A DNA stretch of 63,979 nt, the filler included, from Sandaracinaceae bacterium (GTDB lineage: Bacteria; Myxococcota_A; Polyangia; Polyangiales; JADJQN01): NCBI GenBank assembly GCA_947483975.1. It is 8 parts of 8 records of this genome, joined end to end, with 100 filler letters (N's around TTAATTAATTAA, not from the genome) between each part and the next. Parts side by side here need not be neighbours in the genome. Positions count along the whole stretch, not along the records: positions 1 to 8,033 come from CANKOL010000250.1; 7 more parts are not named here. One strand, given 5' to 3'. Below the pieces are notes generated by a model that was not told the origin of the DNA, ran no database searches, and was given only the letters and a program-made list of their open reading frames with translations. Below are positions 1 through 63,979 of the stretch, piece after piece; position 1 is the first letter of the stretch, and the number at the start of each line of letters is the position of its first letter. The translations under genes and the position numbers were made by a program.

Positions 1-665
1 CCGGGCTCCTCGAGGTCGATCGTGCGCAGCAGCGCCGCGGCCGCCGGGCGCTCACCCCAGCCGCGCTTGGCGATGGCGAGCGCGTAGTCGAGCGAGAGCG
101 CGTCGGGCAGCTCCGGGTAGCGCTCGCGCAGGTCCGCGAGCGCGCGCTCGCCGCGGCGGTCTCCGCTCCCGAGCAGGCAGCGCACGAGCCCGACCTCGGC
201 GCGCACGCCGACCGAGCGATCGAGGCTCTCGAGCGCGCGCGGATAGGCGAGGCAAGCGGCGACGGGATCGCCCGCCGCGAGCGAGAGGTCGCCCCGCAGC
301 AGCGCGAAGCGGTCCTCGAGCTCCGGCGCGTAGTGCTCGACGGTCCCGAGCACGACGAGCGCGCGCTGTGGCTCGCCCGCAGCCGCGAGGCGGCGCACCT
401 CGGCGAGCGCCGCGATCGCGTCCTCGACCGTGACGGGCGCGGTCGCCGTAGGCAGAAGCTCGGGCATCGTCGGCCCATCGCCGCACATCGAGGCGTCGCC
501 CGGCACGGGCGCGCGGTCGGTCGGCCAGGTCGAGAGCGTGTCCTCGGGGAACGTGCAGAGCGGCCCGTCCCAGGCGTGCGCGCGCAACGGTGCGCCACAG
601 AACGCGCCGCAGAGCGCGGCGGCTGTCAGCCCGATGCGTAGCCAGGGACCGCGACCGATGCGCAC
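1..665 (-). CDS. Secreted TPR-like helical protein, N-terminal part (runs off the window start)
   Basis: Manual translation (not in ORF track): GTG at 665, VRIGRGPWLRIGLTAAALCGAFCGAPLRAHA signal-like segment, then TPR-like helices (FALLRGDLSLAAGDPVAACLAY, RAEVGLVRCLLGSG); open to base 1. Confidence 0.65.
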   Translation of the reverse strand, partial: MRIGRGPWLRIGLTAAALCGAFCGAPLRAHAWDGPLCTFPEDTLSTWPTDRAPVPGDASMCGDGPTMPELLPTATAPVTVEDAIAALAEVRRLAAAGEPQRALVVLGTVEHYAPELEDRFALLRGDLSLAAGDPVAACLAYPRALESLDRSVGVRAEVGLVRCLLGSGDRRGERALADLRERYPELPDALSLDYALAIAKRGWGERPAAAALLRTIDLEEP

Positions 666-785
666 TCGTAGAGGGTGCGCGATCGCGGGAGCGGGCGCAA
701 AAACCGAGGGCTCGCGGTGACGCGCCGAGGTACGCCCGCCCTGCGCCGTCCACTCGGTGTCGCGGGGCGAGGCGGGGCCTCGGCG

Positions 786-929
786 TCACGAGGAGTCGGA
801 GTCGGCCACGGCGCAGTCGGTGGGGCGCGGGACCACTCCGAGCGCCACCGCCGACCCAAGCCCGATCGCGCCCAGCACCAACGCCTGGGCGCGCACGACC
901 GCCTGCGCCTGAGTGAGGATGCGGACCAT
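786..929 (-). CDS. Possible 47-aa hydrophobic small protein
   Basis: ATG at 929 preceded by GAGGA; MVRILTQAQAVVRAQALVLGAIGLGSAVALGVVP... with one hydrophobic segment. Confidence 0.3.
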   Translation of the reverse strand: MVRILTQAQAVVRAQALVLGAIGLGSAVALGVVPRPTDCAVADSDSS

Positions 930-1009
930 CCCGTCCTCGAGCACGACGAGGACCTCCGAGCGTGGAGGCGACACCGCGGCGCGCTGCCCGCACGTGGCAC
1001 ACTGACGAC

Positions 1010-1954
1010 ATGCGCAGGCTTCTTTCAGCAACGACGTTGCTCGTATCGCTCGTGGCGTGTGAGCCCGGCTCGCCATCACCGCCGCCGGTCGATGCTTACG
1101 AGAACGCGGTCGCCGCCTGCGCGGCGTTCGTGGCCTGTGACTTCTCGTGGCCGGACCTCGGGTGGTGCGTCGAGTCCGTGCTCGGCGACGCGCTGCCGTC
1201 GCTCTCTCCACGCGCGGACGACGTGGGGTGCATCGCAGCCGCACACGGCGACTGTGACGCGATCCGCGCCTGCATTGGCTGGAGCGCGGTCCCCGCCGGG
1301 GGCGCGTGCAGTGGACGCTGCGACGGGGAGACTCTGGTGGTGTGTCTCGGCGGCGACGAGAATCGGATCGACTGCCCACACACCGCACCTGGCAACACGT
1401 GCGTCACCTATCCTCCAGCGCCCGGCGACACCCGCGCTCCCGCTCATGCCTGCACGAGTCCCGAGTGTCCGGCGTACGGAGGCTCGTCGTGCTTTGGCGA
1501 CGATGTCGCGAGCTGCGGGATCGAGTCGTACCGTACTCTCGAACTCTGTCCGGAAGGGACGGGGTGCGCGCTCTATCCAGACCCCTCGGGCACCGTGAGC
1601 TACTACGGCTGTGTGGGCCTCGGGGCGACCTGCACCGAGGCGCGCTGCGATGGGACGGTCTCCCGCCCGTGCGTCCAGGGTCGCGAGGCCCTTCCATTCG
1701 ATTGCGCCGAGCGCGGGCTCGCGTGCGTGCGTGGCTTCTGCGACTTCTACGATCCTTCGGTGCTCTGCCACGGAGGCCCGACGGAGCACACCTGCGAGGG
1801 GGATGTGCTCGTGTACTGCAACTCGGGCCGGACGACGCGGGTCGACTGCCGGTCCCTCGGCTTCGCGTCATGCGAGCCTGTCTTCTCGTCGAGCTTCCGC
1901 ACGGCGAGCTGCGCGCCCGCCGGTGGTCGCAGGACCCGCCCGCCGGGTCCTTGA
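1010..1954 (+). CDS. Cys-rich lipoprotein
   Basis: MRRLLSATTLLVSLVAC lipobox; repeated CxGDxLxxC-type motifs. Confidence 0.8.
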   Translation: MRRLLSATTLLVSLVACEPGSPSPPPVDAYENAVAACAAFVACDFSWPDLGWCVESVLGDALPSLSPRADDVGCIAAAHGDCDAIRACIGWSAVPAGGACSGRCDGETLVVCLGGDENRIDCPHTAPGNTCVTYPPAPGDTRAPAHACTSPECPAYGGSSCFGDDVASCGIESYRTLELCPEGTGCALYPDPSGTVSYYGCVGLGATCTEARCDGTVSRPCVQGREALPFDCAERGLACVRGFCDFYDPSVLCHGGPTEHTCEGDVLVYCNSGRTTRVDCRSLGFASCEPVFSSSFRTASCAPAGGRRTRPPGP

Positions 1955-2045
1955 GCGTTGGCCGTCCGCGCGAACGCTTCGCGGCGCGCATGACCGTCGA
2001 TGCCTGCGGCGAGGCGATCGTCGCCGTCGCGGCACCGAGGTGATC

Positions 2046-2167
2046 CTACGGCGCCGTCCAGGTGCTGAGCACGGCGGGCGCCGCCGGCATGCCGAGCCGC
2101 TCGGCGTTGGGTGTCGAGAGCAGCTCGACCGAGGTGATCGCGCCGTCGGAGGTCGGCAGGTTGATGG
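2046..2167 (-). pseudogene. C-terminal fragment of an unknown gene, cut by the IS91-like remnant
   Basis: Minus-strand INLPTSDGAITSVELLSTPNAERLGMPAAPAVLSTWTAP* with host-like GC3 codons and no start. Confidence 0.35.
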
Positions 2168-2241
2168 CCGAGGTGTTCCCGGAGGTGCCGACGCGGCGGT
2201 GGGTGTGCTCGCTCCCGTGGCGGCTGCGCGTCTTGCTGGGC
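2164..2241 (+). pseudogene. IS91-family (Y2 rolling-circle) transposase, short internal fragment
   Basis: AEVFPEVPTRRWVCSLPWRLRVLLG resembles the conserved VLPxVPVRQWVxSLPWxLR motif; joined directly to the element-end repeat. Confidence 0.65.
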
Positions 2242-2409
2242 GAGGTGCGTCCGGCGCGTGAAGATCAGTGGAGAGTCGGGGATTCCCGCTTCGCCGAAGA
2301 CCGTCCAAAGACTCGCCTCGACGCCAAGATGGTGCTGCGGGGCGCCGTCGCGTAGGGTTCAGCGGTGCATGGAGCGGGGACGAATCACCGTTCGGCTGTC
2401 CTACGCGCC
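2242..2409 (+). repeat. ~168-bp direct repeat, copy 1 (putative IS91-type element end)
   Basis: Near-identical to 3984-4150; ends ...GTCCTACGCGCC. Confidence 0.9.
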
Positions 2410-3564
2410 TGCTCGCTGCTCATGGTGGCCCTGGTGGGCTGTCGCAGCGGGCAGGACGCGGCGGCTGTGCGCCCTCCTTCTGCCGTGCTCCCGCCGACTC
2501 CGACGAGCGCTCCGACGAAGCGAGTCGTGGCGCCCGTCAGCGTGGCAGCGCCAGCCCCCGCAGCGGCGCTCGATGCGGGGGATGAGGTGGCCGTCGCGGG
2601 GTCCGATGGTGGCGCCGAGGCGGGGGATGACGCTCCCGTCGCACGGCTCGACGGTGGCGCCGATGCGACCGTGGCGACGGCGCAGGTCTCGGTCGGCGAC
2701 GCTCCGCCGCTCGCGCATTGCCTCTGGTACGCCGACTCGTCGCCGCCCGCGTCGGAGGGCCCAGGGAGCATGGTCGAGCTCGATGAGCGCATCACCGCGG
2801 CGCTGCACCGCGAGGCGCTCGTGGTCGGTCGGGTGCGGCTCGCCGCGCGCGGCTGCCCGGTCGTGTCTGCGGGCGTCGCGGTCGTGCGCAACGCGGCTGA
2901 TCCGGTGGACGACGAGGACTCCCCCCTCGTGCCGCTCACGATCACCGGGGACGACGCGGACCGCGGGCCCGTCGTCGGCGCGCGCGGCGATGAGCGCCGC
3001 GACGGACCTTGGCCGGGCTCGACGGAGAAGAACGCGAACTGCAACCCGACCGCCGCACCCGAGCTCTACTTGTTCCGCGCGGTGCACGGCGCGGACGGCA
3101 CAGTGGCCGCGCTCGCGCTCGCGCATCTCTCGGGGGACGCGTGCGGCGTCTATGGGCATGACCTGCAGTTCGGCGACCTCGACGGCGACGGCACGACGGA
3201 GCTTCGCGTCGAGTCGCTGACGGGCAGCGAGGAGGAGAATGAGGGCGACTCTCGCGAGCAACTGCTGTGGCTCTTCGACTTGGCGACGCTGCGCCCAGAG
3301 CTCGCCCTGAACGTGGGGCGTCACTACGCGTACGGTGCCGCTCCCGGCCTGACGGAGTCGACCACGGGGAGCATCTCGCTCCGCGACGTCGACGGCGACG
3401 GCGACCGCGACGTCATCTTCCGCCACTTCACCGAGGCGGTGGATGAGCTGAACGGCCACGGGACGACTCGGGAGTGGACGACGGAGGTCCACGCCTACGA
3501 CCCGGCGACGGACACCTACGTTCGCGCGCAGGCGCTCGACGCGCGCGTCACGCAGCGCCGCTGA
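2365..3564 (+). CDS. Lipoprotein with FG-GAP/DxDGDG Ca-binding motifs
   Basis: LLMVALVGC lipobox, Pro/Ala linker, DLDGDGTTEL and DVDGDGDRDV motifs; start uncertain (2365 lies inside the repeat, alternative 2422). Confidence 0.75.
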   Translation: MHGAGTNHRSAVLRACSLLMVALVGCRSGQDAAAVRPPSAVLPPTPTSAPTKRVVAPVSVAAPAPAAALDAGDEVAVAGSDGGAEAGDDAPVARLDGGADATVATAQVSVGDAPPLAHCLWYADSSPPASEGPGSMVELDERITAALHREALVVGRVRLAARGCPVVSAGVAVVRNAADPVDDEDSPLVPLTITGDDADRGPVVGARGDERRDGPWPGSTEKNANCNPTAAPELYLFRAVHGADGTVAALALAHLSGDACGVYGHDLQFGDLDGDGTTELRVESLTGSEEENEGDSREQLLWLFDLATLRPELALNVGRHYAYGAAPGLTESTTGSISLRDVDGDGDRDVIFRHFTEAVDELNGHGTTREWTTEVHAYDPATDTYVRAQALDARVTQRR

Positions 3565-3589
3565 CGATGTCAGGCGAGCGACGAGGCGC

Positions 3590-3928
3590 GGCTCGCTGGG
3601 CGCGGAGGTCGTACCGAACAAACCGGCTGAGCCGCCCGCGCAGCTCCCGCTGTTCGGCGAGGCGGACGAGCCGACGACATCTGCGAAGGGTGCGGCGAAG
3701 AAGCCGGCTGAGCCATCGCGGCATTTATGGTCATGGTTGCTGCAACGGGTGTTCGCCGTAGACGTCTTGAAGTGCGAGAGGTGCGGCGGTCGTTTGCGGC
3801 TCGTCGAGATCGCGAAGAAGCCCAACGACATCAGCCGCGTGCTCGGCGACCTCGGCTACGCGAGAGCGCCGCCTCGCGCAGAGTCGTCGGCGACCGCGTA
3901 TGGGCAGCTGCGGCTCGCGCTCGGGTGA
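3590..3928 (+). pseudogene. IS91-family transposase, C-terminal fragment
   Basis: AEVVP...WSWLLQRVFAVDVLKCERCGGRLRLVEI...APPRA matches the C-terminal zinc-ribbon signature; catalytic region absent. Confidence 0.8.
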
Positions 3929-3983
3929 GGCCGCCTCGAGTGACCTCGGTGCGTTGAGCGGCTGCGCAGAGCGCGGCCAGGGA

Positions 3984-4150
3984 GAGGTGCGTCCGGCGCG
4001 CGAAAATCAGTGGAGAGTGGGGATTCCCGCTTCGCCGAAGACCGTCCAAAGACTCGCCTCGACGCCAAGATGGTGCTGCGGGGCGCCGTCGCGTAGGGTT
4101 CAGCGGTGCATGGAGCGGGGACGAATCACCGATCGGAGGTCCTACGCGCC
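3984..4150 (+). repeat. ~167-bp direct repeat, copy 2 (putative IS91-type element end)
   Basis: Near-identical to 2242-2409; lies just 3' of the transposase C-terminal fragment. Confidence 0.9.
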
Positions 4151-4184
4151 GGGGACGAATCACCGATCGGAGGTCCTACGCGCC
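4117..4184 (+). repeat. Perfect 34-bp tandem duplication of the repeat's terminal segment
   Basis: GGGGACGAATCACCGATCGGAGGTCCTACGCGCC x2 (4117-4150, 4151-4184). Confidence 0.95.
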
Positions 4185-4198
4185 CGACGCTGCACATC

Positions 4199-4333
4199 AT
4201 GAGCCGCCCCGCCGCCGCGGAGGTCACCGCGCAGCTCGACCACTTCGCGCCGCGCATTCCGGTGCTCGTCGAGCTCGCGCTCGGCGACGTCCCGGTCGTC
4301 GCCCCCATCATCCACGCGCGCGGGCTGCGCTGA
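4199..4333 (+). CDS. Possible 44-aa ORF or gene remnant coupled to the next gene
   Basis: MSRPAAAEVTAQLDHFAPRIPVLVEL..., GC3-rich, TGATG overlap with 4333. Confidence 0.3.
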   Translation: MSRPAAAEVTAQLDHFAPRIPVLVELALGDVPVVAPIIHARGLR

Positions 4334-6066
4334 TGGCAACGGAGGTGCCGCGAGCCCGCGGGCTCCTCGTCGCGGCGCTCCTGTCGACCGCCGCGTGCGG
4401 CGTCGACGTCCAAGTCCAAGTCGTCCCTGTAGGCGGTACGACGCGCCACCGCCTCGTGGTCGGGTACGCCTCCGCCTGTGTCGTGCTCGACGACGGCGGA
4501 GTTGCCTGCTGGGGCGCGGGGCAGCGCGGGGAGCTCGGCGTGCCGATGCGCTCCGACTCGGGGACGCCCGTGCGCGTGCGTGGCCTCGCCCGCATCGTCA
4601 CTTTGGATGGGTACGGAGCTGCCTTTTGCGCAGCCGACGCTGAGGGGCGCGTGTGGTGCTGGGGAAGAATGTGGAGTGGTGGTCCAGCGCTCGGCGACAC
4701 GCCGCGCCGTGTCGATGGATTGGACGCGTCGCGGACGTTGACGGTGGGAGACACGCGCGTCTGCGGCGTGAGCCGTGCGGGGATTCACTGCGTCTTCGCC
4801 CGTACTCCGCTCGACGCGAGCTTGCGCGAGGGCAGCAACCTCATCGACTACGACGACGAGGCCCGCTGCGCCCTCACGGACGGCGGCGACGTCATCTGCG
4901 TCACCGGCCCGAGCGGTAATCCCACGACGACGACGGTGGCCTCGGCCGCGAGCGCGCTCGACGGGTGGTGCTCCGTCGATGCACTTGGCACGCGCACCTG
5001 TAGCCGCTCCACGACTCCCTCGGAGACGCTCACCGACGTCGCGAGCGTCGGCACCGGTCGTGCGTACGAGCACTGCTACGTGCTCTTCGACGGTCGGATC
5101 CTCTGTCGCGCCGGCCTCGAGTGGATTCCGAAGCGGAGCGACCATCGGTTCGTGGAGGTGGGAGGGACGCTGCAGCAAGGGTGCGCGCGAACGGACGACG
5201 GTGCCGTGCTCTGCTGGGGAGACAACCTCAGTGGGCTACTCGGGCCCGACGCTGGTCCTCACAGCGACGTGCCGGTGCGCATCCCCGGCCTCGCGCTCGG
5301 TGGTACGCCGGAGGTCGTCGAAGCGCCGCCATCGGGGCTCGCGTGCTTTGCCGCCGACCGAGACGGCGACGGTCTCTTCGACTGGATCGAGGGGACCGAC
5401 GACCTCGACGAGGACGGGCTGCTCGCGTGGGAGGACAGCGACACCGACGGCGACGGGACGACCGATGCAGTCGAGGCTGCCCCGTCTCTGGCACCTTGCC
5501 TGACCTCTCCGCCGAACTCGATTTGCGACTCGGACGCATGGCCAGACTACGCCGACCTCGATCAGGACGACGACGGCGTGCTCGACCGCGACGAGAGCAT
5601 CGAAGCGCGTTGCACGGACGATGCCGACCGCGACGGCTGCCCGGACGTCGCCATCGCCCAGTTTGGGACGTGCGACGACCACCACGGCGCGACCATCGTC
5701 GACGACCCCGCGGGGGCTTTCGCCCGCGCGTCGCTCACGCTCACGGTCCCCGTGGGACCGGACCCAGGCGAGGTGTTCTTGGTAGACCTCGAGACCGATA
5801 CACTGGGCCAGCGCTTCGTCTTCTCGGCCACGGAGGTCATCTCCGGCGTGGCAACACCGAGCGGCGACCGCTTCGTAGACACGCAGTCGGGCGCGCAGCT
5901 TCGTTTCGGCGTGGAGGCCAGCGCCGGGTACGGTGCCCGCAGCGGCGCGAGTGGCATACCGGGCATCGAAACGCACAGGCTACAGCTGGTCGACACGACC
6001 GGCACCGTGCTCGACGAGGCCACGATGATCACGGTCATCGCAGCGATCCCCTCGTGGGGACCCTGA
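4333..6066 (+). CDS. Lipoprotein with RCC1/BLIP-II-like repeats and Asp-rich Ca-binding (TSP3-like) repeats
   Basis: LLSTAAC lipobox; ACWGAGQRGELG, LCWGDNLSGLLG; DRDGDGL, DTDGDG, DQDDDGVLD. Confidence 0.85.
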   Translation: MATEVPRARGLLVAALLSTAACGVDVQVQVVPVGGTTRHRLVVGYASACVVLDDGGVACWGAGQRGELGVPMRSDSGTPVRVRGLARIVTLDGYGAAFCAADAEGRVWCWGRMWSGGPALGDTPRRVDGLDASRTLTVGDTRVCGVSRAGIHCVFARTPLDASLREGSNLIDYDDEARCALTDGGDVICVTGPSGNPTTTTVASAASALDGWCSVDALGTRTCSRSTTPSETLTDVASVGTGRAYEHCYVLFDGRILCRAGLEWIPKRSDHRFVEVGGTLQQGCARTDDGAVLCWGDNLSGLLGPDAGPHSDVPVRIPGLALGGTPEVVEAPPSGLACFAADRDGDGLFDWIEGTDDLDEDGLLAWEDSDTDGDGTTDAVEAAPSLAPCLTSPPNSICDSDAWPDYADLDQDDDGVLDRDESIEARCTDDADRDGCPDVAIAQFGTCDDHHGATIVDDPAGAFARASLTLTVPVGPDPGEVFLVDLETDTLGQRFVFSATEVISGVATPSGDRFVDTQSGAQLRFGVEASAGYGARSGASGIPGIETHRLQLVDTTGTVLDEATMITVIAAIPSWGP

Positions 6067-6069
6067 GAC

Positions 6070-6240
6070 TCAGCCCTCTTCGCCTGGCGTGACGGGCGTC
6101 GCGGATCGGGGGAGAAGCAACCGTCCCACGGGGATCTCCACTTCCTCGAACGGCGGAACGCGCGCGACGTCCGCTTCGCCGAACGCGCCAGTATCGACCC
6201 AGCGCCCATCACGCAGCGCGAGCGTCTCGAGCGTCCGCGA
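6070..6240 (-). pseudogene. Uma2-family endonuclease, C-terminal remnant
   Basis: RTLETLALRDGRWVDTGAFGEADVARVPPFEEVEIPVGRL resembles the Uma2 C-terminus; catalytic N-terminal part missing. Confidence 0.7.
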
Positions 6241-6355
6241 GTACGGCACGCATGGTCGCCTCGCTGATTCCAGCGCGAACCCGCAGAACCTATGCGCCGC
6301 GAACCGCGTCGGAGCCCGCTCGGCCGCTTCCGGCGGCTGGCCGCGTCGACCTCGG

Positions 6356-6671
6356 AAGGGGTGATCCCTTGCCTCGAGGCGCGCGAGATCGACTTGCGAA
6401 GGGTTCGACCCTTGGCGCAGAGCCCGGGGTCCTCGACGGCGCAAGGGTCGGACCCTTCACGGAGAGTGCGTCGAGCGTGACAGCGAAGGGTCGGACCCTT
6501 CGCCCGAGGATGTTCGCGGCGGGTGCGCGAGGGTTCGACCCTTACCGCAAGGCGGAGCGCGATCTGCGGCGCAAGGGTCGGACCCTTGGCGCGACGTGCG
6601 CGGCCACTTCGCGGAAGGGGTCAACCCTAGGCGGGGCGATCTCGGGGGCCGCGCGGAAGGGGTGCACCCTT
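6356..6671. repeat. Regularly interspaced array of eight 15-bp palindromes (AAGGG-N5-CCCTT) with unique 27-29-bp spacers
   Basis: Copies start at 6356, 6399, 6443, 6486, 6529, 6573, 6615, 6657; consensus AAGGGTCGGACCCTT. Confidence 0.9.
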
Positions 6672-6879
6672 CGTCGAAGGGCAGCGAGCGCGGCGTGGGG
6701 AGGCCCTGAGAGAGCTCGGAGCGGTCCCCGACAGGGGTCGAGCAGACGCGACCTACTCGGAGTCGTCCAAGCACGCTCCGCGAGGTGGCGCAGAGCACTC
6801 GGAGCGCACGCGGGCGACTCCGCACGCGCGGCGGGTCACGCCTTGCGAGGCGTCTCAGTCGCCGCGCGCACGCTCGCTC

Positions 6880-6922
6880 GCGGCTCAACTTTGGTCGGGT
6901 GGCGGCTCAACCTTGGTCGGGT
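6880..6922 (+). repeat. 21-bp direct repeat x2
   Basis: GCGGCTCAACTTTGGTCGGGT and GCGGCTCAACCTTGGTCGGGT. Confidence 0.85.
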
Positions 6923-6936
6923 CGCGCCGAGCGAGC

Positions 6937-6965
6937 TTGACCGTTCATGAACGGTCATGAAGACT
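6937..6965 (+). promoter_or_regulatory. TA promoter with a perfect 20-bp palindromic operator
   Basis: TGACCGTTCATGAACGGTCA (6938-6957) overlaps TTGACC(-35)-17bp-AAGACT(-10); ATG 7 bp later with no SD. Confidence 0.65.
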
Positions 6966-6972
6966 CTGCGCG

Positions 6973-7185
6973 ATGAAGGCAGTGAAGTTCGCGACGCAGC
7001 TCGACGCCGAGGTGGCGAAGGACTTGCGCGCGTTCGCGGTCCACGCGGATCGGAGCATCTCGGGGATCGTGAACGAGGCGGTCGCCGAGTACCTGCAGCG
7101 GCGGCGTGTGCGGCCGGCGTTTCGAGCCGCGCTCGACGAGGTGCTCACCGACCACGACGAGCTGCTTCGGCGCCTGGCGAAGTGA
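6973..7185 (+). CDS. Ribbon-helix-helix/CopG-like antitoxin
   Basis: 70 aa; beta-strand VKFATQLD followed by two helices (RSISGIVNEAVAEYL); GTGA overlap with the toxin. Confidence 0.8.
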   Translation: MKAVKFATQLDAEVAKDLRAFAVHADRSISGIVNEAVAEYLQRRRVRPAFRAALDEVLTDHDELLRRLAK

Positions 7186-7559
7186 CGCCGACCCTCTACC
7201 CGACGCTCGACGAGGCGCTCGAGCTTCACAGCGTCTTGCTCGCGCGTTTTGGCGGCGCGGGCGGCGTGCGCGACCTCGGCCTCCTCGAGAGCGCGCTGTC
7301 GCGACCGCAGACCGGCTACTACGACACCCTGACCCTGCAGGCGGCGGCGCTCTTGCAGAGCCTCGTGATGAACCACGCCTTCGTCGATGGGAACAAACGC
7401 GTGGCCTTCGCGCTCACCGCGATCTTCCTGCGCATGAACGGCCCCCGTCTCCGGGTGCCCGCCGACGAGGGAGAGCGCTTCCTCATCGACTCCGTGATCG
7501 CTCGCCGCGTCGAGCTGGCCGACATCGCGAGCTGGCTCGAGCGACACAGCGGCGGGTAG
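7182..7559 (+). CDS. doc: Doc (death-on-curing)/Fic family toxin
   Basis: GVRDLGLLESALSRP and NHAFVDGNKRVA (Doc-type K in the Fic motif). Confidence 0.9.
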   Translation: MTPTLYPTLDEALELHSVLLARFGGAGGVRDLGLLESALSRPQTGYYDTLTLQAAALLQSLVMNHAFVDGNKRVAFALTAIFLRMNGPRLRVPADEGERFLIDSVIARRVELADIASWLERHSGG

Positions 7560-7682
7560 TCCCGCGAAACAGCTGAGCCGTCGCCTGGGATGGTCGCGAG
7601 GAGTGGCGCGCGAGCGGCGCGGTCACGTAGGGAGTCGCGTTGGTCGCCCCGTGTATCAGGAGCGTGACCGGTAGCTGAGCTG

Positions 7683-8033
7683 CTACTGGTGTCGCGCGCG
7701 TCGTCGCGCAGGGACGGGATGAGCACGGTGCTTGAGCTCGAGGTTCCCGCCCGCGAGGCCCTTGCCGCCGACGGTCAGGCGCAGCGGGATGCCGAGGAGG
7801 TCGGCGTCCTTGAACTTCACGCCGGGGCGCTCGTCGCGGTCGTCGAGGAGCACGTCGACGCCGCGCGCGCGGAGCGCCGCGTAGGCAGCCTCGGCGGCGT
7901 CGCGCACGGCGTCGTCCTTGCCGAGCGCGGTGATGATCACGTGGTAGGGCGCGATGCCCATCGGCCACGCGATGCCGTCCGCGTCGTGGTTCTGCTCGAC
8001 CGCCGCGGCGACGAGGCGCGAGACGCCGATGCC
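7683..8033 (-). CDS. proS: Prolyl-tRNA synthetase, C-terminal part (contig edge)
   Basis: [50 protein letters not shown]. Confidence 0.9.
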
Positions 8034-8133
8034 NNNNNNNNNNNNNNNNNNNNNNNNNNNNNNNNNNNNNNNNNNNNTTAATTAATTAANNNNNNNNNNN
8101 NNNNNNNNNNNNNNNNNNNNNNNNNNNNNNNNN
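8034..8133. other. Artificial contig linker (also 16113-16212, 24185-24284, 32246-32345, 40280-40379, 48221-48320, 56106-56205)
   Basis: N44-TTAATTAATTAA-N44 with stops in all six frames. Confidence 0.98.
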
Positions 8134-8379
8134 CGCTCGCAGCCTGGCCGCGGGAGCTCGCCGGGCAGGCGCTGCCGGGGGGCGGACTGCGTCGGGTCGT
8201 CGCCGGCGCGGGCTCGATCGCCTCGCTCGGCGCGCAGGGCGGGCGGGCTCGTCCGGGGGCGTCGTTCTTGACTCTCGGCCCCGCGGGCCTCGCCTCCGAT
8301 GGGGACGGCGCCCCGTCCCGATGACGCGGCGCAGCGGTTGCTCACTCGGAACCCTTGGAAAATGGGCGGAAATCGCGCC

Positions 8380-8407
8380 TTGACACCCCGTGCCGCTCTT
8401 CTATATT
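8380..8407 (+). promoter_or_regulatory. Sigma70-type promoter of the yceD-rpmF-fab operon
   Basis: TTGACA-16bp-TATATT in an AT-richer patch upstream of ATG 8445. Confidence 0.6.
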
Positions 8408-8444
8408 TCGCGCCCTTCGGACCCCCGTCCGTCGTGAAAACGCC

Positions 8445-9050
8445 ATGGCTCAGTTCAGTCTCGACGTGAACGACCTCGACGAGCTCGGGAAGGACTACTC
8501 CTTCCCGGTCTCTGCGTCGTGGCTTGCCCGCGAGCTGGAGGGCTGCCCCGGCGTGCGCGCCCCGTCGGCGGACACCGCAGACGGTTCGCTCACCGTTCAC
8601 GCGCAGAAGTCCGGCAACGACGTGCTCGTCCGCGGTCACGTCACCGCGACCGTCGTCTCGGACTGCTATCGCTGCCTCGAGGACGTCAGCTGCACGGTGA
8701 CCGCCGAGCTGACGGCGCTCTACACCCCCGCGCCCGCCGCCAAGACCGGGCACTCGAAGGACTCGACCGCGAAGGCCGCCAAGGCGCCCGCGAAGCACGA
8801 GGAAGAGGACGACGACGAGATCGAGCCCGATGAGCTCGATCACGAGACGTTCACCGGTGACAAGCTGGTGCTCGACGCGTTCGTGCGCGAGCACGTCATC
8901 TTGGAAGTGCCGATGCAGCCGCTGTGTCGCGAGGACTGCCCGGGGATCCCGATCCCCGAGCACATCCGCGGCCCCGCGAATTTCGGTGAAGAAGAGGCCA
9001 AGGGCGGCGCGCTTCGTGCGGCGCTCTCGAAGCTCGAGCTGAAGAAGTAA
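8445..9050 (+). CDS. yceD: DUF177/YceD family protein
   Basis: CYRCL and PMQPLCREDCPG motifs; directly upstream of rpmF. Confidence 0.9.
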   Translation: MAQFSLDVNDLDELGKDYSFPVSASWLARELEGCPGVRAPSADTADGSLTVHAQKSGNDVLVRGHVTATVVSDCYRCLEDVSCTVTAELTALYTPAPAAKTGHSKDSTAKAAKAPAKHEEEDDDEIEPDELDHETFTGDKLVLDAFVREHVILEVPMQPLCREDCPGIPIPEHIRGPANFGEEEAKGGALRAALSKLELKK

Positions 9051-9064
9051 GAAGGAGTGTCCCC

Positions 9065-9265
9065 GTGGCGGTACCCAAGCGCAGAACGACTCGTAGCAAG
9101 CGCAACATGCGCCGCGCCAACCACGACAAAGTGGTCGCGCCGAACCTCATCCCGTGTCCGAAGTGCAGCGAGGTGATGGTCTCGCATCGCGTCTGCCCGT
9201 CGTGCGGGCACTACAAGGGCCGCGCCATCACGAAGAAGGCCGTCGCGGGCGCAGCTGAGAGCTGA
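9065..9265 (+). CDS. rpmF: 50S ribosomal protein L32 (Zn-ribbon type)
   Basis: MAVPKRRTTRSKRNMRR, CPKC...HRVCPSCGHYKG. Confidence 0.97.
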   Translation: MAVPKRRTTRSKRNMRRANHDKVVAPNLIPCPKCSEVMVSHRVCPSCGHYKGRAITKKAVAGAAES

Positions 9266-9294
9266 GCCGCGTACGACTGGGGGATGAGACGCCG

Positions 9295-10041
9295 ATGTTC
9301 GACCTGACGGGGAAGGTGGCGATCGTCACCGGGGGCTCGCGCGGCATCGGTCGCGCGGTCTCGGAGACGCTCGCGCGCTCGGGCGCGCACGTCGTCGTCA
9401 ACTATGCGGGCAACGAAGCTGCCGCGCGCGAGACCGTGGAGAAGATCCACGCCGCGGGCGGCAAGGCCGACGCCAAGCAGTTCGACGTCTCTGATCCCGC
9501 GGCCGTCGATGCGGCGATCAGCGAGGTGCACAAGCGCCTCGGGCGGCTCGATATCCTCGTCAGCAACGCCGGCATCGCGATGGACCAGCTCCTGCTCCGC
9601 GTGAAGCCTGAGGAAGTGGAGCGCACGTTCGCGACCAACGTGAGCGGCGCGATCTGGTGCGCGAAGAGCGCGATGCGGATCATGATGCGGCAGAAGACCG
9701 GCCGCATCATCCACCTCTCGAGCGTCGTCGCCGAATCCGGCAACCCCGGGCAGGCGGTCTACTCGGCCTCGAAGGCTGCGCTCATCGGGTTGACGAAAAC
9801 CCTCGCGCGGGAGTACGCCTCGCGCGGCGTGACCGTCAACGTGGTCGCGCCGGGGTTCATCGAGACGGATATGACCTCGAGTCTGTCCGACGAAGCGAAG
9901 AAGATGATTCTTGCGCAGACCCCTGCGGGTCGCGTTGGGCGCCCCGAGGAAATCGCGGCGGCTGTGCTCTACCTCGCAAGCGACGAGGCGAGCTACGTGA
10001 CCGGGCAGGTCTTGCGCGTAAACGGCGGAATGTACGTTTGA
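9295..10041 (+). CDS. fabG: 3-oxoacyl-ACP reductase
   Basis: TGGSRGIG, YSASK, VNGGM; fab operon context. Confidence 0.95.
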   Translation: MFDLTGKVAIVTGGSRGIGRAVSETLARSGAHVVVNYAGNEAAARETVEKIHAAGGKADAKQFDVSDPAAVDAAISEVHKRLGRLDILVSNAGIAMDQLLLRVKPEEVERTFATNVSGAIWCAKSAMRIMMRQKTGRIIHLSSVVAESGNPGQAVYSASKAALIGLTKTLAREYASRGVTVNVVAPGFIETDMTSSLSDEAKKMILAQTPAGRVGRPEEIAAAVLYLASDEASYVTGQVLRVNGGMYV

Positions 10042-10083
10042 TCAGCGGGCGTGCCGGGCGCGCCCACTCTCGGAGATACGCGG

Positions 10084-10323
10084 ATGGATATCGGACAGAA
10101 GGTCAAGGAGATCGCCTCCCAGCAGCTCGACGTGGACATCAACGAGATCAAGGAGACCTCCGCGTTCATCGAAGACCTCGGCGCTGACTCCCTCGCGATC
10201 GTCGAGCTCGTGCTCGCCTTCGAGGAGCAGTTCGAGATCGACATCCCCGACGAGGACACGGAGAAGATCCGCACCGTCGGCGACGCGGTCAGTTACATCT
10301 CGGGTCGTACGACCGTCAAGTGA
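10084..10323 (+). CDS. acpP: Acyl carrier protein
   Basis: DLGADSL phosphopantetheine site; acidic, 79 aa. Confidence 0.97.
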
Positions 10324-10370
10324 GCGCGGCGCGGCGCGTGAGCGCGTCGCGTAACGAGCATTTCCAGGGA

Positions 10371-10412
10371 GGCACCGCGCGCTGCGCTCGAGCGGCGCGC
10401 TGCGCCTTTTTT
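10371..10412 (+). terminator. Probable intrinsic terminator or attenuating hairpin after acpP
   Basis: GCGCGCTGC/GCGGCGCGC stem followed by TTTTTT. Confidence 0.55.
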
Positions 10413-10442
10413 CGTTTCATGGCGAGAGGGCGGTGAGTGCAC

Positions 10443-11690
10443 ATGGTTCGTCGAGTCGTCATCACGGGCGTAGGCATCACCAGCCCCTGCGGGCAGGACG
10501 CCGAGAGCACCTGGAAGTGTGTCTCGAGCGGGCAGAGCGGCATCGCACGCATCACGAACTTCGATTCGACGGAGTTCGCGTGCCACATCGCGGGTGAGGT
10601 CAAGGGCTTCAACCCCGAGCAGTGGATGGAGAAGAAGCGCGTCCGGGAGATGGACCGCTTCATTCACTTCGCGCTCGCCGCGGCGCAGATGGCCATCGAG
10701 AGCTCGGGCTTCGCCCCCGACGAGGAGCTGCGCGATCGGACGGGGACGTTCGTCGGCGTCGGCTTGTGCGGGCTCGGCACGCTCGAGAACACCGCGAAGG
10801 TCCTCGCCGAGAAGGGCCCGCGCAAGATCACCCCGTATTTCATCCCGGCGACCATCGCGAACCTGGCGCCTGGGCAGATCAGCATGCGCTGGAACCTGCG
10901 CGGCCCGAGCTACTCGACCTCGAGCGCGTGCTCGTCGAGCGGGCACTCGATCGGCGAAGCGTTCAAGTGGATCCAGCGCGGCGATCTCGACGCGGCGGTC
11001 GCGGGCGGCGCGGAGGCGACGGTCACGCCGCTCGGCGTCGGTGGCTTCACGGCGATGCGCGCGCTCTCGACGCGCAACGACGAGCCGACCAAGGCGAGCC
11101 GCCCCTACGACAAGGGGCGCGACGGCTTCGTGATGGGCGAGGGCGCGGCGATGCTGATCCTCGAGGAGCGCGCCGCCGCCATCAAGCGTGGGGCGAACAT
11201 CCTCGCGGAGCTCGTCGGCTACGGCACCTCGGCGGACGCCTATCACCTGACGCAGCCGGCGCCCGAGGGCGAGGGCGCGCAGCGGGCGATGCGGTTGGCG
11301 CTGAAGGACGGCGGCATCGAGGCGTCGCGCGTGGACTACATCAACGCGCACGGGACGAGCACGCCGACGGGCGACATCAACGAATTGAAGGCGATCCGCG
11401 CGGTGTTCGGCGATCGCGCGATCGGCGGCGGGCTCTGGGTGTCGAGCACCAAGAGCATGACGGGGCATCTGCTCGGCGCGTCGGGCGCGCTCGAGGCGGC
11501 GATCTCCGTGCTCGCGATCCGCGACGGCATCGTGCCGCCGACCATCAACCTCGACGACCCGGACGACGAGGCGAAGGGCTTCGAGTTGGTGCCGCACGAG
11601 GCGCGTCAGCGCAAGGTCGACGTCGCGCTGTCGAACAGCTTTGGCTTCGGCGGGACGAACGTCTCGCTGGCCATCGCGCGCCACACTTGA
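10443..11690 (+). CDS. fabF: Beta-ketoacyl-ACP synthase II
   Basis: SACSS, NAHGTST, KSMTGHLLGA, NSFGFGG. Confidence 0.96.
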   Translation: MVRRVVITGVGITSPCGQDAESTWKCVSSGQSGIARITNFDSTEFACHIAGEVKGFNPEQWMEKKRVREMDRFIHFALAAAQMAIESSGFAPDEELRDRTGTFVGVGLCGLGTLENTAKVLAEKGPRKITPYFIPATIANLAPGQISMRWNLRGPSYSTSSACSSSGHSIGEAFKWIQRGDLDAAVAGGAEATVTPLGVGGFTAMRALSTRNDEPTKASRPYDKGRDGFVMGEGAAMLILEERAAAIKRGANILAELVGYGTSADAYHLTQPAPEGEGAQRAMRLALKDGGIEASRVDYINAHGTSTPTGDINELKAIRAVFGDRAIGGGLWVSSTKSMTGHLLGASGALEAAISVLAIRDGIVPPTINLDDPDDEAKGFELVPHEARQRKVDVALSNSFGFGGTNVSLAIARHT

Positions 11691-11718
11691 GCGGGCTGGA
11701 CTCGTGATGATCGCGGTC

Positions 11719-11888
11719 GCGGGGCAGTCATGACGATCGCTTACGCGGGGCAGTCATGACGAACGCTTACGCGGGGCAGTCATGACGATCGCTTATGCGG
11801 GGCAGTCATGACGAACGCTTACGCGGGGCAGTCATGACGAACGCTTACGCGGGGCAGTCATGACGAACGCTTACGCGGGGCAGTCATG
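11719..11888 (+). repeat. 26-bp tandem repeat, six full copies plus one partial
   Basis: GCGGGGCAGTCATGACGA(T/A)CGCTTA(C/T); the last partial copy supplies the ATG at 11886. Confidence 0.97.
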
Positions 11889-12080
11889 AAGATCGAGCGG
11901 GACGCGCGCTTCGAGGCGGAGGCGAGCGCGCACGCGCTGCGTTGGTCCTGCGAGGACTGCGCGCTCTTCGACGAGGAGCGCGAGAGGTGTGCGCACGGGT
12001 TCCCGACCGAGGAGCACCGGCGCGCGTACAACGAGCGCGGAGTGTTGCTCGTGTTCTGCAAGGAATTCGAGCTGGAGTAG
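11886..12080 (+). CDS. 64-aa Cys/His putative metal-binding protein
   Basis: CEDC...CAHG...H...FCKEFE; host-like codon usage. Confidence 0.75.
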   Translation: MKIERDARFEAEASAHALRWSCEDCALFDEERERCAHGFPTEEHRRAYNERGVLLVFCKEFELE

Positions 12081-12149
12081 GCGCCGCTCGGAGTTCTCCA
12101 GAGCGGGTCTCGCGGGCCGCTGGTCCCCCTGGCGCGGGGCGTCGGCGAC

Positions 12150-13625
12150 CTACAGAGCGCGGGGCGGCATCGAGTCGCGCTGCCTGCGGTCCTCGGCGAT
12201 CTCGTGGCGCTCGCCGTGCTCGACGGGCTGCGGGTAGCGGCCGTCGAAGCAGGCTGCGCAGCGCGCGCCGGGGAGGGCGCGGTTCATCGCCTCGACCGGG
12301 AGGTAGGTCAGGGACTCGACCTCGAGGGCGGCCGCCGCTTGCTGCTCGAGCGCGTCGAGGTCCCCGTCGAAGCGCCGCGCGAAGAGCTCTTCTTCGGTGG
12401 ACATATCGATGCCGTAGAAGCACGGATGGAGCACCGGCGGCGAGTGGATCGCGAGGTGGACCTCCGCCGCGCCCGCATCGCGCAGGAGCTCGTTGACGCG
12501 CTTGAGCGTGGCGCCGCGCACGATGGAGTCGTCGACGAGCAGCACGCGCCGGCCGACGATCTCGGAGCGCAGCGGGTTGAGCTTGAGGCGCAGCGCCGAC
12601 ACGCGGGAGACCGCGTCGGGCATGATGAACGTGCGGCCGCTGTAGCGGTTCTTGATGAAGCCTTCGCGGAGCGGCAGGCCGAGCGTCTCGGCGAGGGCCG
12701 CGGCGGCGGGGCGCGCGGTGTCGGGCACGGGCACGACGACGTCGGCGACGATGCCCTTGCCCGCGATGCGCCGGGCGAGCGCTTCACCGAGCGCGAGGCG
12801 CGATTGATACACGCCGCGCCCGTCGATGATCGAGTCGGGGCGCGCGAAGTAGATGTGCTCGAACACGCACGGCGCGCGGTCCGCTTGCTCGAGCGTGCGG
12901 CGAATCGGGGGCTCGCCAGCGCGCAGAAAGAGCGCCTCACCCGCGCAGGGCTCCTCGAGACGCTCGAAGCCGAGCACGTCGAGCGCGACGGTCTCGCTCG
13001 CGCAGATCCACGCCAGGTGCTCGCCGGTGCCGCGGTGCCCGAGCACGGCGGGGCGGATCCCGTTCGGATCGCGGAACACGACCAGGGTCGGACGCCCGTC
13101 GAGCATCAGCACGGCGACGATCGAGTAGCTGCCTTGGACTCGGCGCCGCACCTCGCGGAGCGCCGTCATCGCGTCGTCGATGGTGTGCCCGGTGCGCCGC
13201 GCTTGGTTGAGCGCGTCGGCGAACTCACAGAGGACCGGCTCGACGTCGCACTGCGAGAGCAGGTGGATCGAGCGCTCGCGCAGCGAGTCGCGGACCGCTC
13301 CGTAGTTCGTCAGGTTGCCGTTGTGCGCCATCAGCACGCCGGGCTGACGGAAGAAGAACGGCTGCGCGTCGCGCAGCAAGCCGCGCCCGATCGTCGGATA
13401 GCGGACGTGCCCGATGCCGACGGGACCGCTCAGCGTCGCGAGCGCCTCGCCCGGGATCGCCTGGGCGACCTGACCGAGCCCGCGATGCGCGAAGAACTCG
13501 TTCCCGTCGGCCTGCATCGTCGCGATGCCCGCGCAGTCCTGGCCGCGGTGCTGCAGCGCCTGCAGGGCGATGTGGAGCTCAGGAGCGACTTCTGCGGACG
13601 CCACGATGCCGACGAAGCCACACAT
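12150..13625 (-). CDS. purF: Amidophosphoribosyltransferase
   Basis: N-terminal MCG, LQHRGQD, GHVRY, LVDDSIVRG, CVFEHIYFARPDS, Fe-S-type Cys (PCFYGID, CAACF). Confidence 0.95.
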   Translation of the reverse strand: MCGFVGIVASAEVAPELHIALQALQHRGQDCAGIATMQADGNEFFAHRGLGQVAQAIPGEALATLSGPVGIGHVRYPTIGRGLLRDAQPFFFRQPGVLMAHNGNLTNYGAVRDSLRERSIHLLSQCDVEPVLCEFADALNQARRTGHTIDDAMTALREVRRRVQGSYSIVAVLMLDGRPTLVVFRDPNGIRPAVLGHRGTGEHLAWICASETVALDVLGFERLEEPCAGEALFLRAGEPPIRRTLEQADRAPCVFEHIYFARPDSIIDGRGVYQSRLALGEALARRIAGKGIVADVVVPVPDTARPAAAALAETLGLPLREGFIKNRYSGRTFIMPDAVSRVSALRLKLNPLRSEIVGRRVLLVDDSIVRGATLKRVNELLRDAGAAEVHLAIHSPPVLHPCFYGIDMSTEEELFARRFDGDLDALEQQAAAALEVESLTYLPVEAMNRALPGARCAACFDGRYPQPVEHGERHEIAEDRRQRDSMPPRAL

Positions 13626-13662
13626 GGTCGCGGCTTCTAGCACAGGCGCGGAAAATCCGAAC

Positions 13663-14964
13663 TCAGCTCTCGAAGAACGCCTTGAGCACCGCGACCATCT
13701 GCGCGACGTCGCTCGCGGCGCAGAGCTCGCGGATGCTGTGCATGGAGAGCATCGGGTTGCCGACGTCGACCGTGCGGATGCCGAGCTGCGCGGCCGTGAT
13801 CGGGCCGATCGTCGAGCCGCAGCCGAGGTCGCTGCGGGTGACGAAGTGCTGCGGCTTGACGTTCGCGCGGCGGCAGAGCGCCTCGAAGGTGGCCCAGCTC
13901 TCGCCGTCGGTCGCGTAGCTCTGGCTGGAGTTGCTCTTGAGCACCGGGCCGCGGCCGAGGTGCGGCATATGCGCCGGCTCGTGCTTGTCGGCGTAGTTGG
14001 GATGGACCGCGTGGGCCATGTCGGCGGAGATGAAGAAGCTCCGCGCGAGGGCGCGGTGGAGGCTGTCGCCGCGGTGTTCCTGCGCGAGGACGAGGCGCTC
14101 GAGCATGGAGCGCAGCAGCGGCGAGTCGGCGCCTTGGGCGCTCCTGCTGCCGCACTCTTCGTGGTCGTAGAGGACGACGCCGCGCGTCGCGTCGTGCGGG
14201 CCATCGACCGCGAGCAGCGCGCTCAGCGCGGCGTGGCAGCTCGCGAGGTTGTCGAGGCGCGGGGCGTGGAGCAGCTCGCCGCGCAGGCCCGAGCGCGTCG
14301 ACGGGACGACGTCGTAGAGCGAGAGGTCGAAGCCGAGGATGTCCTTGCCGCTCGTCGGGTGCCCGGTCTCGCCGAGCCGCGCCGCGACGAGCTCGCGCAC
14401 GTCGAGCGGGCCGAGCGCCTCGAGCCCGAGGAGCGGCGGCAGGTGCTGCTGCGCGTTGAGGATCAGGCCGTCGGTGTTGACGCCGCGGTTGAGGTGGATC
14501 GCGAGGCTCGGCACGCGCGCGATCGGGCGATCGAAGCGGACGAGGTGCGTCGCGAGCCCCGTGTCGCGCTGCACGAGGACGCGCCCCGCGAGCGAGAGAT
14601 CGCGGTCGAGCCAGGTGTGATAGAGGACGCCGCCGTAGGGCTCGACGCCGAGCGTGTGGAGGCCATTCTTGGTGACCTCGGGGCGCGGCTTCAGGCGCAG
14701 GTTCGGTGAGTCCGTGTGCGCGCCGACGAGGTGAAAGCCCGCGCGCTCGACCGGCACGCCGCCGACGACGAAGGCCAGCACGCTCGAGTCGCCGCGCGTG
14801 ACGTACACCTTGTCGCCGGGGCTCAGCGCCCAAGACTCGCGCTCGTCGAGCGCGCGAAAGCCCGCGGCGACGAGGCGGCGTACGGTCTCCGCGCACGCGT
14901 GATAGGGCGTCGGTGAGGCGTCTACGTAGGCGAGGAGATCGTCAGCGGAGTCGGGCGCGTTCAT
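13663..14964 (-). CDS. M18-family (aspartyl) aminopeptidase
   Basis: AHTDSP, RLDN, DHEE, SADMAHAVHPNY, CGSTIGP, LSMHSIRE. Confidence 0.95.
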   Translation of the reverse strand: MNAPDSADDLLAYVDASPTPYHACAETVRRLVAAGFRALDERESWALSPGDKVYVTRGDSSVLAFVVGGVPVERAGFHLVGAHTDSPNLRLKPRPEVTKNGLHTLGVEPYGGVLYHTWLDRDLSLAGRVLVQRDTGLATHLVRFDRPIARVPSLAIHLNRGVNTDGLILNAQQHLPPLLGLEALGPLDVRELVAARLGETGHPTSGKDILGFDLSLYDVVPSTRSGLRGELLHAPRLDNLASCHAALSALLAVDGPHDATRGVVLYDHEECGSRSAQGADSPLLRSMLERLVLAQEHRGDSLHRALARSFFISADMAHAVHPNYADKHEPAHMPHLGRGPVLKSNSSQSYATDGESWATFEALCRRANVKPQHFVTRSDLGCGSTIGPITAAQLGIRTVDVGNPMLSMHSIRELCAASDVAQMVAVLKAFFES

Positions 14965-15003
14965 CGGCGCCGAGCCTAGCGCATCCGTCGGGGTCTGCGC
15001 GCG

Positions 15004-16112
15004 TCAGCGGAGGGGCGCGCGGTCGTAGGTCTCGGTGAGCATCCGCAGGCGCTCGACGGAGCCCGGCGCGAGGTCGGTGAGGCGCATCCGCCACGACCAG
15101 TTGCCGTCCATCGTGCCGGGCGTGTTCATGCGCGCCTCGCTGCCGAGCCCGAGCACGTCTTGCATCGGCAGCACGGCGAGGTTCGAGGGCGAGAGCAGCG
15201 CCATGCGGATCATGTCCCAGTGCACCTCGCGCCCGTCGCTCGCGAGGTAGCGGAGCGCGCGCGCGCGGGAGTCCGGGTCGCCCTGCGGGTCGCGGAACCA
15301 GCCGAGGGTCGTGTCGTTGTCGTGCGTGCCGGTGTAGGCGACCGAGCGGTGCGGGAACGCGTGCGGGCGGTAGTCGCGGGAGCCCGCGTCGCCGCCGAAC
15401 GCGAACTGCAGCACGCGCATGCCGGGGAGCTCGAGGTCGTCGCGCAGCGCCTTCACCTCGTCGGTGAGCACGCCGAGGTCCTCGGCGATCAGCGGGAGCG
15501 CGCCGAGCGCGCGCGTCGCGGCGTCGAAGAGGGCGCGTCCGGGCCCTGGTCGGAAGCGACCGTTGCGCGCGTCGGGCTCTGCCGCGGGGACCTCCCAGTA
15601 GCGATGGAAGCCGATGAAGTGATCGAGGCGCACGGCGTCGAAGCGCGCGAACGCGCCGCGGAGGCGCTCGATCCACCACGAGAAGCCCTGCGCCGCGTGC
15701 ACGTCCCAGCGGTAGAGCGCGTTGCCCCAGCGCTGACCGGTCTCGCTGAAGTAGTCGGGCGGCACGCCGGCGACGACGGTGGGGCGGCCGTCTTCTCCCA
15801 GGAAATACAGATCTTGGTGCGCCCAGACGTCGGCGCTGTCGTCGGCGACGAAGATCGGCACATCGCCCATGAGCGCGATGCCGCGCGCGGCGCAGTGTCG
15901 TCGGAGCGCGCGCCACTGGGTGTCGAAGCACCACTGCACGAAGCGCAGGTAGTCGAGCTCGCTCGAGTGCTCGACGCTGGCCAGCGCGAGCGCCTGCGGC
16001 TCGCGGCGCCGGAGCGCGGGCGCGAAGTCGAACCACGCCGCGCCGCCGTGCGCGCGCTTGAGCGCGGCGTAGAGCAGGAAGTCGTCGAGCCAGCTCCGCT
16101 CGCGCACGGCGA
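15004..16112 (-). CDS. malQ: 4-alpha-glucanotransferase (5' truncated by contig edge)
   Basis: AGVPPDYFSETGQRWGN, RLDHF, IAEDLG, YTGTHDNDT. Confidence 0.95.
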
Positions 16113-16213
16113 NNNNNNNNNNNNNNNNNNNNNNNNNNNNNNNNNNNNNNNNNNNNTTAATTAATTAANNNNNNNNNNNNNNNNNNNNNNNNNNNNNNNN
16201 NNNNNNNNNNNNG

Positions 16214-18421
16214 CTGCTGCTCGGCGGGGCGCCAGCGCTCGCGCAGGACGCGCAGGCGCTCGCGCAGGACGCGCCGGCGCGGCGGGCGAACGACCGCGCG
16301 GCGGAGCTCGACGGGCTCGGCTCGCTGCTCGAAGAGTCGGTGGTGACGACGGCGTCGCGCGGCGCAGAGCGCGTGAGCACTGCCCCGGCGGCGATCTTCA
16401 CGCTCACCGCCGCGGAGCTGCGCACCTACGGGATCCGCTCGGTGGATGAGGCGCTCGCGTTTCTCGGCATCGGCATGCAGGCGACGCGCCTCCGCGACTA
16501 CGAGAGCAGCGGCGACGTCGGCGCGCAGGGGCTGATGCTGCGCGACTCGGGGCGGCACGTGCTCGTGCTGCTCGATGGGCAGGTGATGAACGCACAGGAC
16601 ACCGGCAGCGTCGCGGTGCACGAGGGGCTCGGGGTGCCGCTCGAGGCGATCGATCACCTCGAGGTCGTGCTCGGCGCGGGCTCGGTGATGTACGGCTCGA
16701 ACGCGATGCTGGCGGTCGTGCACATCTTCACGCGGCGCGCGGCGGACGCCCCGGGCGTGCACGCGACGGCGGAGCTGGGGCTGGCGCCGCCGAGCGGCAC
16801 CGACGGGCAGCCGACGACGCTCGCGCGCGACGGCGACCGCGTGGGGCTGCGCTACCGGCTCGGCGTCGGCTTCGCGCGGGAGTTTCGCGTCCGCGGCTCC
16901 GAGGCGGAGTTCACCGTGCGGGCGGAGTGGCTCGAGGAGCTCAGCAACTCGTACCGCGTGCCGCGCTTCACGAGCGGGCAGCTCCGTCCCGACGAGACGA
17001 CCTGGGGCGGCGCCGCGCACCACGCGCTCCAGGCGCCGAGCGTCGTCGCGGCGCTCGAGATCGGGCAGTTCAGGCTGCAGGTGCAGGCGAGCCACCTCGC
17101 GCGGGAGATGCCGCTGGTCGGGCTCTTCGATGACCCGCGGGCGCTCGAGGAGCGGAGTCAGCTGCACGTCAGCCTGCGGCACGCGGCGCTGCTCGACGCG
17201 CACGCCGCGCTGACGACGCGCCTCTACGGCGACCTCAGCGACTGGTCCGAGACCTCGGACTGGACGTCCTGGTGCCTGCCCGGGCAGCTCGATGGCTGCG
17301 CCGTCGCGATGCGCAGCCGCGGGCGCTCGGCGGGGCTCGAGCAGCAGCTCGCCGTGGACTGGGCCCTCGACGGCGCGCTCGTGACGACGCTCGGCTACGA
17401 CGTCCGGGGGCGCGACGCGACCTCGCGCCCGGCGGACTACGTCGACCTCGTGACGGGCGCGCCGCCGGCGACGACGCGCCTGCCGTACTCGCACGAGGTG
17501 AGCGCGCTCGGCGCGGTCTTCGCGCAGCAGGTCTGGGAGCCGGTCGAGTGGCTGGCCCTCAACGGCGGGGCGCGCCTCGACCTCGACGGCCTCTTCGGCG
17601 CGCGCCTCTCGCCGCGGCTCGCCGCGACGGTCACACCGGCGGAGGGGACGTCCATCCGCGCGAGCTACGCAGAGGCGTTCCGCGCGCCGACCGCGTTCGA
17701 GCTCGACCAGCTCGATCCGACGTACCGCGTGCGGGCGCCGCAGCTCGCGCCCGAGACCGCGCGCACGGTGGAGCTCGAGTGGCAGCAGCGCGTCGGCTGG
17801 GCGTCGTTCTCGCTGCGCGGCTTCCTCTCGTTCTACGAGGGCTTCATCGACACGCGCCCGGCGACCGCGGAGGAGTACGCCGCCGCGCTCGCGAGCGGCG
17901 ACCTCGACGCGTCCGCAGTGCTCGATTGGGTCGTTCGCTGGGACAACCTCGACGCGCTGCGCTCCGCGGGGGGCTCGCTCGCGTTCACGCTAAGGCCGAC
18001 GCGGGGGCTCGTCGTCGGGGGCAGCGTGATGCTCGCGGACACGCGGATGGACGGGCAGGCCGTGCCGCTCGTGCCGCTCTGGATGGGCAACGCGCGCGTC
18101 GCGTACACGTTCGTGCCGGACGGCGCGACCCTCGCGCTGGTGTCGTCGTTCTCGGGAAGGCGCATCGCCTACGCGGACTTCGAGACGATCGGCACGCATT
18201 ACGCGGGCGCGCAGCTCGACCTCCGAGCGACCTTCACGGCGCCGTTCCCGGGGGTCCCCGGGCTCAGCCTGCGAGCCGCCGTCTCCTACGCGGTGAGACC
18301 GCTCCTCCCGTATCTGCTCGCCGCGCCGACCTCCGACGACCCGGACGCGCGCGCGGTGCTCACTCCAACGTCGAGCGCCCTGAGCGGGCTCGTGGGGCTA
18401 CAGCTTGACCTCGACCCCTGA
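16214..18421 (+). CDS. TonB-dependent receptor, paralog 1 (start cut by contig edge)
   Basis: Plug motifs VVTTASR, VLLDG, LEVVLGAGSVMYGSNAMLAVV; barrel motifs FRAPT, PETARTVE. Confidence 0.9.
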   Translation: MLLGGAPALAQDAQALAQDAPARRANDRAAELDGLGSLLEESVVTTASRGAERVSTAPAAIFTLTAAELRTYGIRSVDEALAFLGIGMQATRLRDYESSGDVGAQGLMLRDSGRHVLVLLDGQVMNAQDTGSVAVHEGLGVPLEAIDHLEVVLGAGSVMYGSNAMLAVVHIFTRRAADAPGVHATAELGLAPPSGTDGQPTTLARDGDRVGLRYRLGVGFAREFRVRGSEAEFTVRAEWLEELSNSYRVPRFTSGQLRPDETTWGGAAHHALQAPSVVAALEIGQFRLQVQASHLAREMPLVGLFDDPRALEERSQLHVSLRHAALLDAHAALTTRLYGDLSDWSETSDWTSWCLPGQLDGCAVAMRSRGRSAGLEQQLAVDWALDGALVTTLGYDVRGRDATSRPADYVDLVTGAPPATTRLPYSHEVSALGAVFAQQVWEPVEWLALNGGARLDLDGLFGARLSPRLAATVTPAEGTSIRASYAEAFRAPTAFELDQLDPTYRVRAPQLAPETARTVELEWQQRVGWASFSLRGFLSFYEGFIDTRPATAEEYAAALASGDLDASAVLDWVVRWDNLDALRSAGGSLAFTLRPTRGLVVGGSVMLADTRMDGQAVPLVPLWMGNARVAYTFVPDGATLALVSSFSGRRIAYADFETIGTHYAGAQLDLRATFTAPFPGVPGLSLRAAVSYAVRPLLPYLLAAPTSDDPDARAVLTPTSSALSGLVGLQLDLDP

Positions 18422-18600
18422 GCGCCGCGCCCCAGCGCCCGCGGTCGAATCGCCCGCGCCCGGCGCTGGGCGAAAAAGGCGGAGTCCATGTAGGTTATGT
18501 GGGCGCCACCGCAGAAATACGGCGTCGCGCTGCGCGTTCAGGCTACTCACGAGTCCCCATTCGGTTACCGTCTACCCCATGCGACCCGGAGGGGTGGACG

Positions 18601-19188
18601 GTGGCCCGCGTGAGTAGCCTGGCGCGACGCGCTCTGGCGCTCGTGTGCGCAGCGTGCCTGCTGCTCGCCGCGGTGGGCGCGGGGGCCGACGAGGTCACCG
18701 TGCCGGTGAACCTGCAGGTCGAGCTGCTCGGGCGGATCGTCCGGTACGAGCGCACCTTCGCCGCCGAGGCGACGCCCATCACGCTCCTCGTCGTCAGCCG
18801 CACGAACGCGCCCGAGTGCGTGCGCGTCAGCTCGCAGCTGACCGCGGAGCTGCGCCGCGCCGGGCGCATCGGCGGGCGCGTCATCACGGTGTCCGCCGCC
18901 GCGTACACGACCCCGGCGGCGCTGCGGGCGCAGGTCGGCAGCTCGCACGCGCGGCTCGTCTATCTGGGCGCGGGGCTCGGGCGCGACGTCCCGGCGATCG
19001 CGACAGCCCTCGGGGGGGCCGGCGTCATCACCGTCGCGGCGGTCGGAGCCGACGTCGACCGCGGCGCCGTCGTCGGCTTCGAGCTCGTCTCCTCGCGCCC
19101 GCGGATCGTCGTCAACCTGGCCGCGGCGCGCGCGCAGCGGCTGCAGTTCAACGCGCAATTCCTCCGCCTGGCGAGGATCGTTCAGTGA
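18601..19188 (+). CDS. YfiR/DUF4154-family periplasmic protein
   Basis: Signal peptide; C-terminal GAVVGFELVSSRPRIVVNLAAARAQRLQFNAQFLRLARIV signature. Confidence 0.85.
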   Translation: MARVSSLARRALALVCAACLLLAAVGAGADEVTVPVNLQVELLGRIVRYERTFAAEATPITLLVVSRTNAPECVRVSSQLTAELRRAGRIGGRVITVSAAAYTTPAALRAQVGSSHARLVYLGAGLGRDVPAIATALGGAGVITVAAVGADVDRGAVVGFELVSSRPRIVVNLAAARAQRLQFNAQFLRLARIVQ

Positions 19189-21497
19189 GTCGCGCGAGCG
19201 CGCTGCTGCTGCTGCTGCCCCTGCTGCTCGCCTCGCGCGCGCACGCCCAGGAGGCGCCGGGCGCAGCCCCCTCGACGACAGAGGCCGGCCAGACCGCGGC
19301 CCCCGCCGACGCCACGAACGCCGCCGAGAGCGCGCCCGCAGCGCACGACGAGGCGCCCGCAAACGACGACCTCGGCGGCCTCTCGTCGCTGCTCGGCGAG
19401 TCCGTCGTGACGACCGCGTCGCGCAGCGCGGAGCGCGCGAGCTCGGCGCCGGCGGCGATCTTCACGATCACCGCCGCGGAGCTGCGCACCTACGGCATTC
19501 GCAGCGTGGACGAGGCGCTCGTGTTCCTCGGGGTCGGCGTGCAGACCTCGCGCGTCCGGGACTACCCGTCGGGCGGCGACGTCGGGGCGCAGGGAGTGCT
19601 GCTGCGCGACTCGGGGCGGCACGTGCTCGTCCTGCTCGACGGCAACGTGATGAACTCGCAGGACACCGGCGGGGTGCCGGTCCACGAGGGGCTCGGCGTG
19701 CCGCTCGAGGCGATCGATCACCTCGAGGTCGTGCTCGGCGCGGGCTCGGTGATGTACGGCTCGAACGCGATGCTCGCGGTGATCAACATCTTCACGCGGC
19801 ACGCCGCGGACGATCCCGGCGTGCACGCGACGGCTGAGCTCGGCGTGATGCCGCCGTCGGGCGAGAGCGGGCGCATACGGCTGCCGACCGAGGCTGGGGA
19901 CCGCTTCGGGCTGCGCTATCGGCTCGGGCTCGGCTTCGCGCGGGAGTTTCAGCTCGCCGGCTCGGACGCGGAGCTGACGGTGCGCGCAGAGTGGCTCGAG
20001 GAGCTCAGCAACTCGTACCGCACGGTGCTCCAGACGAGCGAGACGTTCCAGATCGAGCCCGGCGAGAGCACCTGGGGCGGCGTCACGCACCACACGATGC
20101 AGGCGCCGAGCGTCGTCGCGGCGCTGCGCGTCGGGCAGTTCAAGCTGCAGCTCCAGGCGAGCCACTACGAGCGCGGGATGCCGCTCGTCGCCATCTTCGA
20201 CGACCCGACCGCGGGCGAGCAGCGCAGCTACTTGCGGGCGGATCTGCGGCACTCGGCGCTGCTCGATCCGCACGCCTCGCTGCTGACGCGCCTCTACGCC
20301 GGGCTCAGCGACTGGTCCGAGGCCACCACCTGGTCCTCGCCGTTCTGGTGCCTGCCGGGGCAGATCGACGGCTGCTCGTTCGTGTCGCGCAGCCGCGGGC
20401 GCTCTGCCGGGCTCGAGCAGCAGCTGACGGTGGACTGGAGCCTCGACGGCGCGCTCGTCACGACCATCGGCTACGACATCCGCGGGCGCGACGCGACCTC
20501 GCGCCCCGCCGACTACTTCGACCGCGTCACGGGCGCCCTGCCCGCGGCGACGCGCCTGCCCTTCACGCACACCGTCAGCGCGCTCGGCGCCGTCTACGCG
20601 CAGCAGGTCTGGCAGCCCCTCGAGTGGCTGGCGCTCAACGCGGGCGCGCGCCTCGACGTCGACAGCCTCTTCGGCGCGCGCGTGTCACCGCGGCTCGCCG
20701 CGACGCTCCTCCCGGCCGAAGGCAGCTCGATCCGCGCGAGCTACGCGGAGGCGTTCCGCGCGCCGACGGCGTACGAGCTGAACGAGGTGGACCCGACCTA
20801 TCGCGTCAAGGCGCTCGGGCTCGAGCCCGAGGTCGCGCGGACGGTGGAGCTCGAGTGGCAGCAGCGCGTCGAGTGGGTCTCGTTCTCGCTGCGCGGCTTC
20901 GCGTCGTTTTATGAGGGCTTCATCGACACTCAGCTCGCGACGCCGGAGGAGGTCGAAGCCGGGCTCGCGAACGGCGACCTCGCCTCGAGCGCCGACGCTG
21001 ACTACATCCTCCGCTGGGTCAACCTCAGCGCGCTGCGCTCGTACGGCGGCTCCCTCTCGTTCACGCTGCGGCCCGCGGAGGGCCTCGTGATCGGGGGCAG
21101 CTTCAACGTCGCCGACACGCGCATGGACGGCGCGCGGCTGCCCCTGGTGCCGCTCTGGCTCGGCAACGCGCGCGTCGCGTACACGTTCGTGCCCGACGGC
21201 GCGACGCTCGCGCTCGTGTCGTCGTTCTCGGGGCATCGCCTCGCGTACGCGGACTTCTCGACGCTGACTCCGCACGAGGCGAGCGAGCAGCTCGAGCTGC
21301 GGCTGACCTTCACGTCGCCGTTCCCGGGCGTGAAGGGGCTCTGCCTGCGCGCCGCCATCTCCTATTCCGTCAACCCGTTCCTCCCGAACCTGCTCGGGGC
21401 GCCGAACCCGGACGTCGAGACCGAGATCCTCGCGTACGTGCCGACGCCGAGCCCCCTCGTTGGTTTCCTGGGACTCCAATATGACCTCGATCCCTGA
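19185..21497 (+). CDS. TonB-dependent receptor, paralog 2
   Basis: GTGA overlap with yfiR; signal peptide; colinear and highly similar to 16214-18421. Confidence 0.9.
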   Translation: MSRASALLLLLPLLLASRAHAQEAPGAAPSTTEAGQTAAPADATNAAESAPAAHDEAPANDDLGGLSSLLGESVVTTASRSAERASSAPAAIFTITAAELRTYGIRSVDEALVFLGVGVQTSRVRDYPSGGDVGAQGVLLRDSGRHVLVLLDGNVMNSQDTGGVPVHEGLGVPLEAIDHLEVVLGAGSVMYGSNAMLAVINIFTRHAADDPGVHATAELGVMPPSGESGRIRLPTEAGDRFGLRYRLGLGFAREFQLAGSDAELTVRAEWLEELSNSYRTVLQTSETFQIEPGESTWGGVTHHTMQAPSVVAALRVGQFKLQLQASHYERGMPLVAIFDDPTAGEQRSYLRADLRHSALLDPHASLLTRLYAGLSDWSEATTWSSPFWCLPGQIDGCSFVSRSRGRSAGLEQQLTVDWSLDGALVTTIGYDIRGRDATSRPADYFDRVTGALPAATRLPFTHTVSALGAVYAQQVWQPLEWLALNAGARLDVDSLFGARVSPRLAATLLPAEGSSIRASYAEAFRAPTAYELNEVDPTYRVKALGLEPEVARTVELEWQQRVEWVSFSLRGFASFYEGFIDTQLATPEEVEAGLANGDLASSADADYILRWVNLSALRSYGGSLSFTLRPAEGLVIGGSFNVADTRMDGARLPLVPLWLGNARVAYTFVPDGATLALVSSFSGHRLAYADFSTLTPHEASEQLELRLTFTSPFPGVKGLCLRAAISYSVNPFLPNLLGAPNPDVETEILAYVPTPSPLVGFLGLQYDLDP

Positions 21498-21675
21498 GCG
21501 CATCTCTCGTCTCCTGCTGCTCGCCTCGCTCGTCTGCGTCGCGGGCTGCGGGCTCGAGCGCCCACCCGATCCGCCGCCCTTCGACTGCGCGACCATCGAC
21601 CGCGCGGCCGAGCGCTTCCCCGACGAATGTGGCCCGGTCGTCCCCGACGACGCTGGGGAAGGAGACGCGCAGTAA
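21481..21675 (+). CDS. Small lipoprotein
   Basis: LLLLASLVCVAGC lipobox, two further Cys, TAATG overlap with the next gene. Confidence 0.7.
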   Translation: MTSIPERISRLLLLASLVCVAGCGLERPPDPPPFDCATIDRAAERFPDECGPVVPDDAGEGDAQ

Positions 21676-22048
21676 TGGCCCTCGGTCAGAACATCCTCGT
21701 CATCGACGATGACGACACCGCGCGCGAGGTGACCAGCGCGGTCCTCGCGGCGGCAGGGTTCACGACGCACTCGATCTCGTCCCCCATCGGCGCGACGCGC
21801 GCCGTCCGTGAGCTCGGCATCGACGCGGTCGTCTGCGACCTGAACATGCCGGCGATGCGCGGCGATGCGCTCGCGAAGCTCTTCCGACAGAGCAAGTCGC
21901 TCCACTCGATCCCGCTGATCTTGATCTCGGGCGCGCCCCGCGAGGAATTGGAGGCGCTGATCGCGGACGGCACCGTGGACGCCATCGTGCACAAGTCCGA
22001 CCTCAACAGCGTCCTCGTCCAACAGCTACGCAGGCTCCTGTCCCGCCG

Positions 22049-22052
<4 letters not shown>
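21675..22052 (+). CDS. Single-domain response regulator
   Basis: ILVIDDDD, CDLNMP, ISG, HK. Confidence 0.9.
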
Positions 22053-24184
<2,132 letters not shown>

Positions 24185-24284
24185 NNNNNNNNNNNNNNNN
24201 NNNNNNNNNNNNNNNNNNNNNNNNNNNNTTAATTAATTAANNNNNNNNNNNNNNNNNNNNNNNNNNNNNNNNNNNNNNNNNNNN

Positions 24285-24700
24285 CACCGCCCCCCACGCA
24301 GCGCCCGCCCGCCTATCCGGGTGGCGGCATGAGCGGCAGCGCGCCGCCCCCGCTGCCGAGCGCACCGCGCGTCCCGTCCTCGACCGGCGGGGCCCCGGCG
24401 CCCCTCCCGGGAGGCGCGATGCCGACGCTGTTCGTCATCTTCAACGGGCAGAAGGTCCCCGTCGCGAAGGACGAGTTCGTCATCGGTCGCGGCAGCAAGT
24501 CGGCCGATCTCGCGATCAAGGACGGCAACATCTCGCGGCGGCACGCGGCGGTGGTGTTCCAGTCCGGCGCCTTCTACATGAAGGATCTCGGCTCGACGAA
24601 CGGCGTGGAGCACCAAGGTCGCCGCATCGACAGCAAGAAGATCGAAGAAGGCGACATCTACCAGATCTGCGACTACGAGCTGCGCTTCACCTACCGCTAG
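24285..24700 (+). CDS. Pro-rich protein with C-terminal FHA domain (5' truncated)
   Basis: IGRG, ISRRHA, DLGSTNG. Confidence 0.9.
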
Positions 24701-24880
24701 CCACCACCGCGGCCCTCCCCTCTGCGGCGGAGGGCCGCTGCTGACGTGAACGGGACGCGGGACATGGCGCGGGGCCCCGCGGGACCGCGCCAGCTCATCC
24801 AGCCAGCATGGGGCTCAGGCGTTGGCCAGCGGTCAGCGGGCGATCTGCGCCGACGTGATAGGCTCGTGCGGGGGCAAAGC

Positions 24881-25477
24881 ATGGGTGACGGCCTCGACAG
24901 CTACTTGCGAAAGCTCCCGGGCGGCCTCGGCTCGCACGCGCGCGCCATGATGAAGGCGTCGCTGATCCGGGACGCGATCACCTCGAGGCCGCTCCCCGCC
25001 GAGGTGATACGCGCCCTGCCACAGGCGCTCGCGGACACGCTGATGGACCCGCCTCTGCCGACGGCTTGGCTCCCCGTGACGCACGTGGTCGGCACGCTGC
25101 TCGTGATCGCGGACGAGTACGATCTCGACGAGCGCAGCTTCCTCGCGTGGCGTCGCGAGCAGTACCGCGCGCTGCTCGCCGGGCCGCTCTACCGCGTGCT
25201 CTTCGCGGTGCTCTCGCCGGAGCGCCTCGTCAGCGGCGCAGCCCACAAGTGGAAGAGCCTGACGCGGGACTCCCTCGTCCTCGAGCGCGTCGAGACGCAG
25301 CGGAGCGCCGCGGAGATCGCGATCTCGTGGCCCGAGCACATCCTGCCGCCGCTCGTCGCGCGCAGCCTGATGGAGGGCGTACGCGCCGCGCTCGAGCTCT
25401 CCGGCGCTCAGCACCCGACGATCGAGCTGCACGACCTGACCCCGACGGGCGCGCGCTATTCGCTGCGCTGGGGCTGA
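24881..25477 (+). CDS. Myxobacterial DUF2378/TIGR02265-like protein
   Basis: ~200 aa; WLPV, LYRVLFAVLSPERL, GxxxALELSGA, terminal Y-x-L-x-W pattern. Confidence 0.6.
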   Translation: MGDGLDSYLRKLPGGLGSHARAMMKASLIRDAITSRPLPAEVIRALPQALADTLMDPPLPTAWLPVTHVVGTLLVIADEYDLDERSFLAWRREQYRALLAGPLYRVLFAVLSPERLVSGAAHKWKSLTRDSLVLERVETQRSAAEIAISWPEHILPPLVARSLMEGVRAALELSGAQHPTIELHDLTPTGARYSLRWG

Positions 25478-25597
25478 GCTGGGCGGGCGCCGAGCGCGCG
25501 TCGCGCCGAGCGCGGTGCTGCGCGGCCGAGGGAGCGAATCACGATTTGCTGCCTGCCGCGGTCGTCGCTGAGGTACCCATGAGAGGTGACCCATTCC

Positions 25598-25951
25598 ATG
25601 CCGCTCACGAAGCTCGTCTCGTCCACCCTCACGCTCGCCGTGCTCGGCGCCCTCGCGCTCGGCCTCGCTGCGTGCTCGCCGTCCACCGGGCTCGGCGCGG
25701 GAGACATCACCTGTGACGCCGCGTCCCCCGTGACGTACGACAACTTCGGCGCCGCGTTCATGAACACCAATTGCAGCGGCTGCCACGGCCCGGGCTCGCG
25801 GACCGACACGACCTCGCTCGCCAGCATCCGGGCCAACGCGGCCGGGATCATCGACCAGACGGTCTACAACGACAGCATGCCGCAGGACTCGAGCCTGACG
25901 GACGCGGAGCGCATCGAGCTCGGCAAGTGGCTCAACTGCGGCGCGCCCTGA
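25598..25951 (+). CDS. Small c-type cytochrome lipoprotein
   Basis: LAAC lipobox, CSGCH heme motif, MP...LTDAERIELGKWL. Confidence 0.85.
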   Translation: MPLTKLVSSTLTLAVLGALALGLAACSPSTGLGAGDITCDAASPVTYDNFGAAFMNTNCSGCHGPGSRTDTTSLASIRANAAGIIDQTVYNDSMPQDSSLTDAERIELGKWLNCGAP

Positions 25952-26090
25952 ACCAGGCAGCGCCTCGAAGCCGCGGCCACAGGGCCCGCGCAGGAGAGTG
26001 ACCCGAGGTCACTGCTCCTCCGCGGGCGTGGCGTCCCTCTGCGAGTTCGCGCGCGGCCGCTTCGTCGTTTCGGCGAGGCGCCGCTGAAGC

Positions 26091-26420
26091 TCAGTTCGCC
26101 GTCAGGTACTGCGCGGGATTCTCCTGGAAGCGCGCGATGCAGCCCGGGCAGCAGAAGTAGTAGGTGTGCCCCTCGTGCTCGACCTTGGCCGACTCGGCGG
26201 TGACGACGAACTCCTCGTTGCTGACGGCGCAGGTCGTGTGGTCGCCGACGACGGCGTCCTTCCACGGAACGAGCGCTGCGGTCGACGCCGCGGCGGCTTG
26301 GTCGCCCTGCTGCGCGGGGTCGGCGGGCGTGGTGCCCTCCGCGGTGGACGCACCGCCGCAGCCGGCGACGAACGCGAGAGACGTGCTGACGATGAGTACG
26401 GACGCAAAGAGACGGCGCAT
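26091..26420 (-). CDS. YHS/TRASH-domain lipoprotein
   Basis: GGAGGA SD, FVAGC lipobox, CAVS...TYYFCCPGCIARFQENPAQY. Confidence 0.88.
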   Translation of the reverse strand: MRRLFASVLIVSTSLAFVAGCGGASTAEGTTPADPAQQGDQAAAASTAALVPWKDAVVGDHTTCAVSNEEFVVTAESAKVEHEGHTYYFCCPGCIARFQENPAQYLTAN

Positions 26421-26466
26421 CGAATCCTCCTGAGCGCGGCGCACGGCCGGCGCCGGAGGCATAGCA

Positions 26467-27105
26467 CTATTGGTCCCAGCGAATGTCGCCGCCGAGCGTG
26501 ACGAGGGGGACGCGACCTCCGCCCGCGTCCTCCGCCTGCGTCTTCATCAAGAGGGAGACGTTCTTGGCCCCGGCGAGCTCGAGGGCGGTCTTCGCGTAGA
26601 CCTCGAACGCGTGCGTGTACCACTCCCCGAGCAACGCCGGAAAGCCCTCGAGCGCGATGCGCACGCGGTTCTCGCCGACCTTCTCGGCGCGGCTCTCGCC
26701 GAAGTCGAAGATCTGCGTGAGGAGCCGCGGCAGCTTGAGCGCGATGGTCTCTGGCGAGGCGAGCTTGAGGAGCCAGCGGTAGACGCCGGAGATGTCGTCC
26801 TGCGCCTGAAAGCGGGCGCGCTGACGCAGGTAGGTGGCGACTGCCTGCTTGCTCACCTCCGCCTCGGCGCGGATCAGCGGCGCGACCGGGAGGACGTCGT
26901 ACCAGCTCGAGGGGAGGAACTTCTGCTGGATGAAGTCGCGCACCTCCGGATCGTCGAGCGTCGCCGCGAGCCGCGCGAGGCCGCCCTCGACCTGCGTGTT
27001 GAAGTACTTCTGCGTGCCGAGGTAGAGCACGCCCTTCACGCGGAAAGGGCCTGTCCCGACGGGGAGCGGCATCGGGGGTTGTACCCACCCGGCGGGGCGA
27101 CTCAT
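26467..27105 (-). CDS. DUF2378/TIGR02265-like protein
   Basis: VKG, SWYDV, GVYRWLLKLASPE, ALELAGAK, terminal IRW. Confidence 0.65.
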   Translation of the reverse strand: MSRPAGWVQPPMPLPVGTGPFRVKGVLYLGTQKYFNTQVEGGLARLAATLDDPEVRDFIQQKFLPSSWYDVLPVAPLIRAEAEVSKQAVATYLRQRARFQAQDDISGVYRWLLKLASPETIALKLPRLLTQIFDFGESRAEKVGENRVRIALEGFPALLGEWYTHAFEVYAKTALELAGAKNVSLLMKTQAEDAGGGRVPLVTLGGDIRWDQ

Positions 27106-27187
27106 CGGTTCCCCGGCGCGACATCGAGGGACTGCACTCCGCCCATGATACGACGCCGCGAGGACGGATGATCGGCGACCGCGCGGT

Positions 27188-28120
27188 TCAATAGGGGCGC
27201 GTGCGGTCGAGGCGACGGCCGAGCTCGGAGGCGTAGGCTGCGCCGAGCGTCGCGCGGTGCTCCTTCGCCCACTCGCTGAGCTTCGTCGGACCGCACGCGG
27301 GCGCGTCGACGTGGAGCAGATCGGCCATCAGCCCGCCGACCTCCTCCCAGGTGATCGTGACGTCGCCGACGAGCTTGCCGATCGCCCAGCCGGCGAGCCA
27401 CGCGACGCGCGGCGGGAAGCCCCAGATCGGCGTCGAGAGCCCGAGCGTTTCGCGCAGGGTCTCGGCGAGCCCTCGATAGGTGAACGACTCGGGACCGATG
27501 CCCTCGACGACCAAGTTTGAAGTGCCCGTCGTCTCGCGCTCGAGCACCGCAGCGAAGTCGTCGACGTGCACAGGCTGCAGGCGATACGAGCCGTCGCCGA
27601 ACAGCCCGAAGACTGGCAGTTTGCGCAGGGACCAAGCGATGTTGTTGACGAGGATATCCTCGGCGCCGAACAACACTGCAGGGCGGACGATCGCGTGGGA
27701 GAGACCCGAGTCGACGAGCGCCTTCTCGAGCACGGCTTTGCCGCGGAAGTACTCGAAGGGCGACTCGAGCGAGGGATTCGTGATCGAGACGTGCACGACG
27801 CGGGGCACTCCCGCCCTCTTCGCCGCGGCGAAGAGCTTCTGGGTGTTCTCGACCGCCGACGCGTGCTGGAACGTCGCGTGATTGAAGCGCACCCAATAGG
27901 TGTTGGTCAGGGAGCGCGCGCCCTCGAGCGAGCGCGCGAGCGCGTCCGGGTCGTCGAAGGCGAGCGGGTGGACCTCGACGCGAGCGCCGAACTCGTGCTT
28001 GCGCGCAGGCGAATTGGTGAGAGTTCGGACCTTGCGGCCGTCGGCGAGCAAGCGCCGTGTGAGGTATTTGCCCGAGAAGCCGAAGGCCCCGGTGACGACG
28101 TCGAAGGCTTCTTCGCTCAT
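27188..28120 (-). CDS. NAD(P)-binding epimerase/atypical SDR
   Basis: VTGAFGFSGK, YFRGK, IVRP, LQPVHVDD. Confidence 0.9.
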   Translation of the reverse strand: MSEEAFDVVTGAFGFSGKYLTRRLLADGRKVRTLTNSPARKHEFGARVEVHPLAFDDPDALARSLEGARSLTNTYWVRFNHATFQHASAVENTQKLFAAAKRAGVPRVVHVSITNPSLESPFEYFRGKAVLEKALVDSGLSHAIVRPAVLFGAEDILVNNIAWSLRKLPVFGLFGDGSYRLQPVHVDDFAAVLERETTGTSNLVVEGIGPESFTYRGLAETLRETLGLSTPIWGFPPRVAWLAGWAIGKLVGDVTITWEEVGGLMADLLHVDAPACGPTKLSEWAKEHRATLGAAYASELGRRLDRTRPY

Positions 28121-28140
28121 GCGCGATTCTCCATGCTCTC

Positions 28141-29199
28141 TCAGAAACTCCCGGAGCCGCCCGACATGCACATCGCGCAGCCGGGCGCCGTCGGATCGGT
28201 GTTGCAGCTGAGAGGGCAGTAGTTGACGCGATTGAAGACGAAGGGCGCGCCCGAGCCATCATCGATCAGATCACACTCGATCGAGAGCCCTTGCACGCTC
28301 ATCTCGCCGTAGCCGCCGGAGGTCGCGAACTGCCCCGCGCAGCTGGAGCTCGCGCCGACCCAAGAGGGCAGCGGCGGGAAGGTCTGCGTCGCGCCGGGCG
28401 TGTCGTACCAGTCCTCGACGCAGGTCTGCGCCACGGTGCAATCGCTCGGGCTCGGCGTCATCGCGTTGCCGGCCTTTAGCGTGTAGCAGAGTCGAAAATG
28501 CCCTTGGCAGTCGACGTTCAGAGTGTCTGTGCTCCACGTCGGGCCCATGGGACTCGGCGGGGGCGCGCCCGACACCGAGGGGCACTGCGGGGCTCCCGAG
28601 GCGTCTTGATAGGTCGAGACTGCGTAGGTCATCCCCGCGCCGTAGTCGATGAAGCAGGGCGACAGATTCGCGATCGCCCACTGACCCGCGGAGAAGCAAT
28701 GGCACGCTGCGGCGCCGCGCGTCGCGCCCGCGGCCGGGAGCGTGTAGCCCGTGCACGCGCCCCAGCGACCGCTGAATTCGTCGAAGGGCTCGCACGTCGT
28801 CGTGCCGTCGTGACAGACGCCGCGGTCGCGGTTCGCGCGCAGCCCGGGCCAGCAGGGCGCGGTCGCTCCGGGCGGATAGCACGGGCAGCCCGCGCGATTC
28901 TTGTCGTCGGGGCAGTCTGGAGTGCCACCCGGCGGGACGGCCGGCGGGCCTGAGCCGCCGTCGGGGAGGCACTCGCGCGGCGGCGGATCGAGGACGAAGA
29001 ACGCGTCGTAGTCGGGGCCGATGTCCTGACGAACGTGCGCGTCCGTGGGCGCGATCGTGCCCTCGTCGAGCGCGTGTCCGCCATCGAGTTCCGCGCCGAG
29101 GTCGCGGCGACCGCGCACGCCCGGAGTGGCCGAGTCGCAGGTGCAGCCCGAGAGAAACACCGCGAGAGCGAGGCTCACGGCGAGGGAAATACGCGTCAT
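28141..29199 (-). CDS. Cys-rich lipoprotein
   Basis: FLSGC lipobox, GVCHDGTTTC...WGACTG motif. Confidence 0.8.
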   Translation of the reverse strand: MTRISLAVSLALAVFLSGCTCDSATPGVRGRRDLGAELDGGHALDEGTIAPTDAHVRQDIGPDYDAFFVLDPPPRECLPDGGSGPPAVPPGGTPDCPDDKNRAGCPCYPPGATAPCWPGLRANRDRGVCHDGTTTCEPFDEFSGRWGACTGYTLPAAGATRGAAACHCFSAGQWAIANLSPCFIDYGAGMTYAVSTYQDASGAPQCPSVSGAPPPSPMGPTWSTDTLNVDCQGHFRLCYTLKAGNAMTPSPSDCTVAQTCVEDWYDTPGATQTFPPLPSWVGASSSCAGQFATSGGYGEMSVQGLSIECDLIDDGSGAPFVFNRVNYCPLSCNTDPTAPGCAMCMSGGSGSF

Positions 29200-29301
29200 T
29201 GGGTGAGGCTAGTCCCACCGGGCCGCGCGTGTCGAGCGAGCCTCGAGCACGCGGGAGTGTGGACTCGCACGGGGGAGCGCTCGCGCGGAGCGCCCGGCGC
29301 G

Positions 29302-32245
29302 TCAGCGCACGGCGAACGAAGTGTCGCGCGCCTCGGCCTCGTCGGCGCGGCGGCAGAAGCTCGCGAGGTCGGGGTACGCCGCGGGGGCGACGCGCTGGAG
29401 CGGCACGTGCACGGTGCGGTCGATGGTGTAGCTGCCGGCAGCGCGTACCGCGCGCCAGGTGAAGGTCGCGCCTCCGGGCCCGCTCAGGCTGATCGGAGCG
29501 GGCGCGGTCGGGAGCGCCGCGTCGGCCGCGTGGAAGCGGATCGTGATGTGCTCGTCGGTGTCTCCGGCGATCAGCTGCGTCGTCGTGCGCGAGGCGCGCG
29601 AGGCGAACGTCCCGCCGAGCTGCAGCGGAAAGAGCCCGGGGATCAGCCAGTGTCCCGCCGCGCGGCGACCGAGGTCCCCGACGGTGAACGCGTACTTCAC
29701 GACCAGCGGCTGATCGGGCTTCTCCTCGTCGAGGATGTCGATCGAGGTGAGCTCCGCGCCCGGCACGAGCCGCGCGACGTAGCCCTGCTCGAAGCGGCGC
29801 TGCAGCTCGGCGGCGGGGATCTCCTCGAGCTGACCGCGCCAGCCGATCGCGCCGCTGCCGCGGAAGGTCTCGGTGACGTCGACGCGCGCCTGCCCGTCGA
29901 CGCCGAGGTGCACGTCGGCGACGACCTCGTGCAGCTCCCCACCGGCAGGCGCCGCGCTCACGCGCACGCGCGCCGCGCCCGGCGCGATGACGAGGCCCTC
30001 TTGGCCACGGAGGATCGGCGGGACGTAGCCGAACGGCATCCAGCGCTCGCCGCCGGAGATCCACGCCTCGCCGCTCGGCAGCTGCAGGCGCAGGAGCGCG
30101 CTCGCGTAGGTCTCCGCGTCGGCGACGGGCGACTCGGTGATGTCCGCCGCCTTGCTGCGCACGGCGACGAGGTCCGAGGGAATTCCGGCGAGCCCGAAGA
30201 CGTAGCGCAGCACGCGCACTCGATTGCCGGTCTTGGCGGAGAGCATCGCGGGCGCGCTGCCGAAGAACGCGTCCGACGCCTCGACGTTCTCGAGCACCCA
30301 CGCGTAGAGCTTGCGCGCCCTCGCTTCGACGCTCGCGTGCTCGGAGCCGCGCAGGATCGTGCGCACGAGGCGCTCGGCGGAGGGGTCGCGCACGTCGCGG
30401 TCGGCGAGCACGTCGCGCATCCCGTCGACGAAGGCCTCCCACGAGGCGTTCATCGCGACGTTGATGCTCGGGATGAACTCGCGCGCCGCGACGGAGCCGG
30501 GCTCCGGCACGATCGGGCGACTCTCGTGCATCGTGAACGAGAGCACGCGGAGGTCGCCGTCGAAGTGCTCCTCGGCGCGCGGCGCGGGCCCGCGCGGATC
30601 GATGACGATCGGCATATCGCGGGGGACGATGTAGACCTGCGAGGTCGTGTCGAAGGGCACCTCGACGCTCTGGAAGTAGAAGCGATCGCCGATGAAGCCG
30701 CTGGGGAAGCTCGCGGGCGGGTCCTCGAGCATCACGTACTCGCTCTCGACGAAGTCGCCGACGGCGAGGGACGGCAGCGAGATCGTGTCTTTGCCCGCGA
30801 TCTCGTCGGGCTCCATGCGCCGACCGTCCGCCTTGATCGTGTGGAGCGTCAGGATGCGCGCGCCGCCGGGCGGCTGGAACTCGCCGTGCTCGTTGACCGC
30901 CTCGTCGCTCTGCACGCGATAGATCTGGTGCACGAGGTGCATCGCGGAGCCGTCGGGGAAGACGCGCGTCGCGGCGTAGTCGAAGACGAGCACCTGCGGC
31001 TGCGTGTAGACGCGCCCCGAGGCGAGGAACGCCGTCAGGATCGCGGCGCCGTCCTTGCGGTACGGCGCGAGGTCGTCGAGGCCGCCGATCGCGCGGCGCA
31101 CGCGGCGCAGCTCGCCCATCGAGGCGGGCTCGCGCGCGAGCGCGTCGTCGAGCACCTGGCGCGCCTGCACGGCGTCGCCCGCGGCGAGCAGTCGGTCCGC
31201 GCGGTTGAGCGGCGCGAACGGCGAGAGCGGGCTCTCGGCGGCGATCTCGCTGAGCTTGCGCTCGACCGCCGCGTCGTCGCCGCGCTGCTGCGCTAGCTCG
31301 AGCTCCGCCGTGAGGAAGCCGAGCTTGTTCTGGCGCGGCTCGAACGTGGCGAGGCGCGTGAGCTCCGTCGCGGCGGCGTCCCAGTGGCGCTGATCGAGGA
31401 GCTGCTGATAGCGGACGTTGGTGCGCGCGTCGCAGGCGATGAGCCCATCGGTCATGCCCCACGCCTCGGTGTGCCGGTCCCGGCGGCGAGCGGCGTCGTA
31501 GAGCCCGCGCTGCACGGCGCAGGCGCCCGGCACGGCGACGGCGGCGCGGCGAATGGCATCGTCGGCGTCGGACATCCAGCCCTTGGACTGATAGAGGTCG
31601 GCGAGCGTCAGGTAGAAGCCGAGGACGCCCGGGAAGCGGTCCGCGCCGATGCGCACGACGCCGATCGCCTCGACCGCGCGGCCATCCGCGGCGTCGAGGC
31701 GCGCCATCTGCAGCACGGGATACCAGAGGTTCGGATCGCGGCGCAGCGCGCGGCGCAGCATCGCGCGGGCGTCATCGCGACGCACCTCGCTCGGCACGAG
31801 CGGATCACCGAGCGCGATCGCCGCGCGCACGACGAGCCAGGGGGCGGTGGCGCCCTCGGCTGCTGCGATCGGCTGCGCGATCTCGCGTGCGGCGACGACG
31901 TCCCCGTGCGCGATCGCGAGCGTCGTCGCGAGGTACTGCTCGAGCGGGCGCCCCGCGAGGTCCGCGGGGAGGTGCGCGTCGTCCGCCGCGACGGCGGGCG
32001 AGATCGCGATGACGAGGATCGGGTTCGGATGCCGCGACGTGAGCTTGACCTCGAGCTCGTGCTCGCCCGCCGTCAGCTCGAGCGCGTGGAAGGTCGTGCG
32101 CGGCACGGGCTCGCTGCGCGCGTCGAGGCGCGCGACGCTCGCGCCGTCGACGAAGAGCTCGACGCTGTTCGGCGTCTCGAGCCGCACGATGTAGCGACCC
32201 GCGCGCGTGATCGTCGTGTGCGCCTCGGCGATGGTCGTACCGCCG
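29302..32245 (-). CDS. Large TPR + DUF3857/transglutaminase-like protein (5' truncated)
   Basis: TPR helices, HTIKADG, SLPSLAVGDFVE, LYAWVLENV, C-terminal YPDLASFCRRAD. Confidence 0.8.
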
Positions 32246-32345
32246 NNNNNNNNNNNNNNNNNNNNNNNNNNNNNNNNNNNNNNNNNNNNTTAATTAATTA
32301 ANNNNNNNNNNNNNNNNNNNNNNNNNNNNNNNNNNNNNNNNNNNN

Positions 32346-32451
32346 CTCCGTGACGTTCGCGCTCGCGCTGCTCGGGCTCGCGGGGCTGCGCGCTCGGCGA
32401 GGCGCGCGGCGCTCAGCACCCGGCGAGCGCGGCGCGACGGGGGTGCGCTGA
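32346..32451 (+). CDS. C-terminal end of a surface protein with a MYXO-CTERM-like anchor
   Basis: FALALLGLAGLRARRGARR (TM plus basic tail); TGATG overlap with the next gene. Confidence 0.55.
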
Positions 32452-33983
32452 TGTTCGCGCGCTCCCGCTTCGATCGCGCCTCTCACCAGGCGCTCCTGCT
32501 CGGACTCCTCGGCGCGCTGCTCGCGCTCACCGGCTGCCACGAGGACGCCTACTGCGTCGGGCACTGCGGCGATGCGTCGGTCGACGCCGGCGACGCCGCG
32601 ACGTCGGACGCCGACACCGACGACGCGAGCCCGCCCGACCTCGGCCCGCCGCCGTGCACGCCGACGGGCGACGAGGTCTGCAACGGGCTCGACGACGACT
32701 GCGACGCACTGATCGACGAGGACTTCGATCTGCAGACCAACCCGCGCAACTGCGGCGCGTGCGACCACACCTGCCAGGCGCTCAACGCCGACGTCAGCTG
32801 CGTCGCCGCCGAGTGTGTCGTGACGGGCTGCCTCGAGGGCTTCGCGGACCTCGATCCGACCACATCAGACTGCGAGTACCGCTGCCCCGTGTTCCCCGCG
32901 GCGACGGAGCTCTGCAACGGCGTCGACGACGACTGCGACGGACTGATCGACGAGGCGGCCGAGCTTCCGCCGCCGCCCGCGGACCTCTGCCGCACGACGC
33001 CCGGCACGCCCTGCGCCGCGGCGCGCCCCGTCTGCACGACGCGCGGCACCGTCACCTCGTGGTTCTGCGACTACGGCGCGGGCGTCGAGTTCGACCCGTC
33101 CGTGCCCAACGGCATCGTGCTCGAGGAGTCGCTCTGCAACGGCGCCGACGGCGACTGCGACGGCATCGCCGACGACCCCTTCACCACCCTCGGCGGCGCG
33201 TGCGACGACGGCGGGCGCGGCGCGTGCCGCGATCAGGGCGTGCTCCGCTGCGACCCCGCCGACCCCTCGGGCACGGCGTGCGACCTGAGCGCGCTGCCCG
33301 ATCCTGCGCCCGGCGCGCCGTCGGCCGAGGTCTGCAACGGCCTCGACGACGACTGCGACGGCGTCGTCGACAACTCGGACCCCGCCGACCCCGGGCGCAT
33401 CCGCGACGACATGGTGCACGTCGCGCACGGCGGCCTCGACTTCTGGATCTACCGCGACGAGGCCTCGCGCCCCGACGCGACGAGCGCGGCCGTCGGCGTC
33501 TCGAGCGGGCGCGCGTGCGCGAACCCCGGCGTGCGCCCGTGGTCGCGCGTCTCCTACGCCGACGCCGAGGCCGCGTGCGCGGCGGCGGGCAAGCGCCTCT
33601 GCACCGGCGCCGAGTGGGCCGAGGCCTGCGCCGGCGCGAGCGCGCGCACCTACCCATACGGCGGCGCGTACGACGCCGCGACGTGCAACGGCGCCGACTA
33701 CGACTCGACGCCCGGCGGCGCCGTCGATCACGCCGTCGCGCTCACCGGCGCCCTCGCGCTCTGCACCTCGATGGACGGCGTCCTCGACCTCTCCGGCAAC
33801 GTGAAGGAGTGGACGAACGACGCGCGCGGGACCGTCGGCGCACAGACGATCTACGTCGTCCGCGGCGGCTCCTACGAGTCCCCTCAGCTCGGCCTGACCT
33901 GCGGCACGGACCTCTCCCGCGCGACCGCCGACACCCTGCTGCCGACGCTCGGCTTCCGCTGCTGCGGCGACACCGGACCGTGA
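32451..33983 (+). CDS. Lipoprotein with MopE-related repeats and an FGE-sulfatase (SUMF1)-like domain
   Basis: LTGC lipobox; four ExCNGxDDDCDG-type repeats; GKRLCTGAEW, DLSGNVKEW, RGGS, GFRCC. Confidence 0.9.
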   Translation: MFARSRFDRASHQALLLGLLGALLALTGCHEDAYCVGHCGDASVDAGDAATSDADTDDASPPDLGPPPCTPTGDEVCNGLDDDCDALIDEDFDLQTNPRNCGACDHTCQALNADVSCVAAECVVTGCLEGFADLDPTTSDCEYRCPVFPAATELCNGVDDDCDGLIDEAAELPPPPADLCRTTPGTPCAAARPVCTTRGTVTSWFCDYGAGVEFDPSVPNGIVLEESLCNGADGDCDGIADDPFTTLGGACDDGGRGACRDQGVLRCDPADPSGTACDLSALPDPAPGAPSAEVCNGLDDDCDGVVDNSDPADPGRIRDDMVHVAHGGLDFWIYRDEASRPDATSAAVGVSSGRACANPGVRPWSRVSYADAEAACAAAGKRLCTGAEWAEACAGASARTYPYGGAYDAATCNGADYDSTPGGAVDHAVALTGALALCTSMDGVLDLSGNVKEWTNDARGTVGAQTIYVVRGGSYESPQLGLTCGTDLSRATADTLLPTLGFRCCGDTGP

Positions 33984-34007
33984 CGCAGCACGACGAGAAG
34001 GGTCAAC

Positions 34008-35405
34008 TCACCCCTCCGACTCTGCGTCGTCCTCGCTCGCCTTCTTGATCCCGAGCGCGCGCATCTTCTTGTAGAGATGGCTGCGCTCGAGGCCGAGGTC
34101 GGCGGCGGTCTTGGTGATGTGCGACTGATGGTGCTCGAGCGCGCGCAGCACGAGGTCGCGCTCGGCCTCCTCGACCATCTCACGGAGCGGCGTGCCCGGG
34201 CGATACGCGCCGCCGCCCGCCGCGCCCGCGCCGCCCGCCGCCATCGGCAGGAGCGCGCGGGCGTCGCTCTCGACGACGTCGTCGTGCGGCGTGAGGATGA
34301 CGAGGCGCTCGACGAGGTTGCGTAGCTCGCGGACGTTGCCCGGATAGTCGTAGTGCGTCAGCAGGCGCATCGCGCCGTCGGAGAGCGACTTGCCGCGCCG
34401 GTCGTTCGCGGCGCACGCGGCGCGGAGGAAGTGCGCGGCGAGCAGCGGCACATCCTCGCTGCGCTCGCGGAGCGGCGGCACGCGCAGCGGCAGCACGTTG
34501 AGGCGATCGTAGAGGTCCGCGCGGAAGCGCCCCGCCTCGACCTCGGCGGGCAGCGCCTTGTTCGACGCGGCGACGACGCGCACGTCCACCTTGAGCACGT
34601 CGTTGCCGCCGACGCGCTCGATCTCGCCCTCTTGCAGCACGCGCAGCAGCTTCGCCTGCATCGGCGCGGGCATATCGCCCACCTCGTCGAGGAAGAGCGT
34701 CCCGCCCGACGCGCGCTCGAACTTGCCGCGCCGCTGCTTGGTCGCGCCCGTGAACGCGCCCGCCTCGTGCCCGAAGAGCTCGCTCTCGATCAGCTCCGCG
34801 GGCACCGCCGCGCAGTTCAGCTTCTCGAGCGGCCCCTTGGCGCGCTTCGAGCCCTCGTGGATGGCGCGCGCGACGAGCTCTTTGCCGGTGCCGCGCTCGC
34901 CTTGGATCAGCACGGCGGCGTTGGCGCTCGCCGCGAGCGTGATGCGCTCTCGGAGCGCCCGCATCGGCGCGCTGTCGCCGAGCAGCGCGTCGAACACGCC
35001 CGCGCGCTGCTTGAGCTCCTTGTTCTCTTCGCCGAGCTTGTAGAACGCGAGCAGGCGCTCGATCGAGAGCAAGAGCCGCTCGGTGCCGATCGGCTTCTCG
35101 AGGAAGTCGTGGGCGCCGAGCCGCGTCGCCTGCACCGCCGTGTCGATGGTGCCGTGCCCGCTCATCACGATCACGGGCACGTCGTTCTTCTGCGCGCGCA
35201 GCCTGCGCAGCACCTCGATCCCGTCGACGTCGGGCAGGTTCACGTCGAGCAGCACGAGGTCGTACGCGGTCTTGGCGAGCTTCTCGAGGCCGATGGTCGC
35301 GTTGCCGGCGACGTCCACCTCGAAGTCCTCGACGCGCAGCGCGCGCGAGAGCGTGGAGAGGATGTTCTTCTCGTCGTCGACGATCAGGAGCGAGGCGCGC
35401 GGCAT
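34008..35405 (-). CDS. Sigma54-dependent response regulator (NtrC/NtrX type)
   Basis: REC, GERGTGKE, GAFTGA, FLDEVGD, Fis-type HTH. Confidence 0.96.
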   Translation of the reverse strand: MPRASLLIVDDEKNILSTLSRALRVEDFEVDVAGNATIGLEKLAKTAYDLVLLDVNLPDVDGIEVLRRLRAQKNDVPVIVMSGHGTIDTAVQATRLGAHDFLEKPIGTERLLLSIERLLAFYKLGEENKELKQRAGVFDALLGDSAPMRALRERITLAASANAAVLIQGERGTGKELVARAIHEGSKRAKGPLEKLNCAAVPAELIESELFGHEAGAFTGATKQRRGKFERASGGTLFLDEVGDMPAPMQAKLLRVLQEGEIERVGGNDVLKVDVRVVAASNKALPAEVEAGRFRADLYDRLNVLPLRVPPLRERSEDVPLLAAHFLRAACAANDRRGKSLSDGAMRLLTHYDYPGNVRELRNLVERLVILTPHDDVVESDARALLPMAAGGAGAAGGGAYRPGTPLREMVEEAERDLVLRALEHHQSHITKTAADLGLERSHLYKKMRALGIKKASEDDAESEG

Positions 35406-35759
35406 GGCGGCGATGGTAGCGCGGCGCAGACGGCCGTGATCACCAGGCGCCGTCGTAGAACGAAGTGCTCGCGGCGATTCCCGCCGACCAGCGCCCCGAC
35501 TGCGCCTCGCGGCTCACGCGCGGGACGAGCTCGGCGTCCAAGTGCGCCTCGTGGATGGGCGCGGGCTTCTAATGTCGGCCGCGCGGCAGACGATGCTCCG
35601 GTATCTGCACGATCAGGAGACCGGGCAGGCCGCGTGGGACGAGCACGGGGTGCTCCTGTACGCGCACGGCACCGTCGAGCAGTCCGCCCGCACGCCCTGA
35701 GGTCGGAGGGACCCGCTCGGCGCGCCCGACGTAGCGCGCGAGCTTCTCGCAGCGCGCAG

Positions 35760-38441
35760 CTACTCCCGCTCGCTGATGAGGCGGTCGAGCGTGTGCGCGA
35801 GCAGGTCCGCCTGAAAGGGCTTGCTCAAGAAGGCCATCGGCAGCTCGAGGTGCTCGCCCTCCATCACCTGCGCTTCGCCGTAGCCGCTCGCGAGGATCAC
35901 GGGGAAGCCCGGGGCCAGCCGGCGGATCGCCGTCAGGGTCTCCCAGCCGCCCATGCGCGGCATCATCACGTCGCAGAGCACGCAGGCGAGGTCGCGCTGG
36001 TGCGCGCGAAAGACCTCCAGGGCTTCGACCCCGTCGGCCGCCTCGAGCACCGTGAAGCCAGCGCGGCGGAGGACGCGCGCGACGGCCTTGCGCACTGCGG
36101 GCTCGTCGTCCGCGAGCAAGACCGTGCCGCGCGCTGCCCGGGTCGTCGCGACCGCGTCGGAGAGCGTTTCGGCTGCGGCTGCGGCCGCCTCCGCGGGCAG
36201 ATAGACGCGAAACACGCTCCCGCGCCCGACCTCGCTCTCGACCGTGATCACGCCACCGTGCCCGCGCACGATCCCGAGCGCCACGGACAAGCCGAGCCCG
36301 CGGCCCACGAACTTCGTCGTGAAGAACGGGTCGAAGATGGTCTGGAGCTCGGGCGCGGAGATCCCGCTGCCCGTGTCGGCCACCTCCAGATAAGCGTAGG
36401 TGTCCGCGGTCGGGTGCCAGTCCACCGGGAAGCGGCGCGCCGACGGCACCTCCGCCGAGGCGACGACCCCGACGCGGACGCAGACCGTGCCGTGCGTGTC
36501 GGCGCACGCCTCCGCGGCGTTGTTGACTAGATTCCCGAGCACGCGGTGAAGCTCTCCCGCGTTGCCGCGGACGGCCGGGCTGACGTCAGGAAGCGCAGTG
36601 TCGAGCCGAACGCCCGCGGGGAGCGTGTCGCGGAGGAGCGGCAACTGCCGCGCGCAGGCCTCGGCGAGGCTCAGCACCTCGCGCGTGCCGGGGGATTGGC
36701 CGAGATACGCGAGCATCTGCCCGCTGACGTCGGCGGCCTTGCGCCCGGACTGCCGCGCTTCGGTGAGGAGCTCGAACACCTCCGCGTCCCTCGGCAGCGA
36801 GTCGAGGGCGAAGTCGAGGTTCATCATCAGCGCGTGCAGGTGGTTGTTGAAGTGGTGCGCGACCGCCGCCGCCATGCGCCCGAGGCTGTCAGACTTTTGC
36901 ACCTGCCGAGCCTGCGCCTCGAGCGCGGCGCTCTGCGCCTCCGCCGCCTTGCGGGCGGTGACGTCGACGCTGAAGCCGGCGAGCAGGCGCTGCGCGCCGA
37001 GCGTCAGCGGGAACTTGATCGATTCGTAGGTGCGCCCGGCGAGGTCCTCGGTGAAGTTCAGGACGTTTCGGCCGGAGACGACGAGCCAGTCGTCGGCGGT
37101 CATCGACGCGGCGAGGTCGGCCGGGAACAACTCCGACATGGTCTTGCCGACCGCGTCGCGGCCTTCGATCCCGGTCATCTTGACGAAGTTGTGGCTGACG
37201 TGGACGACGCGGCTCTCCGCGGAGCTGACGGCCTTCACGTAGATATGGACAGGCGAGTGCTCGAGCAGCGCGGCGAGCAGCTCGTCGCTGGCGCGCAGGG
37301 CGTCCTCTGCGCGCTGCCGGGCGGCCTCGCGCACGAAGCGGTCCATCGCGAGGTTCACATCGTCCGCGATCTCGAACATCAGCGTGCGCGTCGGCTCGTC
37401 GAAGGGGTCAGCCTCGCGCGAGTAGAGCGTGAGCGCGCCGACCACAGCGCCACCCCGACGAAGCGGCAGCCCGGCCGCGGCGCGCCAGCCCGCGCGCGTG
37501 GCGCGCGCTCGCCATGGCGCCGCCGCAGGGTCCCCCGGGAAGTCGTCGAACCAACTCGGCACGCCCTCGCGGATCGCCGTCCCCGTGGGGCCTCCACCAT
37601 ACAGATCCGCAGCGTTCACCGAGACCTGCAGCCCGCTCAGGTACTCGTCGTGGTCGCGCGAGGACGCGACGACGCGCACCTGCCCGCTGCCAGCGTCCAC
37701 CATCCCGACCCACGCGAGCCCGAAGCCGCCGGACCGCGCGGCCGCCTGGCACACCGCGGGGAAGAGCTCGGCCTCGCTCCGACAGCGCAAGATCGCGTCG
37801 CTGCACTCGCTGCGCGCGGCGTAGAGGCGCGTGAGCCGGGCGTGCGCCTCATCGGCGAGCCTGCGCTCGCTGATGTCGCGGAGCACGCAGCGCAAGACGA
37901 CGGTGCCGTCTGGCTCGTGCGCGACCCCGGCGACGAACGCCACCCAGAGCGGCGTGCCGTCGGCGCGGCGCAGCCGCAGCTCGCAGGCGTCGTCCCGTCC
38001 CGTCGAGAGCACCCGCGCGCGCAGCAGGTAGTAGGCGTCCCGGTCGGTGGCGACGATGACTTGGCTCATCGGCTTCCCTAAAAGCCCAGCGCGCGGCCGC
38101 CCGAGCATCGTGGCCATCGTCAGGTTGGCCCGCACGACCAGGCCAGCTTCGCTCACCGTGACGTAGCCGATGGGAGCGAAGTCGTAGAGGTCGACGAAGT
38201 GCGCGCGCGAGGCGTCGACCTCCGCCTGCCGCTGCCGCAGCTCCTCGTTCTGCAGCTCGAGCTCGATGGCGTAGACGCCGAGCTCGTGGAGCGCGTGAGT
38301 GGCGTCGAGCGGCGCGATGACCTGACGGCCCCTCGCCTGATAGAGCGCCTCGGCTTTCGCGCGGAGGCCCGGCGCGTCGCCCGCAAAGGCGTCCATCGCC
38401 GACTTCACCCGGCCCTCAGCATCCAAGTCGCTCGCGCTCAT
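35760..38441 (-). CDS. Cytoplasmic PAS-GAF-PAS hybrid histidine kinase
   Basis: ELELQNEELR coil, AHHFNN H-box, FDPFFTTK, GLGLS, REC CDVMMP. Confidence 0.93.
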   Translation of the reverse strand: MSASDLDAEGRVKSAMDAFAGDAPGLRAKAEALYQARGRQVIAPLDATHALHELGVYAIELELQNEELRQRQAEVDASRAHFVDLYDFAPIGYVTVSEAGLVVRANLTMATMLGRPRAGLLGKPMSQVIVATDRDAYYLLRARVLSTGRDDACELRLRRADGTPLWVAFVAGVAHEPDGTVVLRCVLRDISERRLADEAHARLTRLYAARSECSDAILRCRSEAELFPAVCQAAARSGGFGLAWVGMVDAGSGQVRVVASSRDHDEYLSGLQVSVNAADLYGGGPTGTAIREGVPSWFDDFPGDPAAAPWRARATRAGWRAAAGLPLRRGGAVVGALTLYSREADPFDEPTRTLMFEIADDVNLAMDRFVREAARQRAEDALRASDELLAALLEHSPVHIYVKAVSSAESRVVHVSHNFVKMTGIEGRDAVGKTMSELFPADLAASMTADDWLVVSGRNVLNFTEDLAGRTYESIKFPLTLGAQRLLAGFSVDVTARKAAEAQSAALEAQARQVQKSDSLGRMAAAVAHHFNNHLHALMMNLDFALDSLPRDAEVFELLTEARQSGRKAADVSGQMLAYLGQSPGTREVLSLAEACARQLPLLRDTLPAGVRLDTALPDVSPAVRGNAGELHRVLGNLVNNAAEACADTHGTVCVRVGVVASAEVPSARRFPVDWHPTADTYAYLEVADTGSGISAPELQTIFDPFFTTKFVGRGLGLSVALGIVRGHGGVITVESEVGRGSVFRVYLPAEAAAAAAETLSDAVATTRAARGTVLLADDEPAVRKAVARVLRRAGFTVLEAADGVEALEVFRAHQRDLACVLCDVMMPRMGGWETLTAIRRLAPGFPVILASGYGEAQVMEGEHLELPMAFLSKPFQADLLAHTLDRLISERE

Positions 38442-38547
38442 CGCACACCTCTCCTACGGCCAAGCGATCCGGCCTGCTGCAGCGCGCGCGACAACCTCGT
38501 CGCCGCCGCACCGTAGCCGAAGCGCGCCCCCCTCGCCTGCTCCGTGC

Positions 38548-39360
38548 TCACCGACAGCGTCGCTCGGCGCGGTCGCAGAGGAACGCCGCGACCGAGCCGC
38601 CGTACTCGCCTTCGTCGGCGTAACTCCAGCGCTGCTCGAGCACGAGATAGCGCCCCCCGGGGAGGACGTAGGCGCGGAACGCGGAGTCGCCGGCCGGCTG
38701 ATCCTCGCTGACCGGACCGAGCGGCGCGAAGGCCTCGCCGCGCCCGAAGCGCACGTCGAAGCGGTCCGTGAAGCGCTCTGCGCCCTGCTGCTCGGGTGAC
38801 GCCGTCTGCGTCGTGGTCCAGCGCACCGCCGCGCCATCACCCCACTCACGCGCGACGCCCGGGTGCAGCGGCTCCCCGAGGACGCCGAGGGGCGCGTAGC
38901 CGCCCGCGTCGAGCGCCGCCTGCAGCGCCGCGAGCGTCGGCGCAGGCAGGGGCGAGGTCGCGGGGTCCCCCGAGTCGCTCGCCGCCGTCGCGGCGTCGAG
39001 GAGGGGCAGAGGCTGCGCGCTCGAGTCGCCGAGGAACTCCACGACGTAGCGCCGCGGCACCGTTGCGTCGGTGGTGTCGGGCGTGTTCGCGCCGTAATAC
39101 CCGGTCACGCAGGCGGCGGCGTGTCGCGCCTCGGACCACGCGAAACAGCCCCACGCGAGCGGTGCGTTGGGCGCGAGCGTCAGGGCGCGCGGCGGAGCGC
39201 TCGGCTCGCGCGGCGCAGGGCTTGGTTGATCGGGCGCGGCGCCTGTCCGCGCTTGCGGCTCGAGCGTGCCGGCTGTGCCTCCGCAGGCAGCGAGGCTCGC
39301 GAGCGCCAGCGCGCAGCGGGCGCGCAGGACGCGTGAAGCACGGGTACGCAGAGCTCGCAT
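38548..39360 (-). CDS. Hypothetical lipoprotein
   Basis: LALASLAAC lipobox; GC3-rich frame. Confidence 0.7.
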   Translation of the reverse strand: MRALRTRASRVLRARCALALASLAACGGTAGTLEPQARTGAAPDQPSPAPREPSAPPRALTLAPNAPLAWGCFAWSEARHAAACVTGYYGANTPDTTDATVPRRYVVEFLGDSSAQPLPLLDAATAASDSGDPATSPLPAPTLAALQAALDAGGYAPLGVLGEPLHPGVAREWGDGAAVRWTTTQTASPEQQGAERFTDRFDVRFGRGEAFAPLGPVSEDQPAGDSAFRAYVLPGGRYLVLEQRWSYADEGEYGGSVAAFLCDRAERRCR

Positions 39361-39427
39361 CGAGCGGGCGAGCCTAGGGGCGCGTCCCCGAAAGCACAAC
39401 CGCGACCTGCCCCTCGGCGCGTGTACG

Positions 39428-39919
39428 ATGCGCGAGATGCGCGCAGAGGACGTCGTCGAGCAGCTCGGGCTGAGCCCCCACCCGGAGGGCGGCTTCTATC
39501 GCGAGGTGTTCCGGGATGCGGCGCTCGTCGCGCACCCCGTGCACGGCGCGCCGCGGGCTGCGCTGACGAGCATCTATTTTTTGCTGCCGGCGGGGACGTT
39601 CTCGGCGCTCCATCGGGTCGCGCAGACGGAGGTCTGGCTGCACCTCGCCGGCGACCCCGTCGAGCTGCACGTCTTCGAGCGCGGCGCGCACGCGAGCGTG
39701 CTCCTCGGCGCGGACCTCGCCGCGGGGCAGCGCCCGCAGCACGCCGTGCCCGCGCACGCCTGGCAAGCCGCCGTGCCGCGCGGGCACGCGTGGTCGCTCT
39801 GCGGCTGCACCGTCGCGCCGGGCTTCGACTTCGCGGACTTCGAGCTGCCGCCGCGCGAGACGATGCTGCGCGAGCTGCCCGCGCACGCGGCGCTCGTCGA
39901 GCGGCTGACGCGCGCCTGA
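39428..39919 (+). CDS. Cupin_5/DUF985 family protein
   Basis: LSPHPEGGFYRE, TSIYFLL, CTVAPGFDFADFEL. Confidence 0.93.
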   Translation: MREMRAEDVVEQLGLSPHPEGGFYREVFRDAALVAHPVHGAPRAALTSIYFLLPAGTFSALHRVAQTEVWLHLAGDPVELHVFERGAHASVLLGADLAAGQRPQHAVPAHAWQAAVPRGHAWSLCGCTVAPGFDFADFELPPRETMLRELPAHAALVERLTRA

Positions 39920-40001
39920 GCCCGGTGCGTAGGAGTCGGCGCTCTGTGTTCGGGCACACACGCCCGGCTTTCGCGCGGTCCTCGGGCTAGAGTGCGGCTC
40001 C

Positions 40002-40279
40002 GTGGACGAACTCGACCTCGACACTCTGCTCACCGAGCTCACGCACTCGAGCGACGCGGTCGCGGTCGCGCGGCTCAGCAAGCTCGGCGCGAACGGCGAC
40101 GCGCGCACCGTCGCGCCGCTCGTCTCCGTCGCGACCGATCTGCGCGTGTCGCCGCGCGTCGTCGCGAGCGCCTGGGAGGCGGTCGGCGCGATCGCCAAGC
40201 GCCGCGGGTTGCCGGGCGCGCAGCGGCTCGGCGCGTCGGCGGACGGTGAGGTCGAGGTGCGGGTGCCGCGGATCGGCGA
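40002..40279 (+). CDS. Hypothetical helical (HEAT-like) protein, 3' truncated
   Basis: GC3-rich ORF open to the contig end. Confidence 0.5.
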
Positions 40280-40380
40280 NNNNNNNNNNNNNNNNNNNNN
40301 NNNNNNNNNNNNNNNNNNNNNNNTTAATTAATTAANNNNNNNNNNNNNNNNNNNNNNNNNNNNNNNNNNNNNNNNNNNNC

Positions 40381-41214
40381 CCCGCGTACATGGCGCCCGA
40401 GCAGGCGCGCGGGGAGGCGCTCGACGCGCGCTGCGATATGTACGCGCTCGGCGCGTGCTTCTATCACCTCGTCGCCGGCCGGCCGGTCTTCACCGGGACG
40501 ACGCCGCTCGCCGTCATCTCGAAGCACCTCTCGCAGCCGGTCGAGCCGCTCGCGACGGTCGCGCCCGAGGTGCCGAAGCGCCTCGCGGCGATCCTCGAGC
40601 GCCTGCTCGCGAAGGACCGCGAGAGGCGCTTCGCCGACTACGATCAGCTGATCGAGGCGCTCGAGGCGGCGGCCCCGCGCTCGGTCGAGTACGCAGGCTT
40701 CTGGGTGCGCGGCGCGGCGGTGTCGCTCGACTTCATGCTCGCGGCGGGCGTGATCGCGCTGCTCGGCTGGCCCGGGATGTTGCTGCACCTCGCGCACGTG
40801 ACGATCGGCCACGCGTACTTCGGGCAGACCTTGGCCAAGTATTTCCTGCACCTGCGCGTGGTGCGCCTCGACGGTCGCAGGCTCGGGCTCCTGCGCTCGA
40901 CCGCGCGCACGGTCGTCGCGCTCTGGCTCTGCATGGCGCTCGCGGCGTGGGCGCTCTTCTATCGCGGCTATGGCTCGGTGCTGTCGAGCGTCGAGCTCGC
41001 GCGGCCCGACCGGATCGCGCAGGCGCAGAGCTTCGTGATGGCCGTCGCCGTCTCGAACGGGATGCTCACCTTGCTCTTCTGCGCGGGGCTGATCCTCGCG
41101 GCGTTCCACAAGCAGAAGCGCGCGCTGCACGACCTCGTCGTCGGCTCGATGGTGACCTACACCGTCGGCCACGCGCGGCGCGGGTCGGGCTCGCCTTGGT
41201 GGAAGCGGCGCTGA
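40381..41214 (+). CDS. Ser/Thr protein kinase C-terminus fused to an RDD membrane domain (5' truncated)
   Basis: [39 protein letters not shown]. Confidence 0.9.
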
Positions 41215-41236
41215 GCGCTCGGCGCTCTTCGAGCGC

Positions 41237-42328
41237 TCAGCCGAGCGGCGCCGCGAAGCGAAACACGCGCGAGAGCGCCTCGTCGATCAGTGACAGCGCG
41301 CGCTGCGATCGTGCTCCTCTCTCGCCGCGTAGCCAGGCCCAGTGAGGCGTTCGCTCGTTGAGGCGCGCGACGAAGCGCTCGGTCATCCACTGACGGATGT
41401 GCTCGCCGTCTCGCACGCCATCGTCGACGAAGGGCACGTCGTCGGGGTGCGTCAGCAGGTAGAGGTGCGCCGGCGCGAGCGTGCCGAGGCGCTCGACCTC
41501 GGCGCTCCGCGCGCCGACGTAGCGCTCGTGCCAGATGCCCGTCGCGAACCCATCAGTGTCGCAGACGAGCACGGGCCCGCCCTGTCGCGCGGCGTCGTCC
41601 TCCATCGCGGCTTGGCGGCGCGCGACGTTCACGAAGTCGGGCGTCTCCCACACGAGCGCGCTCATGTCCGCGCCCTCGCCGAGCGCCGCGAGCTTCTCCA
41701 GCGTCACGTCGCGCCCCGCCTCGGGCACCCAGCGCGTCTCCGCATACGCGGCGCCGTGCGTCGCCGCCCGCGCGCGCAAGGCGGCGGCGAGGTCCTCTGC
41801 CAGCGTCGTCTTGCCCGTCGACTCCGCCCCGACGAGCACGACGCGGAGGCCGAGGTGCGCCCGCACGCAGGGCGCGAGGCGAGCCCAGTGCGCGATGGGA
41901 TCGGCGCGCACCGCGGTGCCCGAGACGGCGTGCGCGCTCCGCTCGAGATCGACCAGCGCGTGCCGCGCGCCGAGGCGCCGACCAAGCTCCTCGCCGTACG
42001 GCTCCGAGGTGAAGACGACGTCGACGGGCGCGCTCGTCACGCCGCCCGCGGCCTCGAGCATCAGCGCGACGTGCGCGCGCCAGATGGCGTCGTCCTCGTA
42101 GTCCACGGGATGGTCGTCGACGATGCCCGTCACCGTGATGCGCGCGTCGTCCGCGTGCACCTCGCGCAGCCACGCGACGCGGTCCGCGAGCGAGAGGCTC
42201 TCGACCGCCGACGACATCACGACGACGGTCAGGCGGGCGCTCTGCGACGCCGCGACCCGCACGAGGTGATGGTGCCCCGCGTGCGGCGGATAAAATTTGC
42301 CGATGACGAGGCCATGGGTCGCGGTCAT
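41237..42328 (-). CDS. nadR: NadR-like NMN adenylyltransferase / ribosylnicotinamide kinase (no HTH)
   Basis: GKFYPPHAGH, SGT..R, GAESTGKTT, CDTD, DGVRDG. Confidence 0.88.
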   Translation of the reverse strand: MTATHGLVIGKFYPPHAGHHHLVRVAASQSARLTVVVMSSAVESLSLADRVAWLREVHADDARITVTGIVDDHPVDYEDDAIWRAHVALMLEAAGGVTSAPVDVVFTSEPYGEELGRRLGARHALVDLERSAHAVSGTAVRADPIAHWARLAPCVRAHLGLRVVLVGAESTGKTTLAEDLAAALRARAATHGAAYAETRWVPEAGRDVTLEKLAALGEGADMSALVWETPDFVNVARRQAAMEDDAARQGGPVLVCDTDGFATGIWHERYVGARSAEVERLGTLAPAHLYLLTHPDDVPFVDDGVRDGEHIRQWMTERFVARLNERTPHWAWLRGERGARSQRALSLIDEALSRVFRFAAPLG

Positions 42329-42957
42329 GTCGCCACCTCTGCCGCCGCAAGCTCCCGTCGCCACTCGCGCAGCCCGACGACGCAGAGCACGCCGAAGCCC
42401 GCGTACACGATGGCCGTCGGGTAGAGCCCGCGGCTGACGTAGAGCGGCACGCTGAGCACGTCCACCGCGATCCAGATCCACCACGACTCGAGCAGCTTCT
42501 GCGTCTGCCCCCAGGTCGCGGCGAGGCTCAGCGTGAACACGCTCGCGTCCGCGAGCGGTACGGGCGAGTCGGTCGCGCGCGCGAGCCAAGCGGCGACGAG
42601 CCCGGTCGACACGACGACGACGGCGCCCTGTGCCCACCACTCGCGCGGCCGCGTGCGCCGCACGACGAGCGCGCTCCCGTCACGCGGAGGCACGACCCAG
42701 CGCCACCAGCCGTAGACGGCGAGCGCGAAGAAGACGACCTGCAGCGTGCTGTCCGCGTAGAGCTTCGCGCGCACGAAGAGCAGCGCCCAGAAGACGTTGT
42801 TGAGCAGCCCGAGCGGCCACGTCCAGACGTTCTGTCGCGCGATGAGCCACACGCAGGCGATGCCCGCGAGATCCCCGAGCACCTCGGCCCAGCTGCACGG
42901 CGCGCCGCCGAGTACGAAGGCGGGCGCGTCGAGCCAGAGGAGCAGTTGGGCGAGCAT
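42325..42957 (-). CDS. pnuC: Nicotinamide riboside transporter
   Basis: WTWPLGL, LYAD..LQ, YGWWRW, ESWWIWIAVD; ATGA overlap with nadR. Confidence 0.92.
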   Translation of the reverse strand: MLAQLLLWLDAPAFVLGGAPCSWAEVLGDLAGIACVWLIARQNVWTWPLGLLNNVFWALLFVRAKLYADSTLQVVFFALAVYGWWRWVVPPRDGSALVVRRTRPREWWAQGAVVVVSTGLVAAWLARATDSPVPLADASVFTLSLAATWGQTQKLLESWWIWIAVDVLSVPLYVSRGLYPTAIVYAGFGVLCVVGLREWRRELAAAEVAT

Positions 42958-43016
42958 CGGCGCGAGCGTAGCGCACCGTCCTGTCCGGCCGCGCGACGCA
43001 CGGGCTCACGCTCGCA

Positions 43017-43191
43017 GCATCCTCACCCCCACACTGGCCACTCCGCGCGCGTTTGCCCCTCTCCCTCCACGGGAGACGGGCACAGTTTGGCAGGAGCACG
43101 GGACGTGTTAACGAACGGAATTCATGGCCCCTCTCTCGTGTGGAGAGAGGGGCGATTGCGCGCAGCTCGCGCGGCGTGGGGGTGAGGATGC
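43017..43191. mobile_element. REPIN/MITE-like inverted doublet, 175 bp
   Basis: Perfect 16-bp terminal IR GCATCCTCACCCCCAC; each arm carries a CCCCTCTC...GAGA hairpin (43054-43082, 43127-43153). Confidence 0.7.
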
Positions 43192-43269
43192 CTCTCCCGC
43201 CGCCGCCTCGGGCGCCCCCGCACCACGCGGCGGTTGTGCGCGCCGTCCCGCTTCTGATACACGCACGCC

Positions 43270-44040
43270 GTGCCCTGGCGCTGGATGACTCTCCGTGACT
43301 CGAAGGTGCTCGCTCGCTGCGAGGTGGATGGGCGCCTGCGCGCCGTCGGCGGACGCGTCGAGGTCCGCTACAAGCAGGGCGCGACGAAGGCGTACCAGGC
43401 CGGCGAGCGGAACCTGAGCGCGCTCGCGGGCTCGAGTGAGCTGCTCGCGGACGACGCCTGCCCCGACGATCCGACGCTCGTGCTCGGCGCGCCTCCGCCG
43501 AGCTCCGCCAAGTCGGGCGCAGGCGCGGCGCGCGGCGGTAGCTCGCAGGCGCGCAAGGACGCGGCGGCCCAAGCGCACGCCTCGACGCACGGCCCGGCGG
43601 CGTTCGCGCGCGGCGGCATCGTCGCGTACGCGGACGGCGCGTGCAGCGGCAACCCCGGCCCGTGCGGGCTCGGCGTCGTCGTCATCGACGGCGAGACGCG
43701 GCGCGAGCTCTCCGAGTATCTCGGCACCGGCACCAACAACATCGCGGAGCTCACGGCGATCCTGCGCGTGCTCGAGCTCGTCTCCCCGGGCGAGGCGCGC
43801 GTCGTGACGGTCTTCACCGACTCGAGCTACGCCATCGGCGTGCTGCAGAAGGGCTGGAAGGCGAAGGCCAACCAAGAGCTGATCGCCGAGGTGAAGAAGG
43901 CGCTCAAGCGCGTCGCCGCGGTCGAGCTGCGCTACGTGCCCGGGCACTCCGGCGTCGAGCTGAACGAGCGCGCGGACGTGCTCGCGACCGACTCCGTCAA
44001 GCGCCGCGCGACGCGCGCGTGGACGACCGAGTCGCTGTAG
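43270..44040 (+). CDS. rnhA: Ribonuclease HI with N-terminal extension
   Basis: YADGACSGNPGP, TNNIAEL, TDSSY, VPGHSG, NERADVLA. Confidence 0.92.
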   Translation: MPWRWMTLRDSKVLARCEVDGRLRAVGGRVEVRYKQGATKAYQAGERNLSALAGSSELLADDACPDDPTLVLGAPPPSSAKSGAGAARGGSSQARKDAAAQAHASTHGPAAFARGGIVAYADGACSGNPGPCGLGVVVIDGETRRELSEYLGTGTNNIAELTAILRVLELVSPGEARVVTVFTDSSYAIGVLQKGWKAKANQELIAEVKKALKRVAAVELRYVPGHSGVELNERADVLATDSVKRRATRAWTTESL

Positions 44041-44125
44041 GTTCGCGCTCGGCGGCTGCCCGTACACGCAGCGTCGCGAGCCACGAATCCCTGCGCTCAG
44101 CCGCGCATGCGGCAAGTGCCCGCGC

Positions 44126-45088
44126 TCAGCCGCGCGCGCGGAACTCGCTCGCCGCTTCCGCAAGCGTGACGAAGCGATAGCCCGCCGTGCGCAGCCCCAC
44201 GATGGCCGCCCGGAGCGCGGCCTCCTTCTCGCGCGCCGTGCGCCGCAGATCGACCTGATGCGGGCGCAGCCAGTCGAGCCCGTCCTCCGCGCAGTCCGCG
44301 AGGTCGATCCCGTGCAGCTCGAGGTTGACGAGCGGCCGCCCGACGATGGCCATCGTCAGCGCGCGCGCGACCCGCTCCCCGCCGAGCACGACGTCCGTGC
44401 CGATGTACGGCAGCCGCCCCGTCACGCCGCGCGTCACGCCGATCGGTAGCTCGAGCACGCCGGGGCCCGCGCCGCCCTTGGCGCGCTGCCAATAGGGGCG
44501 CCCCGGCAGATACGGATTCGCCGGGGCCCGCAGCACGCGCGCGTCGTCGATGATGCTGCGGCTCTTGCGACCGCGGAGCGCGATGCCGCCGAGCGCGGCA
44601 GCCTTCGCCGCGTAGTACGCGGGGCAGGGGAACACGCTCGAGTCGTAGGCGACGCCTAGCTCCGCGAGCGCGTCGAAGACCTCGTCGGTGATCGTGTAGC
44701 CCGGCGCGCGGAACCCGACCGGCGCCTTGCCCGTCGCCCGCTCGATGGCCTCGATGCCGCCCGCGATCTCGTCGCGGATCGTCGCGGCGTCGCGCCGGGT
44801 CAGGTCGTAGAGGTGCGAGCGCGAGTGATTGCCGATCTCGTGCCCCTGCGCGCGCAGCGCCGTCAGCCGCTCGCCGTTGACCGATCGGTCGAGGTCCGTG
44901 CCGACCGCGAAGAAGGTCGCGGGCACCCGCTCATCCGCGAAGAGCGCGCCGAAGCGGGCGAGGGCGCGGTCGTACACCGCCTGCGCCGACTCGTCCCATG
45001 GCAGCTCGAGCCCGTGAATCGCCGCGTAGCAGCCGACCTCGTCGAGGTCGACGCTCAGCGCGGCGAGCCGCTCTGGCGCGCGCGGCAC
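44126..45088 (-). CDS. Polysaccharide deacetylase family protein
   Basis: SVDLD, ATFF, HEIGNHSRSH, GFRAPGY, YDSS. Confidence 0.9.
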   Translation of the reverse strand: MPRAPERLAALSVDLDEVGCYAAIHGLELPWDESAQAVYDRALARFGALFADERVPATFFAVGTDLDRSVNGERLTALRAQGHEIGNHSRSHLYDLTRRDAATIRDEIAGGIEAIERATGKAPVGFRAPGYTITDEVFDALAELGVAYDSSVFPCPAYYAAKAAALGGIALRGRKSRSIIDDARVLRAPANPYLPGRPYWQRAKGGAGPGVLELPIGVTRGVTGRLPYIGTDVVLGGERVARALTMAIVGRPLVNLELHGIDLADCAEDGLDWLRPHQVDLRRTAREKEAALRAAIVGLRTAGYRFVTLAEAASEFRARG

Positions 45089-45093
45089 GCGCG

Positions 45094-45828
45094 TCAGCCC
45101 TTGATGCGGATGGCGACGAAGAGCTTCGCCATGTGCCGGAGCACGTTCGGTACGCGCTTGAACAGGTGGATCGACGGCGGGCGCTTCTCGAGCACGCGCA
45201 CGGGGATCTCCTGCATCCGCAGCCCGGTGCGCTCCGCCCGGATGACGAGCTCGCTCGCGAAGAGGTCCTTGTCGACGAGGCACTGCCGCACGACCTCGAC
45301 CGTCGGCAGGCGGCGGAACGCCTTGAGCCCGTGCGTGTCCGTGCCCTTGAAGCCGAGGGCGACGCGCAGCATCCCGTTCATCACGAGGGTGCCCGCGCGG
45401 CGGAGCGCCGGGCGCTCGTCGCTCGCGCCGGAGAGCGCCTTCGAGCCGACGACGAAGTCCGCCCCGTTCGTCTCGAGCACCGCCATCGCGCGCCGATAGA
45501 AGTCGGTGTCGCAGAGGTCAATCTCGTCGCAGAGCACGAACTCGCCGCGCGCGTCCATGATCCCCTTGCGCAGCGCCTTGCCGTAGTTCGGCTCGCCGAG
45601 CGAGAAGAACTTCACCTGCGGGAAGCGCTCCGAGAGCTCGCGGGCGATCTCGACGGTGCGGTCCTTCGAGCCGTTCTCCGCGAGGATCAGCTCGTAGGGC
45701 CAGTCGAACTCCTCCAGCCGGTCGATCAGATCGACGACGGCGGAGTGGAGGATCGCCTCCTCGTTGTAGATCGGGATGATGATCGAGACGCGAGGGGCCA
45801 CGCTCGTCTTGTCGTCCTTCGGCGCCAT
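45094..45828 (-). CDS. Family 2 glycosyltransferase
   Basis: [26 protein letters not shown]. Confidence 0.92.
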
Positions 45829-45903
45829 TCTGGGCTCTTTTCCCGTCTAAAAGCGCGCGTCGTGCGCGACTGGCGCGCTAGGTTCGCAGAGAACCGGGGG
45901 CCG

Positions 45904-47214
45904 TCAAGCGCCAAGCAAAGCGGCGAGCGCCCGCGCCTCGACGATGTTGTCCTCGATGCTGCAGTAGGTCCACCCGCCGTAGCGCCCGATCGAGTGCACG
46001 TCACGCGCGCCGAGCACGCCCGTGAGGCGGCGGTGCTCGGCGATGGAGCGCTGCGTGATGTGCACGTACGCCGGGTCCATCACGACCGTGTGCTCGGCGA
46101 CGAGCTGGTGCCCGTCGATCACGCCCTCGCGCGCGAGGTCCCGCAGCACGCGGGCGCGCTCGGCGGCGACGTCGACGACGGCGTCCGTCGGGAAGCCCAG
46201 CTCGACGTAGAGGCTCAGCCGGTCCGTGTCGAAGATGTTGTCGTAGAAGCCGACGCGATAGAACGAGGTCTCGCGCGACGGGAAGTAGAGCCAGTGCACG
46301 TCGCGCTGCCCCTTCCGATCGAAGCCGAAATTGAAGACGAGCACCTTGTTCGAGGTGAACACGCCCGGCTCGTGCGTGAGCCCGCAGAGCGTCGCGAAGC
46401 GGTCGAAGGGCACGCTCGAGACGAGCCGCTCGAAGCGGACCTCGCGCTGGCTCGTGCGCGCAAGCTTCTGCTCGAGGTCCACGCTGACGAGCGCCTCCGA
46501 GAGCGCGATTCGGTCCGGGCGCACCGCGCTCGCGATGGCCTTGACGTACTCGATCGCGCCGCCCTCCGGATAGGTGAACGTCGCGTTGTACGAGGCGTTG
46601 TCCGGCGCCCTCATGTTGCGGACGATGTCGGTCAGGTCCGCGTGCGGGAAGAAGCGCCCCATCGCGTCCTGGTCGAGCCGCGAGAGCTTGGTCGCGTAGA
46701 GCTTCTCGTTGTACGGCACGAGGAATTTCTCGGCGATGGACTTGCCGAAGCGCGCGTAGAGCATCGCCTCGAACGACTCCTCGAGCGGCTGCGCGAGCGG
46801 CTGCTCGACGCCGGGCGTCGCCGCGCCCTCGCCGCGCGCCTCACGCGTCGCGCGCGCGAAGTAGAGGTCGTGCAGGCAGTCGATGAACTCCTCTTGCGGG
46901 AGCTGATGGATGTTCTTCTGGAACGGGAAGTCGATCTGCCGCCCGGCGTACGCGATGAACGAGCGCTTGTTCACCGTGCGCAGGCGCTGCCCCGGCATCC
47001 GCTCGCGCAGCCAAGCCTCGATCTCCGGGCGCTTGAAGTGGAAGAAGTGCCCCGAGTAGTCCCAGACGAAGCCGTCCCGGCGCACCGTCTTGCAGTAGCC
47101 GCCGATCTCCGCGTCGGCGTCGAGCACGAGGTAGTCGGCGTCCGTCCCGAGCGCGGCCGCCGTGGCGAGCCCGCTGACCCCCGCGCCGACGATGAGCGTG
47201 CGAACGTGCTGCAT
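45904..47214 (-). CDS. FAD-dependent oxidoreductase (HemY/UDP-galactopyranose-mutase-like)
   Basis: [32 protein letters not shown]. Confidence 0.85.
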
Positions 47215-47331
47215 GGGGGCGAAGGTAGCAGCGAATCGGGCGGTGTCGTCGCTGCGCGCGTCGGCTCCGTCAGTCGCCGCGTGGGGTGCGCGTCTGAGCA
47301 GTCAACCACCACTCACGCCCCGAGGTCCTTC

Positions 47332-47673
47332 ATGTGGCTGTTCACCAACATCGGCTTCTTCAGCGTCGTCCGGAAGCCCCGCGAGACGCGCCTGACCGTC
47401 CGCGCCCGCGTCGCGAGCGACCTCGACGCGCTCCGCGCGCAGTACCTCCCGGAGCTTGGCCCGACGGTCGAGGGGGCGGGCACGGACTACCGCTTCCGCG
47501 CGCGCGTCGACGCCGCCGACCTCGCGCGGGCGACCGCCGCGATGATCGAGGGCATCACCTACTCGAACTTCAAGAGCGAGGTGCGCCGCGCGCAGGGCCC
47601 TGAGCGCGAGGCGACCTACCACCGCGTCTGGGACGAGATGCTCGGTGTCGGCCGCGGCGGGAAGGGCCTCTGA
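47332..47673 (+). CDS. Uncharacterised 113-aa protein (MWLFTNIGFFSVV...)
   Basis: ATG 47332; VRAR, TDYRFRA, YSNFK, YHRVW; TGATG overlap with the NUDIX gene. Confidence 0.8.
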   Translation: MWLFTNIGFFSVVRKPRETRLTVRARVASDLDALRAQYLPELGPTVEGAGTDYRFRARVDAADLARATAAMIEGITYSNFKSEVRRAQGPEREATYHRVWDEMLGVGRGGKGL

Positions 47674-48104
47674 TGAGCGCCGACCAGAGCCCCACGTCGT
47701 TCGGCGGCGTCGTGATCGACGACGACGGCCGCGTGCTGCTGCGCGAGCCGAGCAAGCACTTCGACGGCTACGTCTGGACGTTCCCGAAGGGTCGCCGCGA
47801 CGAGGGCGAGACCGACGAGGCCGCGGCGCTCCGCGAGGTGCGCGAGGAGACCGGCGTCGACGCCGCGCTCGTCGCGGCGCTCCCCGGCGCGTTCCGCGGC
47901 GGCACCGGCGCGACGCGCTACTGGCTGATGCGCGCCGTGACGACGGGCGGCCCGCTCGACTGGGAGACCGCGAGCGTCCGCTGGGCGACCGAGCCTGACG
48001 CGCGCGCGCTCCTCGCACAGACGACGAACGCGCTCGGTCGAGCGCGCGATCTGCAGGTGTTGGACGCGGCCCTGAAGGTGTGGCGCGCGTCCATGAGTCC
48101 CTAA
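47673..48104 (+). CDS. NUDIX hydrolase
   Basis: PKG..DEGE....AALREVREETG Nudix box. Confidence 0.93.
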   Translation: MSADQSPTSFGGVVIDDDGRVLLREPSKHFDGYVWTFPKGRRDEGETDEAAALREVREETGVDAALVAALPGAFRGGTGATRYWLMRAVTTGGPLDWETASVRWATEPDARALLAQTTNALGRARDLQVLDAALKVWRASMSP

Positions 48105-48320
48105 CCCCCGTTTCCCTCCCACTTCTCGCGAACGTCACGCCCGCCGTTCCCCCGCGCCGTCTCCCCAGAACCGCGCCGTCTCCCCAGACCGCGCCGCCCG
48201 ACCACCGCGCCCGCCCCCTCNNNNNNNNNNNNNNNNNNNNNNNNNNNNNNNNNNNNNNNNNNNNTTAATTAATTAANNNNNNNNNNNNNNNNNNNNNNNN
48301 NNNNNNNNNNNNNNNNNNNN

Positions 48321-48386
48321 CAGCCGGACGCGCCCGCGTCGGGTGAGCGGCCGTCCGTGCCTGGGAACGCTGGGGGAGAGCGATGA
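48321..48386 (+). CDS. Last codons of an upstream gene (possibly an ECF sigma factor)
   Basis: Open frame ending in an ATGA overlap with the anti-sigma gene; identity inferred from context only. Confidence 0.35.
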   Translation, partial: QPDAPASGERPSVPGNAGGER

Positions 48387-49876
48387 GCACGCACGCAGCC
48401 AAGACCGCCGCGTTGATGGCCTACGATCTCGATCTTCTGTCGCCCGACGGGCGCGCGCGGCTCGAACGACACCTCGAGCGCTGCGCCGTGTGCGCGGGCG
48501 AGCTTCGCAGCATCCGCGCTTACGAAGCGCTCGCGAGCGAGGCGCGCGCGAAGGAGTGGCGTGAGCCCGACTGGGACCGCATGGACCTCGCGCTGCGCCG
48601 CGAGGCGAAGGACGTCGCCCGCGCGACGAAGCGCGACCGGACGAGCGGGCGCACAGCAATTTATGGAGCGCTCGCCGCTGCGGCGGCGGTCATCCTCGTG
48701 GTGGGGGGCGGGATGCTCGTGCCGGACACGGCGGCGCATCGGCCGGAACCTCGCGCGGCGGTGGCTCTCGCGCTCGTCGATGGGGCGGCGCGCGAGGGCA
48801 CGGTCACGGCGCTCGCGGGGCAGGCGACGGTCGATGGGCGAGCGCTGGCGCTCGGGGACGTCATCGCCGAGAGCGCACGCCTCGTCACGGCGGCGGGCAG
48901 CGCGACACATGTGCGCCTCGCGGACGGGACGGGCTTCGTGCTCGCGGCGGAGACGACGGCGCGGCTCGACCGCAGCCGAGAGCGCACGACGGTGCTGACG
49001 CTCGAGTCGGGCAGCGTCACGAGCCGCGTGGCGCACCTCGAGCAGGGCGCGCGCTACGAGGTCGAGGCCGCGCCGTACGTCATTCACGTGCGCGGGACGC
49101 ACTTCACGGTCGCGCGCAGCCCCGACGCGGGCGTGTCGGTGAGCGTGCGAGAGGGCGTCGTCGAGGTCACGCAGGGTGAGACGGTCGTCGCGCGCGTCGT
49201 CGCGCCGAGTCGCTGGGCGGCGCCTGCTGGCCCGGCTACGCCTGCTGGCCCGGCTGCGCCTGCTGGCCCGGCTACGCCTGAGGCCACCGGTGCGCCGGAG
49301 CCAGGGACGCTCGTCGAGCCGATCGCGCTCGCGCCGAACGCCGTCGGCTGGCCGATCGTGCGCATCCCGACGGCCGCGGGCGTGACCCGCATCGACTTCG
49401 ACGGGGTGTCGCTGCCGCTGGCCGGGGCCATCGCGATGCGCGCGTCGGTGGGACCGCACGAGGGGCTCGCCTATGGGCTCAGCGGGACGCCGGTGCGCTT
49501 CGCGATGGTGGTCGGGCCCGAGGGGATGTCGCTCGACCCGACGCTGATGCTCGCGCCCCCGGCGAGCGCCGAACCGCGCCGCGGGACGCTCGATCCCGCC
49601 GTCGTCCGCGGCGTCGTCACGCGCGGCATGGACGGCGTGCAGCGCTGCTACCGCACCGCGCTGATGCGCCGCCCCGACCTCGCCGGTCGGATGGCGCTGC
49701 GTATCACCGTCGATCCGAGCGGCCACGTCTCGCGCGCGACGCTCGCGAGCACGGCGACGCCGTACGAGTGGCTCTCGACCTGCGTGGAGAACCAGGCGAG
49801 CGCGTGGGCCTTCCCCGCCCCCACTGGCGGCGGCGCGGTCTCGCTCAGCCTGCCGCTCGACTTCGCGTCGGAGTAG
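48383..49876 (+). CDS. Anti-sigma-like protein: zf-HC2, TM, FecR, AgmX/PglI (TonB-C-like) C-terminal domain
   Basis: HLERCAVC; VRGTHFTV, VSVREGVVEV; VQRCY...PDLAG...CV...W.FPAP.GG. Confidence 0.85.
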   Translation: MSTHAAKTAALMAYDLDLLSPDGRARLERHLERCAVCAGELRSIRAYEALASEARAKEWREPDWDRMDLALRREAKDVARATKRDRTSGRTAIYGALAAAAAVILVVGGGMLVPDTAAHRPEPRAAVALALVDGAAREGTVTALAGQATVDGRALALGDVIAESARLVTAAGSATHVRLADGTGFVLAAETTARLDRSRERTTVLTLESGSVTSRVAHLEQGARYEVEAAPYVIHVRGTHFTVARSPDAGVSVSVREGVVEVTQGETVVARVVAPSRWAAPAGPATPAGPAAPAGPATPEATGAPEPGTLVEPIALAPNAVGWPIVRIPTAAGVTRIDFDGVSLPLAGAIAMRASVGPHEGLAYGLSGTPVRFAMVVGPEGMSLDPTLMLAPPASAEPRRGTLDPAVVRGVVTRGMDGVQRCYRTALMRRPDLAGRMALRITVDPSGHVSRATLASTATPYEWLSTCVENQASAWAFPAPTGGGAVSLSLPLDFASE

Positions 49877-49926
49877 ACCCCGCCACTTTCTGGCGGCGTC
49901 GGCGGCGCGTTGCCTATGCTTCGCCC

Positions 49927-51063
49927 GTGGATTCGGCCCTCCCCCGGCGCACCCAGCGGCCCTACCCGCCGCGCGACCCGCAGCCTTGCCCGGCGCCCAG
50001 CCCTCCACGGCGGCAGGGGCGTGGCTACGGGCGCGCGCTGCTCTCGGTGCTGGCGCTGACCGGCGGGATCTACCTGGCGCGCCACGCGCACCCGTCGTCG
50101 CTCCACGCGCCCAGCGTCGCGCACGCCGCGCGCCTCGCAGGGCCGCACGCGCACCGCGTTTCACCGCTCCTCGCCGCGACGGTGGCGCTCCCGCCGCACG
50201 TCCGTGTGGAGAGGCCGCCGGTGGCCGACTCGTATCTGCCGACGGACACCTTCGGCGAGCGGAGCGCCCGCGGGCTCAACATCACGGGCGCGACCTCGCA
50301 CCGGCTGATCCTCTTCACCTTCGACGACGGTCCGGACCGCTCGACGACGCCAGAGCTGCTCGATCGGCTCGACGCGGCTGGCGTGCACGCCGTCTTCTTC
50401 CTCGCCGGCGACCGCATCCGCGGCGACAACCAGCAGCAGCGCGATCAGGCCAAGATCGCGCGCGACGAAGTGCGGCGCGGACACCTCGTCGGGAACCACA
50501 CGGTCGACCACCGCGCGCTGCCGACGCTCGACTCGTCGGTGATCCTCGAGCAGCTCGACGCGAGCGAGCGGATCTTCCAGGACGTGTTCGGCGAGCGCCC
50601 GTGGCTGTTCCGCCCGCCGTACGGCGTGCACTCCGAGCGCACCGACTATCTGGTCGAGAGCCACGGCTACACGATCATCCTGTGGAACCTCGGCACCGGC
50701 GACCCGCAGGTGCGCACCGCCGAGGACGTGCACACGACGTGGAGCCGCGTCTTCGCGCGCCGTGAGCAGGAGAACGGCGAGCGCGGCGGCGTCGTGCTTT
50801 TGCACGACACGCACCAGTGGAGCGTCGAGGGCTTCACGCTGATCTACGACGATCTGATGGCGCGGAACTGCAAGCTCCTCGAGGAGGGCGCCGAGCTCTA
50901 CGACATCGTCGACGACCCCTCGCTGTTCTTCGCGGCTCGGAACGGCGCGCCCGCTGGCACGGAGGCGCCGCCCGCGGACGTGCCGGCGGCGGTGCTCGCG
51001 GCGCGCCAAGCCCGGGTGCGCGAGGCGACCGAGCGGCGCTGTCACGCGGTCGCCGCACGCTGA
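49927..51063 (+). CDS. NodB-type polysaccharide deacetylase
   Basis: TFDDGP, GNHTVDH, FRPPYG, LLHD; start approximate. Confidence 0.9.
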   Translation: MDSALPRRTQRPYPPRDPQPCPAPSPPRRQGRGYGRALLSVLALTGGIYLARHAHPSSLHAPSVAHAARLAGPHAHRVSPLLAATVALPPHVRVERPPVADSYLPTDTFGERSARGLNITGATSHRLILFTFDDGPDRSTTPELLDRLDAAGVHAVFFLAGDRIRGDNQQQRDQAKIARDEVRRGHLVGNHTVDHRALPTLDSSVILEQLDASERIFQDVFGERPWLFRPPYGVHSERTDYLVESHGYTIILWNLGTGDPQVRTAEDVHTTWSRVFARREQENGERGGVVLLHDTHQWSVEGFTLIYDDLMARNCKLLEEGAELYDIVDDPSLFFAARNGAPAGTEAPPADVPAAVLAARQARVREATERRCHAVAAR

Positions 51064-51136
51064 CTGACGCGCTCGACGACGCCGGGGGCGCTCGTCGTCG
51101 GTGACAACCGCGCCTTGTTCTGCGACAACCGCTGCA

Positions 51137-53977
51137 ATGCAGCCAGCACTCTCCACTTGCGCTTCCTGCGGCTTCGCCAACCCGAAGACCTGGCGTACCT
51201 GCGCGCGCTGCGGGACGCCGCTCGGGAGCAGCGCCGCGCGACGCCCGAGCTTCAGCGGCCAACGCGCCGCGCCGGACTCGACCCTCGTCGAGGCCCCCGC
51301 GACCTCGGGCGCCGCCCCCGTCTCCGACGCGACCGACCCGCAGCTCGACGAGTCCTCGCCGGATCACAGCGCCGAGCAAGAGGCGCCGTTCATCGGGCAG
51401 GTCGAGGCGTCCGAGGCGGTCCGCGCAGGGGTCGAGCGGGCGTTCACGCTGGGGATGCCGACGCTCGTCGCGCTCGCGGGCGGGCGCGGCTCGGGCAAGA
51501 CCCGGCTGCTGGTCTACGCGAGCGAGTTCGCCGCGCGCATCGCGCCCGATGTGCTCGTCCTCTACGCCGCCTGCCGTGAGGGCGGCGATGGCGCCTACGC
51601 GCCCTTCTCCAGGCTCCTGCTCGAGCGCTTCAACGTGACGCCGTCGTCGGGTCCTGCGGTCATCCGAGGGCAGATGGCGACCGTCGTCGGGCAGGTGATC
51701 GGCTCCATCGACGCCATCCGCGTCGCCGAGACGACGCACCTGCTCGGGCACGTCGCGGGCGTGCCGTTCCCCGACAGCCCGTTCCTCACGCCGCTCGAGG
51801 GACGCCCCGACGAGCTACGGCGCCGCGCGCGCCTGGCCGTGAAGCGCTTCCTCGAGGGCGAGGCGCAGCGCCGCCCGGTGCTCGTGCTGCTCGACAACAT
51901 GCACGAGGCCGACACGGAGGCGTGGGACGTCCTCGACGCCATCCTGCAGGCCGAGGCGCACCTCTCGGTCGTCGTCGCGGGCGACGAGTCCATCCTCGAG
52001 CGAGCGCGCGCGATCAACGCTCCGGGCGGCACCACCGTCGGGCCGATCGAGACGTTCAACGAGGGCGACGTCGCGACGATGCTGCTGACGCTGCTGCCGA
52101 CGCTGACCTCCGCGCCGGAGCCGCTCGTCGCCGCGGTCACGCATCGCTCGCGTGGCAACCCGAGCGCCCTCCGCGAGCTGGTCATGGCGCTCGCGGACGC
52201 GGGGCTCTTTCGAGAGACGGCCGACGGGCTCGTCGTCGACCTCGCGCGCCTCGACGAGCCTGGCCTGCCGGTCAGCGCCGAGGACGCCATCCGCGCGCGC
52301 CTCTCGCGCCTCGGCGCGTTCGATCGGGCGACGCTCGATCGCGCCGCGATCGTCGGCGAGGTGTTCTGGTCGGGCGCCGTCCTCGCGCAGCTGCGCACCG
52401 AGCGTGAGGCGCCGGGCACGCTCGACGACGTCGCGTCCCTCTGGCCGGGCGACGACGACGAGCGCGCCCTCGACGCGAGCATCGCGCGCCTCGAGGAGCA
52501 GGGCTTCATCGAGCTGACACACACGAGCGACCTGCCCGGCACGAAGGAGTACGTCTTCGTGCACGCGGGCACGCGCGCCTTGGTCTACGCCGAGCTCCCC
52601 GAGCCCGTGCGGATCAGCCGACACGCCGCGGTCGCGCGCTTCCTCACGTTGCGGGCCGAGTTCGCGCGGCAGGGCATCGCGGCGATGATCGCGCCGCACC
52701 TCGAGCGCGCCGGCATGAACCCGCGCGCGGGCCGCGCCTACCTCGAGGCGGCCGTCTTCGAGCGGCAGAAGCTCAACACCTCCGCCGCCCTGCGCTACGT
52801 CGAGAAGGCGCTGCCGCTGATCGACCCCGAGGACGTCGCCCGCCGCGTCGACGCCCTGCACGAGCACGGCTCGCTGCTGACGACGCTCGGTCGCTACGAC
52901 GACGCGAAGCGCTCGTTCTCGGAGATGCTGCGCCTCGCCTGGCAGATCGGCGCGCCCAACAAGGGCGGCGCCGCGCTCAATCGGCTCGCCCGCATCGAGC
53001 GGCAGCGGGGCGCGGACGCGGCGGCGCACGTGCTGCTCGAGAAGGCGCTCACGCTCTTCCGCAACGCGGGTGACCTCCGCGGTGTCGGCAGCACGCTCGA
53101 CGACCTCGCGCAGGTGCTGCGGCTGATGGGCGAGCTCGGACCGGCGCACGACGCGGCGCACGAAGCGCTCGAGATCCGCCGCGCGCACGGCGACGTCCGC
53201 GGCGAGGCGCTCTCGCTCACGACGTACGGCGCCATCGAGCTCGCCATGGGGCACCTCGACGTCGCGGAGGACTGCTTCCGCCAGGCGCTCGAGATCCGGC
53301 GCAGCATCGTGGATCACGAGGGGCTCGTGCAGTCGCTCAACGCGCTCGGGATCATCTCCTTCGAGCGCGGCAACCCGGAGGCGGCGCTCGCCTCTTGGCG
53401 CGAGGCGCTGACGCAGACGCGAGAGATCGGCGACGTGCGCACGGAGGTCTTCCTGCTCAACAACCTCGGCGAGGCGCTGATCTCCGAGAAGCGCCTCGAC
53501 GAGGCGGTCGAGCCGCTCGGCCTCGCGCGCGAGCTCTCCATCGCGCTCGGCGATCTGCGGGCGCGCGCCGCGATCGAGCGCAACCTCGGCTTGCTGCTCC
53601 TGCGCCGCAACGACGACGGCGCCGAGGCGCAGGTCACCCTCGCGCTGGCGATCGCCGAGGAGTACGGCAGCCGCGAGGCCATCGGGCTCGCCCTCCGCGC
53701 GCTCGGCGAGTGGCGCGCGCGCACCGTCTTCGACGCGTCCGGGCAGGTCGACAAGCGCACCGAAGAGGCGCTGCTCGCCTCCATCGACGTGTTCCGCGAG
53801 ATCGGCAGCGAGAAGGAGGCCGCCCGCTCGATGGCGGAGCTCGGCTTCCACCTGATCGAGCGGGGCGACCTCGAGGGCGCGCGCGACAGGCTCGGCGAGG
53901 CGCGCGTGATCCTGCGCCGCATCGGCCTCACCGCCGACGCGGAGCGCGTCGAGCGCACCATCGCGGACCTCGGCTGA
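51137..53977 (+). CDS. Zn-ribbon + STAND-like AAA ATPase + TPR protein
   Basis: CASC...CARCG, GGRGSGKT, LLDNMHEAD, GNP, TPR array. Confidence 0.88.
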   Translation: MQPALSTCASCGFANPKTWRTCARCGTPLGSSAARRPSFSGQRAAPDSTLVEAPATSGAAPVSDATDPQLDESSPDHSAEQEAPFIGQVEASEAVRAGVERAFTLGMPTLVALAGGRGSGKTRLLVYASEFAARIAPDVLVLYAACREGGDGAYAPFSRLLLERFNVTPSSGPAVIRGQMATVVGQVIGSIDAIRVAETTHLLGHVAGVPFPDSPFLTPLEGRPDELRRRARLAVKRFLEGEAQRRPVLVLLDNMHEADTEAWDVLDAILQAEAHLSVVVAGDESILERARAINAPGGTTVGPIETFNEGDVATMLLTLLPTLTSAPEPLVAAVTHRSRGNPSALRELVMALADAGLFRETADGLVVDLARLDEPGLPVSAEDAIRARLSRLGAFDRATLDRAAIVGEVFWSGAVLAQLRTEREAPGTLDDVASLWPGDDDERALDASIARLEEQGFIELTHTSDLPGTKEYVFVHAGTRALVYAELPEPVRISRHAAVARFLTLRAEFARQGIAAMIAPHLERAGMNPRAGRAYLEAAVFERQKLNTSAALRYVEKALPLIDPEDVARRVDALHEHGSLLTTLGRYDDAKRSFSEMLRLAWQIGAPNKGGAALNRLARIERQRGADAAAHVLLEKALTLFRNAGDLRGVGSTLDDLAQVLRLMGELGPAHDAAHEALEIRRAHGDVRGEALSLTTYGAIELAMGHLDVAEDCFRQALEIRRSIVDHEGLVQSLNALGIISFERGNPEAALASWREALTQTREIGDVRTEVFLLNNLGEALISEKRLDEAVEPLGLARELSIALGDLRARAAIERNLGLLLLRRNDDGAEAQVTLALAIAEEYGSREAIGLALRALGEWRARTVFDASGQVDKRTEEALLASIDVFREIGSEKEAARSMAELGFHLIERGDLEGARDRLGEARVILRRIGLTADAERVERTIADLG

Positions 53978-53979
53978 CC

Positions 53980-54687
53980 GTGCGCGCACGACTCGCGCCG
54001 TGGCTCGTCGCCGCGAGCCTCGCGCTCGCGGTCGCGGCGGCTCCGGCGACGGTGCACGCGCAACACAACACGTTCGCGGCGGCCACCGGCTGGATCTGGG
54101 GCGTCTCGGCGTTCGAGCTGACCCTCACCACAGGCATCCTGATCGCGACGACCGGCGACGTCTGCGAGTCGTGGGGCTGCGGCGTGCTGGCGCTGCTCGT
54201 CGGCGCCGTCGCGATCGGCACCGGGATCACGGCGGGCGTCGTCGCGGGTCTCACGGACACGCCCCCGGACATCCCCTTCGCCGTGCACCTCGCCTTGTGG
54301 GGCGCCCTCAGCGGCGGGTTGGGCGGCTTCGGGTTCTCGAAGCTGTTCTCGAGCACCGAGAAGACCGCGACCATCGCGGCGCTCTCGACGGCGAGCGTCA
54401 TCGGCCTCGGGCTCGGCACGTACTCGCTCCTGCGCGGCGACGAGCTGCTGCGCGAGCGACGCACGGTCGGCGCGGCGCACTTCCTCGCGTGGGGCGTCAC
54501 CGGCAGCGCGATCGCGGCGCTCCTCGCCTGGTCGTCGCTCGACATGCCGAGCGAGGGCGCGGCGGTGCTCTACGCGCTGACGACGCTGATCGCCTATGGC
54601 AGCGGGATCGCCTGGGCGGAGACGCAGATCGCCAAAGGCGACGTCGGCGCCGCGACGCCGATGCTCAGCTGGAGCGGCACCTTCTGA
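53980..54687 (+). CDS. Membrane protein
   Basis: Signal peptide plus several hydrophobic Gly-rich helices. Confidence 0.7.
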   Translation: MRARLAPWLVAASLALAVAAAPATVHAQHNTFAAATGWIWGVSAFELTLTTGILIATTGDVCESWGCGVLALLVGAVAIGTGITAGVVAGLTDTPPDIPFAVHLALWGALSGGLGGFGFSKLFSSTEKTATIAALSTASVIGLGLGTYSLLRGDELLRERRTVGAAHFLAWGVTGSAIAALLAWSSLDMPSEGAAVLYALTTLIAYGSGIAWAETQIAKGDVGAATPMLSWSGTF

Positions 54688-54711
54688 GGCGCCGCGCCCG
54701 CGCGCGACGAG

Positions 54712-55359
54712 CTAGGCGCGCGTCGCGAGGACCCGGAACACCGGCAGGTTGTCGGCGGCCGCGCGCGCCTCGCGGTTGCTGCGGGCACCGTAGGTGTTCT
54801 CGCTGACGAGCCCGCTCGTCGCGTCGCCGCTCAGCCGGTACGCGCCGTGCGCGCGGAGCAGCGCGACGAGCTCGCTCGCGCGGTCCTCGACGTCGGTCTG
54901 CACGAAGAGCTCGCCCGTGCCCGGCGTGAGCAGCCGCGCGACCTCGTCGAGCAGCGTGTCCTCGAGCACGCGCCGCTTGGCGTGGCGCTTCTTCCACCAC
55001 GGATCGGGGAAGTGGACGAACACGCGCGCGAGCGACGCATCCGGGCGAAAGCGCGGGAGCACCTCGCGGATATCCGCGCCGAACGCCCGCGCGTTCGTCA
55101 GGCCGAGCGTGATGCGGCGCTGCTCGACGATGTGCGCCCACTTGCTCTTGATCTCGACGCCGATGACGCGCGAGGCGGGCGCAGCGACGGCGCGCCCGAT
55201 CAGGAACGCCCCACGCCCAAAGCCGATCTCGAGCTCGATGGGGCCGTCGCCCGGCACGAGCGCCGCGACGTCGATCTCGCCCTCCGGGAACGTCGGCGCC
55301 ATGTCCTGATAGCGAATCGGAGGGGGCGTCGTGCGCGTCGGGGGGGTCTCGGGGGGCAT
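54712..55359 (-). CDS. trmB: tRNA (guanine-N7)-methyltransferase
   Basis: LEIGFGRG, GVEI, FPDPWWKKRHAKRR, QTD. Confidence 0.93.
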   Translation of the reverse strand: MPPETPPTRTTPPPIRYQDMAPTFPEGEIDVAALVPGDGPIELEIGFGRGAFLIGRAVAAPASRVIGVEIKSKWAHIVEQRRITLGLTNARAFGADIREVLPRFRPDASLARVFVHFPDPWWKKRHAKRRVLEDTLLDEVARLLTPGTGELFVQTDVEDRASELVALLRAHGAYRLSGDATSGLVSENTYGARSNREARAAADNLPVFRVLATRA

Positions 55360-55491
55360 CTCGGGGAGGCGAATAGCACGCGGCCGACCGACCGGGCCAC
55401 GCAACGACGCCGTGTTGAAATTCTTGACCCCTGCCGACTCCTCACGTATCCAAGGCGACGGGGCGCGCTCGCCCCGCCAAGGAGGCCTCGA

Positions 55492-56105
55492 GTGCCGGTC
55501 ACGATCCTGGTCGCCGATGACAGCGCGACCATGCGCAGCATTCTGGAGATGACCTTCGCCGGGGAGGACGCGCGCGTCGTCGCCGTCGATGGCGGGGCCG
55601 CTGCGCTCGAGAAGGCGCTCGATCTACGTCCAGACATCGTGATCGCCGATCTCTCGATGGAGATGGACGGCTACGAGGTGGCGCGCGCGATCAAGTCCGG
55701 GCTCCCGGGGACGGCCGTGGTGGTGCTCGCGAGTCAGCACACGCCGTACGATGAAGCCAAGGGACGCGACGCGGGCGTCGACGATCACATCGTCAAGCCA
55801 TTCGACACGCAGAACGTCATCGACAAGATCCACCGGCTCGCCGCCGCACCCCGCGCCGCTGCCGCCGCGGCTCCTGCTGCAGCGCCCGCCCATCCGTACA
55901 GAGACTCGCAGCTCTCCGCTGCGCGCGGCGGGACGACCCCGTTCGCTGCTGCCCCGTTCGCCGCTGCACCGGTCCCGCCTTCGCGCCCCGCTGCCCCGGT
56001 GATGCCGGCAGGCACAGTCACCGCGCCGAAGCCGGGCATCCCGCGCACGACCGTCGCCTTCGGCTCCGCGCCGGCGGCCCCCCGGCCCGTGGTCGCCGTG
56101 TCGGC
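55492..56105 (+). CDS. romR: RomR-like response regulator (REC + Pro/Ala-rich linker), 3' truncated
   Basis: LVADDS.T.R....TFA.ED..V.AVD, RPDIVIAD, DDHIVKPF, then a Pro-rich region, as recalled for myxobacterial RomR. Confidence 0.7.
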
Positions 56106-56205
56106 NNNNNNNNNNNNNNNNNNNNNNNNNNNNNNNNNNNNNNNNNNNNTTAATTAATTAANNNNNNNNNNNNNNNNNNNNNNNNNNNNNNNNNNNNNNN
56201 NNNNN

Positions 56206-56621
56206 GCCGCGACGCACTGGCCGTCGAGCGCGCACTCCGTGCCCGGTCGGCAGGTGCTCGCGCCGCACGCCTCGTCGGCCCCCGTCAGGATGCCCGCCGT
56301 GCTCGCCGGCACGCAATGCCCCGTCGCGAAGTCGCACGCGTCGCCATCCGCGCAGGGCACCGCGTCGGGCGCGCCGCACTCGACGGTGCACGTCACCCCG
56401 ACGCAGCGCTCGCCCGCGACGCACGCGCACATCGGGCCCGCATCGGTGCCGGCGTCCGGCACGCGCTCGCAGTGATTGTCGCGGCAGACCTCGTCGAGCG
56501 CGCAGTCCGTGCGCGTCGTGCACGCGCCCGGCGTTGGCGCAGGGGTCGAGGTGGCGCACGAGGCGAGCAAGGCGACGAGGAGCGGGAGCGCGCGACGAGC
56601 GAAGCGAGAGGTGGAGGTCAC
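56206..56621 (-). CDS. Cys-rich lipoprotein, N-terminal part
   Basis: LLVALLASC lipobox; CxxxxDC repeats; runs off the contig. Confidence 0.75.
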
Positions 56622-56659
56622 GCGCCGATGGTACGCGACCCACGCCTCGGTGTCGGCGC

Positions 56660-57301
56660 TCAGTCGGGGGTCATCGCGTCGTCGAGCTTGGCGATCGCGA
56701 GGAGGAACCGCCCGACGATCACGTCGAGCGCGCGCACGTTCTCGCCGCCCTCGGGGATCACGAGGTGCGCGTGATCCTTGCTCGGCGCGACGTAGCGCCG
56801 GTGCATCGGGCGCACCGTGCGCTGATACTGCGCAGAGACCGAGGCGAAGTCGCGCCCGCGCTCGACGAGGTCGCGCTCGAGGCGGCGCAAGAGCCGCAGA
56901 TCGTCGTCGGTGTCGACGAAGAGGCGCAGGTCGAGCATCTCGCGGATCGCCGGCACGGCGAAGATCAGGATGCCCTCGACGACGATGACCGCGCACGGCG
57001 CGATGCGGCGCGTCTCGGCCTTGCGCGTGTGCGTGGCGAAGTCGTACTGCGGGCACTCGACCGTCTCGCCCGCCTTCAGCTCGCCGAGGTGCTGCGCGAG
57101 GAGGCTGTTCTCGAGCGCCTCGGGCTCGTCGAAATTGAGCTTGGCGCGCTCCGCGAGCGAGAGCCGCGCGCGGTCCCGGTAGTACCAGTCGTGCTGCACG
57201 AGCACGGCGTGCTCGGCGGGCAAGCCCTCGACGATGCGACGCGCGACGGTGGTCTTACCGCTGCCAGTTCCGCCTGCGATTCCGATGAGCACGGGAGTCA
57301 T
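56660..57301 (-). CDS. udk: Uridine kinase
   Basis: [37 protein letters not shown]. Confidence 0.95.
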
Positions 57302-57341
57302 GGTTCGGCGTATACCTACCCGCTCCGAGGAGATCCAGGCG

Positions 57342-57974
57342 ATGCCCGCGAACGTTCACGTCATCAGTCATCCGCTCGTCCAACACAAGCTCACGCTGAT
57401 GCGCAAGAAGGACACGAGCACGAGCTCGTTCCGCAGCCTGCTCGCTGAGATCAGCATGCTCCTCGGCTACGAGGTGACGCGCGATCTGCCGCTCGTGACC
57501 GAGCGGATCGAGACGCCGATCGCCGAGATGGACTCGCCCGTGCTCGACGGGAAGAAGATCGTCATCGTCAGCGTGCTGCGCGCGGGCAACGGCATCCTCG
57601 ACGGAATGCTGCGCATCCTGCCGAGCGCGCGCGTCGGGCACATCGGGCTCTATCGCGATCACGAGACGCTGCAGCCCGTCGAGTACTACTACCGGATGCC
57701 GGGCGACCTCGCGGACCGCGACGTCATCGTCGTCGATCCGATGCTCGCGACGGGCAACTCCGCCGTCGCCGCCGTCTCGCGCGTGCTGCAAGACAAGCCG
57801 AAGAGCGTGAAGTTCGTCTGTCTGCTCGCGGCGCCCGAGGGGCTCGCGGTGTTCCACGCGGCGCACCCCGAGGTGCCGGTGTTCACCGCGGCGATCGATC
57901 AGAAGCTCAACGAAATTGGCTATATCGTGCCGGGTCTCGGCGACGCGGGCGACCGGCTCTTCGGCACGAAGTGA
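57342..57974 (+). CDS. upp: Uracil phosphoribosyltransferase
   Basis: [39 protein letters not shown]. Confidence 0.97.
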
Positions 57975-57998
57975 GCCGCGCGGCCCGGGAGCGGTCGC

Positions 57999-58952
57999 TC
58001 AGCGCGGGTTGACGGGCACGGTACCGGCGGGCGGCGGGTTCACCTCGACCGTGCCGCCGCTGTCGTCGTCGTCGCCCGACTCCGCGCCGATGCCGCCGTC
58101 CGAGGGCGTCGTCTCGTCGGCGTGATAGCCGTCGTCGCTCGAGGAGCGCGCGTCGTCGTCGCTGCGCTGCGAGCCGCCGCCGCCGTGTCCGCTCCGGTGG
58201 GAGGTGCTCGGGAAGAGGATGAACACGCCCGCGCTCGCGGGCAGGCGCACCGAGAGCGCCACGCCGACCTCGGCGTAGGACGCGCCGTCGAGCGCCCGGT
58301 ACGCGGCGACGGCCGACATCGCCACCGACCACTCGCCGAGCGCGACCGCGAGGAGCGCGTCGCCATCCTCCTCTTCCTCGTCCCAGTGGTGCTCGCCGCG
58401 CGCCGCCGGGTGTGGAGGGGCGTCGAGCAAGGCGCCGCCCGCAAAACCAAAGAGCTCCAGCGAGAGCGCGAGCGACCCGCCCCCGCCGACGTGCACGCCG
58501 TAGCCCGCGTCGCCGAAGAGCACATCAGCCGTCAGCGTCGCGCCGACTCGCGCGCCGACCTGCTCGTCGAGCCTCGTGCTGAACGGGAACGCCGTGAGCT
58601 CGCCGTAGACGGCGTGTTTGTCGAGCTGTCCGAGGAGCTGATCGGCGGTGAACGTCTCGAACGCGTAGCCGACGCCGAAGTCGAAGCGCCGGTCCCGCAG
58701 CCCGGAGACGAGCTGCAGCGGGTTCACGCCGACGCGCGTCACGCTGACGGGCTCGACCGCCGCGACGGGCAAGCGCCGCGCCGTGCGCTCCGGCCGCAGC
58801 GCGCCCGACGCGAGACCGAACGACTGCGTCACATGGAGCGGCGGGCTGGCGAAGGGAATCGCGCAGCCCGACGCCGCGAGGAGGGCGAGCCAGAGCACCG
58901 TCGAGAGGAGCGCCGGGCTGCAGCGCGCCGACCGTGTCACGCGTGAGCTCAC
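57999..58952 (-). CDS. Lipoprotein with beta-strand-rich body and acidic tail
   Basis: LLAASGC lipobox; start approximate. Confidence 0.65.
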   Translation of the reverse strand: MSSRVTRSARCSPALLSTVLWLALLAASGCAIPFASPPLHVTQSFGLASGALRPERTARRLPVAAVEPVSVTRVGVNPLQLVSGLRDRRFDFGVGYAFETFTADQLLGQLDKHAVYGELTAFPFSTRLDEQVGARVGATLTADVLFGDAGYGVHVGGGGSLALSLELFGFAGGALLDAPPHPAARGEHHWDEEEEDGDALLAVALGEWSVAMSAVAAYRALDGASYAEVGVALSVRLPASAGVFILFPSTSHRSGHGGGGSQRSDDDARSSSDDGYHADETTPSDGGIGAESGDDDDSGGTVEVNPPPAGTVPVNPR

Positions 58953-59015
58953 CCAGCGCAGGATAGCCGCGCGGCGGTCTTGACGCCGCACGCACGGTCT
59001 GCGAAGACCGCCGCC

Positions 59016-59669
59016 ATGAGACCCGAGCAGCTCCTCGAAGCGATCTTCCGTGCCGAACGTGACCTCCGAGATGCCGAGGCGCGCCTCCTCGACGCCCGCG
59101 ACAAGAACGCGCTCGCGAACCTGCTCGCCCGCGCGACGACGGACGCGCTCGCGCTCAACGACCGCGAAGAGGGCACGCTGCGGCTGAGCCGCCTCGCGGA
59201 TCTCTGCGCGCAGGTGCCCGGCCCGCAGATGGTCGACACGCTGATCGCGATCCTCGACGACGAAGACGAGACGCTGCGCGTCAGCGCGGGCGAGGCGCTC
59301 CTCGACGTCGGCTACGACCGCTACGCCGAGGTCGCGCGCGGCATCGAGCGCGTGCTCGAGCGCAAGCACACCGGCGTCTCGATGACCGAACTGCCGTGGA
59401 TCCTCGCCGAGATCGGCGAGCCGAGCGCCATCGTGCTGATCAAGAAATTCCTCGCGAGCGAGGACGGCGAGGTCTGCGCGAGCGCGCTCGAGGCGCTCGT
59501 CTCGCTCGGCGATCCCGCGGGCGCCGAGGCGCTCGAGGGCTTGGTCGACGACCGGCGCGAGGTCACCGTCGACGACAGCGAGGACGACGACGCCGAGGGC
59601 ATCCGCACCACGATCGGGCAGCTCGCCCGTGAGGCCATCGCGGAGCTTCGCGGTCGCGACGAGGACTGA
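59016..59669 (+). CDS. HEAT-repeat protein
   Basis: ILAEIGEPSA, ALEALVSLGDP repeats. Confidence 0.8.
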   Translation: MRPEQLLEAIFRAERDLRDAEARLLDARDKNALANLLARATTDALALNDREEGTLRLSRLADLCAQVPGPQMVDTLIAILDDEDETLRVSAGEALLDVGYDRYAEVARGIERVLERKHTGVSMTELPWILAEIGEPSAIVLIKKFLASEDGEVCASALEALVSLGDPAGAEALEGLVDDRREVTVDDSEDDDAEGIRTTIGQLAREAIAELRGRDED

Positions 59670-59674
59670 GCCCG

Positions 59675-60514
59675 GTGGCCGGCGCAGGACGCACTCCGCC
59701 GGGGACGACCGCCAACGAGGCGCTGCAATACGAAGCGGTCGTCGTACCCCGGTACAGCGGCCGCTTCGCGCAGCTGATCGTGGACGACATCCCGGCGGGG
59801 ACGCGCGCGACGGTGCTCGATGTTGGGTGCGGGACCGGGACGCCGACGTTCGAGGTGCTGCGACGCCTGTCGGAGGGCGGGCGCGTCATCGCCGTCGATC
59901 CGGATCAGGCGCTGATCGATCTCGCGCGACGCCGCGCGTCCGTGGACCCTGACGGGCGGCGCCTCTTCTTCAAGTGCGAGGCCGCGGACGAGCTGCACTT
60001 CGGCGATGAGGTCTTCGACTACGTCGTCGGCAACCTCGTGCTCGGCGAGCTCGACGGGAGCGCAGCCCTGCCGGAGATGCGGCGCGTGCTCGTGCCCGGC
60101 GGGCGCCTGCTGCTGACGCAGGCGATGAGCGGCACCTTCGAGGAGGCGCTCGATATCCTGCGTGAGATCGCCGTGAAGAACGAGCGCGGCAGCCTCGGGC
60201 AGCGCGTCGAGACCGTCGCGCAGAAGTACCCGACCCGCTTGGAGCTGACGCGCCTCGCGGAGGCGACGGGCTTCGCCGACGTGCGCGTGCGCGAGGACTC
60301 GTTCCGCCTCTCGTTCCGCAACGCGCGCGAGCTGTTCCAGGACCCGCTGCTGCGGATCATCGGCATCCCCGAGTGGCGCTGGATCGCCGGCTTCGAGGCG
60401 GGCGGCGAGAAGATCCTCGAGCAGATGGAGCACACGCTCGAGACGTACTTCGGCGGCGGTCCGCTCTCGCTCACGGTCAACGCGGGGCTGCTGACGGCGC
60501 GCCGCGCGCCCTGA
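59675..60514 (+). CDS. Class I SAM-dependent methyltransferase
   Basis: VLDVGCGTG, FDYVV, RRVLVPGG. Confidence 0.92.
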   Translation: MAGAGRTPPGTTANEALQYEAVVVPRYSGRFAQLIVDDIPAGTRATVLDVGCGTGTPTFEVLRRLSEGGRVIAVDPDQALIDLARRRASVDPDGRRLFFKCEAADELHFGDEVFDYVVGNLVLGELDGSAALPEMRRVLVPGGRLLLTQAMSGTFEEALDILREIAVKNERGSLGQRVETVAQKYPTRLELTRLAEATGFADVRVREDSFRLSFRNARELFQDPLLRIIGIPEWRWIAGFEAGGEKILEQMEHTLETYFGGGPLSLTVNAGLLTARRAP

Positions 60515-60550
60515 AACGCGCACGCCTCTAGAGCGCACGGGAGAGAGTCG

Positions 60551-60928
60551 ATGGGCAACACGATGGCGGACGCGACGCAGTGGGCGATGATCGGGACCGG
60601 CGTGAGCGTCGCGCTCCGATTGCTGGTGTCCCTCGCCTGGCTCGGGCTGATCGTCGGCGTCGTGTGGAAGTCCCGCCCCGACGCCGCGCGCGTGATGCTG
60701 ATCGGCGTGCTGCTCGGGCTCGTGCAGACGTGCGGCGGCTCGCTGGTCTCGCCGCTGCTCAACCTCTACATCGCCCCGGCGGGCGGCGGGGCCGCACTCC
60801 TCCGGGCCAACACGCTCGTTCAAATCGCGATGTCCGTCACCGGGCTCGCGCCGCAAGCGCTGCTGATCGCCGGCATCGCCCTCCTCGCCCGCCCGGCGCG
60901 CCGCGACGTGCGCGACCCGGACGTCTGA
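60551..60928 (+). CDS. Small membrane protein (3 TM)
   Basis: Three hydrophobic segments. Confidence 0.7.
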   Translation: MGNTMADATQWAMIGTGVSVALRLLVSLAWLGLIVGVVWKSRPDAARVMLIGVLLGLVQTCGGSLVSPLLNLYIAPAGGGAALLRANTLVQIAMSVTGLAPQALLIAGIALLARPARRDVRDPDV

Positions 60929-60973
60929 GGCGCCACACGTCGTCGACGCGCGAGGACCTCGGTGAGCCGAGCC

Positions 60974-61405
60974 TCAACGCGCGACGTCCCCCTGCGCGGT
61001 CCGGCCCGCGAACGCGAGCGCCACCGCGCTGCCGCCCTCGCCCTTGAAGCCGTCCTCCCACAGCAGCTGTCCCGTGCGCGAGAAGCACTTCACCGTGCCG
61101 TCGCCGCTCCCGATCAGGATGCGGTCACCGGCCGCGAGGAGCGTGCACATACTCCCGATCATCGCCAGCTTGATCTGCCCGATCAGCCGGCCGCTCTGAA
61201 CCTCGAGGCACGCGAAGCCGCCCGACCCGAGCGCGTAGACCACGTCGTCGGCGACCTCGACCCGCACGACGTGCCCGCTGCCGAAGGCTCCCTGGAAGTC
61301 GAACCGCCAGAGGCGCGCGCCGGTCGTCGCGTCGAGCCCGAAGACGTGGTTGTTGAACGCGACGATGACGGGTCCCGGCGCGACGCCGCTCTGTGGATTG
61401 CTCAT
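60974..61405 (-). CDS. Short PQQ-like beta-propeller repeat protein
   Basis: LDATTGARLW, TGQLLW repeats. Confidence 0.8.
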   Translation of the reverse strand: MSNPQSGVAPGPVIVAFNNHVFGLDATTGARLWRFDFQGAFGSGHVVRVEVADDVVYALGSGGFACLEVQSGRLIGQIKLAMIGSMCTLLAAGDRILIGSGDGTVKCFSRTGQLLWEDGFKGEGGSAVALAFAGRTAQGDVAR

Positions 61406-61468
61406 AGCGCGAGGCTACGCGCAGGACGCGCGACGGGGCAACGGGGGTCGAGCGGGCGGGACGCGCCC

Positions 61469-63619
61469 TCAGTACTCGAACCCACTGCCGCCGATGAATT
61501 CGCGCAGCATCGACGTCTGCGGGACGTGATCTGGATAGATGCTGACGAAGGCGTCGAGGAGCTCGAGCAGGCGAGACGCGGTGACGTAGGCGGGGCTCCC
61601 GCGCGAGACCTCGAGCAGGTAGCGCTCGGCGTAGACCTTGAGCACGCTCGGCTCGTAGACGAGCGAGGTGTCGAACACGGCGTCTGCGTGGTGCTGATAC
61701 GGGAAGATGTGCTTGCGCTCGCCGGAGCGGACGGAAGGCCAGCGCAGGATGCTCTGCGCCGCGGTCGCGCCGCGCGTGTGTCGGTCGCGCACGATGCGGC
61801 GCAAGAGGCGCAGATCGCTCGCGTGCAGGCGCCCCGCGCGGTCGAGCGGGAGCGTGCGCAGCGGACACACGAAGATGCGAAACGCGCTCGAGGTCGGCAG
61901 CCCGCCGAGCAGCCGCGGATTGAGGCCGTGAATCCCCTCGAGGAGCAGCACATCGCCGTCGCCGAGCGCGATCTCCGCGCCGCCTCCAGGGATGCTCAGG
62001 CCCTTCAGGAAGTCGTAGCGCGGGCCGTGCACGCGCTCGCCCGCGAGCAGGCGCGCGAGGTCGCTCTGCAAGAGGTCGACGTCGATCGCCTCGAGCACCT
62101 CGTAGTCGTACTCACCGCGCGCGTCGCGCGGGTTCTTGTCGCGGTCGACGTAGTAGTCGTCGAGCGAGATGCCGTGCGGGCGCAGCCCATTGACCTGCAG
62201 CTGCACCGTCAGGCGCTTGAGGAACGTCGTCTTGCCCGACGACGACGGGCCCGCGACGCAGACGATCCGCACGGGGTTCTCGCGCGTCGCGATGGCGTCT
62301 GCGATCTGCGCGATACGCTTCTCGTGAAAGCCCTCGACGACGCGCACGAGGCGCGGCACCGAGCCGACGATGCACGCCTCGTTGAAGGTGCCGACGCTGG
62401 TGATGCCGAGCGCCTCGAGGAAGCGGTCTTGGTCGCGCAGCATCCGACGCACATGCCGCGCCGCAGCGCGCGTCTCTTGCGCCTCGTGCAGCGCCTGCGC
62501 CGCGCTGCTCTCGGGGGCGCTGCCGCCGCTGCCGTACGGCGCGGGCGGCACGATCAGGAGCGCGTCGCCGTCCGCCTCGATGCGCGCGCCGCGCAGCAGC
62601 GAGGTGCGCGAGAGCAGCGCGCTCGTGCGGAGCGTGTACGCGCGGCCGTACGAGACGAGCACGACCGTCGCGTGCCTCCACGACGCGAGCAGCGCGGCGG
62701 CGTCGCGCAGGCCCTCTTCTGCGAAGTGCGCGCGCGCCTCCTCGGCCGTCCACACCTCCTCGCGGAGCGGCGCGTCCTCGGCGACGAGCGCGTCGAGCGC
62801 AGCGCCGAGCGCCGTCGCGAGCTCTTTGGTGTCGTGCCCGGCGCGCGGGTCTAGCTCGAGCACGCGGCCGTGCCCGATGCTCGGCCCGACGCGCAGCGCG
62901 AGCCCCGGATCGAAGCGACGCGCCGCCTCGAGCGCGATGAGCGCGAGGCTCTCGCCGACGACGCGCTCGCCCTCCCAGTGCGTCGCCAAGAGCGCCTCGA
63001 GCACGCCGCCCGCCGAGAGCGGCGTGTCGAGCGCGATCGCCTTCCGGTCGAGGAGCGCCGCGACCACCTGCACGCCGTCGATCTCGGCCGGCAAGAGCGT
63101 GCCCGCGCGCGTGCCCGTCGGCACCGACTGCGTCACGCCCCCGACCTCGATCGAGATGCGCGAGCGGCGCGGCAGAGAGCGCTCCCGCAGCAGATGCAGG
63201 ACGCTCTCGGTCATGTCGGAGAGCCGCCCCGAGAGCGCGCCGAAGATCGCCTCCGTCAGGCGCTGCCCGAGCTCCGCGTCGCGCTTCGACAGCGCGAGGA
63301 ACGCGCCGTGCGTCAGCCGCGCGACCGCGAGCGGCACCGTCGCCTCGATGGTCGCCGCGCGCGGACGCCCGAGGATCAGCCCGAGCTCGCCGACGAGCTC
63401 TCCCGCCCGCGCCGTGCCGAGCTCCGTGTCGCCCTTGTGAATCCGCGCCTCGCCCTCGACGACGACGAACAGATCACGCCCGAGCTCGCCCTCGCGCACG
63501 AGCGCCTCACCCGCCTGAAAGTGCAGCACGTCCATGAAGGCGACGATGCGCGCCCACTCGGCGTCGGACACGAGCCCACGGCAGCGATACGGGACGGGGA
63601 GCGCGAGTGTGTCAGGCAT
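61469..63619 (-). CDS. cNMP-binding + ThrRS-N-like + uridine/phosphoribulokinase-family fusion
   Basis: GELGL...PRAAT (cNMP domain); middle region AALL..K...L, RAHF...G; AGPSSSGKTT, SLDDYY, EGIHGLNP, LLRRIVRD..RG, IFPYQ, REFIGGS.F.Y. Confidence 0.88.
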   Translation of the reverse strand: MPDTLALPVPYRCRGLVSDAEWARIVAFMDVLHFQAGEALVREGELGRDLFVVVEGEARIHKGDTELGTARAGELVGELGLILGRPRAATIEATVPLAVARLTHGAFLALSKRDAELGQRLTEAIFGALSGRLSDMTESVLHLLRERSLPRRSRISIEVGGVTQSVPTGTRAGTLLPAEIDGVQVVAALLDRKAIALDTPLSAGGVLEALLATHWEGERVVGESLALIALEAARRFDPGLALRVGPSIGHGRVLELDPRAGHDTKELATALGAALDALVAEDAPLREEVWTAEEARAHFAEEGLRDAAALLASWRHATVVLVSYGRAYTLRTSALLSRTSLLRGARIEADGDALLIVPPAPYGSGGSAPESSAAQALHEAQETRAAARHVRRMLRDQDRFLEALGITSVGTFNEACIVGSVPRLVRVVEGFHEKRIAQIADAIATRENPVRIVCVAGPSSSGKTTFLKRLTVQLQVNGLRPHGISLDDYYVDRDKNPRDARGEYDYEVLEAIDVDLLQSDLARLLAGERVHGPRYDFLKGLSIPGGGAEIALGDGDVLLLEGIHGLNPRLLGGLPTSSAFRIFVCPLRTLPLDRAGRLHASDLRLLRRIVRDRHTRGATAAQSILRWPSVRSGERKHIFPYQHHADAVFDTSLVYEPSVLKVYAERYLLEVSRGSPAYVTASRLLELLDAFVSIYPDHVPQTSMLREFIGGSGFEY

Positions 63620-63691
63620 GGGGTTGCTCCGAAGGTGCACACGGGACGGGGCGCAGACCAGCGCTCCGTGGCGAGGCGCCCGCCGCCCGAC

Positions 63692-63979
63692 TCACGGACA
63701 CCCGCCGCCGTCGGTCCCCGGCACGACCAGGAGCACGCTCACGGTGCCGAGCCGGCTGCGCCCGTCGGCGACGAAGACGACGCGCGCCGGATAGCGCCGC
63801 GTCGCGCTCGAGGGCGGCAGCGCGCTCGCGTCCACGGTCACCTCGAAGCTCACGCGCGTGCCCGGGACGACGCCGAGGAAGCCCGTCGCCGTCGTCCCGC
63901 GCGCGCCGTCCGCGGGGTCTGCGCGCAGCGGTCGCACCCCGCGCAAGAGCGGCGTCGCGTCGACCCCATCGCCGGGCAC
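63692..63979 (-). CDS. C-terminal end of an exported myxobacterial protein
   Basis: FLGVVPGTRVSFEV...LLVVP; ORF enters from the window edge. Confidence 0.6.
   Translation of the reverse strand: MPGDGVDATPLLRGVRPLRADPADGARGTTATGFLGVVPGTRVSFEVTVDASALPPSSATRRYPARVVFVADGRSRLGTVSVLLVVPGTDGGGCP

Follow-up and report, generated by a model that had tools for sequence, protein, structure and literature searches.

A worn 43-bp dyad array in a Sandaracinaceae genome as a probable gene-less orphan of an undescribed array–helical protein cassette

The window, that is, the whole stretch of DNA that was analysed (63,979 nucleotides), consists of several contigs joined by N runs, and the array considered here lies on one of them, the 8033-base contig G000:C250 (positions 1-8033), G000 being the source genome (5.3 Mb, 81% complete). 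The features of the locus are listed in Table 1. An earlier note on this DNA had placed a nuclease remnant and a toxin–antitoxin module beside the array; both are present, the module as an RHH-like gene and a Doc gene. The remnant has no Pfam or NCBIfam hit of its own, and its intact counterpart on contig C475 is presumably a Uma2-type nuclease gene. The palindrome over the promoter region of the toxin–antitoxin (TA) module is likely to be the antitoxin operator, as judged by analogy, and the module appears to be a bystander to the array. The proposal that the TA module or the Uma2-type gene is the partner of the array fails, and each is rejected as a constant partner by a tabulation of the neighbours of other arrays, which are mostly unrelated genes.

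Table 1. Features in and around the array on contig G000:C250 (window positions).
Position	Strand	Feature	Similarity or basis
6070..6246	-	Uma2-type nuclease 3' remnant, ~58 codons, 5' two thirds missing	80-81% identical to intact gene C475:904-1047
6300..6355	-	Worn left end of the block	Loose ends of lake-run variants
6356..6671	.	Core array: eight AAGGG-N5-CCCTT dyads, 42-44-bp period, linkers diverged yet related	
6672..6823	.	Worn right end and second 42-bp tandem pair with a different core (pair at 6739-6823)	TRF
6878..6926	.	22-bp direct-repeat pair, separate dispersed family	31 G000 hits at <=2 mismatches
6922..6973	+	Palindrome over the TA promoter region (putative operator)	Inverted repeat
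6973..7185	+	RHH/RelB-like antitoxin, 70 aa	PF20605 E 0.014; NF048017 E 0.0014, below cut-off
7182..7559	+	Doc (Fic) toxin, 125 aa	PF02661 E 4e-15; TIGR01550 above cut-off

Further left on the contig, a segment of ~170 bp is found twice (2238-2409 and 3593-4150; 96% identical) and also on several other contigs. It adjoins the C-terminal remnant of a transposase, which we take to be IS91-like, the gene between its copies has an 81% paralogue on C32, and an exact 34-bp tandem duplication (4116-4184) lies at its end. The stretches 4184-4323 and 6096-6239 match neighbouring genes of C475, being the ends of a phosphodiesterase-like gene and of the Uma2-type gene, respectively, and an RCC1-like gene (4333-6066) sits between these two pieces, as in a duplicated fragment that took an insertion.

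The eight AAGGG-N5-CCCTT copies described previously are confirmed, with starts at 6356, 6399, 6443, 6486, 6529, 6573, 6615 and 6657, and so are the periods of 43, 44, 43, 43, 44, 42 and 42 bp between them. When one mismatch is allowed, the motif has nine matches in the window as against 0.28 expected, and none of 100 shuffles reaches nine. Seven exact copies exist in the whole of G000, six of them in this array. The period is not a constant multiple of 3, and a protein repeat is rejected, the 232-aa ORF that runs across the array having no Pfam hit. It also holds that no known Rfam family accounts for the array, as the search returns only two hits, at E 4.9.

The linkers between the dyads had been considered unrelated to each other, which the data contradict: their mean pairwise score is 12.6, compared with 10.6±0.4 after shuffling, and this value is reached in none of 500 shuffles. 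It had also been argued that unique spacers rule out a VNTR, but TRF with lenient settings reports 6.9 tandem copies of a 43-bp unit at 6335-6633 (62% matches, score 200). A second copy of the array, at G000:C200:7634-7913, is 76% identical to it unit for unit and has its linkers in the same order; the two agree at 133 of 196 bases in the linkers and at 96 of 120 in the palindromes. By-eye counts of the arms against the consensus give 78 matching bases out of 80 in the window array and 65 out of 80 in the C200 copy. Substitutions and single-base indels aside, the linkers recur unchanged in lake metagenomes (seven distinct runs from several studies, one of which is a possible source of this DNA), where neither joints inside the array nor gain or loss of units is seen in the assembled contigs, these being short pieces from which rare variants are dropped; lake contigs also show further array copies with other flanks. 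The array is real, a worn tandem repeat of 43 bp that occurs a second time in G000.

These properties separate the array from CRISPR, with which it shares regularly spaced short palindromes. CRISPR repeats are near-identical and of about 23-50 bp, whereas the window array has a degenerate 15-bp dyad with a variable centre, and no Rfam CRISPR repeat matches in the window. The linkers have no match in phages and a single match in plasmids (E 0.3); against G000, the BLAST matches listed are short GC-rich chance matches only. The earlier note had found no cas gene on the contig, and none is present among the 11 ORFs scanned, a statement that covers 8 kb since only positions 1-8033 of the window form one contig; a Cas1 profile has two partial hits on other contigs of the 81% complete genome. 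Five hits are obtained in viral contigs, none of them like the window array, and no close homologues of the block are found in 400 other genomes, beyond short chance-level matches, or in two metagenome scans. CRISPR-like acquired spacers are rejected on account of the related linkers, their kept order in the C200 copy, the lack of turnover in the lakes and the lack of phage matches: unlike a CRISPR array, the window array has inherited linkers without protospacers in phages, and no cas gene among the ORFs scanned on its 8-kb contig. The suggested repeat-spacer or small-RNA system is not supported for the same reasons, the linkers being diverged repeat units in kept order. With the dyad and the period kept while the linkers drift, an old array of this kind would come to mimic repeats with unique spacers.

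The dyad is not confined to this genome. A two-unit pattern matches 20 of 301 genomes of the order (Polyangiales), which is no enrichment by itself, since the reversed control matches about 21; a three-unit pattern gives at least 120 loci in many phyla, and among the matches listed most have near-identical units, as in young tandem repeats. Many scattered 42-45-bp arrays with a related dyad are also seen in marine gammaproteobacterial genomes (L038, L039, L045, L069, L093 and similar). From the order and related myxobacteria, 29 loci were examined; two have no array and one is a duplicate, leaving 26 array loci. In six of these a Pfam-less gene of ~290 aa lies ~100-450 bp from the array, which is upstream of it, and these genes belong to two families, A (L011, L186, L189, L191) and B (the orthologous pair L192 and L193). 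The remaining 20 arrays lie between unrelated genes, with no family gene adjoining. The window array has the 40-44-bp period and the dyad that are also found in the gene-linked arrays, and L011 and L186 are the family arrays whose units resemble its own most.

Family A is present in 57 of 151 genomes of the order, with 10 genes in G000, and comprises 4974 representatives (clusters at 50% identity) at E 0.001. When 81 genes are picked by protein score alone, and short flanks and tandem genes are dropped, the best autocorrelation lag is 40-44 bp in 58 of 75 upstream regions, 10 of 74 downstream regions and 62 of 1000 random windows, counts to which no P value is attached because related genomes are not independent. 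The downstream arrays belong mostly to one clade without upstream ones; a clade with a 41-43-bp array just downstream of the family A gene comprises L230, L232, L235, L239, L243, L263 and L273. Between array and gene, usually after a T-tract, the motif GCAAC-N14-17-CGA is found in 57 of 77 upstream cases, compared with 7 of 79 downstream and 6.8% of random sequences. Known ECF-type promoters have the form AAC-N16-CG, and by this likeness the motif is a putative ECF-type promoter. A HerA-like ATPase motif (HerA/CedB/TraD-type profile hits) follows 28 of 77 family A genes. Family B, in 26 of 151 genomes, has the same plan without detectable sequence similarity to family A: an array is found upstream in 21 of 31 cases and downstream in 9 of 29, the leader in 21 of 31 and the ATPase in 4 of 31 (one locus from an unpublished genome was dropped and two seed loci were kept). 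The layout of array, promoter motif and gene is thus family-wide, and the unit sequences differ at almost every locus; the units are alike in six of seven protein pairs of >75% identity and not alike below about 60%. Within G000, the family genes on C102 and C103 are each preceded by an array related to a feature of the window locus: that of C102 is decayed and resembles, by eye, the 42-bp tandem pair at 6739-6823, and that of C103, with a 21-bp period, is built from the unit of the 6878-6926 pair.

The partner proteins of both families have no Pfam or NCBIfam family. For family A a confident all-helical model is predicted (pLDDT 86.6), whose best VIA Z score, 8.9, is to generic bundles, with Avd/four-helix-bundle rows at Z about 7 as a lead only; there is no clear structural match and no solved relative by sequence. 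The protein lacks any known DNA-binding motif; its median net charge is -6, and its last helix has conserved arginines. The Pro-rich tail recurs in a third helical subfamily, seen at L309:1837-2613 (G000:C47), where the gene has a 43-bp array upstream, and at C127:1935-2570. No description of an array paired with a helical gene is found in the literature searched, most subscription journals being outside its coverage, and the cassette of array, helical protein and, in some cases, ATPase is an undescribed arrangement. The view of the earlier note that the array is part of something undescribed is borne out; its likely partner is an all-helical gene family, whose gene is missing at the window locus.

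Arrays without a gene are common. A 40-44 period is found in 65 stretches of G000, some of them coding repeats, with the window array just under the threshold of the scan. Visual selection of non-coding arrays that are not near family A genes gives 34 candidates, among them the window and C200 arrays; of these, none has the full leader and 33 have no family gene adjoining, while one precedes a third, weakly A-like helical gene. The gene-linked arrays on C304, C123 and C51 have sister copies, 75-91% identical, without a family gene beside them, two of these sisters being at contig ends, and the copies on C38 and C208 match that of C304 as far as the leader but end short of the promoter box. A strong leader without a gene is seen in other genomes at L179, L182 and L187; at L179 a Uma2 gene directly follows array and leader, and at L191 it follows the helical gene. 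Orphan sister copies of gene-linked arrays therefore exist. At the window locus the GCAAC-N15-CCGA leader and the family gene next to the array are both absent, so that the window array is filed as an orphan copy and not as an intact cassette.

The direction in which the lost parts would have been placed can be judged by analogy. On the strand with TCCGA in the dyad centre, the gene is found 3' of the array at L186 and L189, and the window array would accordingly read on the - strand (TCCGA core), pointing at the Uma2-type remnant and towards a gene on the left that is absent. A promoter leader receives no significant matrix score on either side of the array (3.2 and 3.6), and this matrix scan does not support an apparent leader remnant, suggested on inspection by 12 bases shared with the L189 leader. 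The lake variant copies are shared with the window from about 6300-6306 and differ further left, that of run X11 leaving at 6300 (three contigs) and those of runs X12 and X13 at 6306. Beyond this point the X11 variant has, on the predicted side, a - strand T-tract and a CGCAAC half-site, which X12 and X13 show in part; no more than half of the promoter motif is visible, and the hexamer is expected by chance in 30 bases at ~1% (rough estimate). No target-site duplication is seen by eye at the ends of the C250 and C200 arrays. A contig of run X11 skips 6925-7014 (88 bases), by which the TA promoter palindrome and the start of the antitoxin gene are lost and the Doc gene is kept.

When compared with known systems, the gene-linked arrays resemble in layout a plasmid centromere and a Bacteroidota gene family. 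The sopC centromere of the F plasmid, which works with SopB and SopA, consists of 12 units of 43 bp, each with a 16-bp dyad. It shares with the cassette arrays the ~43-bp period, the single dyad per unit and the adjoining genes for a small protein and an ATPase. In the cassette, however, the partner is all-helical without a ParB or HTH signature, the ATPase is HerA-type and not ParA, and many chromosomal cassettes exist, each with its own unit. DUF6261 (PF19775), which ranks first among named clusters in the ESM Atlas (0.78-0.79), shares the plan of families A and B: among 11 genes examined in one Bacteroidota genome, all six with 750 bp upstream have an array of 41-42-bp period. HHalign gives a probability below 1% for DUF6261 against families A and B, and PF19775 has no hit in G000; between family B and DUF6261 there are weak HMM cross-hits (E 0.001-0.01, small sets).

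Constant-size satellites and REP-type repeats are the other relevant comparisons. A 22/44-nt repeat class is reportedly described in a 2020 paper by Subirana and Messeguer. The available parts of two papers by these authors describe constant-size non-coding bacterial tandem repeats with units of 20-21 and 52 nt (PMC8161180, PMC6749651), which share with the present arrays an intergenic tandem arrangement, a constant unit length, a free sequence and the presence of several families per genome; their 20-23-nt class is half of the window array period. The core array likewise consists of non-coding head-to-tail units of constant length (TRF period 43), although its divergence would keep it from passing strict satellite filters. 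The accessible text of PMC8161180 does not contain 'upstream', 'palindrom' or 'Myxo', and no partner gene, promoter or ATPase is described in it. With REP/BIME and TIR repeats, as presented in the available parts of PMC3733652 and PMC6006769, the arrays share short GC-rich palindromes that are intergenic and clustered, with dispersed orphans and kept linkers. Those repeats form inverted pairs of high copy number, whereas the window array is head-to-tail with a fixed 42-44 period, and its type amounts to two arrays and seven exact dyads in G000. A REP-type 5' tetranucleotide foot is not found, the in-register unit listing having no constant foot, and the arrays are tied to helical genes.

Taken together, the window array is probably a gene-less orphan of the undescribed array–helical protein(–ATPase) cassette, in which the array would be a phased docking strip. 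The symmetry of the dyads, their fixed N5 spacing and a period of whole turns, which persists even when the sequence changes completely, make the array a candidate for binding of duplex DNA on one helix face. A dimeric protein, in all likelihood the helical product of the parent cassette itself, would dock there on the dyads, one per four helical turns and on one face of the helix, beside the ECF-type promoter, and in about a third of the cassettes it would work with the co-encoded HerA-type ATPase. Selection would hold the dyad and the period and let the linkers drift. The array and part of the leader would have been copied or left behind without promoter and gene; at the window locus this orphaning would have lost both, and the front of the Uma2-type gene may have gone with them. 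The earlier note had offered a protein-binding array phased at ~4 helical turns or a small-RNA array, and it is the former that fits the evidence. We infer that the simplest candidate binder is the product of the adjacent helical gene. Against this protein as the binder are its negative charge, the lack of a known DNA-binding motif and the lack of a clear fold match, and strict matching of protein and site is argued against by L011 and L186, where the same dyad accompanies proteins that are only distantly related. Since its arms are well kept, the window array may have been orphaned recently or may still be bound by a protein from another locus; this copy itself is probably a relic. A gene-linked copy of this exact array is found neither in the 400 other genomes nor in the two metagenome scans.

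An unlikely alternative, yet the best of the rivals, is a free REP/TIR-like satellite, whose hairpin units would be amplified by a Y1 (RAYT/TIRYT) or other HUH enzyme at neutral intergenic sites and would lie near helical genes only secondarily. Orphan status could equally mean an independent satellite, since 20 of the 26 dyad arrays and 33 of the 34 G000 candidates have no family gene, orphans being the majority of arrays, and the spread of the dyad over tandem arrays of many phyla points the same way. The dyad also resembles the GGGGWSAS motif of TIRYT-flanking repeats, as given in the available parts of PMC3733652 and PMC6006769, and in genome G080 one single dyad copy lies just downstream of a Y1 gene. 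However, the sole Y1_Tnp hit of G000 is flanked by a different repeat, which speaks against a cognate RAYT in this genome, genome G146 has 15 exact dyad copies and no Y1 hit, and REP pairs of alternating orientation and a GTAG foot are not seen. The upstream link to family A, at 58 of 75, is also far beyond chance insertion. At G000:C47:13600-14900 (L152), a RAYT-type Y1 gene is flanked by many copies of its own REP.

It is also conceivable, but quite improbable, that a general host factor, either a nucleoid protein or a promoter activator, binds the array and tunes any adjacent gene, which here would be the TA operon, or else tunes DNA structure. This would account for arrays of one period but of free sequence beside three protein families without detectable similarity, and for well-kept arms in a block that is present in lakes of several studies, and a nucleoid role is proposed for constant-size bacterial repeats in the available part of PMC8161180. 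Yet units that differ at almost every locus are needless for a single sequence-specific factor, the C200 copy is decayed, the TA operon has its own palindrome and the orphans show no consistent neighbour. Least probable by some way is an array of repeats transcribed and processed to ~43-nt RNAs that partner the helical protein, as in a type III toxin–antitoxin-like system or a mini-CRISPR: the array does fold much more stably than its shuffled versions, whichever strand is taken (z -5.8 and -7.0), and arrays occur up- or downstream of the gene, but the folding stems from the palindromes and shows no strand preference, upstream arrays would be outside the transcript from the promoter-like motif because this motif sits between array and gene, the linkers show no turnover in the lakes, no phage match and the one plasmid match already given, and the fixed N5 spacing and whole-turn period fit duplex DNA.

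With the docking-strip reading of the orphan array preferred, the analysis removes a false CRISPR-like candidate, and such look-alikes would arise when dyads and period stay and linkers drift. It also ties the open question of constant-length, free-sequence non-coding repeats to testable parts, namely helical proteins, an ECF-like motif and a HerA-type ATPase, with two families without detectable sequence similarity following one plan; the locus adds the orphan side, in which arrays are spread without promoter or gene. A bolder proposal, which is doubtful at present, is that the helical proteins dock on private four-turn arrays and recruit a HerA-type translocase, that the same activity copies arrays round the chromosome, and that the window array is a seeded site still served in trans. 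If true, this would explain the dozens of 41-43-bp arrays in sister families within one 5-Mb genome, and it would be the first mechanism for constant-period bacterial satellites.
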